This document shows, piece after piece, positions 1 to 43,242 of a DNA stretch of 43,242 bases. This stretch comes from Thermotogota bacterium (GTDB taxonomy: Bacteria; Thermotogota; Thermotogae; Petrotogales; Kosmotogaceae). The stretch is from assembly GCA_034660555.1 (NCBI GenBank), contig JAYEJL010000114.1:1-43242 (forward strand), in the 5' to 3' direction. Below the pieces are notes generated by a model. That model did no database searches, was not told the origin of the DNA, and was given only the letters and a program-made list of their open reading frames with translations. Both the position numbers and the translations under genes were made by a program. How positions within the stretch are numbered: position 1 is the stretch's first letter; the number at the start of each line of letters is the position of its first letter.

Positions 1-3
1 AAC

Positions 4-28
4 AAAAAAGGCACCCGTGTTGGGTGCC
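4..28 (-). terminator. Rho-independent terminator of the small-ORF operon
   Basis: GGCACCC-gtgtt-GGGTGCC stem (10-28) with A6 at 4-9, which is a U-tract on the minus strand, about 20 nt after the stop at 49. Confidence 0.85.
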
Positions 29-48
29 AAAAGTTTTGGTGGTACCGT

Positions 49-141
49 TCAGCTTCTCCAAAAGAGATCCTTCAGTGCTTTAAGTTTCTGCTGTTCAATC
101 ATTCTTTCCATATCTCTGGCATTTCTATATAATCTTTTCAT
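49..141 (-). CDS. 30-aa small protein MKRLYRNARDMERMIEQQKLKALKDLFWRS
   Basis: Manual translation; RBS AAAGGAGG at 151-158; 13/25 identities to the 300..407 peptide. Confidence 0.8.
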   Translation of the reverse strand: MKRLYRNARDMERMIEQQKLKALKDLFWRS

Positions 142-171
142 CGTTATCATCCTCCTTTAAAGTTTTACTTA

Positions 172-270
172 TTACCTGTAAACGTGAATTCTTTTAAGCG
201 TATCAATTCTAGTTGTTTCCAAAATATTATCTACTTCCTTGAAATGGATCTTCTTTTCTCTTTCTTTCAT
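172..270 (-). CDS. 32-aa small protein MKEREKKIHFKEVDNILETTRIDTLKRIHVYR
   Basis: Manual translation; purine-rich RBS AAAAGGGGGG 7 nt upstream; sits between two paralogous sORFs. Confidence 0.7.
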   Translation of the reverse strand: MKEREKKIHFKEVDNILETTRIDTLKRIHVYR

Positions 271-299
271 ATTGCAACCCCCCTTTTAAATAAGGATAG

Positions 300-407
300 T
301 CACACAGAAGCTCTTACATTGATGAGGAGATCCGAATAAACTTTTTCCTTCTGGGACTCAATAATTCTTTCGATGTTGCTGTAATTTCTAAATTTTCTTT
401 TGAACAT
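300..407 (-). CDS. 35-aa small protein MFKRKFRNYSNIERIIESQKEKVYSDLLINVRASV
   Basis: Manual translation; RBS AGGAGGGG at 413-420; paralog of 49..141. Confidence 0.8.
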   Translation of the reverse strand: MFKRKFRNYSNIERIIESQKEKVYSDLLINVRASV

Positions 408-445
408 TTCAACCCCTCCTAAACATTTCGTTGATTTCTATTTAT

Positions 446-474
446 AATATACACTTTAAATTTAATAATGTCAA
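446..474 (-). promoter_or_regulatory. Sigma70-type promoter for the small-ORF operon
   Basis: TTGACA (474-469), N17, TATATT (451-446) on the minus strand. Confidence 0.75.
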
Positions 475-706
475 GCAAAAAGTGAAGAAAGTTATAAAAT
501 AATTGAAAATATTCAAGAAAAGAATGACAACAGAACGAGAATAAGCGTCTGTAAACGCCATTAAAAAACAATTCTGGAAGGAAGATAAGAATTATAGAAC
601 AAATAAAAAATTGAAGAATATTTATAAAATTAAAGCATTATGAGTAAAAATTAATAATTACAGGTTTGTTTTTTGATAATTAAAATGAATAAGAAACATT
701 TTTCAT

Positions 707-730
707 AAAAAAACCTGGCATAAGCCAGGT
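707..730 (-). terminator. Rho-independent terminator
   Basis: ACCTGGC-ataa-GCCAGGT hairpin preceded by an A-run, just past the stop of 753..1586. Confidence 0.8.
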
Positions 731-752
731 CAATGAATGATTCTTTTTTAAA

Positions 753-1586
753 TCAATGAACGTTAAAGCCTATGCTCAAAATAAAGGTGGATAGGTTGTT
801 GCTTGTATAACCATCACTTAAATAGGTTTCAGTGTCCTGTGAAGTGCCTTCAGCTGTTCCACCAAGATATCTCAGGTTAATGTATGTATCTAAAGAATCG
901 CTAAGAATAAATCCCAGGTTTAAATTTGCGTCCAATATAGATCCTGTGAAATCATAATCAGCGCCATTAAACCATTTTGATGTAGCATAGAATCCATCTA
1001 CATCTGCTTCAATATAGAGTCCATTATTAAAAATGTATTTGCTGTATAACTTAATCACTGGAACAGGGCCAAGATTTTGATTGCCTACAAATTTGCTGCC
1101 ATCAATTGTTTCAAAAGAGATTGAAGCATTTCTTAACTGTAATGAAACTCCAATTGATAGTAAGAAATCATCTCTATTGATTAATCCATAAGTATAGCTA
1201 ACTCTCCAGAAAGGGAAGCTGTATTTAGCTAATAATGATTCATCTTTTAAAAACTCAATGTAGTCAATTTTCTTGTCTTCTTCCAGCAGAAATTTGGTGT
1301 TAATTTCTAAAGGCTGGTATAGAAAAGTAATGTTATGTCTTTCTCCAAGTCTTACTCCAATTTTATAATTATCAACAGGGAATAAAATATCCTGTCCGCC
1401 TTCTGAAACATAGTCAAACATATCACCGTCTTCACCAAATTGAAGCGTATGATTTAGTAACTTAACGAATCCTTTTTCATACGATAAAGAAAAGGAGTAC
1501 CACTTATCTGATTTGTTTAATAATCCAGTGGAGAATGCACTTATACCAATTAGTAAAATAAGAATAATCACAAAAGGATATTTCAT
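753..1586 (-). CDS. Exported protein, probable outer-membrane beta-barrel
   Basis: N-terminal signal peptide, alternating aromatic/hydrophobic strands, C-terminal ILSIGFNVH; GGAGG RBS. Confidence 0.65.
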   Translation of the reverse strand: MKYPFVIILILLIGISAFSTGLLNKSDKWYSFSLSYEKGFVKLLNHTLQFGEDGDMFDYVSEGGQDILFPVDNYKIGVRLGERHNITFLYQPLEINTKFLLEEDKKIDYIEFLKDESLLAKYSFPFWRVSYTYGLINRDDFLLSIGVSLQLRNASISFETIDGSKFVGNQNLGPVPVIKLYSKYIFNNGLYIEADVDGFYATSKWFNGADYDFTGSILDANLNLGFILSDSLDTYINLRYLGGTAEGTSQDTETYLSDGYTSNNLSTFILSIGFNVH

Positions 1587-1681
1587 ATTATTGCCTCCAG
1601 TTTATTAATTACACTAATTATACTTCAAAACAAGCTAAATTGTAATGATTATAAATTATTTAAGGAACATTTCGAACTCTC

Positions 1682-1713
1682 AAAAAAACCCATCTATTGT
1701 GATAATAGATGGG
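1682..1713 (-). terminator. Rho-independent terminator after the oppB-like gene
   Basis: CCCATCTATT-gtgat-AATAGATGGG with A7 at 1682-1688. Confidence 0.85.
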
Positions 1714-1768
1714 AGTGTAAACTGTTTAACAGATTTATATTTTCACTGTAACAGAAAAGGTTTATTTA

Positions 1769-2806
1769 TTAATATAATCTAACTCTTGGATCGAAGTAGC
1801 TATATGCGATATCTACAATGATATTTATTACAACTACGAATAAACACAAAACAAACGCGCAAGATACAACAGTTATGTGATCAAGCTGTCTTCCAGCTGT
1901 AGCCATCATATTTCCAATACCGGGTCTATCAAACAATGCTTCGACAATGACAACTCCGCCTATTAACTGCACAAGAACATTTCCTGATACAGTAGTGATC
2001 GGTATGAGTGCGTTCTTTCTGGCGTGTTTTTTTAGTACCGTACTTTCTTTAAGAGCTTTTGAGCGAGCTGTCCTGATATAATTATTGTGCATAACTTCTA
2101 TGATACTTGCGCGAGTCATTCTAATAACATAAGCTCCCCACATAACTACAAGAGTTAAAGCAGGTTCTATTAAGTTTATTAATCCGTCAAGCAGCACTTT
2201 TGGGTTGAAATTCAAAATTGAATCGATAATTACCGAGTTTGTGTATGTGTTTCATTCAGGACTTTTGATAATATAATAACTTTCTAGTGAAACAGGTCCT
2301 TTAGGAAACCAGTGAAAAACATTTAAAACAACTACAAAAATTATCAATCCCATTATAAATTCAGGTATAGACCAGCTAACTACACTAACTCCATTAATTA
2401 TGTCATCAGAAACTGTTTCATACCTTCTAGTAGCTGTGGTGCCAACAGTTATACCAAGTAATACAATAAAGACAATTGAGAACAAGACTAATTCAAGAGT
2501 TTTGGGAAGCCTTTCGATTATTGAATTGTAAATAAAATCTCTGGTTGTGAAAGAATAACCCCAATCGCCTTTAACTAAATTTCTTAACCATTTGAAATAT
2601 GCAATAGGTAGAGGATCATCCAGACCGTATTTTTCTATAAGACGCTCTTCAGTTTCTGGAACAATCATCAATACTCTAGGATTTGTTACATATGACATAA
2701 CAAGTGTTTGTGGTCCAAGAGACCAGATCATAGAAAATGCCAATAAAGTTACACCAAAAATAATTAAAGGAATAAAAATCAATCTTCTTATAGTATAGGC
2801 CAACAA
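1769..2806 (-). pseudogene. Oligopeptide/dipeptide ABC permease (OppB/DppB family) interrupted by one in-frame TGA at 2252-2254
   Basis: The two ORF-track pieces share a frame (...SPE*NTYTNSVIIDSILNFNP...); YTIRRL start, YGLDDPL..YF.WL, EAA-type YIRTARSK, DPRVR end. Confidence 0.85.
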
Positions 2807-2955
2807 TTGCTTTCACCACTTTTGAGAAAAATGTTGTTTGACTTATAGTGGTTATACGTTATTCAACCAGCGAAATCAAATTCTTCACTCGTAACCACCT
2901 TTATGAGGTAATGTGACGATTTTTTGATAGAATATTACTAATCGGGAGGGACTAA

Positions 2956-3636
2956 GTGGAAACTGAAATCACATTACAGGATATTTTAAAGAGAAAATCT
3001 GTACGTGCATACAAGGATATAGCTTTAACACAGGGAGATATTGATTCGATAAAATCTCTTTTTGGTTCAATACGCAATATTTCAGTCAATCTAAACTGGA
3101 AAATCAGTTCAGATACTCCTGTTGGCTCAGGGTGCATTTATGCGCAAATTGAAGAGAAAAATAACGATAATCTTGTTGATTATGGTTTTCAGGGACAGCA
3201 AATATTAATGTTATTGTTTGTTAATGATTACGGAACTTGCTGGATGGCAAAATCTCCTGAAAAAAATGTGCCTGCCATAATTACTTTTGGTTTTCCTAAA
3301 GATAAAAAAAGTTTGAAGAGCAGAATTTCCAGATATATTTCACAGGGGGACAAAAGGAAGCCTTTGAATGTGCTTTATGAGAAAAATGTTGAGGAACTGA
3401 ATAAAAGTCAAAAAAAGTTACTTGAAGCTATTCGCTGGTCACCTTCTTCTCTTAACAGACAACCCTGGAAGTTCAAATTTACTGAAAAAGGAAAGAAGCT
3501 GATCTTAAAAAGCAGTTCTCCAATAAATCTTGGTATCGCTTTAAGTAACGCCTACATGGCGGCTTTAAGCATATTCGGAAAGGCTAAAGTAGAAAAAGTT
3601 GAAGACAATGTCTATGCGTTGACTGTTAGAGAATAG
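2956..3636 (+). CDS. Nitroreductase family protein
   Basis: RKSVRAY at the N-terminus and WSPSSLNRQPWKF motif; GGGAGGG RBS before GTG. Confidence 0.8.
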   Translation: METEITLQDILKRKSVRAYKDIALTQGDIDSIKSLFGSIRNISVNLNWKISSDTPVGSGCIYAQIEEKNNDNLVDYGFQGQQILMLLFVNDYGTCWMAKSPEKNVPAIITFGFPKDKKSLKSRISRYISQGDKRKPLNVLYEKNVEELNKSQKKLLEAIRWSPSSLNRQPWKFKFTEKGKKLILKSSSPINLGIALSNAYMAALSIFGKAKVEKVEDNVYALTVRE

Positions 3637-4296
3637 TCAGTTATTGCATCGACAAATGTACCATCCCGTTGTAGGCGAAAGCTGAATATTGTCTACAACT
3701 TGATAATGTTTTTTAAGCTCTTTAAATGCACTTGCAGTGAAGTGTTTGTAATCACTTCTTTCCAGAAACTCTATGAATGATATTAATGGATTTCTATTTG
3801 GAAAGAATTCATGAATAAGAATTTCCTTTCTACAAATTCTTTTTGACTCTTTATAAAACTTTTCTCTTCCTGATTGCTTGTGACCATGAACAACATAGGA
3901 GGCTACTAAAAGATCAAAACTGTTATCTTCAAAGGGTAGTTTTTCAAAGAAATCACCCTGCAATATCTTAACTCCTGTGCCACTCAGGTTTCTTTTTGCA
4001 ATTTTCACCATTAATGAAGAAGCATCCACTGCGGTTACATTAAATCCCAGTTCTTTAAAGGCCAGTGCAAACGCCCCTGTACCACATCCAATATCCAGTA
4101 CATTGTTTATGTCATCACTTAAATACTTCTTATGTTCGCTTAGCAATCTCCTGTAACCCTTCAATTGCTTATTGAATGCAATATTATAAAAAGGAGCAAT
4201 TACTGTAAAAAGAAGAACATGTGCCTTATTTCCCAATTCATTCGCCACTTTATTTAGGAATGTGCTTTGCTTTGTATTTAATTGGTTCACGGTCAA
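3637..4296 (-). CDS. Class I SAM-dependent methyltransferase (true start probably about 20 codons downstream)
   Basis: VLDIGCGTG motif I, AVDAS, LPFEDNSFD. Confidence 0.85.
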   Translation of the reverse strand: MTVNQLNTKQSTFLNKVANELGNKAHVLLFTVIAPFYNIAFNKQLKGYRRLLSEHKKYLSDDINNVLDIGCGTGAFALAFKELGFNVTAVDASSLMVKIAKRNLSGTGVKILQGDFFEKLPFEDNSFDLLVASYVVHGHKQSGREKFYKESKRICRKEILIHEFFPNRNPLISFIEFLERSDYKHFTASAFKELKKHYQVVDNIQLSPTTGWYICRCNN

Positions 4297-4800
4297 TAGT
4301 TCGAATGGTTTTAGCTATTGAACTAACCCAAAACTAAACACCTAGCATCCAACAGCGGTTTTTTTTATTGTTATTTTCCGTACAACCCACAACCTACTAT
4401 CGTACAACATGTTTTGCCTTTAAAAAAATGCACACACCCAGCCTTCGGCAGCCCTCTCAAGAGGGCACTAAAAACGTTAAAAACTGCTTTTATAAAGCGT
4501 TTTAAATCTCTCCTTGAGGAGAGTACCACGAAGTGGGGAGAGGTGTTTGCTTCTTTGGTTTACCAGATCCTATACTCGGTTTTTATAAGGTCTCGGATTC
4601 TCGTCCCTTTGGTCTTTCTTGTGTTTTGAACTTTCCGTACAACCCACAACCTACTATCGCACAACGTGTTTTGCCTTTAAAAAAATGCACACACCCAGCC
4701 TTCGGCAGCCCTCACCCAAGAGGGCATTAGAACCAATCGGTTCACGGTCAACGGTTCACGGTTCACGTCCGATCTCCGATCTCGAGTCTCGGATCTCGTT
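4284..4800. repeat. Composite intergenic repeat: two ~94-bp direct repeats, REP-like hairpins and heptamer tandems
   Basis: 4375-4467 and 4632-4726 are nearly identical; a diverged inverted copy lies at about 4508-4548; GGTTCACGGTCAA at 4284 and 4739; 7-nt periodic runs at 4739-4798. Confidence 0.9.
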
Positions 4801-4802
4801 TT

Positions 4803-7800
4803 CTATTGCTTCCCCGATGTAACTTTGAGAAATTCTTTTAATCTTTGGACCTGCACAATGAGCGCTTCAAGTCTGTTTTCAACTGTAGGAGTGAAAGGAT
4901 TCCCATCAGCTTCCAGATACATTATGGGAACATCACCGAGGGTTTCGAAAACCTTGGATTTTACTCCTTCGGCCTCTTCCTTCAAACTGTTTACTCCCTT
5001 TTTAATTATGGCTTCAGCAATCCTGCTTGGCATACAACCAAAGGGTCCTATTGAGATAATACCTTCATAACGGTCAACAATGTCATAGAGAGCAGTACCT
5101 ATGGTAATAATGGCCTCTCCTGTAAGTCTTGGATGTAGATGTTTTTTCGCGGCTTCGATTACGCTTTCTACATCAACAGGTTCAGCTTCATATATGCCTG
5201 TTTTTTCAAAGATCTTCTTTACACGCATTTCAACATGTTTTTTTACAAGAATTTCTGCCTTTTTTTTCAATCGGTCAGCGAATGTGGAATCGGGAGATGT
5301 CAATTTATTCAGAAAAAGATAATCTGTGTAGTAAATCCACTCATGTACAGGCGAAACATGAGTTATGATGCCATTATCTGCAAAAAATCCTTCAAGATTT
5401 TTTCTTGAAAATTCATCTTTTCTAACATAAATCTCTCCAGTTACCAATACCTTTGGAGCATCTTCATATTCAGCTTTTCTCTCAACAGAGCCAATTATCG
5501 AAACAGCTTCTTCCAGTTTTGTATATACCTGCTGCATTCTGTCCTGGGAAAGGGAGCTCAAAAGAATTCTTTTTGCTTCTTCAATTGCTATTCTTGCTTC
5601 ATTCCTGTCCCTGGCAAGTGTGAACAGAGCGTGTTCAACATCGAGAAACACATCTGAGATAATAATGGCAAGCCACAATCTTAGTTTAAATGTAGTTCCT
5701 AGTCCCGCATATGCATTTTCAGAGTTAAGACTCAACAGGGTTGTATTTTTTATTCGGTTCTGCTTCAGCCACAAGTTTATATAAACGCTGTATTGACCAA
5801 AACGGCACGGCCCCATGGTTTCCGGCATGAAATATAGTATGACATTGTCTTCATTTTTATTTTCATCCAGGTAATTCACAAGACTACCAAGTGTTAATTG
5901 TAAAGGAAGACATTCTTTTGATAATGAATTACTTCTGCCTTTTTGAAATATATTCATATCAGGTACAGGACAAACTTCCGTTTTAGCTCCATGAAATTCA
6001 AATGCGGAAGCAAGAGCTTTTGCGCCAAATTCTCCCATAGTTGGGAATAGAACTTTTACTCCTGGATCAGAAAGTGAGAATTTCTCACCGGATGCTGTTT
6101 TGATTCTCAAATTACCTTTTTCTAATGATATTTCAGGCTGTTTTACATAAGGTCTTTCAGAAGGAGGTTTTATTCTCATGTAACTTTTTACAACATCAAG
6201 GAATGCTTCTATACGTGTTTCCAAACCAGCATCTGCTGTGTGGCTGTCCAGTTCGAGCACAAGGGATGGTTTTGAGCCCATTATATCCCTGTAATATGAG
6301 ATTAAGAATGAATCGGGACCACAACTAAAGTTTGTTATGTATAAACCAAATAATCTCCTATTCTTTTTCACATATCTTGCTGCTTTTAGAATCATTTCTC
6401 CCCAGGCCCAGTACATATTTCTATATCCCGGTTCATCTTCGTAAGGTAGCGAATCAAAACCAATAACGGGAATACCTCTTGTTGCAAGTTTTTCAGGTAT
6501 ACCCATATTCGCGTCAGATGAAAATGCATTATATGAACGTCCAAAAAGCACAACACCAAACTCACTTTCATCAAGTTTTCTAAAAAAGTCTCTTGAAAGT
6601 TCTTTGATTTTCTTGATTGTCTTTTTATATGTTTTTAGTGCATTTTTATAAGCGGTTCTACCCTGGTTTCTTGTTTTGCCGAGTTGTTCTGCAATATCTT
6701 CAAAAACCGTTTCCTGTTCTTCAAATCCGGTTGAAAAATCTATGTTCTTTTCGATAATATTGTATTCTTCAAGTTCTGGAAATCCTGACTTTAATAGATC
6801 AGCTTCGGCCTGCACAAAAGGACAGAAAACATTGTAATTATCTGAGTTAGGAACTTTTATTCCTCTAATCCTTGGTAGAAAAATATAGTCAGGAGATTTT
6901 TTGATCAGGTCGTACATATAACCGTGTGAAATATCTAACGGGAAGCAAAATTCAGCACCTCTTCTCTCCCAGCCTTCTTTAGCGGTTTTATCTGGGAGCA
7001 GAACATGAAGACCCAGTTCTTTGAAGAAACTATGGAATATAGGAAATATTGTGTTCATTGAAAATGAAGGATTCAATCCTATTGTTGGAGAGGTGTTTTC
7101 ATTATCTAGTCTGACCCCATCAGGAAAAACGATTTTTTCGCGTTTGTTCAGAAAGTTGTATTCTGAAGGTTCAATATTGAGTTCGTGAATTACATTTTCA
7201 TACTTATTACACGCTCCACCAAAGGGATAAGTTTTTCCATCAAGTTCAATAATGTTGATTACACATTTTCTGTCACACTTCTCTTTGCCGCCCTGACATA
7301 CAAAGCTTGATTTATAGATAACTTCCCTGTTAATGAAAGTATCGAGAAGGAATGTTTCCTTTTTTATCAGACCAAGTTTCTGGTTTTCTTTCGCCATGAG
7401 AGCTACGCCAAAGGCACCCATTAATCCAGGATGAGGGGGAACAATTATCTTCTTATCTGTGAGAGCAGCCATGGCTACAGGAACACCCTTGTTGTAACAG
7501 ACGCCTCCCTGCATAAAGATTTTCTTTCCCTCGGGTCGATTGCCTTTAACTTTATTCAAATAATTCAGGCAGATTGAATATATGAGACCAGCGCAGATAT
7601 TTTCATGGTTGATACCTTCGTGAATGGCTGTTTTCACATCGCTACCAATAAATGCAGCACACTGATCGCTGAAATTTGGGGGATTGGTACTTTTCATGGC
7701 GTAATCGCCTATCTCTTTATAATCGATATTTAATGATTCCCTTGCAGCTTCTTCAAGGAAGGATCCTGTTCCAGCGGAACACGCTTCGTTCATGGCATAT

Positions 7801-9020
7801 GATGCAGGGACTCCGTTAATCAAATATGTGTATTTTGCATCCTGTCCACCAATTTCAAATATTGTATCTACCTCCGGGTCGAAATAGGCTGCAGCTTTGG
7901 AATGAGCCATTATTTCATTGTAAACGGCATCGGTCATTGCGTGTAGACCAACAATTTTTCTTCCAGAACCGGTTACACCCAGTCCCCTAAACTCTACCTG
8001 TTTATCTTTTAACTGGTTTTTGATATCTTGATAACAATTTCGAGCTGCTCTGACAGGGTCACCAAGTGTTCTTAGATAAACACCAGCAAGAATAGCATTG
8101 TCTTTTTCCCTGACGACAACAGCCTTTGTTGTGGTGGAACCTACGTCAATACCCAGAATGCATTTGTCACCAGGTTCAGCCTCTTCGAAATTCATTTCTT
8201 TAAATTCAACTTCATCCTTGTATTTGGAAAGAGAAGGATGTAATGGGAAGGACAATTCAAAATCCTTGAAGACTTTTCCTGAATTCCTTTGTATAATACT
8301 GTTTTGTTCACCCCAGTTTTTTGCGCCGTATGCTTCAAAATAAAAAGCTTCGTTCGGAACGATGATATCGAGGTTTCTTCTAAGATGTTTTTTCATCAAT
8401 TCATTCTTGCTTACTCCACCTATTAACATTATTTTTCTTGCTCTGGCTTTATGTGCAAGCTCAATTATTTTACTTGCCATAACTTTACCCAGACCATTTA
8501 ATACCTGATCTTTGTTAACACCTTTGTTTAAAGCGTGGGTACAATCACTTTTGCAAAAAACAGAACATCTGGATGACAGCTCGTAACTCTTTTCTGTATC
8601 AACGGAGTTCGCATAATCAAGAGAAATACCCATTCTTTTTATTTGTTGTAGAAAAAATTCACCTGTTCCAGAAGCACATTTGTTTCCTGTAAATATACCT
8701 GTTATTAGGCCTTTTTCGTTAACCCTGTATAATGTAAAATTTTCCCCGCCAGCACTTACTACGGCGTCTACATTTCCATATTTTGTTTTTAATTTACTGT
8801 AAGCAACTTCAGTTGCTTCAACTTCAGAAACCTGGGGAAGATCGAGTATCCTTTTACCTTTTCGACCTGTGGCAATGATTATCGAATCATTTTCATCGAA
8901 AGATTCAAGGATTTGTGAAAGTATTTTTTTGGGATTTCCTCCATGGGATAAATGTTTTGCCTCATTATCAGAATAATACGAAACACTGCTTGAACCGACA
9001 CACAAGCCTATATATTTCAC
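4803..9020 (-). CDS. Large CoA-substrate-specific enzyme activase (two BcrAD/BadFG ASKHA ATPase domains fused to DUF2229/2-hydroxyacyl-CoA dehydratase-like domains)
   Basis: GNKCASGTGEF, CSVFCKSD, GIDVGSTTTK, EIGGQDAK, MNEACSAGTGSF, NFSCGPDS, GPCRFGQY, GPFGCMP; start moved to GTG 9020 after GGAGGT. Confidence 0.9.
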   Translation of the reverse strand: MKYIGLCVGSSSVSYYSDNEAKHLSHGGNPKKILSQILESFDENDSIIIATGRKGKRILDLPQVSEVEATEVAYSKLKTKYGNVDAVVSAGGENFTLYRVNEKGLITGIFTGNKCASGTGEFFLQQIKRMGISLDYANSVDTEKSYELSSRCSVFCKSDCTHALNKGVNKDQVLNGLGKVMASKIIELAHKARARKIMLIGGVSKNELMKKHLRRNLDIIVPNEAFYFEAYGAKNWGEQNSIIQRNSGKVFKDFELSFPLHPSLSKYKDEVEFKEMNFEEAEPGDKCILGIDVGSTTTKAVVVREKDNAILAGVYLRTLGDPVRAARNCYQDIKNQLKDKQVEFRGLGVTGSGRKIVGLHAMTDAVYNEIMAHSKAAAYFDPEVDTIFEIGGQDAKYTYLINGVPASYAMNEACSAGTGSFLEEAARESLNIDYKEIGDYAMKSTNPPNFSDQCAAFIGSDVKTAIHEGINHENICAGLIYSICLNYLNKVKGNRPEGKKIFMQGGVCYNKGVPVAMAALTDKKIIVPPHPGLMGAFGVALMAKENQKLGLIKKETFLLDTFINREVIYKSSFVCQGGKEKCDRKCVINIIELDGKTYPFGGACNKYENVIHELNIEPSEYNFLNKREKIVFPDGVRLDNENTSPTIGLNPSFSMNTIFPIFHSFFKELGLHVLLPDKTAKEGWERRGAEFCFPLDISHGYMYDLIKKSPDYIFLPRIRGIKVPNSDNYNVFCPFVQAEADLLKSGFPELEEYNIIEKNIDFSTGFEEQETVFEDIAEQLGKTRNQGRTAYKNALKTYKKTIKKIKELSRDFFRKLDESEFGVVLFGRSYNAFSSDANMGIPEKLATRGIPVIGFDSLPYEDEPGYRNMYWAWGEMILKAARYVKKNRRLFGLYITNFSCGPDSFLISYYRDIMGSKPSLVLELDSHTADAGLETRIEAFLDVVKSYMRIKPPSERPYVKQPEISLEKGNLRIKTASGEKFSLSDPGVKVLFPTMGEFGAKALASAFEFHGAKTEVCPVPDMNIFQKGRSNSLSKECLPLQLTLGSLVNYLDENKNEDNVILYFMPETMGPCRFGQYSVYINLWLKQNRIKNTTLLSLNSENAYAGLGTTFKLRLWLAIIISDVFLDVEHALFTLARDRNEARIAIEEAKRILLSSLSQDRMQQVYTKLEEAVSIIGSVERKAEYEDAPKVLVTGEIYVRKDEFSRKNLEGFFADNGIITHVSPVHEWIYYTDYLFLNKLTSPDSTFADRLKKKAEILVKKHVEMRVKKIFEKTGIYEAEPVDVESVIEAAKKHLHPRLTGEAIITIGTALYDIVDRYEGIISIGPFGCMPSRIAEAIIKKGVNSLKEEAEGVKSKVFETLGDVPIMYLEADGNPFTPTVENRLEALIVQVQRLKEFLKVTSGKQ

Positions 9021-9136
9021 CTGAACACCTCCGGTCAAGACTACCTTTGTAAAAAAGTATACACCAATAATAAAATCTTATCTTAAATAGGTGAATAAAG
9101 TGATGCAGAAAATAACGCAAAAGAGAAGTAAGCATA

Positions 9137-10174
9137 CTATCTTTTGACAGTTTTCCAGGAAGCTTTTCTTAATCTGTTCATTATGGCCAGTCCAATACCG
9201 GTTTCCGGAAAAGGTTCACATAAGGCTACTTCGTAATCATTTTTGGTTAAGGAAAGCAATACGTCAAAAAGGTTGGCTGCTACCGAGTAGAGTTCTTTTC
9301 TGGAACCAAGAATAACTGTTTTTGAGGGATCAGGATATAGTTTTTGTGTTTCTTCAGAGCATAATATTGTATATTTTACTTTCATTTTTTTTGTTTCATC
9401 GATAATATTATGTATAGCCCAATCAAGCTCTCCATCATATAGAATCATTTCAATTTCAGGTGAGTAATGTTTATATTTCATTCCGGGAGCCAGGGGAGTT
9501 CTTGCTTCTTCACCTTTCACAGAGGAATGTATGGTCATTTCAGGGAGTAACTCTTTAAGACGTTCAACAGAAATGGGCCCGGGTCTTAATAGATTTGGTT
9601 TTTCTTTACTGAGATCAACAATTGTTGATTCAAGACCAAAAACAGTCCTTCCCGAGAGAACAAGACATTCTACCCTTCCTTTAAGATCATTTGTCACGTG
9701 TTCTTCGTTCGTGGGGCTTGGTTTTCCTGAAATATTTGCACTTGGAGCTGCAATGGGAACACCGGATAATTCTATAAGTTTCTGGGCGATTGGATGTGCA
9801 GGATATCTTATGGCGATTGTTGAAAGTCCCCCGGATACAATATCAGGAATTATACTTTCTTTGTTGAAAATTAAGGTAATCGGACCGGGCCATAATAGTT
9901 CTGTTAATCTTGAAAATTCATCTATATCATTCTTTATAAATCTTTTGGCCATTTCTATAGATGATACGTGGACAATGAGAGGATTGTCGGGAGGTCTTCC
10001 CTTAACTTCAAATATTTTTCTAACAGCCATTTCATTTAGAGCATTGGCACCAAGTCCATAAACAGTTTCTGTTGGAAATGCTACCAGTTTGTTGTCTTTT
10101 ATGTAAGAGGCAGCATTCTTCAATTTCTCAATCTCAGGATTTTCAAGAGATATGTGGAATATCTTGGTGTTCAT
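9137..10174 (-). CDS. sua5: L-threonylcarbamoyladenylate synthase, Sua5 type (YrdC + Sua5 C-terminal domain)
   Basis: VAFPTETVYGLGA, KGRPPDNPLIVH, APSANISG, LRPG, APGMKYKHYSP, AIMNRLRKA. Confidence 0.95.
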   Translation of the reverse strand: MNTKIFHISLENPEIEKLKNAASYIKDNKLVAFPTETVYGLGANALNEMAVRKIFEVKGRPPDNPLIVHVSSIEMAKRFIKNDIDEFSRLTELLWPGPITLIFNKESIIPDIVSGGLSTIAIRYPAHPIAQKLIELSGVPIAAPSANISGKPSPTNEEHVTNDLKGRVECLVLSGRTVFGLESTIVDLSKEKPNLLRPGPISVERLKELLPEMTIHSSVKGEEARTPLAPGMKYKHYSPEIEMILYDGELDWAIHNIIDETKKMKVKYTILCSEETQKLYPDPSKTVILGSRKELYSVAANLFDVLLSLTKNDYEVALCEPFPETGIGLAIMNRLRKASWKTVKR

Positions 10175-11928
10175 TTTTCTTTCTCCATTTGTCGTGCGAA
10201 AAGTGCAGCACCAAAAGCACCAACAATATCCGGGTCTTCAGGGACGGATAAAGTTACATTTAGTTCTTTTTCAAGAGCTTCCTTAACGCTATTATTTCTG
10301 GCAACGCCACCAGTGAAGGCGACAGGTTCTTCACCTTTTATACCTCTATACAAACCAGCCACTCTTTTTGCAATAGAGTTGGCAAGGCCAGCAGCAATTT
10401 GCGATATGTTCTCTCCTTTTCCGAGAAGTGATACAACTTCTGATTCTGCAAAAACAGTGCACATGGAACTTATTGGAGCTGCTCTTTTTGCATTAAGAGC
10501 CTTTGTTGACATTTCGTTCAAATTGATTTCAAGAACATTCGACATAACTTCAAGAAATCTTCCAGTTCCAGCAGCGCATTTGTCATTCATTGCGAAGTCT
10601 TTAACCGAACCGTCGTTTCCTAGTTTTATTGATTTGCTGTCCTGACCACCAATGTCAATTATACTTCGTATTTCGGGGAACAATGTTTTGGCACCACGTG
10701 CATGGCAGGTAATTTCTGTGACGGTATCACTGGCAAAATCAATAATATTTCTACCGTATCCTGTCGCTATTGTGTAAGCCAGAGAGTCGTTGGATGCCTT
10801 TAAAGACTTCATTCCTTTTTCAAGTAATGACCTGGCTGTCTGTTTAGCGTTGGTGCCGGTTGGGGTGGTTTCCTTATAAAGGATGTTTTTGTTTTTATCA
10901 ATAATTACAATGTTTGTAGTGGTGGAACCCGAATCAATGCCAGCAAATAATTTTTCTTCCGAAAAACAACTGGAATGTCCGGGTTTTTTCTTCCTAATTT
11001 TTTCAATAAAGGCACCTATTCTTGTAAGCAACTGACCTGAAGAAGTTTGTGGAAATTCTGATTCAACAATCAAAACGGGTAAATCAATTTCTTCAGTTGT
11101 AAAACCATAAAAATCGCAAAATTTAGGTTGAACCTTAATAACACCATCTATATTAAATTTGTTCAGCAAATAATTTAGGTCGTTACCATAATTGCCATAA
11201 AATCTTCCACAGGGTAGTCTTTTTTGTATTATTCTTTGGGCAATGTTAAAGAGATTATCTCCTTCATTGGAGTATTTACCTGTGAATGGTCTAATACCCT
11301 GGCAGCTTTCATTGAGCACAACTCTTCCTCCAGCTTCATTTACGATCTCTATGAGTCTATCTGGTTGAAAAAATCCTCCAATGATTGCCAGACCTGGCTT
11401 ATTAGGATCTTCATTATTTTCCTTATTTTCTGGCGTATAAGATTGTCCATCAAAAGCATAGTCTAAGGTTTTCTGCTTTTCTAAAGCTGGAAAGCTTCCC
11501 ATATGAACATCCCATATATTATCAGAGATTTTTTTGAAAAAACTGATTCCGTAAAAAAGATCATTTTCAGTGAGTTCATTATCTGAGTTTTCTGTTAATT
11601 CCTTGATCAAAGTCTTTAATTCTTTTTTGTAAATGCTAACAGCCTCTGAGTCGTTTTTCCATGGTAATCGTAACGTTATTATCTTTGCTTTTGATTCTTT
11701 TTTCAATACATCGGATATTCTTCTCATGGCATCGCATGAATCAATTGAGACAAATACATCATTTTTATCCATATTCATAACGGTTTGAAATATCGTTTTA
11801 CAGTAATCACAAAGATTTCTATGAATAAGTTCGCTTTCTGTTTTCATAGGAGTTTTAATTTTTTTAAAGGGTTGTTTGGTTGCAATCAATATTTCAAGAG
11901 GAACATAACTGCACGCATAATAAATCAT
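10171..11928 (-). CDS. Fusion of a 2-hydroxyacyl-CoA dehydratase subunit-like domain and a dehydratase activator (HgdC/FldI-like)
   Basis: N-terminal CSYVPLE, NLCDYCK, SCDAMRR, KFCDFY; C-terminal GIDSGSTTT, ATGYGR, DIGGQDSK, MNDKCAAGTGRF, SSMCTVFAESE; ATG 11928 after GGAGG. Confidence 0.9.
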   Translation of the reverse strand: MIYYACSYVPLEILIATKQPFKKIKTPMKTESELIHRNLCDYCKTIFQTVMNMDKNDVFVSIDSCDAMRRISDVLKKESKAKIITLRLPWKNDSEAVSIYKKELKTLIKELTENSDNELTENDLFYGISFFKKISDNIWDVHMGSFPALEKQKTLDYAFDGQSYTPENKENNEDPNKPGLAIIGGFFQPDRLIEIVNEAGGRVVLNESCQGIRPFTGKYSNEGDNLFNIAQRIIQKRLPCGRFYGNYGNDLNYLLNKFNIDGVIKVQPKFCDFYGFTTEEIDLPVLIVESEFPQTSSGQLLTRIGAFIEKIRKKKPGHSSCFSEEKLFAGIDSGSTTTNIVIIDKNKNILYKETTPTGTNAKQTARSLLEKGMKSLKASNDSLAYTIATGYGRNIIDFASDTVTEITCHARGAKTLFPEIRSIIDIGGQDSKSIKLGNDGSVKDFAMNDKCAAGTGRFLEVMSNVLEINLNEMSTKALNAKRAAPISSMCTVFAESEVVSLLGKGENISQIAAGLANSIAKRVAGLYRGIKGEEPVAFTGGVARNNSVKEALEKELNVTLSVPEDPDIVGAFGAALFARQMEKEK

Positions 11929-11929
11929 A

Positions 11930-13186
11930 TCAATCCTCCAGCATTTCAAAAAACGCTTCAATTCTTGTTTTTAATTGTTCAGGATGTAAGTTTCTGTGAT
12001 CAACACAATCTCCATCTAGATTTAGAAATGGTATATTGTTTTTGGAGAAAAAACTCTTCAGGTAACCTACAGCTCCGTTAGACTGTCTACATCCCCAGTG
12101 TGAAAAATGTATTATACCATCGATATTTAGGTCTTTTGCCAGTTTGAGGTTAAATAGTGCTCTATCTTCAACTGTACCAGCTTCCGGGTTGAAAACGAGT
12201 TTTTCTGCAAGCGATCTTATAGGATCGTCAGGATTAAGTGGGTACAGCCAATCCCACCAGTACTCTTCGGTAATCACCCTGAAATTTCCAGAAGGAGAGA
12301 AAAGATCAAAAAGAACATTATCAAAATATGGCGGAATATGCATCCACAGCAATCTTTTGCCTTCTTTTTTAGGATTATTTTTAAGATCTTTCACTAAATG
12401 AGCTGCACCATCAAGAAGTCTTTCATCACCGGCTAACGTATGTAATACGTAAAGAATGTTCAATTGTTCGAATAACTCTATGGGAATTTCTTTGGTTTTC
12501 ATAAGGCGTTTTGCTTCATTAAGTTTACTTATGGTAGAATTCTCTTTTACCAAAACTTTTGAGAGCTCATCCATCGAAAACTTTCTACCTGTAATATCTT
12601 CTATTTTTTCGGTTAAGTTAAGTAGTTGTTTTTCAACATATGGAATGTATTCTTTTTTTCTTCCTCTTGGAACATCAATAAGGTAATAGGGTACGTCGTA
12701 CTCGCGTGCCATTTCTCCGAAAGTTCCTGGGTTTCCATCACATAGAATAGTCGTTGTAATTGTCATCATAGGAGAAGGGAAAATACCCCAATAAACACTC
12801 CCCACAGAGGTTCGATGAAAAGAGCACAGAGATTTTGTTATTCCATTACTCTCAGCTAGTGACAGAGGATAATCTTCCAGATTCATCGCTGTAAGTGCTC
12901 CTGCTATTCCTTCAGCTGAAAGAGGATTCAGTCCCATTGCAAGAAGCATTTCAGAGGGAGCAAAGAGATTTACCCAGACTGACTTGTTTGCCTTCAATGC
13001 GTTATAAATTTCTTCAACAGCCAAATAATTAGTAATATTTGAGAACTCAGATTTATTTTTATCAGCAAAATGCTTTCTTCTAAATATTTCGAGACCCATT
13101 CCTGCTTTAAGATGCCTTCTAAAAACTTCGGGATTGTCCAGATATTTTCTCAGGAATCTACCAAAAATTACACTTTTTTTTGACAT
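11930..13186 (-). CDS. 2-hydroxyacyl-CoA dehydratase subunit (HgdA/B, FldB/C family)
   Basis: LCSFHR, LCDGN, IDVP, DGIIHFSHWGCRQ, LDGDCVD, QLKTRIEAF. Confidence 0.9.
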   Translation of the reverse strand: MSKKSVIFGRFLRKYLDNPEVFRRHLKAGMGLEIFRRKHFADKNKSEFSNITNYLAVEEIYNALKANKSVWVNLFAPSEMLLAMGLNPLSAEGIAGALTAMNLEDYPLSLAESNGITKSLCSFHRTSVGSVYWGIFPSPMMTITTTILCDGNPGTFGEMAREYDVPYYLIDVPRGRKKEYIPYVEKQLLNLTEKIEDITGRKFSMDELSKVLVKENSTISKLNEAKRLMKTKEIPIELFEQLNILYVLHTLAGDERLLDGAAHLVKDLKNNPKKEGKRLLWMHIPPYFDNVLFDLFSPSGNFRVITEEYWWDWLYPLNPDDPIRSLAEKLVFNPEAGTVEDRALFNLKLAKDLNIDGIIHFSHWGCRQSNGAVGYLKSFFSKNNIPFLNLDGDCVDHRNLHPEQLKTRIEAFFEMLED

Positions 13187-13289
13187 GAACTCACCAGCCA
13201 ATTTATACGAGATATGGCATTACTTAATTTTACACATGTTTATCTGTGTAATTTTAACACTGGAAAGAATATTTGGTGATTAAATACGT

Positions 13290-13970
13290 TTAATCAAATA
13301 ATCCCTTTTGAATTGTGATGAATGCTGTGTAAGTATTTTCGAAAGTACAATCCTCGATAACAAAACCGGAGCGCTTAATAATGGATTCTATGACATTTAA
13401 TGGAGGTTTAAACTGGTAAACCCCATTCTCAATGATTTCACCAAGTATAGCGGGAATACCCTGCTTATGAAGATTTCTTTGATGTGCTCTGGCAGTTTCT
13501 AATTCGCTAATTGAACAAATTAACATACCTCTTCCATCACATTTAAGAGCGGTGTAGGCCTTCCTCAGAAAAATATTAATATCTTCAGGAAAAAGGTTAT
13601 CGAAAACTAAAAATGCAATAATTCCATCAAACATATGAATGAAATGAAGTTTTGGTTCTTGTTTGTCTTTTACATTTTTACCGATATAACGGTTAATATT
13701 CATTTCGATCACACTGCTTCTACCATTCATTGAAAGCATTTCTGAAAACCTTTCATAATCATGAACTACAAGTATAAATCCTTCATCACTAATACCGGAA
13801 ATGAAGTAATCTATGTTTTTTTTCGTTGTATTGGATAAAGAAGGGTTGATTTTCGTATGAAAATCATAAGCATTATTTTTAAGCCATTCATTCCTTTTCA
13901 TGCTACCTGGAATGGTTTTTTCCCATTCCTGCACCTCCAGGTTGTAAAAGATGTTGTTTAAGTTGTGCAA
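13290..13970 (-). CDS. Hypothetical protein, possibly a degenerate methyltransferase fold; 5' end uncertain or frameshifted
   Basis: FDGII...FLRKAYTALKCDG resembles methyltransferase motifs II-III but there is no GxG motif; the best RBS points to an out-of-frame ATG at 13926. Confidence 0.5.
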   Translation of the reverse strand: MHNLNNIFYNLEVQEWEKTIPGSMKRNEWLKNNAYDFHTKINPSLSNTTKKNIDYFISGISDEGFILVVHDYERFSEMLSMNGRSSVIEMNINRYIGKNVKDKQEPKLHFIHMFDGIIAFLVFDNLFPEDINIFLRKAYTALKCDGRGMLICSISELETARAHQRNLHKQGIPAILGEIIENGVYQFKPPLNVIESIIKRSGFVIEDCTFENTYTAFITIQKGLFD

Positions 13971-14049
13971 GTATAAAAATTCTACAACCTTTATGAGAAA
14001 ATAGGATGTGTTCTGAAGTGTTTATTTTCATAAATTGGAGTGATTTATT

Positions 14050-15048
14050 ATGAAAATGACCATATTTTGTGTTGTTTTTATATTGTTTGCAGGGTTATTG
14101 TTGGGATGGTCAGGACATGATGCGTTAACTTACTATATAATTCAGGATTATATGAACCTTTTAGATAATGATGTTACTATTACTACATATTGCTACGATA
14201 TGATGGAGACAAGAAATTACAACAAAAATCCTTACAATTCTATTTATGAAGATTATTGTGGAACACTTGCAGTACCTGCTGAAGATGAAAGATTGTTTAA
14301 TCCTGTATATCCAAATCCAGAACCAAAAAATAACACTGTTCCTGCGTGGCAAATATTGACAGTTTATTCCTATGAGCCCGATATGGGAATGGACAAAGAA
14401 CTGGACCTTTCACCTTACCAGTTTTTAACAGGCGGCAGTCAGGGCTGGAGACATATGGAGTTCAGAATTTTGTTTTTTAGGCTTGGGAGGGTAACAGATA
14501 GCGTTGAATATTTTACAGAACTTGCAAAAAAGGCAGAAGAAAAAGATGATTATTACTGGTTTTATAGATACATGGCCAGAGCGATACATTATTTAGAAGA
14601 TTCAGGGATGCCTTATCATACTTTTCCAGCACCATTTCTTGAACTTCTGAGATTACTCTTCAATTACAACAAATGGTTAACTATATTCTCCAACTACCAT
14701 TTTGCCTTTGACAACTATGCCGGTTACCTTTTGTGGGAAGGATACGAACCGCTTGTTGAAGCTATTGATAAAGCTGAGCCCATTGAAATAACAGATCCAA
14801 AAAAGGGAGCTGCTAAATTAAGAAGAAAGGCAAGGAGGAAATTGAATAAGGTTTTTTATGAAATGAAGAGGCTTATGAAAGGTGAACTACATTGTGATCA
14901 AATATTTCTTGCAGATAAGGATTATTTTCACAACCTTAGAGAAACTGGCAAAACGGAGAAACTGGATAAGTTAACAGTTGAATTGCTCGAACAGGTGGCG
15001 TCTTACGTAAAAGGATATCTGGAATATATATTAATCAAGGAGGGATGA
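14050..15048 (+). CDS. Secreted zinc-dependent phospholipase C / P1-S1 nuclease-like protein
   Basis: Signal peptide followed by WSGH; EPD, RH, HYLEDSGMPYH and late H..D metal-ligand pattern. Confidence 0.65.
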   Translation: MKMTIFCVVFILFAGLLLGWSGHDALTYYIIQDYMNLLDNDVTITTYCYDMMETRNYNKNPYNSIYEDYCGTLAVPAEDERLFNPVYPNPEPKNNTVPAWQILTVYSYEPDMGMDKELDLSPYQFLTGGSQGWRHMEFRILFFRLGRVTDSVEYFTELAKKAEEKDDYYWFYRYMARAIHYLEDSGMPYHTFPAPFLELLRLLFNYNKWLTIFSNYHFAFDNYAGYLLWEGYEPLVEAIDKAEPIEITDPKKGAAKLRRKARRKLNKVFYEMKRLMKGELHCDQIFLADKDYFHNLRETGKTEKLDKLTVELLEQVASYVKGYLEYILIKEG

Positions 15049-17423
15049 ATTTGCGAGAATTAAAGTATGAAAATTTAAAAATTCCTGTAGAACTCCCGAA
15101 AGATATAAAAGATACAACTTCATTTTCAGAATTAACAGCTTTCATAGGGCAGAGAAGAGCAGAAAAGGCCCTGAAAAAGGGTTTGAATATTAAAGTAAAG
15201 GGATACAATATTTTTGTCTCTGGTTTGACAGATACAGGAAGAAGAACGTTTGCAAAGAAATACCTAAAGAAAAGAGCAAAAAAAGCTAAATCTCCCTGTG
15301 ACTGGGTATATGTTTACAATTTTGATAATCCAAGGAACCCAAATGCAATCTCTTTGGAAACAGGTTTAGGTAAAGATATAAAAAAGAAGCTTAAAGAGTT
15401 CGTGGAATATATGGTTGATGCAATACTTGAAACGTTTCAGAGTGAAGATTACCAAAAAAGAATGTCCGAGCTTAAGAATGAGCAGAATGAAAAGAAGAGC
15501 AGACTATTCAATGAATTGTCAGAAAAAGCCAAAGAAAAAGGTTACAAAGTACAGGTTAATCAGACAGGTGTGGCTACGGTTCCCATAAAGAATGGCAAGC
15601 CATTAACAAAGGATGCCTTTGACCAGTTGTCAGAGGATGAAAAGAAAGAAATCCAGGAGCGCGGAAGAGAAGTCAGAGAACTTGTAAATTCATATGTTCT
15701 AAAAATAAAAGGAATAGAAAGAGAATATGCAAACAAATTAAAAGAATTGAATAAGGAAGTTGCTGAATTCACCATTAAAGGTCACATAGAAGAACTTAAA
15801 AATACCTTTAAAGAAAACGATGAAATACAGGATTTTATTGATCGTTTGAAAAAAGATATACTTGATAATCTTAAGGTCTTTTTTAGATCCAAAACGGATC
15901 CCAAATCTTTTTTTGGAAAAAGATATGCAGTCAATTTGTTCATTGATAATTCTGAAACTGAGGGGAAACCGGTCGTTGAAGAGATGAACATAAGTTACTC
16001 GAAGCTTTTTGGAAGAATAGAATATGTCGCCCGCATGGGTATGCTTGATACTGATCACACAATGATAAGACCGGGAGCCATTCACAAAGCCAATGGAGGT
16101 TATATAATACTGGACGCATTAAATGTTCTCAGTGAACCATATGTCTGGCGAACACTTAAACAATTGCTTTTTTCCGGAACGCTTACCATGGAAAATATTG
16201 AACATAAAATGGGAATAGTAAGCACTGTAAGCCTTAAACCTGAACCAATACCAGTTGATGTTAAGGTTGTGCTTATTGGGGAGCCCTGGATTTACTCTAT
16301 TTTAAGCCAGATGGACCCGGATTTCCAGAAACTGTTTAAGATAAAGGCTGAATTTGACTGGGAGATGGATTTTGAAAACAAAACAATTGGGGACATTTGT
16401 AGGTTTGTTTGTACAACAGTAAGAGAAAATGATCTGCTTGAATTTAACAGAGATGCCATTGAAGAGATAATAAGGAAGTCGATAAGCATTTCTGGTAGCA
16501 GAAAAAAGCTTTCCACAAGATTTGGAAAGATAAAACAGCTGATTGTCGAAAGTTCAACCAATGCCAGAGTTAATGACAGTGATATGGTTTATGCAAAACA
16601 TGTAAAAAGTGCGTGGGATGATATTTATGAACGTGGTTCCCTTTATAGAGACAAGATAGAAGAGAAATTCAGAGACGCAATGTTGTATGTTGATACAGAA
16701 GGTGAAAAGGTTGGTGAAATTAATGGCCTGACAGTCATTCAAACAGAGGATATTACTTTTGGTGTTCCTGTTAAACTTACTGGAAGAGCTACTCCTGGTA
16801 CCGAGGGAATACTTGATATTCAAAGAGAAGCAGGGCTAAGTGGAAAGATACATAACAAGGCTTCTTTAATAATCAAAGGCTATATGAGCGGTAAGTATGC
16901 TCATAAATTTCCTCTTAGTCTTAACGGATACCTTAGTTTTGAACAGGTTTATGGAATGGTTGATGGTGACAGCGCTTCCGTGGCTGAAACGGTTGCTCTC
17001 TTATCTGCTATATCAAATATTCCAATTAAGCAGAATATTGCTGTTACTGGATCGGTTAACCAGAGTGGAAGGGTCCAACCTGTTGGTGGAGTGCCCGAAA
17101 AAATTGAAGGCTTTTACAGGCTTTGTAGAACGAAGGGGCTCAATAAAGAACAAGGAGTAATAGTACCAGAAAGTAATTTTGATAATATCGTTCTACTTGA
17201 TGAAATTTGTGATTCAGTTGAAAAAGGCGAATTTCATATATGGTCTGTAGAAACCGTAGATGAAGCTATTGAACTTCTAACAGACATGAAGGCCGGCAAA
17301 AAAGATTCTGAAGGCAAATATGAAAAAGATAGTTTTAATGAAGCTGTTGTAAATGGACTTGAGTGGCTCTATAACATAGTAAAAGAAAAGAAAAAAGACA
17401 AAAAGAAGGATAAAAAGAAATAA
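15045..17423 (+). CDS. Lon-like protease (LonC/AAA_32 type, peptidase S16)
   Basis: IGQRRA, DWVYVYNF, coiled-coil insert, GAIHKANGGY, catalytic DGDSAS and GGVPEK; degenerate Walker A GLTDTGRR. Confidence 0.9.
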   Translation: MNLRELKYENLKIPVELPKDIKDTTSFSELTAFIGQRRAEKALKKGLNIKVKGYNIFVSGLTDTGRRTFAKKYLKKRAKKAKSPCDWVYVYNFDNPRNPNAISLETGLGKDIKKKLKEFVEYMVDAILETFQSEDYQKRMSELKNEQNEKKSRLFNELSEKAKEKGYKVQVNQTGVATVPIKNGKPLTKDAFDQLSEDEKKEIQERGREVRELVNSYVLKIKGIEREYANKLKELNKEVAEFTIKGHIEELKNTFKENDEIQDFIDRLKKDILDNLKVFFRSKTDPKSFFGKRYAVNLFIDNSETEGKPVVEEMNISYSKLFGRIEYVARMGMLDTDHTMIRPGAIHKANGGYIILDALNVLSEPYVWRTLKQLLFSGTLTMENIEHKMGIVSTVSLKPEPIPVDVKVVLIGEPWIYSILSQMDPDFQKLFKIKAEFDWEMDFENKTIGDICRFVCTTVRENDLLEFNRDAIEEIIRKSISISGSRKKLSTRFGKIKQLIVESSTNARVNDSDMVYAKHVKSAWDDIYERGSLYRDKIEEKFRDAMLYVDTEGEKVGEINGLTVIQTEDITFGVPVKLTGRATPGTEGILDIQREAGLSGKIHNKASLIIKGYMSGKYAHKFPLSLNGYLSFEQVYGMVDGDSASVAETVALLSAISNIPIKQNIAVTGSVNQSGRVQPVGGVPEKIEGFYRLCRTKGLNKEQGVIVPESNFDNIVLLDEICDSVEKGEFHIWSVETVDEAIELLTDMKAGKKDSEGKYEKDSFNEAVVNGLEWLYNIVKEKKKDKKKDKKK

Positions 17424-17446
17424 ATTAACCAACAGGGCAGGTCGTT

Positions 17447-18367
17447 TTAGACCAGCCCTTCTTCAATACATTCAACCAACAATTTTACAATTTCTTCATA
17501 ATATGCTACACCAGCTAATTTTTTTAATTCATCAAGGGTTTTGCTGACCTCAATTGCTTCTCTGTAGGGTCTTTTAGAGGTCATAGCATCAAAACTATCA
17601 GCAACTGCCAATATTTTTGCTTCCAGTAAAATTTCATCATTCTTTAATCCATAGGGATAACCAGAACCATCAATACGTTCATGATGTTGTTCAATAATTT
17701 TAGAGATTTGTTCTAAAAAGGTATCTTTTACCAGTTCTGCACCCCTAACAGGATGTTTTTTTATTATCTCGAATTCTTCTTTCGTTAGCCTTGTTGGTTT
17801 TTTTAGAATATCATCAGGGATATCAATTTTTCCTATATCATGTAATAGTGCTGCCCAGGTAAGGTTCTCCATTTCATCCTGGTTTAACCCGACTTTATTT
17901 CCTATAGCAAAGGAAAGATCTCTTACCCTTTTACCATGATTGTGTGTGTATTCATCCTTGCTTTCAACTTCTTTCAACATGCTTTTAAGTTCCTTTATAT
18001 CGTTACTCAAGTATTTAAAGACAGGTTTCGAACTGACGTATAGAAGTTTTGTTTTGGTTAGTGCCTTGAAAGAAACAGGTGCAAAAAAAAGATGATTAAC
18101 ATAAAAATAGTCACCAGCTTCAAGAGGATTCATTTTGGAGTTAGTGAGTGTCAGGCAGGTAACTGAGCCTTCGAGGATGTAATAAAACTCGATTAATCCG
18201 CTTGTTGTACCCGGTTCTATGAAAAAAGTAGTGTTCTTTTTTATCTCTTGAATCAATACTTCAACATGGTCTCCGGAGGCGAGTAAAGACAGGGCACCGC
18301 TTTTTTGTGAAACCTTTTCAATATACGAATTTTTCTTTTTTAGATGTAGTCCGCGTATGTTTTTCAA
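17447..18367 (-). CDS. Cupin-like N-terminal domain + HD-GYP phosphodiesterase
   Basis: EFYYILEG...L.AGDY (cupin-like); D.YTHNH, LLHDIGK, HHERIDGSGYP, VADSFDAMTSKRPYR. Confidence 0.9.
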   Translation of the reverse strand: MKNIRGLHLKKKNSYIEKVSQKSGALSLLASGDHVEVLIQEIKKNTTFFIEPGTTSGLIEFYYILEGSVTCLTLTNSKMNPLEAGDYFYVNHLFFAPVSFKALTKTKLLYVSSKPVFKYLSNDIKELKSMLKEVESKDEYTHNHGKRVRDLSFAIGNKVGLNQDEMENLTWAALLHDIGKIDIPDDILKKPTRLTKEEFEIIKKHPVRGAELVKDTFLEQISKIIEQHHERIDGSGYPYGLKNDEILLEAKILAVADSFDAMTSKRPYREAIEVSKTLDELKKLAGVAYYEEIVKLLVECIEEGLV

Positions 18368-18513
18368 AAAAGGTTCATTCCTTTCTTTCTACTATATTAT
18401 ACCTGAAAGTTCTGGTAGAACTAACATACAATTTGATTTTTATTAGATCACAAATGTTATAAAGTCCTTTATCTTATACTTATTTAACAAGTTAATGTTA
18501 CGAAGAAGTGTAT

Positions 18514-18543
18514 AAAAAAAGCCCCCATTTGTGAGGGCTTTTT
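18514..18543. terminator. Rho-independent terminator after 18559..18924
   Basis: A7-GCCC...GGGC-T5 hairpin. Confidence 0.75.
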
Positions 18544-18558
18544 CTATTTATCGTTCTA

Positions 18559-18924
18559 TCAATCATCACATAATCTTATCGGATCAACAGAGAATGTTAA
18601 GCAATAATCTTCGCCTTCAAAGGTTACAGATTCGTGATAGATTTCGTAGTCAACACCGAGTTGGTCAAGAGCATTTGTGGCACCCGAGGTAATTTTCTCG
18701 GCTCTAATTACCATAAGTTCGCCGAGTTCACGTAGTTCATTTTCAGTTGCTCCTGCTTCAATAAGCGTATCTGCCTGTTCCTGGGTTACTTCCATAAGAT
18801 CATACAAAGCATTGTTAACATTAGTAACAATAACTTCTGCAGCGTTATCTGCACTTGCAAATGCCGATCCTACTAACAAGATTGATATAAAAACTACAAG
18901 TACTAATCCTGTACGATTTTTCAT
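18559..18924 (-). CDS. Small secreted acidic protein, unknown function
   Basis: GGAGGTG RBS; signal peptide ending AFA; helical acidic body; C-terminal SVDPIRLCDD. Confidence 0.85.
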   Translation of the reverse strand: MKNRTGLVLVVFISILLVGSAFASADNAAEVIVTNVNNALYDLMEVTQEQADTLIEAGATENELRELGELMVIRAEKITSGATNALDQLGVDYEIYHESVTFEGEDYCLTFSVDPIRLCDD

Positions 18925-19079
18925 ACGATCACCTCCAATTAATCAATTGTATACATCATATGATAAATATCAACCGTTTTAATTATACAAAACATTGGTT
19001 TCGTTAAGTTTAAATAATAATTAAAATCTCGAACCATTGTTTCACTTTTAGTGCGATTATTATATCACAGTTGTAAACC

Positions 19080-20333
19080 CTACCCAAACATGATCAATAT
19101 AAGATCGTTAACATTTGTTCCTGTAGGCCCCGTTATTAAGAGATCTCCGGTTTTTTCTAGAGCTGGATAAGAATTGTTTCTTTTAAGTTCATCCACTGGA
19201 TTTACGCCTGCCTTTGATAGCTTCGAATATGTAAAACCATCTACAAGACCGCCAGCGGCATCTGTGGGACCATCAGTACCATCTGTTCCGGCTGAAAGCA
19301 ATACTACCTCATCGAGTCCTTTTATCTTTATTGCTGCTGCAAGAGCAAGTTCCTGATTTCTCCCGCCTGTACCATTCCCTGTGACGTGAACAACCGTTTC
19401 TCCACCAGCTATGATCGCGCAGGGAGGAGTCCAGGGACTTTTATTGTGTTTAATCTCATTTATAATGCTTCCCAAAAACTTACCGGCTTCTCTGGCTTCG
19501 CAATCCAGACTGGTTGTAAGAATTGCTGAACTATAACCCATTTCATTAGCAAGTTTTGCTGCTTCATTGCAAACCGTTGTTACATTTCCAATAATATGGC
19601 TTTCTACATTATCAAGAGAATTTGGAGTTTCCTTCTTTAAAGCGTTGTCAATCCTTTTAGAAATATCAATATTGTATGCTTTTAATATTGAAAGTGCTTC
19701 TTCAGATGTTGAATTATCTGGATATGCCGGTCCTGAGGCTATACTATCAAGTCTATCGTTAAGAACGTCTGAAAGAACCAGAGTTGTTATTTTCCTGGGA
19801 CTGTTAATTTCAGCAAAACGCCCTCCTTTAACTGACGATAAGTGTTTTCTAACAGTATTTATTTCAACGATATTTGCCCCTGATTTTAGCAAAGATTCTG
19901 TGATTTCTTGCATATCTAAAAGGTGGATTCCTTCCAAAGGTAATTCAAAAAGCGATGACCCTCCTCCAGAGAGAAGGAACAGAATTCTGGTATTTTTATC
20001 AGTTTTATTTAATTCATTTAGTATAAGCTTTGTGGCCTTTATCGTGTTTTCGTCAGGTACTGGATGTCCTGCTTCATATATCTCAAGTTTCTTAATCTTA
20101 CCTTCGCTGTGACCATATTTTGTAATAACTATCCCTTTCTTTACTTTGTTTCCAATGGTTTCTACAGCAGATTGAGCCATCCTCCATGATGCCTTTCCAA
20201 CCGCAACAATGAAAATATCTTCATCAAAGTCAAGCTCAAGCAGTTTATCTTTTACAGCCCTATCGGGCATAACCTTTTTGATCGATTCATTAAATATTTT
20301 TAGTGCTGTCTCTTTCAGTTTTTTTGTTTTCAT
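19080..20333 (-). CDS. Glycerate kinase type 2 (MOFRL family)
   Basis: AVGKA, AGHPVPD, LSGGGSSL, VKGG, IASGP, GGETVV, GGRNQE, GTDGTDG, TGTNVND. Confidence 0.93.
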   Translation of the reverse strand: MKTKKLKETALKIFNESIKKVMPDRAVKDKLLELDFDEDIFIVAVGKASWRMAQSAVETIGNKVKKGIVITKYGHSEGKIKKLEIYEAGHPVPDENTIKATKLILNELNKTDKNTRILFLLSGGGSSLFELPLEGIHLLDMQEITESLLKSGANIVEINTVRKHLSSVKGGRFAEINSPRKITTLVLSDVLNDRLDSIASGPAYPDNSTSEEALSILKAYNIDISKRIDNALKKETPNSLDNVESHIIGNVTTVCNEAAKLANEMGYSSAILTTSLDCEAREAGKFLGSIINEIKHNKSPWTPPCAIIAGGETVVHVTGNGTGGRNQELALAAAIKIKGLDEVVLLSAGTDGTDGPTDAAGGLVDGFTYSKLSKAGVNPVDELKRNNSYPALEKTGDLLITGPTGTNVNDLILIMFG

Positions 20334-20382
20334 ACCTTCTCCTGATTTTCAGTTTATAAATGTATCTTTTGAAGATAAAAGT

Positions 20383-21258
20383 TCAAATTATTGATTTCGG
20401 AACAATCATTTTCACAGTTTTTAACGGGTTAACAACCTGACTGAAAGTTAGGCTACAGGTGATACTCGCTAACATGTACGCTTCTTCAAAGGGTATATTC
20501 TTTTGTTCTGAAATGAACATGACAGAATCTCTTGCTGCAGTTTCAACTGCGGTGTCAATGTTTTCATGGCTTGCTATGAAGATAAAACTTGTTTCTGTTT
20601 CAATATATGGATTGTCAATATGCTTTTTCTCAATGCTTATTGTTAAGGTTGTTTTTGATGGTATTTCAACTCCCGTCCCACAGATTTCTCCATTGCCCAT
20701 TAGCGCATGAGCATCTCCCAGAGATAATAATGCTCCTTTGTGATATACAGGTAAATGAACTATACTACTAGTAGTTACTTCAAGTGTGTCCATGTTTCCC
20801 CCGTGAGAACCCGGGCTCCCACATGGAACATTTCCTTCCCTAGGAGCAACACCTATAACACCAATCATGGGAGTTATTTCCAGTTTATGGTTGTTTATAT
20901 AAGCATAATTATCTTTGACAGTAACAATTTTCGTTTTTGCTTTTTTAACACTGTTTCCTAAAACGCCTAATCCTGGGAATATTTCGACAACCCCCTTTTC
21001 AGCCAGGGAAATGTTTTCTATTAATACTTTTAATGTATCTCCAGGTTCAGCGTTGTTTATAAATATGGGTCCTGTTGCTGGATTAACAACGGAGAAATCA
21101 AAATTGTCTTCTAAAGTGATTGATTCATCTTTTATTTTGTTACTAAAGCAATCCTTTGTATCAACAACGATGGTATCACCACAGTTTATTTCTATTACAG
21201 GGTCTTTTGTGGATGACATTTCATATATTACCTTCTCATCTGTTAAATAGTGTTTCAT
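20383..21258 (-). CDS. Acetamidase/formamidase family protein
   Basis: NPATGP, PMIGVIG, HGGNMD, GDAHALMGNGEICGTGVE; start set at ATG 21258 after AGGTGG. Confidence 0.9.
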   Translation of the reverse strand: MKHYLTDEKVIYEMSSTKDPVIEINCGDTIVVDTKDCFSNKIKDESITLEDNFDFSVVNPATGPIFINNAEPGDTLKVLIENISLAEKGVVEIFPGLGVLGNSVKKAKTKIVTVKDNYAYINNHKLEITPMIGVIGVAPREGNVPCGSPGSHGGNMDTLEVTTSSIVHLPVYHKGALLSLGDAHALMGNGEICGTGVEIPSKTTLTISIEKKHIDNPYIETETSFIFIASHENIDTAVETAARDSVMFISEQKNIPFEEAYMLASITCSLTFSQVVNPLKTVKMIVPKSII

Positions 21259-21546
21259 GGAGCACCACCTTTCAAACAAAATCTTGATTGATAATATTAA
21301 GTCTTCTTGTTGATTATTGTTGTAGTTGACAAAATGATTATAACAAAGCTCAGTCATATAGAAGCAACTTAACAGTCTTAAAATGTGTCTAAACATAAAC
21401 GAATCTGATTAAATTACAAAGGATGTAGAGTTTTTCTTAATAAACCGTATAGGTGTATAATATTTATAGCTTCAGAAGTACTTCATTTCGATTTTCCCAT
21501 AGTTTAGTGACCTGTTTTGCCAGGGGTTTACCTTGTTGTTGGCAAC

Positions 21547-21559
21547 CGCTCTTTGAAAA
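21547..21559 (+). promoter_or_regulatory. BoxA-like antitermination motif in the leader of 21586..21909
   Basis: CGCTCTTTGAAAA resembles rrn-leader boxA; it lies downstream of TATAAT at 21456-21461. Confidence 0.45.
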
Positions 21560-21585
21560 CAAAATAATGAGAGGAGGGAAAGGGT

Positions 21586-21909
21586 ATGTATGTAAATTGT
21601 GATCTTGCGTTTACCGTACCTGAGAACCAAGCAACTGAAGCAGTGAAAAGGATTTTAGAAACATTGTCTGCTAAGCTCCTCCTCGGTGCTCGAGGCGATT
21701 CCTTGAATATTAGAGCCAGTGACGAAAAAACGGTAGAGATAACAATATCTGCTTTAAAAGGCAAATGTTCTTTTGAAGATGTTCTCGAGCGAATCAATGA
21801 ATACATGGAACTAATAACATTTGCATTGAAGAACGGTTTCGGTGTGTTTGACTTAACAAGTTCATTTTTATATCCAGATGGTGAATTCCAGAATTATACG
21901 TTATGTTAA
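21586..21909 (+). CDS. Hypothetical protein, 107 aa
   Basis: Strong RBS GAGGAGGG; own -10 box and terminator. Confidence 0.8.
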   Translation: MYVNCDLAFTVPENQATEAVKRILETLSAKLLLGARGDSLNIRASDEKTVEITISALKGKCSFEDVLERINEYMELITFALKNGFGVFDLTSSFLYPDGEFQNYTLC

Positions 21910-21936
21910 AAGCCAGGGGTTAACCCCTGGCTTTTT
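21908..21936 (+). terminator. Rho-independent terminator
   Basis: AAAAGCCAGGGG-ttaa-CCCCTGGCTTTTT perfect inverted repeat. Confidence 0.9.
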
Positions 21937-22040
21937 GTTTATTTCTAGTAATAATCTATAATGGTTATGTGAATCATTTAATGGGTTGTATTGACAATGC
22001 TACCTTGCATTTGAATTACTTCGAAATTTAATCTGAAGGA

Positions 22041-23471
22041 GTGAATACATTGAAGGTAAAACCATCAAAATTCATTGAAGACAGTATCCCTTTCGTTGAA
22101 AAAATTTTGAAAGGATTGGAAAGAAATTATGATTATGTTTCTGTACTTGGCACAGATGTTTTTGGAAAACAACATGTAGTGACCAGCAGAGGAACAAATT
22201 ATAATGATTCGCAGTGGACTGAACGAGGGTTTGTTGTGAGAGCCCATGATGGCACTGGTTACGCGGAGTTCTCTTTTAATGAAATTGATGACCCGGAAGT
22301 TATTGTTCGGAGAATAAACAGCAATATTGTTAATAATGATGTTTTAAAGGAATCAAACTTAGAAAGGAATGCTTTTAAAAAGATAGAAGAACAGGAAATG
22401 GAAGAAAGCTTCTCAGGTGAAGTGAAAATACTACCGGAGAATGTTGCCACAGAAGAAAAGCTAAACAGACTGAATGCAATGAAACAAAAAGCACATGAAG
22501 CATCTGATAAACTGGTTAATTTTTTCGCGGTTTATGAAGAAGTGACTGTAAACAAGTTATTTTTCTCTAACAAGAAACGACTCAAACAATCATATATCTG
22601 GTCACAGGGTTATCTGAATGCAGTTGTAAGGAAAGAAAATAAGACACGTGTTTCCTATGAGGGTTTTTCAGGCTTGAAAGGCCCCGAGCTCTTAGATGAA
22701 ATGGAATCACGATTAAAGGATATAGTTGACGAAGCTGTAAAGCTACTTGACTCAGAAAAAATAAAACCGGGAGTTTATGATGTGATTTGTTCACCTGAAG
22801 TTTCCGGACTTGTTGCTCATGAGGCTTTTGGACATGGTGTTGAACTGGATATGTTTGTTAAAGACAGTGCAAAGGCCAAAGAATATATGGGCAAAATGGT
22901 TGCTTCAGAGCACGTTACAATGCATGATGGAGCCAGTGCAGCGAAGGAAGTTTCATCCTATTTTTTCGATGATGAAGGCGTTCTGGGGAAGGATACGGTA
23001 ATAATAAAAAACGGAAAACTTGTTTCTGGTATTGGAGATTTGCTTTCATCCATGAGATTAGATGTTGATCCAACAGGAAATGGGAAACGAGAATCCTTTG
23101 AAAAGAAAGCGTATTCTAGAATGACCAATACCTTCTTTGAACCCAGAGAGGATAAATTGGAAGATATGATCTCTTCAATAGATAAGGGTTATCTTCTAGA
23201 AAAATACACCAGTGGAATGGAAGATCCCAAGAATTGGGGTATACAATGTGTGATTTTGTTTGGCCAAGAAATAAAGGACGGAAAATTGACAGGAAAGATT
23301 GTTTCACCAATTTTCATGACAGGGTTTGTACCTGATTTATTAAAATCAATAAGCATGGTTTCAGGTAATTTCAGATTGTCTGGAACAGGTGCATGTGGAA
23401 AAGGGCACAAAGAATTTGTGAAGGTTTCCGCTGGGGGCCCCTATATTAAAGCTAAAGCGAGGTTAGGATAA
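22041..23471 (+). CDS. tldD: TldD metallopeptidase (start possibly TTG 22050)
   Basis: HEAFGHGVE, DDEG, RMTNTF, CGK near the C-terminus. Confidence 0.9.
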   Translation: MNTLKVKPSKFIEDSIPFVEKILKGLERNYDYVSVLGTDVFGKQHVVTSRGTNYNDSQWTERGFVVRAHDGTGYAEFSFNEIDDPEVIVRRINSNIVNNDVLKESNLERNAFKKIEEQEMEESFSGEVKILPENVATEEKLNRLNAMKQKAHEASDKLVNFFAVYEEVTVNKLFFSNKKRLKQSYIWSQGYLNAVVRKENKTRVSYEGFSGLKGPELLDEMESRLKDIVDEAVKLLDSEKIKPGVYDVICSPEVSGLVAHEAFGHGVELDMFVKDSAKAKEYMGKMVASEHVTMHDGASAAKEVSSYFFDDEGVLGKDTVIIKNGKLVSGIGDLLSSMRLDVDPTGNGKRESFEKKAYSRMTNTFFEPREDKLEDMISSIDKGYLLEKYTSGMEDPKNWGIQCVILFGQEIKDGKLTGKIVSPIFMTGFVPDLLKSISMVSGNFRLSGTGACGKGHKEFVKVSAGGPYIKAKARLG

Positions 23472-24763
23472 TGATTGAAAAAATAATTGAATTACTCTCA
23501 AAATCAAAAAATATTGATGGTTGGAAAATCGTTGATGATGTAATTGAAGACAAAGAACTGTTTTTTATAAAGAAAAAACTCGACATGAATAGAGCTAAAA
23601 AGGTAAGGAATTTTTACCTAACTGTTTACAAAGATTTTGATGAAGAAGGAAAATCATATAGAGGTTCCGCTGAAGTGAAAATACATCCAACAATGAAAGA
23701 AGAAGAGATTAAAAATGTTATTGAAGAGTCCGCATATTCAGCAAAATTTGTGAAAAATCCCTGGTATCCTATGGTTAAACCCGTCGCTGAGAAAGTTGAT
23801 AATCACAGCGAAAAGCAAGTATTTGATGAGTTGTATTCTCTTGCTGAAAGTCTTTACGATTCAGATGTATATAAAGAAGGTTGGATAAATTCTTCGGAAT
23901 TCTTTTTGAATCACTTAAAAAGAAGAACAGTTAATTCTGAAGGCGTGGACTGTTCGTATGAAAAGAACAGGTTGTTCATTGAGTACATTACTACATGGAA
24001 AAATAAAGAAAAAGAAGGAGCGGAGCTTTACTGGCAAATTTTAATATCAAGATTCTCAAAAGATTTCATTAAGAAAAGAAGTAATGACTCACTCTTACAA
24101 ACAGCATATAGAGCAAATGCTACTAGTACCCCTTCTGTTGGAGATATTCCCATGATAATTTCTGGTGAGAACATAATAAGTCTTATGGCCATGTTTCTGG
24201 CAAAAGCCTCTTCAAGGATGGTTTATGAAAAAATCTCTACATTCGATATTGGAGACAATGTCCAGGGTGAGGATATTAAAGGTGATAGGTTGTCCATAAC
24301 CATAGATCCGTCTATAGAAGGATCTTACTATTCTGTTCCCTATGATAAAGATGGATTACCCTTGAAGAAAGTGGAAGTAATTGAAGATGGAATAATTAAG
24401 AAGTTTTGGGGAAATGTTAGATATTCCCATTATTTGGAAAATGAACCTACCGGATCAATGACGAATATATCCGTCAAAACTGGAAATACAAAACTGGATG
24501 AACTCCGAAATGGCAAACACCTGGAAGTAAGGGAATTTTCTGATTTCCAGACTGATCACACCACCGGCGATTTTGGTGGAGAAATAAGAATGGGCTGGTA
24601 CTTCAATGGAGAGGATAGAATACCGGTAACTGGAGGATCTATTTCAGGGAATCTGAATGATATTAAGAATGAAATGTTGCTTTCAAATGAAACTGTGTCG
24701 ATGAAAAATTATTCAGGGCCTTTTGCTGTAAAGCTTAACAATATACGTATTTCAGGTTCCTGA
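23471..24763 (+). CDS. TldE/PmbA-like partner subunit
   Basis: Translationally coupled to tldD; PmbA-type C-terminus (YDKDG, TGDF, PVTGGSISGN); lacks HExxxH. Confidence 0.85.
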   Translation: MIEKIIELLSKSKNIDGWKIVDDVIEDKELFFIKKKLDMNRAKKVRNFYLTVYKDFDEEGKSYRGSAEVKIHPTMKEEEIKNVIEESAYSAKFVKNPWYPMVKPVAEKVDNHSEKQVFDELYSLAESLYDSDVYKEGWINSSEFFLNHLKRRTVNSEGVDCSYEKNRLFIEYITTWKNKEKEGAELYWQILISRFSKDFIKKRSNDSLLQTAYRANATSTPSVGDIPMIISGENIISLMAMFLAKASSRMVYEKISTFDIGDNVQGEDIKGDRLSITIDPSIEGSYYSVPYDKDGLPLKKVEVIEDGIIKKFWGNVRYSHYLENEPTGSMTNISVKTGNTKLDELRNGKHLEVREFSDFQTDHTTGDFGGEIRMGWYFNGEDRIPVTGGSISGNLNDIKNEMLLSNETVSMKNYSGPFAVKLNNIRISGS

Positions 24764-24770
24764 TAGTGGA

Positions 24771-25499
24771 GTGTTGCTTTTGAAAATTTCTAGATATCTG
24801 GCAGAGCATTTACATAAAAGTGGAATACTTAGAGATGAAAGCCTTAATGAAGCGATATGTAAAATAGATAGAAGCAGATTTGTCCTTCCTGAATACAAAG
24901 ACAGAGCTCATATGAATGTTGTTCTGCCATCAAAGAAGAAGGGATTTGCAGTTGAGAGTACCTCAACACAACCTTCTCTTGTTGTTGAAATGATTCAGGC
25001 TCTTGATCTTTCTGGTAGTGAAAATGTTTTGGATGTAGGAACAGGAACTGGATACGGAACAGCACTGTTATCATATCTACTAAATCAGGGGAAAGTTGTT
25101 ACGATAGAGTATGACGAAGAGCTTTTGAATGAAGCTAAGGAAAATCTTAATACTCTGGGTTTTAGCGAAACCACATTTATTTGTAAGGACGGATATGATG
25201 GGGCTGAAGAATACTCACCCTTCAACTGTATAATTTCAATGGTTGCTTCAGGAACAATTCCGCCTAACTGGTTCAAACAGCTTAAAATAAACGGTATCAT
25301 GGTTTTTCCTCTTGTAGTTGACAGATTTTTTACACCTGTCATGAGATTAAAAAAAGTTAATGATAAGGAGTTGAGCGGAGAAAAACTATCGGATGCTGTT
25401 TTTATGGCAATGAAAGGTCATCAAGATCCGGAGTATAATTTTAGTATCCACAGAAAAATCGATCTGGTTTTTGATGGAATGGAATTTAAAGAAAAATAA
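24771..25499 (+). CDS. pcm: Protein-L-isoaspartate O-methyltransferase
   Basis: IDRSRFV, TSTQPSLV..M, VLDVGTGTGY, QLKINGIMVFP. Confidence 0.85.
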   Translation: MLLLKISRYLAEHLHKSGILRDESLNEAICKIDRSRFVLPEYKDRAHMNVVLPSKKKGFAVESTSTQPSLVVEMIQALDLSGSENVLDVGTGTGYGTALLSYLLNQGKVVTIEYDEELLNEAKENLNTLGFSETTFICKDGYDGAEEYSPFNCIISMVASGTIPPNWFKQLKINGIMVFPLVVDRFFTPVMRLKKVNDKELSGEKLSDAVFMAMKGHQDPEYNFSIHRKIDLVFDGMEFKEK

Positions 25500-25520
25500 T
25501 TATATTTTGGAGGTGAATCA

Positions 25521-26165
25521 ATGCTTTTTGTTGGTAAAAAAGAGCAGGATATCATTAAGCATTTCAAGAAGCATATAAAAGCGGTTGAGGAAACATTGGG
25601 TGGCCTGGAACAACTTCTTGAAACCTACAAAAAAGGGGATTCTGATGATCTTGAAAAAGTAAATGATATTATCCATGAAAGAGAATCGGAAGCGGATAAA
25701 ATTAGACGAAGTATGGAAACAGAAATGTATCAGGGAGCGTTTCTACCGAATTTTAGGGGAGATTTTCTGGGGCTTGTAGAGAATTTTGATAGAATTGCCA
25801 ATCGTGCCGAAGGCATTGCGGATCATATAATACTTACAAAAATAGTCATTCCTGACGAATTGATAAATGATTTGGTAGATCAAGTTAAAATGTCTCTAAA
25901 AACATACAAGAGTCTAAAGGGTGGAGCTGAGAAACTTTTCGACGATTTAGAAGAAGCGGCAGAACTGGTTTTGAAAACAGAAAAACTGGAACATGATGAA
26001 GATCAGTTTGAGCGTGATTTGATAAAAAAGATTTTTTCAATGGATTTAGAGCTGGCTCACAAAAATCAGTTGAGGGAACTGGTAATGAGTATAGGTGATC
26101 TTGCTGACCTTTCAGAGGATTGTTCGGACAGAATAGAGATCGTTGTACTTAAAAGAAAAGTTTAG
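25521..26165 (+). CDS. TIGR00153/DUF47 phosphate transport regulator-like protein
   Basis: ESEADKIRR, GAFLP..R.D, DRIAN.AE, LEHDED, IGDLADLSED. Confidence 0.88.
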   Translation: MLFVGKKEQDIIKHFKKHIKAVEETLGGLEQLLETYKKGDSDDLEKVNDIIHERESEADKIRRSMETEMYQGAFLPNFRGDFLGLVENFDRIANRAEGIADHIILTKIVIPDELINDLVDQVKMSLKTYKSLKGGAEKLFDDLEEAAELVLKTEKLEHDEDQFERDLIKKIFSMDLELAHKNQLRELVMSIGDLADLSEDCSDRIEIVVLKRKV

Positions 26166-26167
26166 TC

Positions 26168-26218
26168 AAATAAAGGGAAACTCCTCAGCAAGTATTGAGG
26201 AGAATCCCATTTATTTTT
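26168..26218. terminator. Bidirectional terminator between convergent genes
   Basis: GGGA..CTCCTCA...TGAGGAG..TCCC hairpin flanked by A-rich and T-rich runs. Confidence 0.7.
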
Positions 26219-26950
26219 CTATACTTCGTTGAACACATCAATGAAAACAGTTTCAAGATCGAATTCTTTTTTGAGTAATTTACCAAGATTCTTGACTCCA
26301 AAGGTTTCAGTGGCATAATGTCCGGCGTTAATAAAGTTTATATTGGTTTCTTTTGCTATATCCCTTATTTGTTCTTTCACTTCTCCTGTTACAAAAGTGT
26401 CCACCTTACCTTCAACTTCTTCAAGGAGTTCACTACCGCCACCGGAAAGAACAAAAATTCTCTCTACTGTGTCAGTGTTCTTATATATTTTATACTGTTC
26501 ATTTTGAATTACTTTTTGAAGATCATTGAAGAATTTTTCAAATGTTACAGGAGAACTATAATTAGCTGTGTATCCTACTTCAATCCTCTCAACAGGTTCC
26601 AAACCCATTTTTTTGATTATTGTAGCATTGTTACCATAATCCTCATGGGCATCAAGAGGCAGATGATAACCCATCAGCGTTGCTCCAACATCCAGTACTT
26701 TCTTAACACGATTCTTCATATAACCCTTTAGTGTGAAAAAATCTTTTCCAAAAATACCGTGATGAACAAGAAGAAGATCTGCATTTTCTTTTGTTGCTTT
26801 ATCAACAAAAGCTTCATTAAAAGAAACACCTAGTGCTACTTTCTTAATATTTCTAGTGCCTTCAATTTGAATACCATTATGACAGTAATCCTCGAAATTT
26901 TCAGGATGGAGAATACCATTTAAATAGTTTTCTATTTTGTATTGATCCAT
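26219..26950 (-). CDS. Nif3-like dinuclear metal center protein (DUF34/YbgI)
   Basis: NGIQIEG, LVHHG, YHLPLDAH, GNN, AGHYATE. Confidence 0.93.
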   Translation of the reverse strand: MDQYKIENYLNGILHPENFEDYCHNGIQIEGTRNIKKVALGVSFNEAFVDKATKENADLLLVHHGIFGKDFFTLKGYMKNRVKKVLDVGATLMGYHLPLDAHEDYGNNATIIKKMGLEPVERIEVGYTANYSSPVTFEKFFNDLQKVIQNEQYKIYKNTDTVERIFVLSGGGSELLEEVEGKVDTFVTGEVKEQIRDIAKETNINFINAGHYATETFGVKNLGKLLKKEFDLETVFIDVFNEV

Positions 26951-27038
26951 TTAGTTTACCTCCTTTTTTCGTTGTATTATATAAATACACTAACACACGA
27001 CAAAAGTGAAAATAACAGTAATGCAGGAGGTGGATTTT

Positions 27039-27803
27039 ATGGAAAAGCAACCTTTTGTTATTGGTGAAGAAAATAAGCGCATTGTTGGGATTGTACAAAA
27101 GCCTGATGGTGAAGGGAAATTCCCTGCTGTCATATTCTGCCATGGATTCACAGGAAATCATATTGAGCCTCACTTTATTTTTCGACGGGCTGCTGATGCT
27201 CTGGTAAAGAATAATATAGGTGCTATCCGCTTTGATTTTAGAGGTTCAGGAGACAGCGATGGTGATTTCAAAGATATGACTATTCGAACAGAACTTGAGG
27301 ATGTTGAAAAAATATATAATTATGCTCTTTCTCTACCATGGGTTTCTTCTTCAAGGATAGGTATTCTTGGATATAGTATGGGAGGAACGATAACAGCTTT
27401 TTTCACTGGTGCTAATCCTGATAAAGTAAAAACGGTCTGTTTCTGGGCTCCCGCCTTAAGAAATGTTGAGGTTTTCACATCTCATTCTGGAAATACTGAA
27501 GAAGAGAAAAGATTATTTGAAGAAGGTTTTATGGATGTTGGGGGACTAACTATAAGCATGGATTTCATCAAAACCATAACAAGTAAAAACAGCCTGGATG
27601 AACTGGATAATTTTAAAGGCAATGTGTCAATTATTCATGGAACCGAAGATGAGGCAGTTCCTTATGAAATGAGCAAGGAAATCTCAGAGAAGCGTGGATA
27701 TAATCTCTGCACTATAGACGGAGCAAACCACACGTTTGACAGAGAAAAATGGATTGAACAACTATTAAAGCATACTACAGAGCATTTCACGAAAGAATTG
27801 TAA
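27039..27803 (+). CDS. Alpha/beta hydrolase (esterase/peptidase S9-like)
   Basis: HGFTG, FDFRGSGDSDG, nucleophile GYSMGG, HGTEDEAVP, GANH; ATG 27039 after GGAGGTGG. Confidence 0.9.
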   Translation: MEKQPFVIGEENKRIVGIVQKPDGEGKFPAVIFCHGFTGNHIEPHFIFRRAADALVKNNIGAIRFDFRGSGDSDGDFKDMTIRTELEDVEKIYNYALSLPWVSSSRIGILGYSMGGTITAFFTGANPDKVKTVCFWAPALRNVEVFTSHSGNTEEEKRLFEEGFMDVGGLTISMDFIKTITSKNSLDELDNFKGNVSIIHGTEDEAVPYEMSKEISEKRGYNLCTIDGANHTFDREKWIEQLLKHTTEHFTKEL

Positions 27804-27819
27804 AAAAACCTTTAAATGG

Positions 27820-27843
27820 GCGCCTGTGAAAGGCGCTTTTTTT
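27820..27843 (+). terminator. Rho-independent terminator
   Basis: GCGCCT-gtgaa-AGGCGC followed by T7. Confidence 0.85.
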
Positions 27844-27915
27844 ATGTCAATTTGTTATCTCAATCGAATGATATTTTATCATGAAGCAATAAAGAGAAAA
27901 ATCGTGATTTAACTC

Positions 27916-27975
27916 ATTATTTGCCATTACGTTGAGTAATTGGCGGTTATTGGGTATTATTTGCTGTTATTATAT
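27916..27975. repeat. Six degenerate 10-bp tandem units upstream of the micropeptide promoter
   Basis: attatttgcc|attacgttga|gtaattggcg|gttattgggt|attatttgct|gttattatat. Confidence 0.5.
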
Positions 27976-28008
27976 TCTAACACCCTGATAGTCGACAGTC
28001 ATTCAATT

Positions 28009-28037
28009 TTGTCTTAATAGGTAGTTTTTTATATAAT
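28009..28037 (+). promoter_or_regulatory. Sigma70-type promoter for the micropeptide genes
   Basis: TTGTCT (28009-28014), N17, TATAAT (28032-28037). Confidence 0.7.
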
Positions 28038-28124
28038 AGAAACATCAATCGTATGAAGGAACTCAGCAGCGCATATTTATAGTAATTATTCTATTATATT
28101 AATACTTATTTGGAGGTGGCTTTT

Positions 28125-28160
28125 ATGTGGAAAATGCCTGATGAAGACGAAGAGCATTAG
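28125..28160 (+). CDS. 11-aa micropeptide MWKMPDEDEEH
   Basis: RBS GGAGGTG at 28112-28118; shares WKxPD + acidic tail with the next sORF. Confidence 0.75.
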   Translation: MWKMPDEDEEH

Positions 28161-28221
28161 CTGACTTTTAGTAGTAACGTACGTAAGAAAGAAAAACTAT
28201 TTTTTAAAGGAGGTTGGCATA

Positions 28222-28278
28222 ATGCGAAACATTCCTGGTTTTTGGAAGATACCTGATCCTGAAGATGATCTTTGGTAA
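28222..28278 (+). CDS. 18-aa micropeptide MRNIPGFWKIPDPEDDLW
   Basis: RBS AAAGGAGGT at 28206-28214; WKxPD + acidic tail; terminator follows. Confidence 0.8.
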   Translation: MRNIPGFWKIPDPEDDLW

Positions 28279-28299
28279 TACTAAGATTGTGAAATACTG

Positions 28300-28335
28300 A
28301 AATAAATTTTTGGGGCGTTGCCCCATTTTATTTTT
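28300..28335. terminator. Terminator shared by the micropeptide unit and the convergent HD-GYP gene
   Basis: TGGGGC-gtt-GCCCCA (28311-28325) followed by TTTTATTTTT and preceded by AAATAAA. Confidence 0.7.
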
Positions 28336-30010
28336 GTAATATTTCTTCAATAATGGGAACACAAATTGATTTAAAATCTACATCTTTCTTTTTGAATAGA
28401 TCTTCTTTAGTTAAGTCAAGTAATTCATTTATAATTTTTTTAGAAGCAATATTATTTCCCTTTTTTCTCATATATTCACGCGCTTCTTCGAATGAAAGCG
28501 CTTTTCTGTATGGTCTATCTGTGGTTAGTGCATCAAAAACATCAGCAGCAGCTACAATCTGAACGAGTAGCGGTATCTGTTTTTTTGTTAATCCTTCGGG
28601 ATAGCCCGAACCGTCAAAACGTTCATGATGATACTTCACTATATTGACAATCTCAGCCGGAAAGTCAAGATGCTGTAGATATGAGGCACCAAATGTAGGA
28701 TGTTTTCTTACAGATTCCATCTCATCATCATTGAGTTTTGCTGGTTTATTTAGGACTTCAGAAGGTACGATCATTTTTCCGTAGTCATGGAGCATCGCAC
28801 CTATAGCTAAATTAAAAAGCTGTGGTCGGTTTAACTTAAGATTTTTTCCGATCATAAAAGATAGTTGTGAAACCCTCATTGTATGACCCGCTGTATAATC
28901 ATCAGATTTACTTAGTTCATCAATCAAATCTTCAAATATTTTTATGGCACTGTTTTGAAGATTTATGACAAGGTCTCTTAAATGTAGAGAGGATGTCCTA
29001 TTGTTTTTAAGAAGGTTATGGGCTTCAATAGATTTTTTTAGTCCTTCAATCTTCTTACCACTCGCACTCTTGGTTGCTGCTTCGAGTACAAGAGCTTCAC
29101 CCTGAATATATTTGTTATTGTCGTAATCTGGATACGATTTTATTTCTTCCAAGTAATTTAAAGCCTGGACTTTGTTACCTAACTTCAAGTAATAATGGCC
29201 CAAAAAAACGTATGAATACCAATAATCTATCCAGTTTGGTCTGCTATCATTTAATTTCTCCAATCTTTTAACTGCTTTGGAAGCAGCTAAAAGATCGTTT
29301 TTTATTAGAAAAATCTTTAGTTTACTAGTTTCAGCATAGCCAACAAAACTTGGATAATCTGGGACATTGATTTTTTCTAGTAGCTCAATTGATTTATCAT
29401 ATTCTCCATTAGCGTAGTGGAGGTCAGCGATGTTGATTTGAATCATTGCCTTTCTTCGACTATCTTCAGCAAATTTTAGTGCTTTTCTATAATATTTATA
29501 GGATGTTTCATTATTATATAGCTGGACGCTTACCAACCCCAATGCATTGTAGTAATCGAAAGAAATATCTTTGGGGACATCTTTATCCATTTTAATAAGC
29601 TTTCCATAATACTCTTTTGTTTCGTCTTCAAGGCCCATTTCAAATGCAGTCATCATTCTAAGGAACATAAGCCTTAAAGCTGTTTCAGATGAAGAATGCT
29701 CACCATCAGCAATATCAGTTCCCATAGATGCAATTAAGTGTGCCAAACTGTCTCTGTTTCTAACTGAATAAAAATAGCCCAGTTGAAAAAGACCTTCAAG
29801 TAATTCATTTTTCGAGTAATCAAGTGAAAATGATTTTTTCCCAAAAGTTGATTCCATTACGAAATTCAAAGCTACAGTAAAAGAATATGCCCGAGCATTT
29901 TCTTTTGCTGCGCTTATCTGCTCAAGAAGTTTTTTCCTATTAAATGATTCAGGATTTTTTTCAAGCTCAAGTGCCAGTTTTTTTAAGTTTCGCATTAATT
30001 TCCTGCCCAT
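28328..30010 (-). CDS. TPR-repeat + HD-GYP phosphodiesterase domain protein
   Basis: TPR-like helices (YYNALG..., INIADLHYANGEYDKSIELL, YVFLGHYYLKLGNKVQALNYL); C-terminal D.YTAGH, LHDYGK, HHERFDGSGYP, ADVFDALTTDRPYR. Confidence 0.9.
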   Translation of the reverse strand: MGRKLMRNLKKLALELEKNPESFNRKKLLEQISAAKENARAYSFTVALNFVMESTFGKKSFSLDYSKNELLEGLFQLGYFYSVRNRDSLAHLIASMGTDIADGEHSSSETALRLMFLRMMTAFEMGLEDETKEYYGKLIKMDKDVPKDISFDYYNALGLVSVQLYNNETSYKYYRKALKFAEDSRRKAMIQINIADLHYANGEYDKSIELLEKINVPDYPSFVGYAETSKLKIFLIKNDLLAASKAVKRLEKLNDSRPNWIDYWYSYVFLGHYYLKLGNKVQALNYLEEIKSYPDYDNNKYIQGEALVLEAATKSASGKKIEGLKKSIEAHNLLKNNRTSSLHLRDLVINLQNSAIKIFEDLIDELSKSDDYTAGHTMRVSQLSFMIGKNLKLNRPQLFNLAIGAMLHDYGKMIVPSEVLNKPAKLNDDEMESVRKHPTFGASYLQHLDFPAEIVNIVKYHHERFDGSGYPEGLTKKQIPLLVQIVAAADVFDALTTDRPYRKALSFEEAREYMRKKGNNIASKKIINELLDLTKEDLFKKKDVDFKSICVPIIEEILQK

Positions 30011-30182
30011 AATTATTCTAAGTAAATATTAACACGAAAAACTGGTTTATAATGCTTTTATAGTATTTATATGTTTGTTATAGACATTTTTAAATTATAT
30101 ATAAAGCAAAACTTAAAAACAATGATATAACACTGTCTAGGTGATCATTTAATTGTTTATAATACGAACAGGAGGTGTAACA

Positions 30183-31088
30183 ATCGATTTTAAAAAACTT
30201 GAACTGAAAGACTATAAATTTGTTCAAAAATTCCTCGAAGAATATGAAGTAAAAAATTCTAAAATGTCTTTTGTCAATTTGTATGCGTATGATCATTTTC
30301 ATGGAGCTTTAATAGACAGAGATTGTAGTGATAAACTGATCATTTTGTCCAGTCCTAAAGGTACTGATCCAGCGTTTTTTCCTCCACTATGCAAACGAAA
30401 TGACCTCAATAAAACAATAGATGAAATGAGGACCTATTACACAGAAAACTTTGGGAGTCCTTTAAAAATAAAACAATGCAGCGAAGATTTCATAAATGAA
30501 ATTAAGGAAAGTGGTTTTTCTTTTTCGAGAGAAAAAATTCGAGAACAATGGGAATATATTTATAAAGTAGAAGACTTAGCTGATTTATCCGGACGGGAAA
30601 TGCACAAAAAGAAAAATAGAGCAAATAAATTTGAGCGCGAACATCCTGATTACAAATTTCGAATGTTGAGTGATTTTGATGAAAATAACGTACTGGATTT
30701 TTATGACTACTGGTGTACCTTTAGAGAGTGCAAGAATAATAAAAACCTGGCTTTTGAAAGGAAGGCTTTAGAAACTCTATTTGAACTGAAAAGAATGGAT
30801 TATCCTGTTGAGGGCGGAATAGGGTTTGATGGAAACAGAATGGTTGGTTTTGTTCTGGGAACAAGACTCAATAAAAAGCTGTTTGTTATATTATCTGAAG
30901 AAGGCGAACTGGATAGCAAATATGGAGGCGTTTATGCTGTTTTAAACAGAGATATGGCCAGACAAATTAATGAAAAATACGAATTTCCTAATTTACAACA
31001 GGATCTGGGAATCAAAGGGCTTAGAAAGTCAAAACGTTACTGGAAACCTGAGTTGTTACTAGTATGTGATGTAGTGCATATACCATGA
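30183..31088 (+). CDS. DUF2156 / LPG-synthase C-terminal (Fem/GNAT-like) domain protein; apparent ATC start
   Basis: SFVNLY, EYIY..EDLADLSG, KKNRANKF, N.QQDLGIKGLRKSK; RBS GGAGGTG at 30171-30177 points to ATC 30183. Confidence 0.8.
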   Translation: MDFKKLELKDYKFVQKFLEEYEVKNSKMSFVNLYAYDHFHGALIDRDCSDKLIILSSPKGTDPAFFPPLCKRNDLNKTIDEMRTYYTENFGSPLKIKQCSEDFINEIKESGFSFSREKIREQWEYIYKVEDLADLSGREMHKKKNRANKFEREHPDYKFRMLSDFDENNVLDFYDYWCTFRECKNNKNLAFERKALETLFELKRMDYPVEGGIGFDGNRMVGFVLGTRLNKKLFVILSEEGELDSKYGGVYAVLNRDMARQINEKYEFPNLQQDLGIKGLRKSKRYWKPELLLVCDVVHIP

Positions 31089-31122
31089 TATTATTTTAGA
31101 GCGGCGGCAAGGAGGGTTTTAA

Positions 31123-31809
31123 ATGAATATTTTTGATCAGCTTTCAACGGTGATTGAGGAATTTAGAAACTGGTTACAGGGTAATGGATTAAACAGCCTG
31201 GGAGAATTTGTTGAAGCGTTTAATGAACTGAATCCCTATCTTGTAGTACTTTTCCTTGTTTTTGGTGTGATCCTTGCCTTATTTGGAAGAAAAATATTCT
31301 GGCCATTATTCTGTTTAATATGGGCGCTTATAGGATTTTCCTATGGTTATCAGTGGGGAGAGCAGCTGCAGGGAGCTTTTTATCAATATGAGCTTGCCAT
31401 TCTTTGTGGAGTATTACTTGCTATTTTATCGATTCAAGCCCGCAAATTCTTTATGTTTTTAATTGCAATGGTTTCTACAATGTTTTTACTTTTATACATC
31501 TTAACCACTCTTGGTTTCGACGGCCTTAAACTCATCGATTTACCTTTTGTAATAGTGGGAATACTTATTGGAATTTTTGCAGTAAAAATGCTGCCATACC
31601 TAATAATCGGATTCACGTCGCTTTCTGGAAGCTTTATAATAGGACTTGGAGTCGATAGATTTACCAGAGGGCTTTTTCCAAAACCACTGGGTCAGGTGAT
31701 ATTTTTCATCATAGCCCTTATAGCGTCACTTTATGTTCAGTTTCGTTGGTATAAAAAAGATACAGAAACAACTGATTCAGTTGACACAACTTATATCGAA
31801 CAAAAATAG
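31123..31809 (+). CDS. Polytopic membrane protein (DUF4203-like)
   Basis: About 7 hydrophobic segments; LFGRKIF, TSLSGSF, QF motifs. Confidence 0.7.
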   Translation: MNIFDQLSTVIEEFRNWLQGNGLNSLGEFVEAFNELNPYLVVLFLVFGVILALFGRKIFWPLFCLIWALIGFSYGYQWGEQLQGAFYQYELAILCGVLLAILSIQARKFFMFLIAMVSTMFLLLYILTTLGFDGLKLIDLPFVIVGILIGIFAVKMLPYLIIGFTSLSGSFIIGLGVDRFTRGLFPKPLGQVIFFIIALIASLYVQFRWYKKDTETTDSVDTTYIEQK

Positions 31810-32020
31810 CTTTTTTATTCAAAACAGGTTTTGGAAAACATCATTTTTTATTTACTTCGGAATAATAAAAATAAAATGCTTGCAGCATTTTAATAATCAT
31901 TGAATTATTAGTCGACATCAAACTATATTTCACTAATTCATAGAATATTTTCTTCAAAAAGTGTTTTAGCCGTGTTAAACAGTAAAAATTTCACATGGTT
32001 TCGTTAAGTAGTAAATATAG

Positions 32021-32404
32021 ATTGATCCATTCAAAGGATTCACATTAAAACCATACCTTTCAATGGGAATTATCTCACCGCTTACACCATTCGATTATTG
32101 GTATAGGTTAGGTAATTATCCTGATTTTGCTTCAGCATGGGGGGCAATAACAGTACAAAAATTTATATATGCAGGAATAGAAATGAGACTCCTGCTCACT
32201 TCGGGGATTTTTCTGGGTGTACTGGCTGATTTAGGAAAGTTCTGGGAAGATTCATCAAAGTGGAATTTGTCTGGACCTGTAGTAGATCTGGGTATTGATA
32301 TCGGTTATCAAATTTCTGATTCAAGCGCATTAAAGGTTTACTTTTTCTATGATCCATTGAATAGCTTGAGAAACGTTTCATTTGGTACCATGTCCAACTA
32401 TTGA
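32021..32404 (+). pseudogene. 5'-truncated remnant, possibly the C-terminus of an outer-membrane beta-barrel protein
   Basis: Frame opens after TAG 32018-32020 with no RBS or signal peptide; strand-like pattern AGIEMRL / GVLADLG / DLGIDIG. Confidence 0.4.
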
Positions 32405-32484
32405 ATAAATGGGATTTAGGAAGAATTAAGTAAAAAAGTTAGATATTACAGAAAGAGTAACAAATTTTTTATCAAGGAATGTTT

Positions 32485-33289
32485 ATGTTAAAAATCATTA
32501 ATAGCGAAGATTACTGGAAGGTAAAACCTTTTTTAAACCAATAAATTTCAATCTTGTTGTAGATTCAATATTGAGTAATAACAATATTGGTCAGGTGAAT
32601 GTAGATAATCCATGTGACCCAGTTTTTTCATATATCTGGACCTATACAGACAGTATTTTAGTTGGAACCCTGCAGGGAAGCAAAAATGCTACCTGAAATA
32701 CTCAACAGAAAACTCATTCCTCAATTAAAGAAGTATGGATTACAGGAACTTTTAATATACGTTGATATGAATTCTCACTGGAAACAGATAATTCCTGAAA
32801 TCTTTGGAAAAGACAGGGTTTTCACTCAAAGAAGAAGGTATTACAAAATGAATGCTATAGCAGATTATATTGATAATAGAACAAATAGTAAAGTTGAAAT
32901 AATAAGAATTGATCGAGCAATAAAGAATAATAAATTAAGAAATCACAGGTTACTAAATGGATGGGTTCATTCATTCTGGGAGGATTTAGACAATTTTAGT
33001 AAGAAAGGAACAGGTTATTGCGCAATTGAGGGAGATACTATAAATTCCTGGTGTTTTAACTGTATATGCATTTAATAATGAACGTGAGCTGGGGCTGGAG
33101 ACAGTTAATGATTATAGAAGCAAAGGTCTGGCGACAGCTGTAGCTAAAGAAACAATAAAAGATTGTAAAGAAAAGGGATATAACCTTCACTGGCATTGTC
33201 GAGATAACAACACCCCATCAATTGCACTTGCTGAGAAGTTGGGTTTCAATAGAAACAAAGACCATGAGATATTTTGTCTAAAAATCTAA
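32485..33289 (+). pseudogene. GNAT-family acetyltransferase with about three frameshifts
   Basis: Fragments MLKIINSEDYWKVKPF / KPINFNLVVDSIL..VDNP / LPEILNRK...SWC / LTVYAFNNERELGLETVNDYRSKGLA...NTPSIALAEKLGF. Confidence 0.85.
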
Positions 33290-33400
33290 ACAGTAACATA
33301 AAAAATTTTAAGTTAGCCGGAGCATGCTACTTTAAGCTGTTATAATTTTAGTGGTTCATGTAACAGACAGATAAAACTTTTATTCCAGGGAGCGTAAAAA

Positions 33401-34351
33401 ATGAGTTCAGTTAAGAATTTTGCAGATGAAATAATAGAAAATGTATCAAAAGTTATTGTAGGTAAGGAAGAAAAAATTCAAAAAATTCTCTCCGTAATGC
33501 TTACAGGTGGTCATGTTTTATTGAATGATGTACCTGGCGTTGGCAAGACAATGCTTGCCAGGAGTCTTTCTATATCAATATCTGCTGAGTTTAAGAGGAT
33601 ACAGTGTACACCAGATTTGTTGCCTTCAGATGTAACTGGATTGAATATTCTGGATATCAAATCGAACGAATTCAAATTCAGACCAGGGCCAGTTTTCTCG
33701 GATATACTTTTGGCTGACGAAATTAACCGAACAACTCCGAGAACACAGTCAGCCTTACTTGAAGCAATGGGAGAAGGACAGGTAAGTATTGATGGAACGA
33801 CGCACAAATTAAGTAAAGATTTTTTTGTCATTGCTACACAAAATCCTATTGAATTCGAAGGTACTTTTCCTTTACCTGAAGCACAACTTGATAGGTTCTC
33901 TATTTGCTTATCAATGGGATATCCGGATACTGATTCAGAGTTCAAAATGTTAAGGGAGTTGGAACACATTCACCCTGTGGAGATCATAGAACCGATTGTT
34001 AACCTGGAAGATTTTAGCAGGGCAAAAAACGAAATAAAAAAAGTAGATTATTCACTTGATATTATGAAATACATCGTTTCTATCATTGACGCCACAAGGA
34101 AGCATAAGGATCTTGCTCTGGGATCAAGTCCTCGCGGTTCAATTTTCTTAATGAATTTGTCCAGGGCATTAGCAGCCATTAAAGGCAGAGATTTTGTGAT
34201 TCCTGATGATGTAAAATTTATAGCTCCTGATGTACTTTCCCACAGAGTCCTTTTAACACCAGAAGCACGCTTAATGAAGAGAACAACCAGAGAAGTTATT
34301 GGTGAAATACTTGAAAATACTGAGGTACCGATGATTAATGAAAGAGAATGA
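33401..34351 (+). CDS. MoxR-family AAA+ ATPase
   Basis: DVPGVGKT, RIQCTPDLLPSD, ADEINR, ATQNPIE, LPEAQLDRF, SPRG. Confidence 0.95.
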   Translation: MSSVKNFADEIIENVSKVIVGKEEKIQKILSVMLTGGHVLLNDVPGVGKTMLARSLSISISAEFKRIQCTPDLLPSDVTGLNILDIKSNEFKFRPGPVFSDILLADEINRTTPRTQSALLEAMGEGQVSIDGTTHKLSKDFFVIATQNPIEFEGTFPLPEAQLDRFSICLSMGYPDTDSEFKMLRELEHIHPVEIIEPIVNLEDFSRAKNEIKKVDYSLDIMKYIVSIIDATRKHKDLALGSSPRGSIFLMNLSRALAAIKGRDFVIPDDVKFIAPDVLSHRVLLTPEARLMKRTTREVIGEILENTEVPMINERE

Positions 34352-35633
34352 AAATCTTAAATACGGAGAAACTTATTCTTCTAAGAAAATGCTGATAATT
34401 TCTTCAATACTGGTAGCGTTGTGGAATGTAATTCTATTTAGCAGTTTTTCATTGATTTTTGCATGCTTTCTGGGTATGATATGGTTTGATTACTTCGTCT
34501 CAAAAAAGATAATGAACACGCTGCTAATCAGAAGAGATGTTTCGAGAGACAGGACATTTATCAATGATCCCATCGCAATAAATTATTTTGTAAAACAACA
34601 AGCCTTTAAACGAAAGACATTGACTTTTACACAAATCGGATCAACGATTGCGAGTGCTTCAAGCAGTAGAAAAAGAGAACTTGCTTTTGATGACGATGGA
34701 AAATGTGATTTCGAAATGGAATTGCTGTTTGGAAGACGTGGCAAAAAATCGCTTTCGAAGGTCATCATTTCACTGAATGGTCCTGCAGGATTTTACAAGC
34801 TTTGGGCAACATACTATAAACCACTTGAAATTCTTGTTTTGCCAAAAATTATGGATTTCGAGGTTTTTCCTCTGAGATTAAGAGAATTGCTTCCTGGTAA
34901 GAAAAGCGATTTCCAGCTGCTCGAAGATACAACAGATTTGAAAGGAGTAAGGAAGTATTCGCAGGATCCACTTAACAGGATTCACTGGAAAATTTCTGCA
35001 AGGATGAATGAACTGTTTGTTAAAGAATTTAATTATACAGCAACAAGCAGGGCATTAATTTATGTAGATTTAAACCTTACTCACGAAGTGTTTGCCAGAG
35101 ATGTCTGGAAAATGATAAGAGAAAAATATGAGGAAGAGGTTATCGTTGCTGCAGCATCTCTTGTTAAGTGGATACATGACAGTGGACATACATCAGAACT
35201 GAATGTAGTTGGTAAAGATATCTGGACCAGAAAATGTGATAGAAGAACAGATTGGGTTGAAACAGTTGAGCTTCTTTCAATGGCTGAAGGAAGTGAAAAA
35301 GGCATTGAGATAACCGATGTGCTTTCAAAAAATCTGGAAAAACTGATTCCATCGACGACGCTGGTTTTATTTTCCATGTTCTTAACTGATTCAATATTAC
35401 CTCTCTTGATTAAAGCGAAGTCAAAATGTTCCAGGGTAATAGTATTGTTACTGCCCTTTGGTTATCGAGACCCAAGTTTTTTGCCAGCCAGATCTTTTGA
35501 TCTACTCCCGCTTGATATGAGAGCACTTGAAGAAAAAGGTGCCTTACTGGCTCAGGAACAAATAATAGTCAGAATCGTTCGTGGAAATCAAAGCCTACAA
35601 GAGGTGACAAAGGAAATTGAAGATTTTCACTAA
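34338..35633 (+). CDS. DUF58 domain protein
   Basis: VRKY..DPLNRIHWKISAR..L.VKEF; follows MoxR. Confidence 0.9.
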   Translation: MKENENLKYGETYSSKKMLIISSILVALWNVILFSSFSLIFACFLGMIWFDYFVSKKIMNTLLIRRDVSRDRTFINDPIAINYFVKQQAFKRKTLTFTQIGSTIASASSSRKRELAFDDDGKCDFEMELLFGRRGKKSLSKVIISLNGPAGFYKLWATYYKPLEILVLPKIMDFEVFPLRLRELLPGKKSDFQLLEDTTDLKGVRKYSQDPLNRIHWKISARMNELFVKEFNYTATSRALIYVDLNLTHEVFARDVWKMIREKYEEEVIVAAASLVKWIHDSGHTSELNVVGKDIWTRKCDRRTDWVETVELLSMAEGSEKGIEITDVLSKNLEKLIPSTTLVLFSMFLTDSILPLLIKAKSKCSRVIVLLLPFGYRDPSFLPARSFDLLPLDMRALEEKGALLAQEQIIVRIVRGNQSLQEVTKEIEDFH

Positions 35634-37047
35634 AGATATTTTCAATTGCGTATTGTTGTTTTTAATCTCGATGTATTTGTTTCATCCTGAGTTTTCACTC
35701 ATTTCTCTACTGATATTTGGTGGATTTCTTACTTTTATGGGGTTTATTTCGAGTAAAGGTTATGGATGCTTTTCAATTTTCTTAATCCCCATAGTAATGA
35801 TGTTTTCAATAATAATCGCAAATGGTATTAATAAAACCAGTGCTGAAAATACAATATATTATATTCTGGCAGCGACAGGTATTACACTTATTGTAAATGC
35901 TTCCACAATGTTTTCAATTACCGGGTTAACATTGATTGGAATATATCTAACGCTTCTTCCGGTATTGGGTGGTTATGGGGATTCACTTTTTTTCATTATT
36001 TTGATTCTTGTTTGGGTTGCACTTAGGTATAAAAAAGTAAATATTGTTTCGGTAACTATTTTCACTGTACTTTGTGTAATGATCATAGCCTTTATGCCAG
36101 ATGTTGAAAGCAATTTTATTGATTTTGCTCAATATGGCAATGGAACAGAAACCGAAGAATATTTACAGGAACAAGAGCCAGATATCGCAGAGGTTTATCC
36201 AGGTTCTGATCAATCAGAGGGCTCAGGAAGAACACGTATAAAACTAAACAATGAACTTGGTGATATTGACATGCAGAATTTGTTACCTGAAGGATCATTA
36301 CTAATTATACTAAGTCTTGGCGCATTTATAATGGGATACATGTTCTGGAAAGCATCAAGTATAAAAGGATTTTGGAAAGCCTTTGCAATTGGTCTTTTGC
36401 TTATTGTTTTCATTGTCGGAATTAGATTTTTGTTGATACTGTTTATAGGAAATTACCGGGGATTGACTATTGCCGAAGGATTATCATTTGGGCAGGGTTT
36501 ATCTGGTGAAACCGGTGATGCGCCAATCATTTCACTTCAGCCACTTCAAGCAAGGGATTACAGGGAGGTTGAAATTACAATACCAAGAGGCTTTCATGTT
36601 TTTATAGCGATTGGTTTAACTACGCTTGGAGTCTTACTCATGGGATTTATTATTCATTCAATGCTTTCAAAAAGCGGAGAAGATAAAAAATTTGAAAAAG
36701 GAGAAGAAGAAGTTCCCGAAAGCGTTCCATTATTTTCATTAAAAGAATTTCCTGCATTCTCTAAGACAAGAGAATACATTTTGGGAGCTTACTGGTGGAT
36801 CAGAGGCAAGTATTTTGCCGGGATGCATCATTTAACTCCATATGAATTATTTGAACATAAGATAAGCAAAGAAATGAATTTGGAAGAGTACAAAGAAGCA
36901 TTCAACTATTTGACGGAGGTTTATGTCAATATACATTATGGTAATAAAATCGTTGATGAAGTCACATGCAGAAATTTCGAAAAAGCTTTGCTTGAAGCAG
37001 ACAACTATCTAACAAATCTTGAAACTAAACAGGAGAAATTTGAATGA
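35617..37047 (+). CDS. Membrane protein with DUF4129-like C-terminus
   Basis: Many TM segments; C-terminal TPYE...LTEVY...YG; third gene of the MoxR-DUF58 operon. Confidence 0.7.
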   Translation: MKIFTKDIFNCVLLFLISMYLFHPEFSLISLLIFGGFLTFMGFISSKGYGCFSIFLIPIVMMFSIIIANGINKTSAENTIYYILAATGITLIVNASTMFSITGLTLIGIYLTLLPVLGGYGDSLFFIILILVWVALRYKKVNIVSVTIFTVLCVMIIAFMPDVESNFIDFAQYGNGTETEEYLQEQEPDIAEVYPGSDQSEGSGRTRIKLNNELGDIDMQNLLPEGSLLIILSLGAFIMGYMFWKASSIKGFWKAFAIGLLLIVFIVGIRFLLILFIGNYRGLTIAEGLSFGQGLSGETGDAPIISLQPLQARDYREVEITIPRGFHVFIAIGLTTLGVLLMGFIIHSMLSKSGEDKKFEKGEEEVPESVPLFSLKEFPAFSKTREYILGAYWWIRGKYFAGMHHLTPYELFEHKISKEMNLEEYKEAFNYLTEVYVNIHYGNKIVDEVTCRNFEKALLEADNYLTNLETKQEKFE

Positions 37048-37586
37048 GTCATTTGTTCTTCTGGTCTGCGATAATTTTTTGGGTTATTGGAGACATATAT
37101 TATGTTTTTCTCTTTAAAAACCCAGAAAGAGACTACATGGAATCCGAATCAAAATTTACCATGAGCTCATTTATAATTTTTGGTATTATAGTGGGAACCA
37201 ATGTTAATCCTGGATTTTATAATAATTGGTCTAAGCCCTTTAATGTATGGAGATATTTGGGTATAGCGGTAATTTTAACCGGTGCCTTTGTAACATTTAG
37301 ATCGAAAAACCAGCTCTGGAATCAGAGCACTTTGTCCAATGCATTGATTACAAATGGCATGTTCCGGTACATTAGACATCCTCAATATTCAGGTTTATTG
37401 ATTTCCTTTTCTGGAATAGCTCTATGCTTATTCAGCCCGTTCACATCCTTCTTTTTTCTTGCATTTTCTATGCTGGGAATACTTGTAAGGGTGGAGTACA
37501 GAGAACAGAAAATGATAAAAGAATACAAAGAACTGTATCTTGAGTACAGCAGGAGAAGTAACAAACTAATCCCATTTATTTACTGA
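37044..37586 (+). CDS. Isoprenylcysteine carboxyl methyltransferase/PEMT family membrane protein
   Basis: LITNGMFRYIRHPQY, Y.EY, LIPFIY. Confidence 0.85.
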   Translation: MSHLFFWSAIIFWVIGDIYYVFLFKNPERDYMESESKFTMSSFIIFGIIVGTNVNPGFYNNWSKPFNVWRYLGIAVILTGAFVTFRSKNQLWNQSTLSNALITNGMFRYIRHPQYSGLLISFSGIALCLFSPFTSFFFLAFSMLGILVRVEYREQKMIKEYKELYLEYSRRSNKLIPFIY

Positions 37587-38491
37587 GCCAGCAGTATCAT
37601 CAATGGAATTGAAACTAATGAAAACAGTGTTGAAATAAAGACGCCTCTGGAAGCGAAACGGAAGTCAGCTTCGTACTTCCTGGCGAAAACCGCTGTATTT
37701 ATAGCAGCAGGCATACCGCTTAGTATGACAGGTATTGCCCTTATAACCCCTGAAAACCCCATTAATGTTAATACAAAGTATATAGCAGCGGGTATTATGG
37801 CAAGCTTAATAACAGTGTATATTTGCAGATTGGTTTCTTTAAAAGCTGCTGTAATTTTTGTTTCTGCAAGCAGTGAGCCCACCACGAGCATTGCCATGGG
37901 GGTTGTGGAGTCACCTAACAGGCTTACTGATGACTGCAGTGCTGCCGGTAGTTTAATAGAAAACAGGAAAAATAGAAAACCTGTTAATGTAGCAATGAGA
38001 CCAGGGTTAATCAAAAGTTTTACATTGAAATTACTATCTTCGCTTTTCATATATTTAATCCCTGCTGTCCACAGGAATATGTTGAACCATATATTAAAAA
38101 GTGCAACATGGAAGACGCCCTCGCTACCGAAGGTTGCATCTATTACTGGATAGCCCAATAAACCAACGTTACCAAACACAAGCATAAATTTGAAAACGCC
38201 CTTCTTTTTAGTATCTACATTTAGAGACTTTGTGAAAAGGGAAGCGAAAATAACCATGGCTCCATAAAAAACCAGTCCTATTATCATAACGGTTATTCCA
38301 CTGGTAAAAACATCTTTGGAAAATGGAAAATCCATGGAAGTGAATATTTTTGCTGGTAAGGTAACATATATGATTATGTTCGCCAGTTCCTTGGTAAAAT
38401 CAGATGAAATCAGATTAATTTTCCTGATCAAAAAACCAAGTCCAACAAGAAGAAACAATACACTTATTTCATTAATAACCACTTCAACCAA
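37580..38491 (-). CDS. AEC family (auxin efflux carrier-like) transporter
   Basis: VTLPA, FGNVGLLGYP, INPGLIA, MLVVG, GMPAA, STLFSLVSIP. Confidence 0.92.
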   Translation of the reverse strand: MVEVVINEISVLFLLVGLGFLIRKINLISSDFTKELANIIIYVTLPAKIFTSMDFPFSKDVFTSGITVMIIGLVFYGAMVIFASLFTKSLNVDTKKKGVFKFMLVFGNVGLLGYPVIDATFGSEGVFHVALFNIWFNIFLWTAGIKYMKSEDSNFNVKLLINPGLIATLTGFLFFLFSIKLPAALQSSVSLLGDSTTPMAMLVVGSLLAETKITAAFKETNLQIYTVIKLAIIPAAIYFVLTLMGFSGVIRAIPVILSGMPAAINTAVFARKYEADFRFASRGVFISTLFSLVSIPLMILLAQ

Positions 38492-38525
38492 CGGATTTTC
38501 TCCTTCATCTTATTCAGTATTTGTC

Positions 38526-39653
38526 TTACTTTGTAAGGTAATTATGAGCTTCCTTAAGAAGCTCGATTACGTTAAGATTTTGTGGGCATGCTTCTTCACA
38601 TTCTCCGCATTCTACACACCGGGAAACATCACCTTTTTGTTCTTCGAGCTTTTTGTAGTATTTTGAGTACTTCTCTTTTTCATTGTACATGACTGAATCG
38701 TTGTACCAGGAAAATATTGTCGGTATCTGAACTTTTGAAGGACAGGGAATACAGTAATTACAGCCAGTGCAATTTACCTGAATTTTATCTTTATAGACAT
38801 TGACAACCTTTTCGATAATTTGCTTTTCATTATCGTTCATCACATCAGTTTTTGCTTTATCAAATATATCAATATCTTCTTTTAGCTGTTCCATGGTACT
38901 TACACCACTGAGAATTACATTAACTTCAGGGAAGTCATATAACCACCTAAAAGCCCATTCCACTGGTGTTCTTTTAACCTTGGCCTTTTCATAAACATCT
39001 TCAATTTCCTTAGAAGGTGGTTGTGCAAGTTTACCACCACGTAGTGGTTCCATTATCACTACTGGTATTCCCTTTGCTGAAGCATATTTTAATCCCTTTA
39101 CGCCTGCCTGATATTCCTGATCAAGTATATTAAGCTGTATCTGACACATATCCTAATTATAGGAGTCAACTATATTTTTAAAGACCGGATATTTGTCATG
39201 GAATGAAAATCCAGCAAATTTTATCTTTCCTCTTTTCTTCATTTCATCAAGAAAATCCAGAGCGCCCAGTTCCATTACTTTGTTCCAGCTTTTCTCATTA
39301 AGAGCATGCAATAGATAGATTTCTACATGATCGGTTTGAAGTCTTTCGAGCTGTTCATCCAGATATTTCTCGAAATTTTCGTATTTTTCTATCAGCCACA
39401 CGGGAGATTTTGTTGCTATATATGTTCTTTCTCTATAACCATCTTTGAGAGCTTTTCCCAGGATAACTTCACTCTCTCCATTATGATAAGGATATGCTGT
39501 ATCAAGGTAATTAACACCGTTGTCAATAGCGTATCGAATCATTTTAGTTGCTTTTTCTTCGTCAACTTTTTCGTTTTCTGTGGGAAATCGCATACAACCC
39601 ATACCAAATCGCGATATATTTAAACCGGTTTTTCCAAATTCTATGTAATACAT
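38526..39653 (-). pseudogene. Aldo/keto reductase with C-terminal 4Fe-4S domain, interrupted by an in-frame TAG at 39153-39155
   Basis: GMGCMRFP, DTAYPYH, ATK, LLHAL, GFSFH, then VDSYN*DMCQIQLN in frame; CTGCNYCIPCP and CVECGECEEACPQ. Confidence 0.9.
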
Positions 39654-39894
39654 TATAACCATCCTGTTTAAAACAATTTAGTGTTATTACTATTTTATCA
39701 TCAATAAAGTAAGCATGGCGAAGTGAATGTTTTTATTTTGTGTAGTAATAATGTTCATTTACTTCGGCTGAAATCGAATGCATTAACAAATTAATATGTA
39801 GTTATCTTGTTACTATAATTATTCGCATTCGACTTCATTAAATGCTCCGAAAATTTGTAGGTCAGAAGTACAATGTTGTTTGTAAAAAAGAAGG

Positions 39895-40436
39895 ATGACA
39901 ATGAAGAAGCTTTCTTTAGTAATAATTATTGTGTTTGTACTGTTTTTATTAAGCGGTTGTCCACGGCTGTTTTTAAAATGTCTGTATTTTGAATGTTTAA
40001 CTGTAGGGACTAAGTATTATTTTGAAGACAGTTTCAATGAAAGTTTTACTCAGGTGACAGCAGAAACATTTTATTATTATGGTGGCGGTTCAACAAACAA
40101 TGGGTATGCTGAAGTACAGGCAGGTGGAATGGCAGATAGTTCAAGGAAAGAGATTTGGACAAATAATGTGAATCTTGACTTTGATTTTCCAAGTGTACTT
40201 TCCAGTTTAGAACTATATTATGGTTACTGTGGAGGCAATATCAATGTCAGTATAAATGGCGTTCTCAAGAAGAACAAGATCTTTATACACTTGATGGCTC
40301 AACAGTTTCAGATTTGTTAATCAGTGTATCAAATCCCGTCCAGGGAACGGGCGTACTCACTTTACAGGGTACAATTAAATCTTTCTCAATAGGCGGCCAG
40401 GAATTTGTTATTGATCACGTTTGTCCTAAAAAGTAA
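39895..40436 (+). pseudogene. Lipoprotein of unknown function with a frameshift near 40265
   Basis: Lipobox LSGC; after GGNINVSING an alternative frame reads QEEQDLYTLDG...GVLTLQGTIKSFSIGGQEFVIDHVCPKK* to 40436. Confidence 0.65.
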
Positions 40437-40465
40437 CTTTTAATCATTAGAGCTTTATCTATAAA

Positions 40466-41542
40466 TCAAGTAGTCGTTAGTCTGGAAAACAGTGGAACAG
40501 CTAATAAAAGAGTTACGACAGCAAATATTGTCAGAGCGATTACATCTACGCGTATACTGGACAATGAAGCACCCATTATCATAACCTTCCTTAATGCATC
40601 AGCAGCAAAGGTTAAGGGGAATGCTTTTGAGAGATATTGCATAAATGTGGGCATCTGTTCTACGGGAAAAAATACACCCGATAGAAACAACATGGGAAAT
40701 GTGATCGAGGTTAATATCATCTGGGATGATTCCTGATCGGGTGCACCTGCGGTAATTATTATGCCAATTCCAATGAAACTGAATATACCCAGTATAAGGA
40801 GAAAGAACGTGAGTATGAGAGAACCTTCTATGCTGACTCCGAACAGAAAGATTGCGAGTAGAAGAATTACTATTGCCTGCAATAAACCTCTTGTTGTCTG
40901 AGATAGAACCTTACCAATTATGATAGAAGAACGCGGTATAGGTGTGGTCATTATTCCATCCATTGTGCCTTTCTCTTTTTCCATAGTGATCGCTGCAGCA
41001 AGTCCATTGACTACACTCATTATGGCAACCATTGCCATGATTCCCGGAGCCATAAAACTGTAATAATTGAATTCACCACCTGAAGGGTTTTCAAGTTTTA
41101 CTTCTATTTGAGACTTGGATCCACCTAGACTGCTTCCCAGCGTGGTCATTACTCCCTGAGAAGCTGACATTGCCATCTGCGGATTAGACGGACTGGGAAT
41201 AATTTTGACAGCAACTTCTTTATTTACCAGAACGCTTTTAAGAAAGTTTTCGGGAACGATCATGCCAGCATCAGCTTTTTCTTCAATAAGATATTCGCGG
41301 AGCTCTTTTTCACTTTCAACAAAGGTAAAGCCTTCAACTTCACTATCTCGTATCATGTTTACAAAACCTTTGTCATGGGAGAATACAACTATAGACATAT
41401 TTTTATTTGATTGCATTTTTGGAAACATATATCCTGTCATTAGCATCATAAAAACAGGCATTATTATAAAGGCAATAAGTGCAAACCGGCTTCTGAAAAA
41501 ATAAATCAAGTCTTTTACGGCGATGAAAAGCGCATACTTCAT
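40466..41542 (-). CDS. ABC-2 type exporter permease
   Basis: KDL, FMAPGI, EKEKGT, GKVL, FLSGVFFP, PLTFA. Confidence 0.92.
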   Translation of the reverse strand: MKYALFIAVKDLIYFFRSRFALIAFIIMPVFMMLMTGYMFPKMQSNKNMSIVVFSHDKGFVNMIRDSEVEGFTFVESEKELREYLIEEKADAGMIVPENFLKSVLVNKEVAVKIIPSPSNPQMAMSASQGVMTTLGSSLGGSKSQIEVKLENPSGGEFNYYSFMAPGIMAMVAIMSVVNGLAAAITMEKEKGTMDGIMTTPIPRSSIIIGKVLSQTTRGLLQAIVILLLAIFLFGVSIEGSLILTFFLLILGIFSFIGIGIIITAGAPDQESSQMILTSITFPMLFLSGVFFPVEQMPTFMQYLSKAFPLTFAADALRKVMIMGASLSSIRVDVIALTIFAVVTLLLAVPLFSRLTTT

Positions 41543-42537
41543 TATCTTATCCTCCTGTTCTCAAAACGATTTTCAGCCTGTTTTCCAGGGTTATCCCTCA
41601 TTTCGTGACCTGTTAGTTTTATAAAAACATCTTCAAGCGTTGGTTCAACTGTTTTTATACCTTTGACAGGAATATTGTTTTCTTTAAGTAAGGTAATAAG
41701 AATTTCAAGTGGATCATCGCAGTTCATATATATCCTGATTTCTTCCGAGTTTTTGTTAAAAACCTTCTCCACACAGTGAAGTTCGTTTATCGTGGAAAGC
41801 ATTGGGTTTGTTATATTGGGTATATCTAAATCAATTATACTTGTTTCGTTATTGTCGATCATACGTTTAAGATTTTTCGAGGTATCCATTGCAGCGATTT
41901 TTCCGTGGTCAATGATTGCTATCCTATCAGATAGATTGTCTGCTTCGACCATTATATGTGTGGTTAATACTATCGTTTTACCCTGTTCGTTTAGTTCTCG
42001 AATAAATTCTCTTATGCTTCTTGTTGTTTGTGGGTCAAGACCAAGTGTTGGCTCATCGAGGAAGATAATTTCCGGATCATGAAGCAAAGATCTTATTACA
42101 TTTATTCTTTGCTTCATTCCGGTTGAGAAACGACTAACTCTAGTATTTTTCCATTCAGTCATTTCAACCATTTCTAATAATTTATTACATCTTTTTTTTG
42201 CTTTTTTTGTGTTCATATTGTTCAGTTTGGCGAAAAACATGAGATTTTCCATTGCTGTTAACCTATCATAGAGAATGATTTTTTCTGAAACCAGACCGAT
42301 ATTTTTTCTAACCATTTTTGCTTCTTTAACAACGTCGTAGCCATTTATAAATGCTTTTCCGTCAGTAGGTTTAGTGAGCGCTGTTAACATTCTAATAGTT
42401 GTGGATTTGCCCGCGCCATTGGGGCCAAGAAGTCCGAATATCTCACCTTTTTTTACTCTAAAACTTACATTATCAACTGCAAGCACCTGTTTGAATTGCT
42501 TTGTAAGATTTCTAGCTTCAATTACTATTTCTTCCAT
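41542..42537 (-). CDS. ABC exporter ATP-binding protein (DrrA/NodI-like)
   Basis: GPNGAGKST, FSTGMKQR, LDEPTLGLD, TTH, PTLEDVF. Confidence 0.95.
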   Translation of the reverse strand: MEEIVIEARNLTKQFKQVLAVDNVSFRVKKGEIFGLLGPNGAGKSTTIRMLTALTKPTDGKAFINGYDVVKEAKMVRKNIGLVSEKIILYDRLTAMENLMFFAKLNNMNTKKAKKRCNKLLEMVEMTEWKNTRVSRFSTGMKQRINVIRSLLHDPEIIFLDEPTLGLDPQTTRSIREFIRELNEQGKTIVLTTHIMVEADNLSDRIAIIDHGKIAAMDTSKNLKRMIDNNETSIIDLDIPNITNPMLSTINELHCVEKVFNKNSEEIRIYMNCDDPLEILITLLKENNIPVKGIKTVEPTLEDVFIKLTGHEMRDNPGKQAENRFENRRIR

Positions 42538-43048
42538 TGCTATTCACCTCATTTGTCTCTTTTATTATTTCATTGATTTTTTGCGTAAATTTTATACTTG
42601 AATCCATTAAATCATTCAAACTACCTGGATCACTCCATTGAGTTCTAATAAATTTATTGTATAAATGATGCAGTTGTTTCTTTAGCTTTTTTGGGGCGTT
42701 TTTAAGATGTTTTTCGGGATCTGAAACAGGTAGCTCTTCATCGAAATATTCTGAAAATAAGTGTGAAAGGCTTTGAAGGTTCTTTCTTGTTTCCTGATGT
42801 TTGCTTTTTAATTCATTATAGGCGCCTTTTCCTTTATTGGTAACTCTGTATATCTTTTTTCTACCACTCCTTGTCATCTGTAGATAACCTTTTTCTTCAA
42901 GATCATTGAGTATTGGATATATCGAACCTGGCGACACATCGAATCCTGTCTTTTCAAATATGAGATTCATTAATTTATATCCATGCAGTTCGCTATGTTT
43001 TAATATCATTTCCAGTACAAAATATTTTAGAAATCCATACTTAAAGAT
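42518..43048 (-). CDS. PadR-family transcriptional regulator; apparent ATC start at 43048
   Basis: HGY.L, SPGSIYPIL..LE..G, RKKIY..T.KG; upstream in-frame FKYGFLKYFVL supplies the usual first helix; RBS GAGGTG at 43059-43054. Confidence 0.88.
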   Translation of the reverse strand: MFKYGFLKYFVLEMILKHSELHGYKLMNLIFEKTGFDVSPGSIYPILNDLEEKGYLQMTRSGRKKIYRVTNKGKGAYNELKSKHQETRKNLQSLSHLFSEYFDEELPVSDPEKHLKNAPKKLKKQLHHLYNKFIRTQWSDPGSLNDLMDSSIKFTQKINEIIKETNEVNSNGRNSN

Positions 43049-43058
43049 ATTATCACCT

Positions 43059-43068
43059 CGATATATCG
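43059..43068. promoter_or_regulatory. Palindrome CGATATATCG, candidate PadR autoregulatory operator
   Basis: Perfect 10-bp palindrome abutting the RBS; related CGATACATTA at 43073-43082. Confidence 0.5.
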
Positions 43069-43242
43069 TTTTCGATACATTATATCATAATAAAGAATTC
43101 TTAAAGCTAAGAAATTACCCTTTTATTAAAATAAAATCTGGTTTTATTGGTTGTGTCAAGTACCTGCTGTAAAAATGACCTGAATCCTAAAATAGGTTAT
43201 ATTACATAGTTAGGTATCTCCTTGAAGTTATCCATTCTTCAT

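Follow-up and report, generated by a model that had tools for sequence, protein, structure and literature searches.

Small basic cytoplasmic regulators of ~30-60 residues are known from Firmicutes: the Fur-regulated basic proteins FbpA/B/C and the kinase inhibitor Sda act by binding a partner, not by catalysis. Tandem genes for related cationic, helical peptides of ~30 residues are found in leaderless multi-peptide bacteriocins such as aureocin A70 and garvicin KS, whose peptides are amphiphilic and membrane-active, hydrophobic and with few acidic residues. The operon presented here bears comparison with both, and also with ribosomal protein bS21 (PF01165). With FbpA/B/C and Sda its products share the size class and a basic, helical and cytoplasmic nature. 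The genes of those regulators are single, however, while the present family forms tandem arrays of paralogues, and no Pfam or NCBIfam match to the FbpA/B/C or Sda families appeared at E up to 10 for our three peptides, or up to 1 for 39 aligned family members. A likeness of the first peptide to Hha/YmoA (PF05321), where its residues 3-28 weakly match profile positions 3-28 of 57 in the first helix region, was rejected as identity: at 12.7 bits against a cut-off of 25 (E 0.16) and in one of 39 members, we read it as a chance resemblance of charged helices.

The operon lies at the beginning of a 43,242-nucleotide stretch of Thermotogota bacterium DNA (contig JAYEJL010000114.1), hereafter the window. 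Positions 659-1 on the minus strand constitute a self-contained transcription unit, with a strong sigma-70-type promoter, three short open reading frames (sORFs) and an intrinsic terminator. The whole cassette (1..659, minus strand), ~655 bp long with an upstream block included, is copy A of three, as BLASTN of the first kilobase against the rest of this genome shows. Its promoter, TTGACA-17-TATATT (446..474, minus strand; -35 at 474-469, -10 at 451-446), matches the consensus at 11 of 12 positions. It is the best promoter-like site in 1..1800, where the count of such sites (10 found, 9.4 expected) is not above chance. All on the minus strand of the ORF list, sORF 1 (300..407, stop at 300-302) encodes 35 aa of the 'PRF-related' subtype, sORF 2 (172..270) 32 aa of the 'Ile-His-Tyr/Phe' subtype, and sORF 3 (49..141) a 30-aa paralogue of sORF 1 by BLASTP. 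For the last, a 33-aa form starting at ATG 150 is listed as well; the ATG at 141 is better spaced from the ribosome-binding site, and its counterpart is the sole sORF 3 start in a copy from a genus relative (G003). Each of the three sORFs is preceded by a GGAGG/GGGGGG-type ribosome-binding site. The terminator (1..28, minus strand), located by a hairpin scan, consists of a hairpin at 28-10, with a 7-bp stem containing 6 G-C pairs, followed by a T-run; such sites are in excess (4 observed, 0.5 expected in shuffles), and this one is kept at the end of all three genome copies, where similarity stops. A preliminary description had already recognised these elements from the letters of the DNA: its sORF coordinates agree with the ORF list, and its strong ribosome-binding sites, promoter and terminator are all present.

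Upstream of the promoter lies an AT-rich block (475..659) with ~88% conservation among the copies of the genus. Neither of its strands has an ORF that begins with a start codon, and the block is not conserved in a diverged two-peptide locus. Coding on the opposite strand was rejected because a start codon is missing and because a T-run differs by one base in length from copy to copy, which argues against translation of this block. A 14-nt inverted repeat 5' of the promoter was discarded as an operator too: the copies do not share it, and 11 unrelated sites in the genome match it with one mismatch. Zero-mismatch occurrences of the 19-nt -10 box in the genome are limited to the three cassettes. 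Rfam gave one match in window positions 1-3000, to PrrF; it falls outside the cassette and, at 22.7 bits, below the gathering score of 90.

The unit is not unique: it is a three-copy repeat of ~90% identity in this genome, the flanks of the copies being unrelated. BLASTN matches lie at C7:5088-5744 (90%), C83:12340-12838 (91%) and C20:4244-4484 (91%), contigs C83 and C20 overlapping exactly by 82 nt; a further match at 100% (C141:1671-1797) corresponds to a 127-nt contig overlap. The cassette is found in all four genus relatives, with copies at orthologous positions. Paralogous copies in this genome are 90-91% identical. G003a, one of the two copies in G003, shares 86.8% with its sister copy but 82-84% with the copies of other genomes, which suggests some gene conversion. 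Unbroken in all three genome copies and in the relatives is sORF 1; the ATG of sORF 2 is replaced by ATA in copies B and C, and a premature TAG interrupts sORF 3 in copy B. Individual genes are thus dispensable. All genus copies keep the promoter core, as do the diverged two-peptide locus and three other genera.

The dN/dS analysis proposed in the preliminary description gave values far below 1 for all three frames in all pairwise comparisons. For sORF 1, dN is 0.00-0.02 against a dS of 0.05-0.23 among close copies; for sORF 2 against the G003 copy, dN is 0.039 and dS 0.88; for sORF 3, copies A and C differ by four synonymous changes and no non-synonymous one. Frames and ribosome-binding sites are retained in diverged copies, and conservation reaches four further genera. 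Since paralogues and these genera alike keep the frames, the ribosome-binding sites and the promoter core, with low dN/dS, the features of the operon are more than chance. Peptides 1 and 3 align without gaps, as had been claimed, with 13 of 26 identities and a pairwise BLASTP E of 5e-8. Peptide 2, rightly described as the more distant one, is linked to them more weakly (profile-profile E = 5e-5, probability 66%) and fits one nearly gap-free family alignment of 39 sequences. We are therefore highly confident that these are real, translated small-protein genes of one family.

A profile of 17 peptides of the genus found seven matches among 1,835,955,588 entries in a protein-representative search, all of this lineage. 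In a six-frame search of the order, 16 of the 24 other Kosmotogaceae genomes were positive, and none of the 26 genomes of the sister family. The 39-row profile, which includes sequences from several of the genomes it matches, raised this to 19 of 24, with no match in 126 genomes of ten other Thermotogota families; such a search across the phylum had been suggested as a check, and conserved frames are what it found. Against profile A1, which was built from these very sORFs and other genus sequences, the three sORFs of the window reach 56.7-65.6 bits (E 7.6e-15 to 1.2e-17); independent support comes from relatives in other genera, absent from A1, which match it at up to E 9e-10. A locus search with the sORF-1 alignment (A2) yielded seven loci, whose MAGs carry the labels Kosmotogaceae, Petrotogales or uncultured Thermotogaceae. 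Among the genomes searched, the family is thus restricted to Kosmotogaceae. Within them, profile searches found no member in the three genomes of one genus (g6).

Arrays of the family hold two to five tandem paralogues behind the same conserved promoter core; genus g2 has a single member at the one locus examined. Two subtypes can be told apart. The first, that of sORF 2, carries an invariant Ile-His-Tyr/Phe close to the N-terminus; it is the most widely conserved and occurs in every locus examined in four genera. The second has, as a rule, Pro-Arg-(Gly)-Phe or a variant of it at its end. Both are co-encoded at every locus examined in four genera. In the window operon, too, the conserved promoter core precedes one or more Ile-His-Tyr/Phe-type members together with one or more of another type. 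A pattern of the Ile-His-Tyr subtype matched 37 stretches in viral contigs, with no relative among them. That the family would not be readily recognised also holds: no significant match for the peptides exists in Pfam, NCBIfam or PDB, and the closest ESM Atlas clusters are unnamed hypothetical proteins, with low recognition. It is an undescribed small-protein family, some relatives of which are already annotated as hypothetical proteins.

The cultivated species Kosmotoga olearia provides examples. Kole_0942, Kole_1415 and Kole_1416 of strain TBF 19.5.1 are listed as 'hypothetical protein' in the rows of Table S2 of PMC5674127 that concern them, and profile matches in genome G007 coincide exactly with the translation start and stop coordinates given there. 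The earlier term 'unannotated' therefore does not suit the family at large: relatives of the window peptides are annotated as hypothetical proteins in the K. olearia genome and also occur in protein collections. The three are true family members: tandem, with the same promoter core and with both subtypes represented, although their loci hold two genes each and the window cassette three. For a truncated 24-aa member upstream of Kole_0942, a search of Table S2 by coordinates returned no row (PMC5674127). The three locus tags are not named in the paper texts of the literature searched, nor are these genes mentioned in the passages of a Mesotoga preprint (10.1101/322537) retrieved by search terms.

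Hints on expression come from two sources. RNA-library contigs on the peptide region derive from four libraries of four studies: X16 spans all of 1-1000, X17 covers 158-405, X18 152-405 and 152-275, and X20 168-261 and 235-427. The last three libraries have no contigs over window positions 1-150 and 443-1000, gaps that were not counted as evidence. Such libraries may contain DNA, so these contigs cannot prove transcription. In K. olearia, Rockhopper assigned the relatives to transcription units, as given in the corresponding rows of Table S2 (PMC5674127). In the same rows, RPKM for the three is 0 in 11 Illumina libraries except two with 2-9, and 4-64 in two of four Ion Torrent libraries (PMC5674127). 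The relatives could thus be near-silent in exponential growth. A read-length or mapping artefact is as likely, because another 99-nt gene listed there shows the same pattern, while 114-nt genes reach up to 113 RPKM, one of them with 0 in two libraries (PMC5674127).

Across the 39 aligned members, the median pI is 10.0, net charge +1 to +7 and median GRAVY -0.92; 41% of residues are charged, Cys is absent, and Gly and Trp almost so. Eleven members of the genus have 3-6 Asp/Glu per peptide. No signal peptide or hydrophobic stretch was found in any of the 39, and AlphaFold2, run on the window's 35-aa peptide with the 39-row alignment, returned a single helix over residues 2-34 (mean pLDDT 79), in accord with the basic, helical, leaderless peptides that had been anticipated. 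Paralogy, dN/dS and the hydrophilic, basic, Cys-free composition all agree with the view of an expanded family of small cytoplasmic proteins. A heteromer prediction of peptides 1, 2 and 3 with alignments A2, A4 and A5, made without controls, gave a score of 0.02 (mark 0.32), a result that weighs neither way. No enzyme or transporter gene is linked to the family: at 19 loci (~1.5 kb flanks), the 39 ORFs in the neighbourhood belong to unrelated Pfam families, and GNAT genes near three loci were rejected as linked partners, not being orthologous.

The best overall explanation, which we hold with about even confidence, is that of a translated Kosmotogaceae family of soluble cytoplasmic proteins that bind a partner, by a mechanism that we infer. 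The peptides would stay in the cytoplasm and act stoichiometrically, binding a macromolecular partner: a protein or a nucleic acid, for instance the ribosome. Contact would be made through the conserved charged face of the helix, with its acidic/basic/Glu/Lys columns at i, i+1, i+4 and i+7, and through the aromatic C-terminal end. Several tandem genes and several copies of the cassette would raise the dose. Because the two subtypes, both ancient, occur jointly at each locus in four genera, they probably work together. That they do so as a pair of cytoplasmic binding modulators is a tentative proposal, somewhat less than evenly probable.

Other readings start from the layout of the operon. Three (elsewhere two to five) related, cationic, helical, leaderless peptides of 30-35 aa, in tandem in one operon, could recall a leaderless multi-peptide bacteriocin, exported without a leader and jointly killing competitors; we consider this very unlikely. 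In contrast to aureocin A70 and garvicin KS, the family is very hydrophilic rather than amphiphilic, with abundant acidic residues; the loci examined have neither an ABC transporter nor an immunity-like membrane gene beside them, and inheritance is vertical, at syntenic positions across a bacterial family and in multiple copies, unlike strain-specific bacteriocin loci. Many tandem paralogous genes in several loci, with a conserved helical part, a more variable tail and an aromatic residue at or near the C-terminus, would also suit precursors of RiPPs or signalling peptides, in which the helix is the leader, the tail the core and the enzyme encoded elsewhere. We give this equally little credence: no maturase, protease or exporter occurs near any locus scanned, and the alignment has no double-glycine or other cleavage motif, besides the absence of Cys. 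The constant pairing of subtypes in four genera, together with the repeated cassette and its signs of gene conversion, might point to a toxin/antidote-like pair or another self-maintaining repeat whose subtypes neutralise each other. Its probability is nonetheless very low, as the cassette lacks a recombinase, with no terminal repeats noticed in the alignments, and different species carry it at orthologous positions. Known protein toxins of such pairs are far longer than these peptides, which have no hydrophobic membrane helix, unlike type I toxins, and copies survive in which the second or third gene is broken. It is just as improbable that the sORFs are regulatory leader peptides, their translation mainly controlling read-through into a downstream gene. 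An FMN-reductase-like gene does follow the diverged two-peptide locus by ~40 nt with no terminator between, and a DEAD-box helicase gene lies downstream of copy A on the same strand, but the amino-acid sequences are under purifying selection and conserved across genera, the downstream genes vary from locus to locus, and the cassette has its own strong terminator.

Ribosome binding, one of the functions offered as examples in the preliminary description, has gained what may be a weak lead. In a stronger form, the peptides would be ribosome- or RNA-binding mini-proteins whose basic helices dock on rRNA and partly replace bS21, like small lineage-specific ribosomal peptides; this we regard as unlikely. 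bS21 is small, basic and helical like the family, and one subtype of the related genus g5, which has 3-Mb genomes, aligns with the first 25 positions of its profile: four of seven 'first-gene' peptides hit Pfam Ribosomal_S21 in the same register, their residues 3-25 falling on positions 3-25 of 55, at E 0.003-0.02, and one g5 peptide matches TIGR00030 at E 0.006. The basic, hydrophilic composition is in line with RNA binding. In six-frame searches with PF01165, none of 51 genomes of the order and one of 151 in the phylum exceeded the cut-off, so that the bS21 site would be vacant. Against this, the g5 scores of 15-18 bits remain below the curated cut-off of 27, and a scan of 39 members against 24,736 models should yield about one such match by chance. 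The likeness is confined to one subtype of another genus: the window's three peptides do not match S21 at E up to 10. Profile A6 of the S21-like subtype retrieved no bS21 chain from 177,635 PDB sequences at E up to 10, nor did A3, and bS21 is twice as long as the peptides. A homologue search with the first 56 residues of the one S21-like protein of Thermotogota gave no candidates, and tblastn of that protein against phage records gave no match. There is only a slim chance that the family descends from the N-terminal half of bS21, or came to resemble it by convergence, and fills an empty site in Thermotogota ribosomes, its paralogues and copies being condition-dependent, exchangeable 'mini-S21' variants that tune translation initiation. 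If the bS21 lead were true, it would bear on how ribosomes without bS21 are completed.

Whichever partner the proposed cytoplasmic binders may have, no part of bacterial proteomes is less well charted than the proteins below 50 aa, and this family is a clean case: it has no detectable relatives outside Kosmotogaceae, purifying selection, tandem paralogues, a conserved strong promoter and several loci per genome. Its members in the cultivated K. olearia make the function testable. Kosmotogaceae stand out among Thermotogota by a wide or low growth-temperature range, according to PMC5674127. In view of this distinctive range, a module that is confined to the family and looks highly expressed may reasonably be considered as a lineage trait.

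The preliminary description had proposed an operon of three related small peptides with its own promoter and terminator. The ORF listing confirms three tandem sORFs on the minus strand: sORF 1 (407-300, 35 aa), sORF 2 (270-172, 32 aa) and sORF 3 (141-49, 30 aa), all preceded by a strong ribosome-binding site of the GGAGG or G-run type. The gap-free alignment of peptides 1 and 3 proved correct (13/26 identities, pairwise E = 5e-8), and peptide 2 is, as described, only loosely similar, a more distant relative (profile-profile E = 5e-5, probability 66%). Both ends of the unit also hold up. The promoter-like site TTGACA-17-TATATT (474-446, minus strand) has 11/12 matches and scores highest in the first 1.8 kb. 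Promoter-like sites in the region are not above chance (10 vs 9.4 in shuffles), so the case for a promoter is its conservation: its core is the best-conserved non-coding stretch in all genera and in a second, diverged two-peptide locus of the window's genus. This core runs from the -35 element over a constant-length spacer and the -10 element to about ten bases past it, with TG ahead of the -10 element in most copies. Downstream of the sORFs lies a G+C-rich terminator hairpin with a T-run (28-10, minus strand), and such sites are enriched (4 vs 0.5 expected). The cassette has no match in Rfam.

Upstream of the promoter, the repeated unit includes some 190 nt of AT-rich sequence (475-659), roughly 88% identical among genus copies, in which neither strand has an ORF with a start codon. 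This block contains a small hairpin (559-544), which in one copy carries a compensatory change on both stem sides; the block is not present in the diverged locus. Directly upstream of the cassette, a minus-strand ORF of 277 aa (753-1586) has a hydrophobic N-terminus and its own terminator (731-712). Pfam and NCBIfam searches at E up to 10 return nothing for it, and its composition resembles that of a beta-rich envelope protein.

In the genome's own assembly (2.1 Mb, 188 contigs, the window being C114), positions 1-659 are repeated at C7:5088-5744 (90% identity) and at the ends of C83 and C20 (91% each). C141 ends in the same 127 nt with which the window begins, and C83 and C20 share an exact overlap of 82 nt. 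The genome therefore holds three cassette copies, 90-91% identical: A (C141/C114, joined by the 127-nt overlap), B (C7) and C (C83/C20, joined by the 82-nt overlap). They are alike from about 190 nt upstream of the promoter to directly past the terminator, and their flanks are unrelated. sORF 1 is intact in all three. In copies B and C the ATG of sORF 2 is changed to ATA; sORF 3 is interrupted by a premature TAG in copy B and intact in copy C. The repeat breaks the assembly, with four contig ends inside it (the window start and the ends of C141, C83 and C20).

The cassette was found in all four relatives of the genus. Judged by flanks, copy A has orthologous counterparts in relatives G001 and G003; those of copy B are in G002 and G003. 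The diverged locus occurs in three genomes of the genus, with one sORF 1-like and one sORF 2-like gene behind the same promoter core and ribosome-binding site. Across related copies, pairwise Nei-Gojobori estimates place dN far below dS in all three frames. For sORF 1, dN is 0.00-0.02 vs a dS of 0.05-0.23 among close copies, and 0.20-0.32 vs 0.39-2.4 against the diverged locus; for sORF 2 the values are 0.039 and 0.88, and sORF 3 differs between copies A and C by four synonymous and no non-synonymous changes. The two G003 copies are 86.8% identical to each other, while one of them, G003a, reaches only 82-84% with the copies of other genomes; this closer resemblance within a genome points to some gene conversion between cassette copies.

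A profile of 17 genus peptides, run against 1,835,955,588 protein representatives, retrieved seven proteins at E up to 0.001, all variants of the profiled peptides and one of them more diverged. In a six-frame search of the order, 17/51 genomes were positive, own genome counted: 16 of the 24 other genomes of the family (Kosmotogaceae) and none of 26 in the sister family. We then used a 39-row alignment that adds members of four more genera. At the phylum level it matched, again in a six-frame search, 20/151 genomes, namely 19/24 other genomes of the family and none of 126 in ten other Thermotogota families; the alignment includes sequences from several genomes that it matches, and new information comes from G019, from three g2 genomes and from the 126 misses. 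The closest public contigs are MAGs titled Kosmotogaceae, Petrotogales or uncultured Thermotogaceae, and no relative of the Ile-His-Tyr pattern was found in viral contigs. Altogether, the data show a polycistronic operon for small proteins that is conserved, stands alone, has been amplified within genomes and is limited, among the genomes searched, to one bacterial family.

Array layout, read by hmmsearch of RBS-preceded sORFs in fetched loci, differs by genus: five tandem genes in g5 (genomes of about 3 Mb), three in g3 (with two loci in one genome), two at each of two loci in g4, and just one member in g2, where one locus was examined. Aligned nearly gap-free, the 39 sequences share a plan of basic N-terminal cluster, core helix and aromatic C-terminal end; in the core helix, hydrophobic, acidic, basic, Glu and Lys/Arg positions are conserved. 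One subtype carries an invariant Ile-His-Tyr/Phe near the N-terminus (His in 13/13 sequences of its alignment); the remaining members often end in Pro-Arg-(Gly)-Phe. Each locus examined in the window's genus, g3, g4 and g5 encodes at least one member of both subtypes. In K. olearia, a truncated member of 24 aa with a ribosome-binding site (L057:1609-1680) lies between the conserved promoter and Kole_0942; its start coordinate matches no row in the published transcription-unit table (PMC5674127).

Members are 24-35 aa long, basic (median pI 10.0, net charge +1 to +7) and hydrophilic (median GRAVY -0.92, median 41% charged residues), with no Cys and, over all 39, 12 Gly and 4 Trp. AlphaFold2, given the family alignment, models sORF 1 as a single helix (residues 2-34; pLDDT mean 79, core 93). 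As the preliminary description had it, signal peptides are lacking: the alignment shows neither these nor a hydrophobic segment. The window peptides have no significant match in Pfam and NCBIfam (only Hha, E 0.16), the family alignment finds nothing significant among PDB sequences (best E 0.39), and ESM Atlas returns only unnamed clusters. The family is thus undescribed, with no Pfam or NCBIfam entry, no solved relative and no paper by locus tag. It is not strictly unannotated, as had been claimed: Table S2 of PMC5674127 lists K. olearia members as 'hypothetical protein', so members are already called in at least one published genome.

Neighbouring genes vary locus by locus. Among 45 large neighbouring ORFs in 20 loci, 39 were scanned with Pfam; six were set aside, namely a piece of a disrupted FMN-reductase gene and five ORFs that either overlap the sORF arrays from the opposite strand or sit where a contig ends. 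Left of the window, C141 carries a gene for a DEAD-box RNA helicase with a DeaD dimerisation domain (C141:172-1521, minus), on the same strand as copy A and about 160 nt downstream of its terminator. Copy B is flanked by a pyridine-nucleotide-disulphide oxidoreductase and a PD-(D/E)XK protein, copy C by GNAT-domain and SpoIID-domain proteins, g3 loci by a class II aminoacyl-tRNA synthetase and an amidohydrolase, and g5 loci by an amidohydrolase or methyltransferase. The GNAT genes that stand near three loci are no orthologues of one another. In three genus genomes (L022:1581-2557, L031:1550-2514, L021:208-1179), an FMN-reductase/iron-sulfur-flavoprotein-like gene follows the peptides of the diverged locus, and a scan of the G004 locus found no terminator-like site in between; the divergent gene ahead encodes a protein of 365-367 aa carrying an HTH_20 domain at its C-terminus. 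G002 has the flavoprotein gene broken into two frames, and the second peptide of G004 has ATC where others have ATG.

Part of the stretch occurs in 21 public runs, six of them RNA libraries; we compared contigs from four RNA libraries of four studies. One contig covers 158-405 (X17), two cover 152-405 and 152-275 (X18), and two cover 168-261 and 235-427 (X20), the last running into adapter sequence from 427, near the predicted transcript start. X16 contigs span all of 1-1000: among those listed, depth is 6-216 within the cassette and 8-26 for two pieces over or reaching the upstream gene. In all four libraries the contigs represent relatives in mixed communities, depth pools several copies and organisms, and DNA may be present. 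We read them as no more than a weak hint of transcription of the cassette region in oil-field and saline samples.

In K. olearia, the profile matches coincide exactly with start and stop coordinates in Table S2 of PMC5674127, for Kole_0942 (996225-996130) and the two-gene unit Kole_1415-Kole_1416 (1509572-1509347). There Rockhopper assigned all three to transcription units; the tags are not named in the text of the papers searched. In Table S4, their RPKM is 0 across 11 Illumina libraries except for 2.3-8.8 in two, and 4-64 in two of four Ion Torrent libraries, the highest values (15 and 64) coming from a late-log 40 degree culture. Four other very short genes were compared. One of them, Kole_0195 (99 nt), has the same Illumina-zero pattern: all four genes of 96-99 nt that were examined are at 0 in all but one or two Illumina libraries and nonzero in two Ion Torrent libraries. 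The other three, each 114 nt long, reach up to 113 RPKM, with values in nearly all libraries (one is at 0 in two). By this comparison the zeros may be artefacts of read length or mapping that hide genes shorter than the reads, and are not taken as evidence for a silent operon.

The first gene of the g5 arrays raises a low-probability relation to ribosomal protein bS21, a protein nearly lacking in the phylum (over the cut-off in 0/51 order genomes and 1/151 phylum genomes): four of its seven variants match Pfam Ribosomal_S21 in register (E 0.003-0.02), but at 15-18 bits vs a cut-off of 27, and about one match of such strength is expected when 39 sequences are scanned. Furthermore, the reciprocal PDB search found no bS21, and the window's own peptides do not match Ribosomal_S21. 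The sole PF01165 match over the cut-off in a six-frame search of the 151 Thermotogota genomes is a 111-aa ORF in an 89%-complete MAG (L075:1324-1659), whose N-terminal S21 domain is followed by an unrelated C-terminal extension. Each of the alternative readings, as a bacteriocin, RiPP, toxin pair or leader peptide, is contradicted by one or more tested features. The scanned neighbours include no maturase, exporter, immunity gene or recombinase.

The cautious reading of the preliminary description, an expanded family of small cytoplasmic proteins, is supported by dN/dS, composition and the helix model: the genes are paralogous, multi-copy and under purifying selection, and their products hydrophilic and basic. 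These would be soluble cytoplasmic helices that may act by binding, since neither an enzyme nor a membrane protein would be so small and so charged; the conserved polar face and aromatic tail resemble an interaction surface. Constant co-encoding suggests that the two subtypes act together. We regard this orphan small-protein family as moderately interesting: it is well defined and experimentally accessible, and its tandem multi-copy layout is unusual.

Follow-up and report, generated by a model that had tools for sequence, protein, structure and literature searches.

In the RRNPP(A) systems (Rap-Phr, NprR-NprX, PlcR-PapR, AimR-AimP), as in the locus presented here, a cytoplasmic TPR-type receptor is encoded next to a small peptide gene. 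The outputs of these receptors are DNA binding or, for Rap-type members, partner binding and phosphatase activity. HD-GYP proteins such as RpfG act as cyclic-dinucleotide phosphodiesterases (PDEs), and both RpfG and PA4781 carry REC domains. TPR domains of the PP5/Hop type are eukaryotic, form a three-repeat carboxylate clamp and bind acidic C-terminal peptides; in PP5 the TPR domain autoinhibits the fused enzyme, and the acidic C-terminal peptide of Hsp90 relieves the inhibition. Two RRNPP surveys (PMC10075063, PMC9765709) describe peptide quorum sensing via cytoplasmic TPR receptors as belonging to Firmicutes/Bacillota and their mobile elements, and the terms Thermotog*, phosphodiesterase, HD-GYP and c-di-GMP do not occur in their main texts. 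Concerning Thermotogota, the sole precedent of peptide signaling in the literature searched is a short peptide gene of Thermotoga maritima, which according to one passage of a review is expressed more at high cell density and encodes a putative peptide signal (PMC4187201). That peptide is different from the ones presented here and belongs to another family, and the passage names no receptor. We take the locus tag of the gene to be TM0504, and a literature search by this tag returned no paper. Additionally, no description of a peptide-sensing TPR-HD-GYP protein or of a Mesotoga c-di-GMP system was found in the literature searched, subscription journals excluded.

The locus was studied in a 43,242-nt stretch of DNA from a Kosmotogaceae genome (Thermotogota), referred to as the window. 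The initial annotation had claimed a full transcription unit in an apparently empty gap, and the gap at 28009-28325 indeed holds a promoter-like site, two sORFs led by Shine-Dalgarno (SD) sequences and a shared hairpin (Table 1). The unit is a separate one, because the upstream hydrolase gene ends in its own terminator. The hairpin is common to the peptide unit and the convergent gene for the putative receptor, and is located 3 nt past the receptor stop codon. The promoter-like site is present where the initial annotation placed it and is the best of six such sites in 27700-30300, but shuffled sequences average 12.2 such sites and thus the match by itself is not significant. The site is conserved in the genus of the window (g1) and in relatives reads TGTACAAT, an extended -10; a -10-like GTACAAT or GTAGAAT was also found in the loci of g3 and g4. 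The 12-nt motif TCAA[AT]CG[AT]ATGA occurs twice in the 2.1-Mb genome, both times inside the peptide gap, and a related GTCAAACGAATGA lies at the position of the second copy in the g3 and g4 loci. Within the window genome, the peptide motif appears in a plausible sORF context only at sORF1 and sORF2. In the longer peptides Trp follows a hydrophobic residue, whose place in sORF1 is taken by the initiator Met. A third frame (PGLW-x-x-PE, contig C27) was rejected as a chance match, as it lacks an SD and its context is unrelated. One metatranscriptome run contained 9% of the words sampled, and contigs from it were found for each of the 30 bins of 27700-28900, so that sORF1 is covered and sORF2 in part. 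These contigs come from relatives, since their identity to the window is 85-95%. This run was not counted as support, because strand, ends and level are invisible in contigs and carry-over of DNA is possible.

Table 1. Positions of the features of the peptide unit and of the convergent receptor gene in the window.
Feature	Position	Strand	Remarks
Terminator of the upstream alpha/beta-hydrolase gene	27818..27838	+	8-bp stem, T-run; kept in five g1 genomes
12-nt motif, upstream copy TCAATCGAATGA, a candidate operator	27860..27871	+	Conserved in genus g1
Promoter-like site, TTGTCT-17 nt-TATAAT	28009..28037	+	10/12 consensus matches; conserved in g1
Second copy of the 12-nt motif, TCAATCGTATGA	28045..28056	+	8 nt past the -10 box, on or close to the start of the transcript
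SD of sORF1, GGAGGTG	28112..28118	+	
sORF1, leaderless, 11 aa, MWKMPDEDEEH, ATG at 28125	28125..28160	+	
SD of sORF2, AAAGGAGGT	28206..28214	+	
sORF2, leaderless, 18 aa, MRNIPGFWKIPDPEDDLW, core PGFWKIPD	28222..28278	+	
Hairpin TGGGGCGTTGCCCCA, terminator-like on both strands	28311..28325	.	Stem kept in five g1 genomes
Receptor HD-GYP domain, residues about 354-520	28451..28951	-	HD_5/HD-GYP at 362-519, E-value 8e-37
Receptor residues 1-345, all-helical TPR-type sensor	28976..30010	-	17 helices; model pLDDT 91

Synteny study showed that 21/21 orthologous loci of five genera, two of them partial at a contig end, have one or more motif sORFs preceded by a strong SD, convergent to the receptor gene and directly 3' of it. 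The shared core is (G)PG-Φ-W-x-Φ-P-[DE]-acidic, and the scan of homologue flanks proposed in the initial annotation was positive, the sORFs being of the form W-K/x-x-P-D/E. In metagenomes, 13/13 pattern matches are true sORF1 genes; eight of these loci include the convergent receptor and the remaining five end at a contig edge within about 550 nt, so that the pairing holds for 8/8 contigs reaching far enough. A contig search with the full-length receptor alignment was uninformative, as its patterns fell in the HD-GYP domain and retrieved at least 80 generic loci from many phyla. The genes flanking the pair differ from genus to genus, leaving the receptor and its peptides as the constant. The TPR sensor domain was detected in 21 of 151 genomes of the phylum, all members of one family. 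The DNA pattern of sORF1 matches 17/21 receptor-bearing genomes, with exactly one copy in each of the 17, and the pattern PGxWKxP[DE] matches 14/21; the matches sit in the receptor locus or, where the assembly is fragmented, on the edge of another contig. Genus g6 has neither receptor nor peptides (0/3 genomes). The 130 receptor-less genomes yielded three stray matches of PGxWKxP[DE] and two of the sORF1 pattern, and the reversed-pattern controls gave one and none. All five strays look like chance, since each is either contained in a long ORF or has no start codon followed by an acidic tail. Across the 151 genomes, the receptor and the peptides are present together and absent together. This conserved pairing suggests that the peptides are the enzyme's own switch. 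All 21 orthologous loci belong to one family, Kosmotogaceae, and as all the evidence comes from it the adjacency might reflect common descent and not selection, even though the flanks were rearranged.

The codon positions at which the sORFs vary agree with the protein-level selection claimed in the initial annotation. Specifically, the mature part of the Mesotoga precursors has 21/5/4 variable sites at third, second and first codon positions, and the sORF2 copies of genus g1 have 8/3/2. In the sORF1 core of 14 genomes, four third positions, one first position and no second position vary. With only 11 and 18 codons, and with promoter-like sites that are not enriched over expectation, the two sORFs might be taken for chance frames in AT-rich intergenic DNA. 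We give this practically no credence, as it is refuted by the comparative data: presence in every one of the orthologous loci, strong SDs, third-position bias, strict co-occurrence with the receptor and stray matches that are themselves explained by chance. As judged from comparative sequence data, the sORFs exist, evolve as coding sequence and strictly co-occur with the receptor.

Within the five g1 genomes, sORF1 and its SD do not differ at a single nucleotide (100% identity), although receptor identity is only 70-89%, and no synonymous change in sORF1 was seen among them. This identity points to an additional or alternative constraint at the nucleotide level. It would fit sORF1 being mainly a regulatory leader (a uORF or RNA element) that controls the downstream peptide gene or genes at the level of translation or stability, the longer peptide being the sole functional product; sORF1 always takes the first position of the operon, and much of the 5' leader is as invariant in g1 as sORF1 and its SD, next to a protein that falls to 70% identity. 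We regard this explanation as improbable. Across genera sORF1 does vary at synonymous sites while keeping M-W-K-[MIV]-P-[DE] and an acidic tail, and it repeats the core with which the longer peptides are modeled to dock. Furthermore, an Rfam search over 27700-28400 gave no family (best E-values 0.6-9.5, all far under the gathering scores), and the transcript of the peptide unit folds no better than shuffles (z = 0.38). A leader function of sORF1 and the peptide-receptor explanation favored below are not mutually exclusive.

The peptides occur in two forms. The longer peptide of Mesotoga and g2 is a precursor of ~48 aa with a signal-peptide-like N-terminus and two copies of the motif, built as MKK, a hydrophobic stretch and A-x-A followed by GPG, with a 19-residue Kyte-Doolittle mean of 2.41. 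The signal-like N-terminus and the position of the putatively active motif at the C-terminal end are shared with RRNPP precursors. In the window clade (g1, g3, and g4) only leaderless, acidic forms of 11-26 aa were found, and no in-frame start was detected further upstream of sORF2 in the window. The lack of a signal sequence noted in the initial annotation is thus correct for the window peptides but does not extend to their Mesotoga and g2 homologues. For the latter, the signal-like precursors strengthen a reading with export and re-import, as in RRNPP systems, and they imply a secondary loss of export in the window clade. A circuit for quorum sensing alone is hard to reconcile with a cytoplasmic sORF1 peptide that shares the core of the exported one.

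Apart from their internal motif repeats, the Mesotoga precursor genes are amplified in tandem, with up to four copies. Repeated cores are a feature of some RiPP precursors. Tandem duplication of the pheromone inside the propeptide is described for Rap-Phr (PMC11343458). The tandem core repeats and tandem genes of Mesotoga would suit RiPP or bacteriocin precursors, with the receptor gene as an unrelated neighbor or an immunity or regulatory gene. However, none of the genera has a conserved neighboring gene for a modifying enzyme, a dedicated exporter or an immunity-type function, NCBIfam gave no match for the precursors, and the leaderless forms persist in three genera, so we hold a RiPP origin to be very improbable.

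The convergent gene at 28328-30010 on the minus strand encodes a 560 aa protein with TPR repeats at about residues 150-300, and the properties ascribed to it in the initial annotation were all recovered. Its HD-GYP domain reaches 127 bits with PF13487 (Pfam HD_5) against a curated cut-off of 27.2. The H, HD, H, HHE, GYP, and D motifs are intact, and 16 orthologues share residues H376, H408, D409, H437, H461, H462, E463, G469, Y470, P471, D490, and D493 without exception. The highest 19-residue Kyte-Doolittle mean is only 1.55, so that the protein is predicted to lack a membrane segment. The closest solved sequence to the HD-GYP domain is V-cGAP3 (5z7c, E-value = 1.5e-33), a cGAMP-specific PDE, followed by PmGH (4mcw, E-value = 7e-26), a c-di-GMP PDE, with all motifs aligned; Foldseek matched the domain to DvhD (9rbz), PA4781 (4r8z) and PmGH. 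The protein is similar to described HD-GYP PDEs in Pfam assignment, sequence and fold, and in its metal-binding and GYP motifs, but it differs in its sensor, as DvhD has a PAS domain while the domain presented here is a rare TPR one (eight matches at E ≤ 1e-30 among 1.84 billion representatives). The window genome also bears five GGDEF genes.

Concerning the fold of the sensor, VIA-align superimposed most of the length of the TPR model on RRNPP receptors, with Z-scores of 20.2 for the peptide-bound Rap of phage phi105 (291 residues, rmsd 4.2), 20.0 for AimR and 19.1 for NprR-NprX. MalT domain III (Z 23.6) and the APPBP2 degron receptor (Z 23.1) are the top structural matches and, together with an APC subunit, score at least as high as the RRNPP receptors. 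MalT domain III and APPBP2 have superhelical TPR-like folds and bind small ligands or short degrons; their sequences, outputs and biology are unrelated to the protein presented here, and the likeness is one of common repeat architecture. Foldseek with the TPR model returned generic TPR proteins, with no RRNPP receptor among the matches listed, and the profile of the receptor sequence against PDB chains likewise matched nothing but generic proteins of this type, PilF and CTPR among them.

The initial annotation had proposed that the peptide is bound by the TPR region, and this was modeled on the pair of a relative, namely the TPR domain of Mesotoga G021 (residues 1-345) with residues 19-48 of its precursor. 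The co-fold passed its controls, with ipSAE values of 0.65, 0.65 and 0.79 against 0.02 for the best of three controls; the mark applied is reached by 116/157 solved complexes and 2/215 mismatched pairs, as calibrated without user-supplied alignments. The runs share at least 70% of their contacts, with a partner pLDDT of about 49-50. In the model, the peptide core docks in the TPR groove: the interface is formed by the C-terminal DGGPGLWKIPE.Y of the peptide, with the conserved GPGLWKIPE in the groove, and the confident contacts are made by the hydrophobic W-K-I-P core and not by the acidic tail. Family-invariant residues make up 11/36 of the receptor interface compared to 24/309 elsewhere (Fisher p = 2.5e-4), namely M120, F123, G126, N155, L159, N193, Y199, K232, F269, Y301, and E305. 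In the model, Trp rests on M120, F123, N155, and L159, and the hydrophobic residue before it on N193, I222, and Y225. As the PDB contains many TPR-peptide complexes, part of the result may stem from memorization by the folding model. Moreover, the groove residues are not specific to the peptide-linked copies, as the paralogous TPR-HD-GYP genes of G006 and G007 (543 and 550 aa), which have no adjacent peptide, keep most of them, including N155, N193, K232, and E305. Receptor position 152 is acidic in 11/12 aligned receptors with a W-K peptide (Gln in one g2 receptor) and Gly in the two genomes of g3 with a W-[VT]-F peptide; this co-variation of peptide and groove is too weak to use, because it is a single event and two other K-less lineages keep Glu.

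The peptides might also be real and linked to the receptor gene without being its ligands, for example as secreted or surface effectors co-regulated with, or downstream of, cyclic-dinucleotide signaling, the adjacency reflecting shared regulation. A conserved neighborhood with co-occurrence is compatible with any functional link, the convergent orientation means that the genes are not co-transcribed, the conserved 12-nt promoter motif suggests control by a separate DNA-binding factor, and the peptide-less paralogues retain the groove. We nevertheless consider this explanation rather unlikely, though with an appreciable chance of being right. The co-fold would set the conserved peptide core on invariant groove residues, well apart from its controls, and it is not obvious what the leaderless acidic peptides of g1, g3, and g4 would do outside the cell. 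Additionally, across the g2 peptide operon from the receptor lies another homologue of the sensor domain, which lacks HD-GYP (hhalign probability 96.8% over 223 columns), which again places the peptides beside this type of sensor.

Taken together, the 21/21 pairing of sORFs with the receptor and the modeled docking of a relative's peptide support the RRNPP-like module with second-messenger hydrolysis put forward in the initial annotation. We think it probable that the locus represents a Kosmotogaceae-restricted, RRNPP-like peptide-receptor module with cyclic-dinucleotide hydrolysis as its output. The 560-aa cytoplasmic receptor would sense short peptides via its N-terminal TPR domain and relay their state to the C-terminal HD-GYP domain, which would hydrolyze c-di-GMP or 3'3'-cGAMP. 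The ligands would be the products of the convergent micro-operon, with a core of a hydrophobic residue, W, K/x, a hydrophobic residue, P and D/E ahead of an acidic stretch. The longer peptide of Mesotoga and g2, encoded as a precursor with a signal-like N-terminus, would leave the cell, be trimmed and re-enter it, while in the window clade the signal peptide would have been lost and both peptides would act within the producing cell. PDE activity would then follow transcription of the micro-operon. Under this scheme the peptides would bind the receptor in vivo, either raising or lowering its activity, and the two might serve as agonist and antagonist.

Compared to the known RRNPP systems, the modeled peptide would similarly lie in a concave groove and touch two conserved Asn residues. 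On the other hand, no sequence homology was detected, the phylum is Thermotogota and not Bacillota, and the output is an HD-GYP phosphodiesterase in place of an HTH or a Rap-type protein-binding or phosphatase module; for these reasons the module is RRNPP-like in logic and not a demonstrated member of the family. It further differs in its convergent gene order, in having a second, leaderless peptide built on the shared core, and in the lack of any signal peptide in the window clade. PP5 offers a plausible mechanistic analogy, as it also fuses a TPR domain to a hydrolase and responds to an acidic-tailed peptide, although in our model it is the hydrophobic core, in contrast to the acidic end recognized by PP5/Hop-type domains, that is predicted to be in contact.

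A stronger reading, which we offer tentatively and do not expect to hold in full, is that a second-messenger enzyme is switched by micropeptides encoded in the genome, which would make this the first RRNPP-like peptide system outside Bacillota. The Met-Trp-Lys-x-Pro of sORF1 would mimic the mature core of the exported peptide. Ancestrally, a private ligand (sORF1, cytoplasmic) and a public, exported one would have competed for one groove; loss of the public signal peptide in the window clade would then have turned a quorum-sensing circuit into purely intracellular, transcription-gated allosteric control of cyclic-dinucleotide hydrolysis.

If confirmed, the module would extend the peptide-signaling logic of TPR receptors to Thermotogota, and it would provide a defined ligand for an HD-GYP enzyme. 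It would also tie a peptide signal to cyclic-dinucleotide turnover within one protein, with no intervening transcription factor. The module is small and tractable with synthetic peptides and one recombinant protein. Finally, the series from exported precursor to leaderless peptide would, if confirmed, lend itself to the study of how a communication system becomes an intracellular micropeptide regulator.

The gap downstream of the 560-aa TPR and HD-GYP protein (the receptor) holds two micropeptide genes, sORF1 and sORF2, convergent with the receptor gene. As the initial annotation had claimed, a whole putative transcription unit can be recognised here, with a promoter-like site, two SD-led sORFs and a hairpin that is terminator-like on both strands and could serve the peptide unit and the receptor gene in common. 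The alpha/beta-hydrolase gene upstream ends in a terminator of its own, so the gap forms a separate unit. The promoter-like match is not significant by itself (6 such sites in the region vs. 12.2 expected from shuffles), and its backing comes from conservation instead. Rfam search and RNA folding of the unit did not indicate a structured RNA, and within the window's genome the peptide motif occurs in a plausible sORF setting at sORF1 and sORF2 only. Metatranscriptome contigs of relatives (one run), 85–95% identical, span the region from end to end, sORF1 and part of sORF2 included; as contigs do not reveal strand, transcript ends or level, and may reflect DNA carry-over, they were not counted as expression support. 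One RNA-library contig of a relative links 27875 to 27980, omitting 104 nt upstream of the promoter, and is probably an indel variant of a related strain.

Coordinates of the features discussed (window positions, or loci of relatives where an L-number is given)
Feature	Location	Strand	Remarks
Terminator of alpha/beta-hydrolase gene	27818-27838
12-nt motif, first copy	27860-27871	same as second copy	185 bp from second copy
Promoter-like TTGTCT-17-TATAAT	28009-28037	+	10/12 consensus matches
12-nt motif, second copy	28045-28056	same as first copy	just after -10 box
sORF1, MWKMPDEDEEH	28125-28160	+	SD GGAGGTG upstream
sORF2, MRNIPGFWKIPDPEDDLW	28222-28278	+	preceded by AAAGGAGGT
GC hairpin	28311-28325	both	terminator-like score each way; 3 nt past receptor stop
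Receptor gene	28328-30010	-	560 aa
5' end of 560-aa frame	29996-30010	-	protein on record (P0012) starts at second Met, MRNLKK...; 555 aa
Second HD-GYP protein	17447-18367	-	306 aa; 10 kb off
TldD/PmbA peptidase pair	22041-24763		3.4 kb upstream
PmbA-like gene, g4	L007:3445-4530		directly beside receptor
Precursor genes, Mesotoga G021	L113:4426-5142		four in tandem, ~190-bp period
Shortened precursor copy, MLFCLLDLLMMVTVDGGPGLWKIPEGY	L012:3157-3240	-	signal region disrupted
Sensor homologue, g2	L136:1069-2466	+	444-465 aa (both loci)
Sensor homologue, g2	L137:1081-2415	-
Receptor paralogue	L111:2352-3983	-	543 aa
Receptor paralogue	L112:2527-4179	-	550 aa

Full-length receptor orthologues (37–89% identity) were found in 21 genomes of one family among 41 related genomes searched. 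The family is Kosmotogaceae according to the source names given for homologous proteins, with Mesotoga as its large genus g5; the window belongs to genus g1. At 21/21 orthologous loci, the flank scan proposed at the outset recovered at least one W-motif sORF with strong SD that converges on the receptor gene directly beyond its 3' end; two of these loci are only partial owing to a contig end. The shared core is (G)PG-[LFMY]-W-x-[IVF]-P-[DE], followed by acidic residues. Specifically, the five g1 genomes have both peptides in leaderless form, and g3 and g4 have one leaderless peptide of 20–26 aa (e.g., MFTVLMGPGMWVFPDDDDKLED). Mesotoga and g2 carry an sORF1-type peptide (MWKIPEEEDH, MWKIPEEEEPH or MWKVPDDEEE) and then one to four ~48-aa precursors, with a signal-like N-terminus (MKK, a hydrophobic stretch and A-x-A|GPG) and GPG[LFM]WK[IV]P present twice in each. 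The absence of a signal sequence noted earlier holds for the window's peptides but not for these precursors. The initiator Met of sORF1 fills the hydrophobic position before Trp of the longer peptides, so that sORF1 can be regarded as the core reduced to a minimal cytoplasmic version. Three of the four tandem precursors of Mesotoga genome G021 share one protein sequence, pointing to a recent amplification or gene conversion of peptide genes, and the shortened copy at L012 is probably a decaying duplicate.

Concerning co-occurrence, the TPR sensor domain (residues 1–345) is present in 21/151 genomes of the phylum, all of one family (g1 5/5, g2 3/3, g3 3/3, g4 1/1, Mesotoga 9/10, g6 0/3), and in 0/126 genomes of the other ten families. 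When 1.84 billion representative proteins were searched exhaustively with a profile, just 8 matches emerged at E ≤ 1e-30 (five full-length clusters, one paralogue and fragments), weaker ones being generic TPR proteins. The DNA pattern M-W-K-x-P-[DE]-[DE] has exactly one match per genome in 17/21 receptor-bearing genomes, and P-G-x-W-K-x-P-[DE] has matches in 14/21. The matches map to the receptor locus or, where an assembly is fragmented, to the edge of another contig; the 130 receptor-less genomes gave two and three stray matches, respectively. These five were rejected as sORFs, lying within long ORFs or lacking a start codon and acidic tail. A metagenome scan led to 13 loci, all with true sORF1 genes, eight having the convergent receptor and five ending (contig) within about 550 nt. 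Variable sites in the peptide genes favour third codon positions (third, second and first: 21, 5 and 4 in the mature part of Mesotoga precursors; 8, 3 and 2 in sORF2 within g1; 4, 0 and 1 in the sORF1 core of 14 genomes), and we consider the probability that the sORFs are chance ORFs negligible. This bias upholds the protein-level selection first proposed, although sORF1 is nucleotide-identical within g1. There the entire 530-bp gap is about 90% identical, and sORF1 with its SD is identical in five genomes whose receptors are 70–89% identical, which indicates a nucleotide-level constraint added to coding. Additionally, the 12-nt motif TCAA[AT]CG[AT]ATGA has only two copies in the whole 2.1-Mb genome, both in this gap, and g3 and g4 loci have a related GTCAAACGAATGA at the equivalent place, closely following the -10 box; the motif may serve as an operator for some regulator. 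That sORF1 is mostly a regulatory leader, a role to be weighed against the third-position bias of its core and in the light of this constraint, seems improbable, and it would be compatible with a peptide that gates the receptor.

The maximum-likelihood receptor tree has three clades, g2, Mesotoga and (g4,(g3,g1)), the last with 100/99 support. The first two have signal-peptide precursors, and only the third has exclusively leaderless peptides; a single loss of export is thus the simplest account. sORF1 is found in g1, g2 and Mesotoga. Within Mesotoga, peptide variants follow the two receptor subclades (GPGLWKIPE with MWKIPEE[ED]DH, GPGFWKIPE with MWKIPEEEEP[HQ]), as expected of linked genes, and is therefore consistent with pairing rather than independent evidence. 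The flanks vary by genus: an alpha/beta hydrolase and an LPG_synthase_C-like gene in g1 and g3, PCMT and TldD/PmbA in g4, a chromate-transporter and an MBL-fold gene in Mesotoga, DegV and an unknown 465-aa protein in g2. What stays constant across genera is hence the receptor-peptide pair. In g2, the 465-aa protein is encoded divergently from the peptide operon and shows homology to the sensor TPR (hhalign probability 96.8% over 223 columns) but lacks HD-GYP, so that g2 peptides are bracketed by two sensor-domain proteins; its C-terminal ~130 aa gave no family match, and it may act as a second receptor whose output differs. Paralogous TPR-HD-GYP genes of g3 and g4 (34–36% identity) have no adjacent peptide gene; they retain most invariant groove residues and might respond to the same peptide. 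Neither a modifying enzyme nor a dedicated exporter was found near the unit in the window, and that the peptides are RiPP or bacteriocin precursors appears very unlikely. TldD/PmbA proteases process small peptides; the proximity of such a pair in the window, and of the PmbA-like gene in g4, is probably inherited synteny.

In the receptor, TPR repeats are combined with an HD_5/HD-GYP domain (E 8e-37), and the maximum 19-residue hydropathy is 1.55 with no hydrophobic segment predicted. All catalytic motifs (H, HD, H, HHE, GYP and D) are unchanged among 16 orthologues and line up with those of solved HD-GYP enzymes. The initial description of a TPR-like neighbour with no TM segment and an intact HD-GYP domain is confirmed in all three respects. 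Among solved enzymes, the cGAMP-specific V-cGAP3 is nearest in sequence, with PmGH second; in the full-length model (pLDDT 86) the C-terminal domain resembles DvhD, PA4781 and PmGH. The window's genome has five GGDEF genes and seven HD-GYP matches; the second HD-GYP protein in the window has no recognisable sensor domain. The 560-aa frame begins at the first ATG, which is not the gene caller's choice. Records label these proteins just "hypothetical protein" and "HD-GYP domain-containing protein", and a partial HD-GYP protein (P0020, 71% identical to the window's receptor) with source label Elusimicrobiota is probably from a mis-binned contig.

The TPR domain alone was modelled with pLDDT 91 and 17 helices, aligning best with MalT domain III (Z 23.6), APPBP2 (Z 23.1) and an APC subunit (Z 20.7), followed by peptide-bound Rap of phage phi105 (Z 20.2, 291 residues, rmsd 4.2), AimR (Z 20.0), NprR-NprX (Z 19.1), more Rap proteins and PlcR. 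The sequence profile of the domain, and Foldseek among its top matches, returned generic TPR proteins only. The modelled fold is compatible with a receptor like those of the RRNPP group (Bacillota quorum-sensing receptors) and does not prove kinship. Because the window's peptides are below the tool's advised 30 residues, the proposed co-fold was carried out with G021 TPR residues 1–345 and residues 19–48 of its own precursor. The predicted complex scored 0.65, 0.65 and 0.79 vs. 0.02 for the best of three controls, at a mark met by 116/157 solved complexes vs. 2/215 mismatched pairs; at least 70% of contacts agreed between runs and partner pLDDT was about 49–50, in a model that used our own alignments and a fold whose peptide complexes are common in the PDB. 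The confident modelled interface is the C-terminal DGGPGLWKIPE.Y, with Trp contacting M120, F123, N155 and L159, and the preceding Leu contacting N193, I222 and Y225. Asn contacts and helix count may be points of likeness to RRNPP receptors. Family-invariant residues make up 11/36 of the receptor interface vs. 24/309 elsewhere (Fisher p = 2.5e-4). A functional link between peptides and receptor without binding, which would share the conserved adjacency and leave this interface unexplained, is considered unlikely.

The literature search found no description of such a peptide and TPR-HD-GYP system, and Thermotog*, phosphodiesterase, HD-GYP and c-di-GMP have zero occurrences in the main texts of two large RRNPP surveys (PMC10075063, PMC9765709). 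For Thermotogota it returned a single precedent, a passage in a review (PMC4187201) that deals with a short peptide gene of Thermotoga maritima regulated by density. Mesotoga and g2 resemble RRNPP systems in the Sec-type precursor, the tandem pheromone copies, a known trait of Phr propeptides (PMC11343458), and the cytoplasmic TPR receptor. The RRNPP-like module with second-messenger hydrolysis as output, as originally envisaged, fits this architecture; in the window both peptides are leaderless. The best-supported reading, which we hold to be reasonably probable, is that the receptor acts as a cyclic-dinucleotide phosphodiesterase gated by the neighbouring peptides, whose hydrophobic-W-K-hydrophobic-P core would bind in the TPR groove and thereby alter HD-GYP activity. 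The activation of PP5 by an Hsp90 peptide may offer an analogy. sORF1 may be a private agonist, a competitor or a leader. A cytoplasmic TPR receptor with an adjacent peptide is already known; new here would be the HD-GYP output, the phylum Thermotogota and the leaderless forms, through which, in the window's clade, transcription of the micro-operon would control the enzyme from within the cell.
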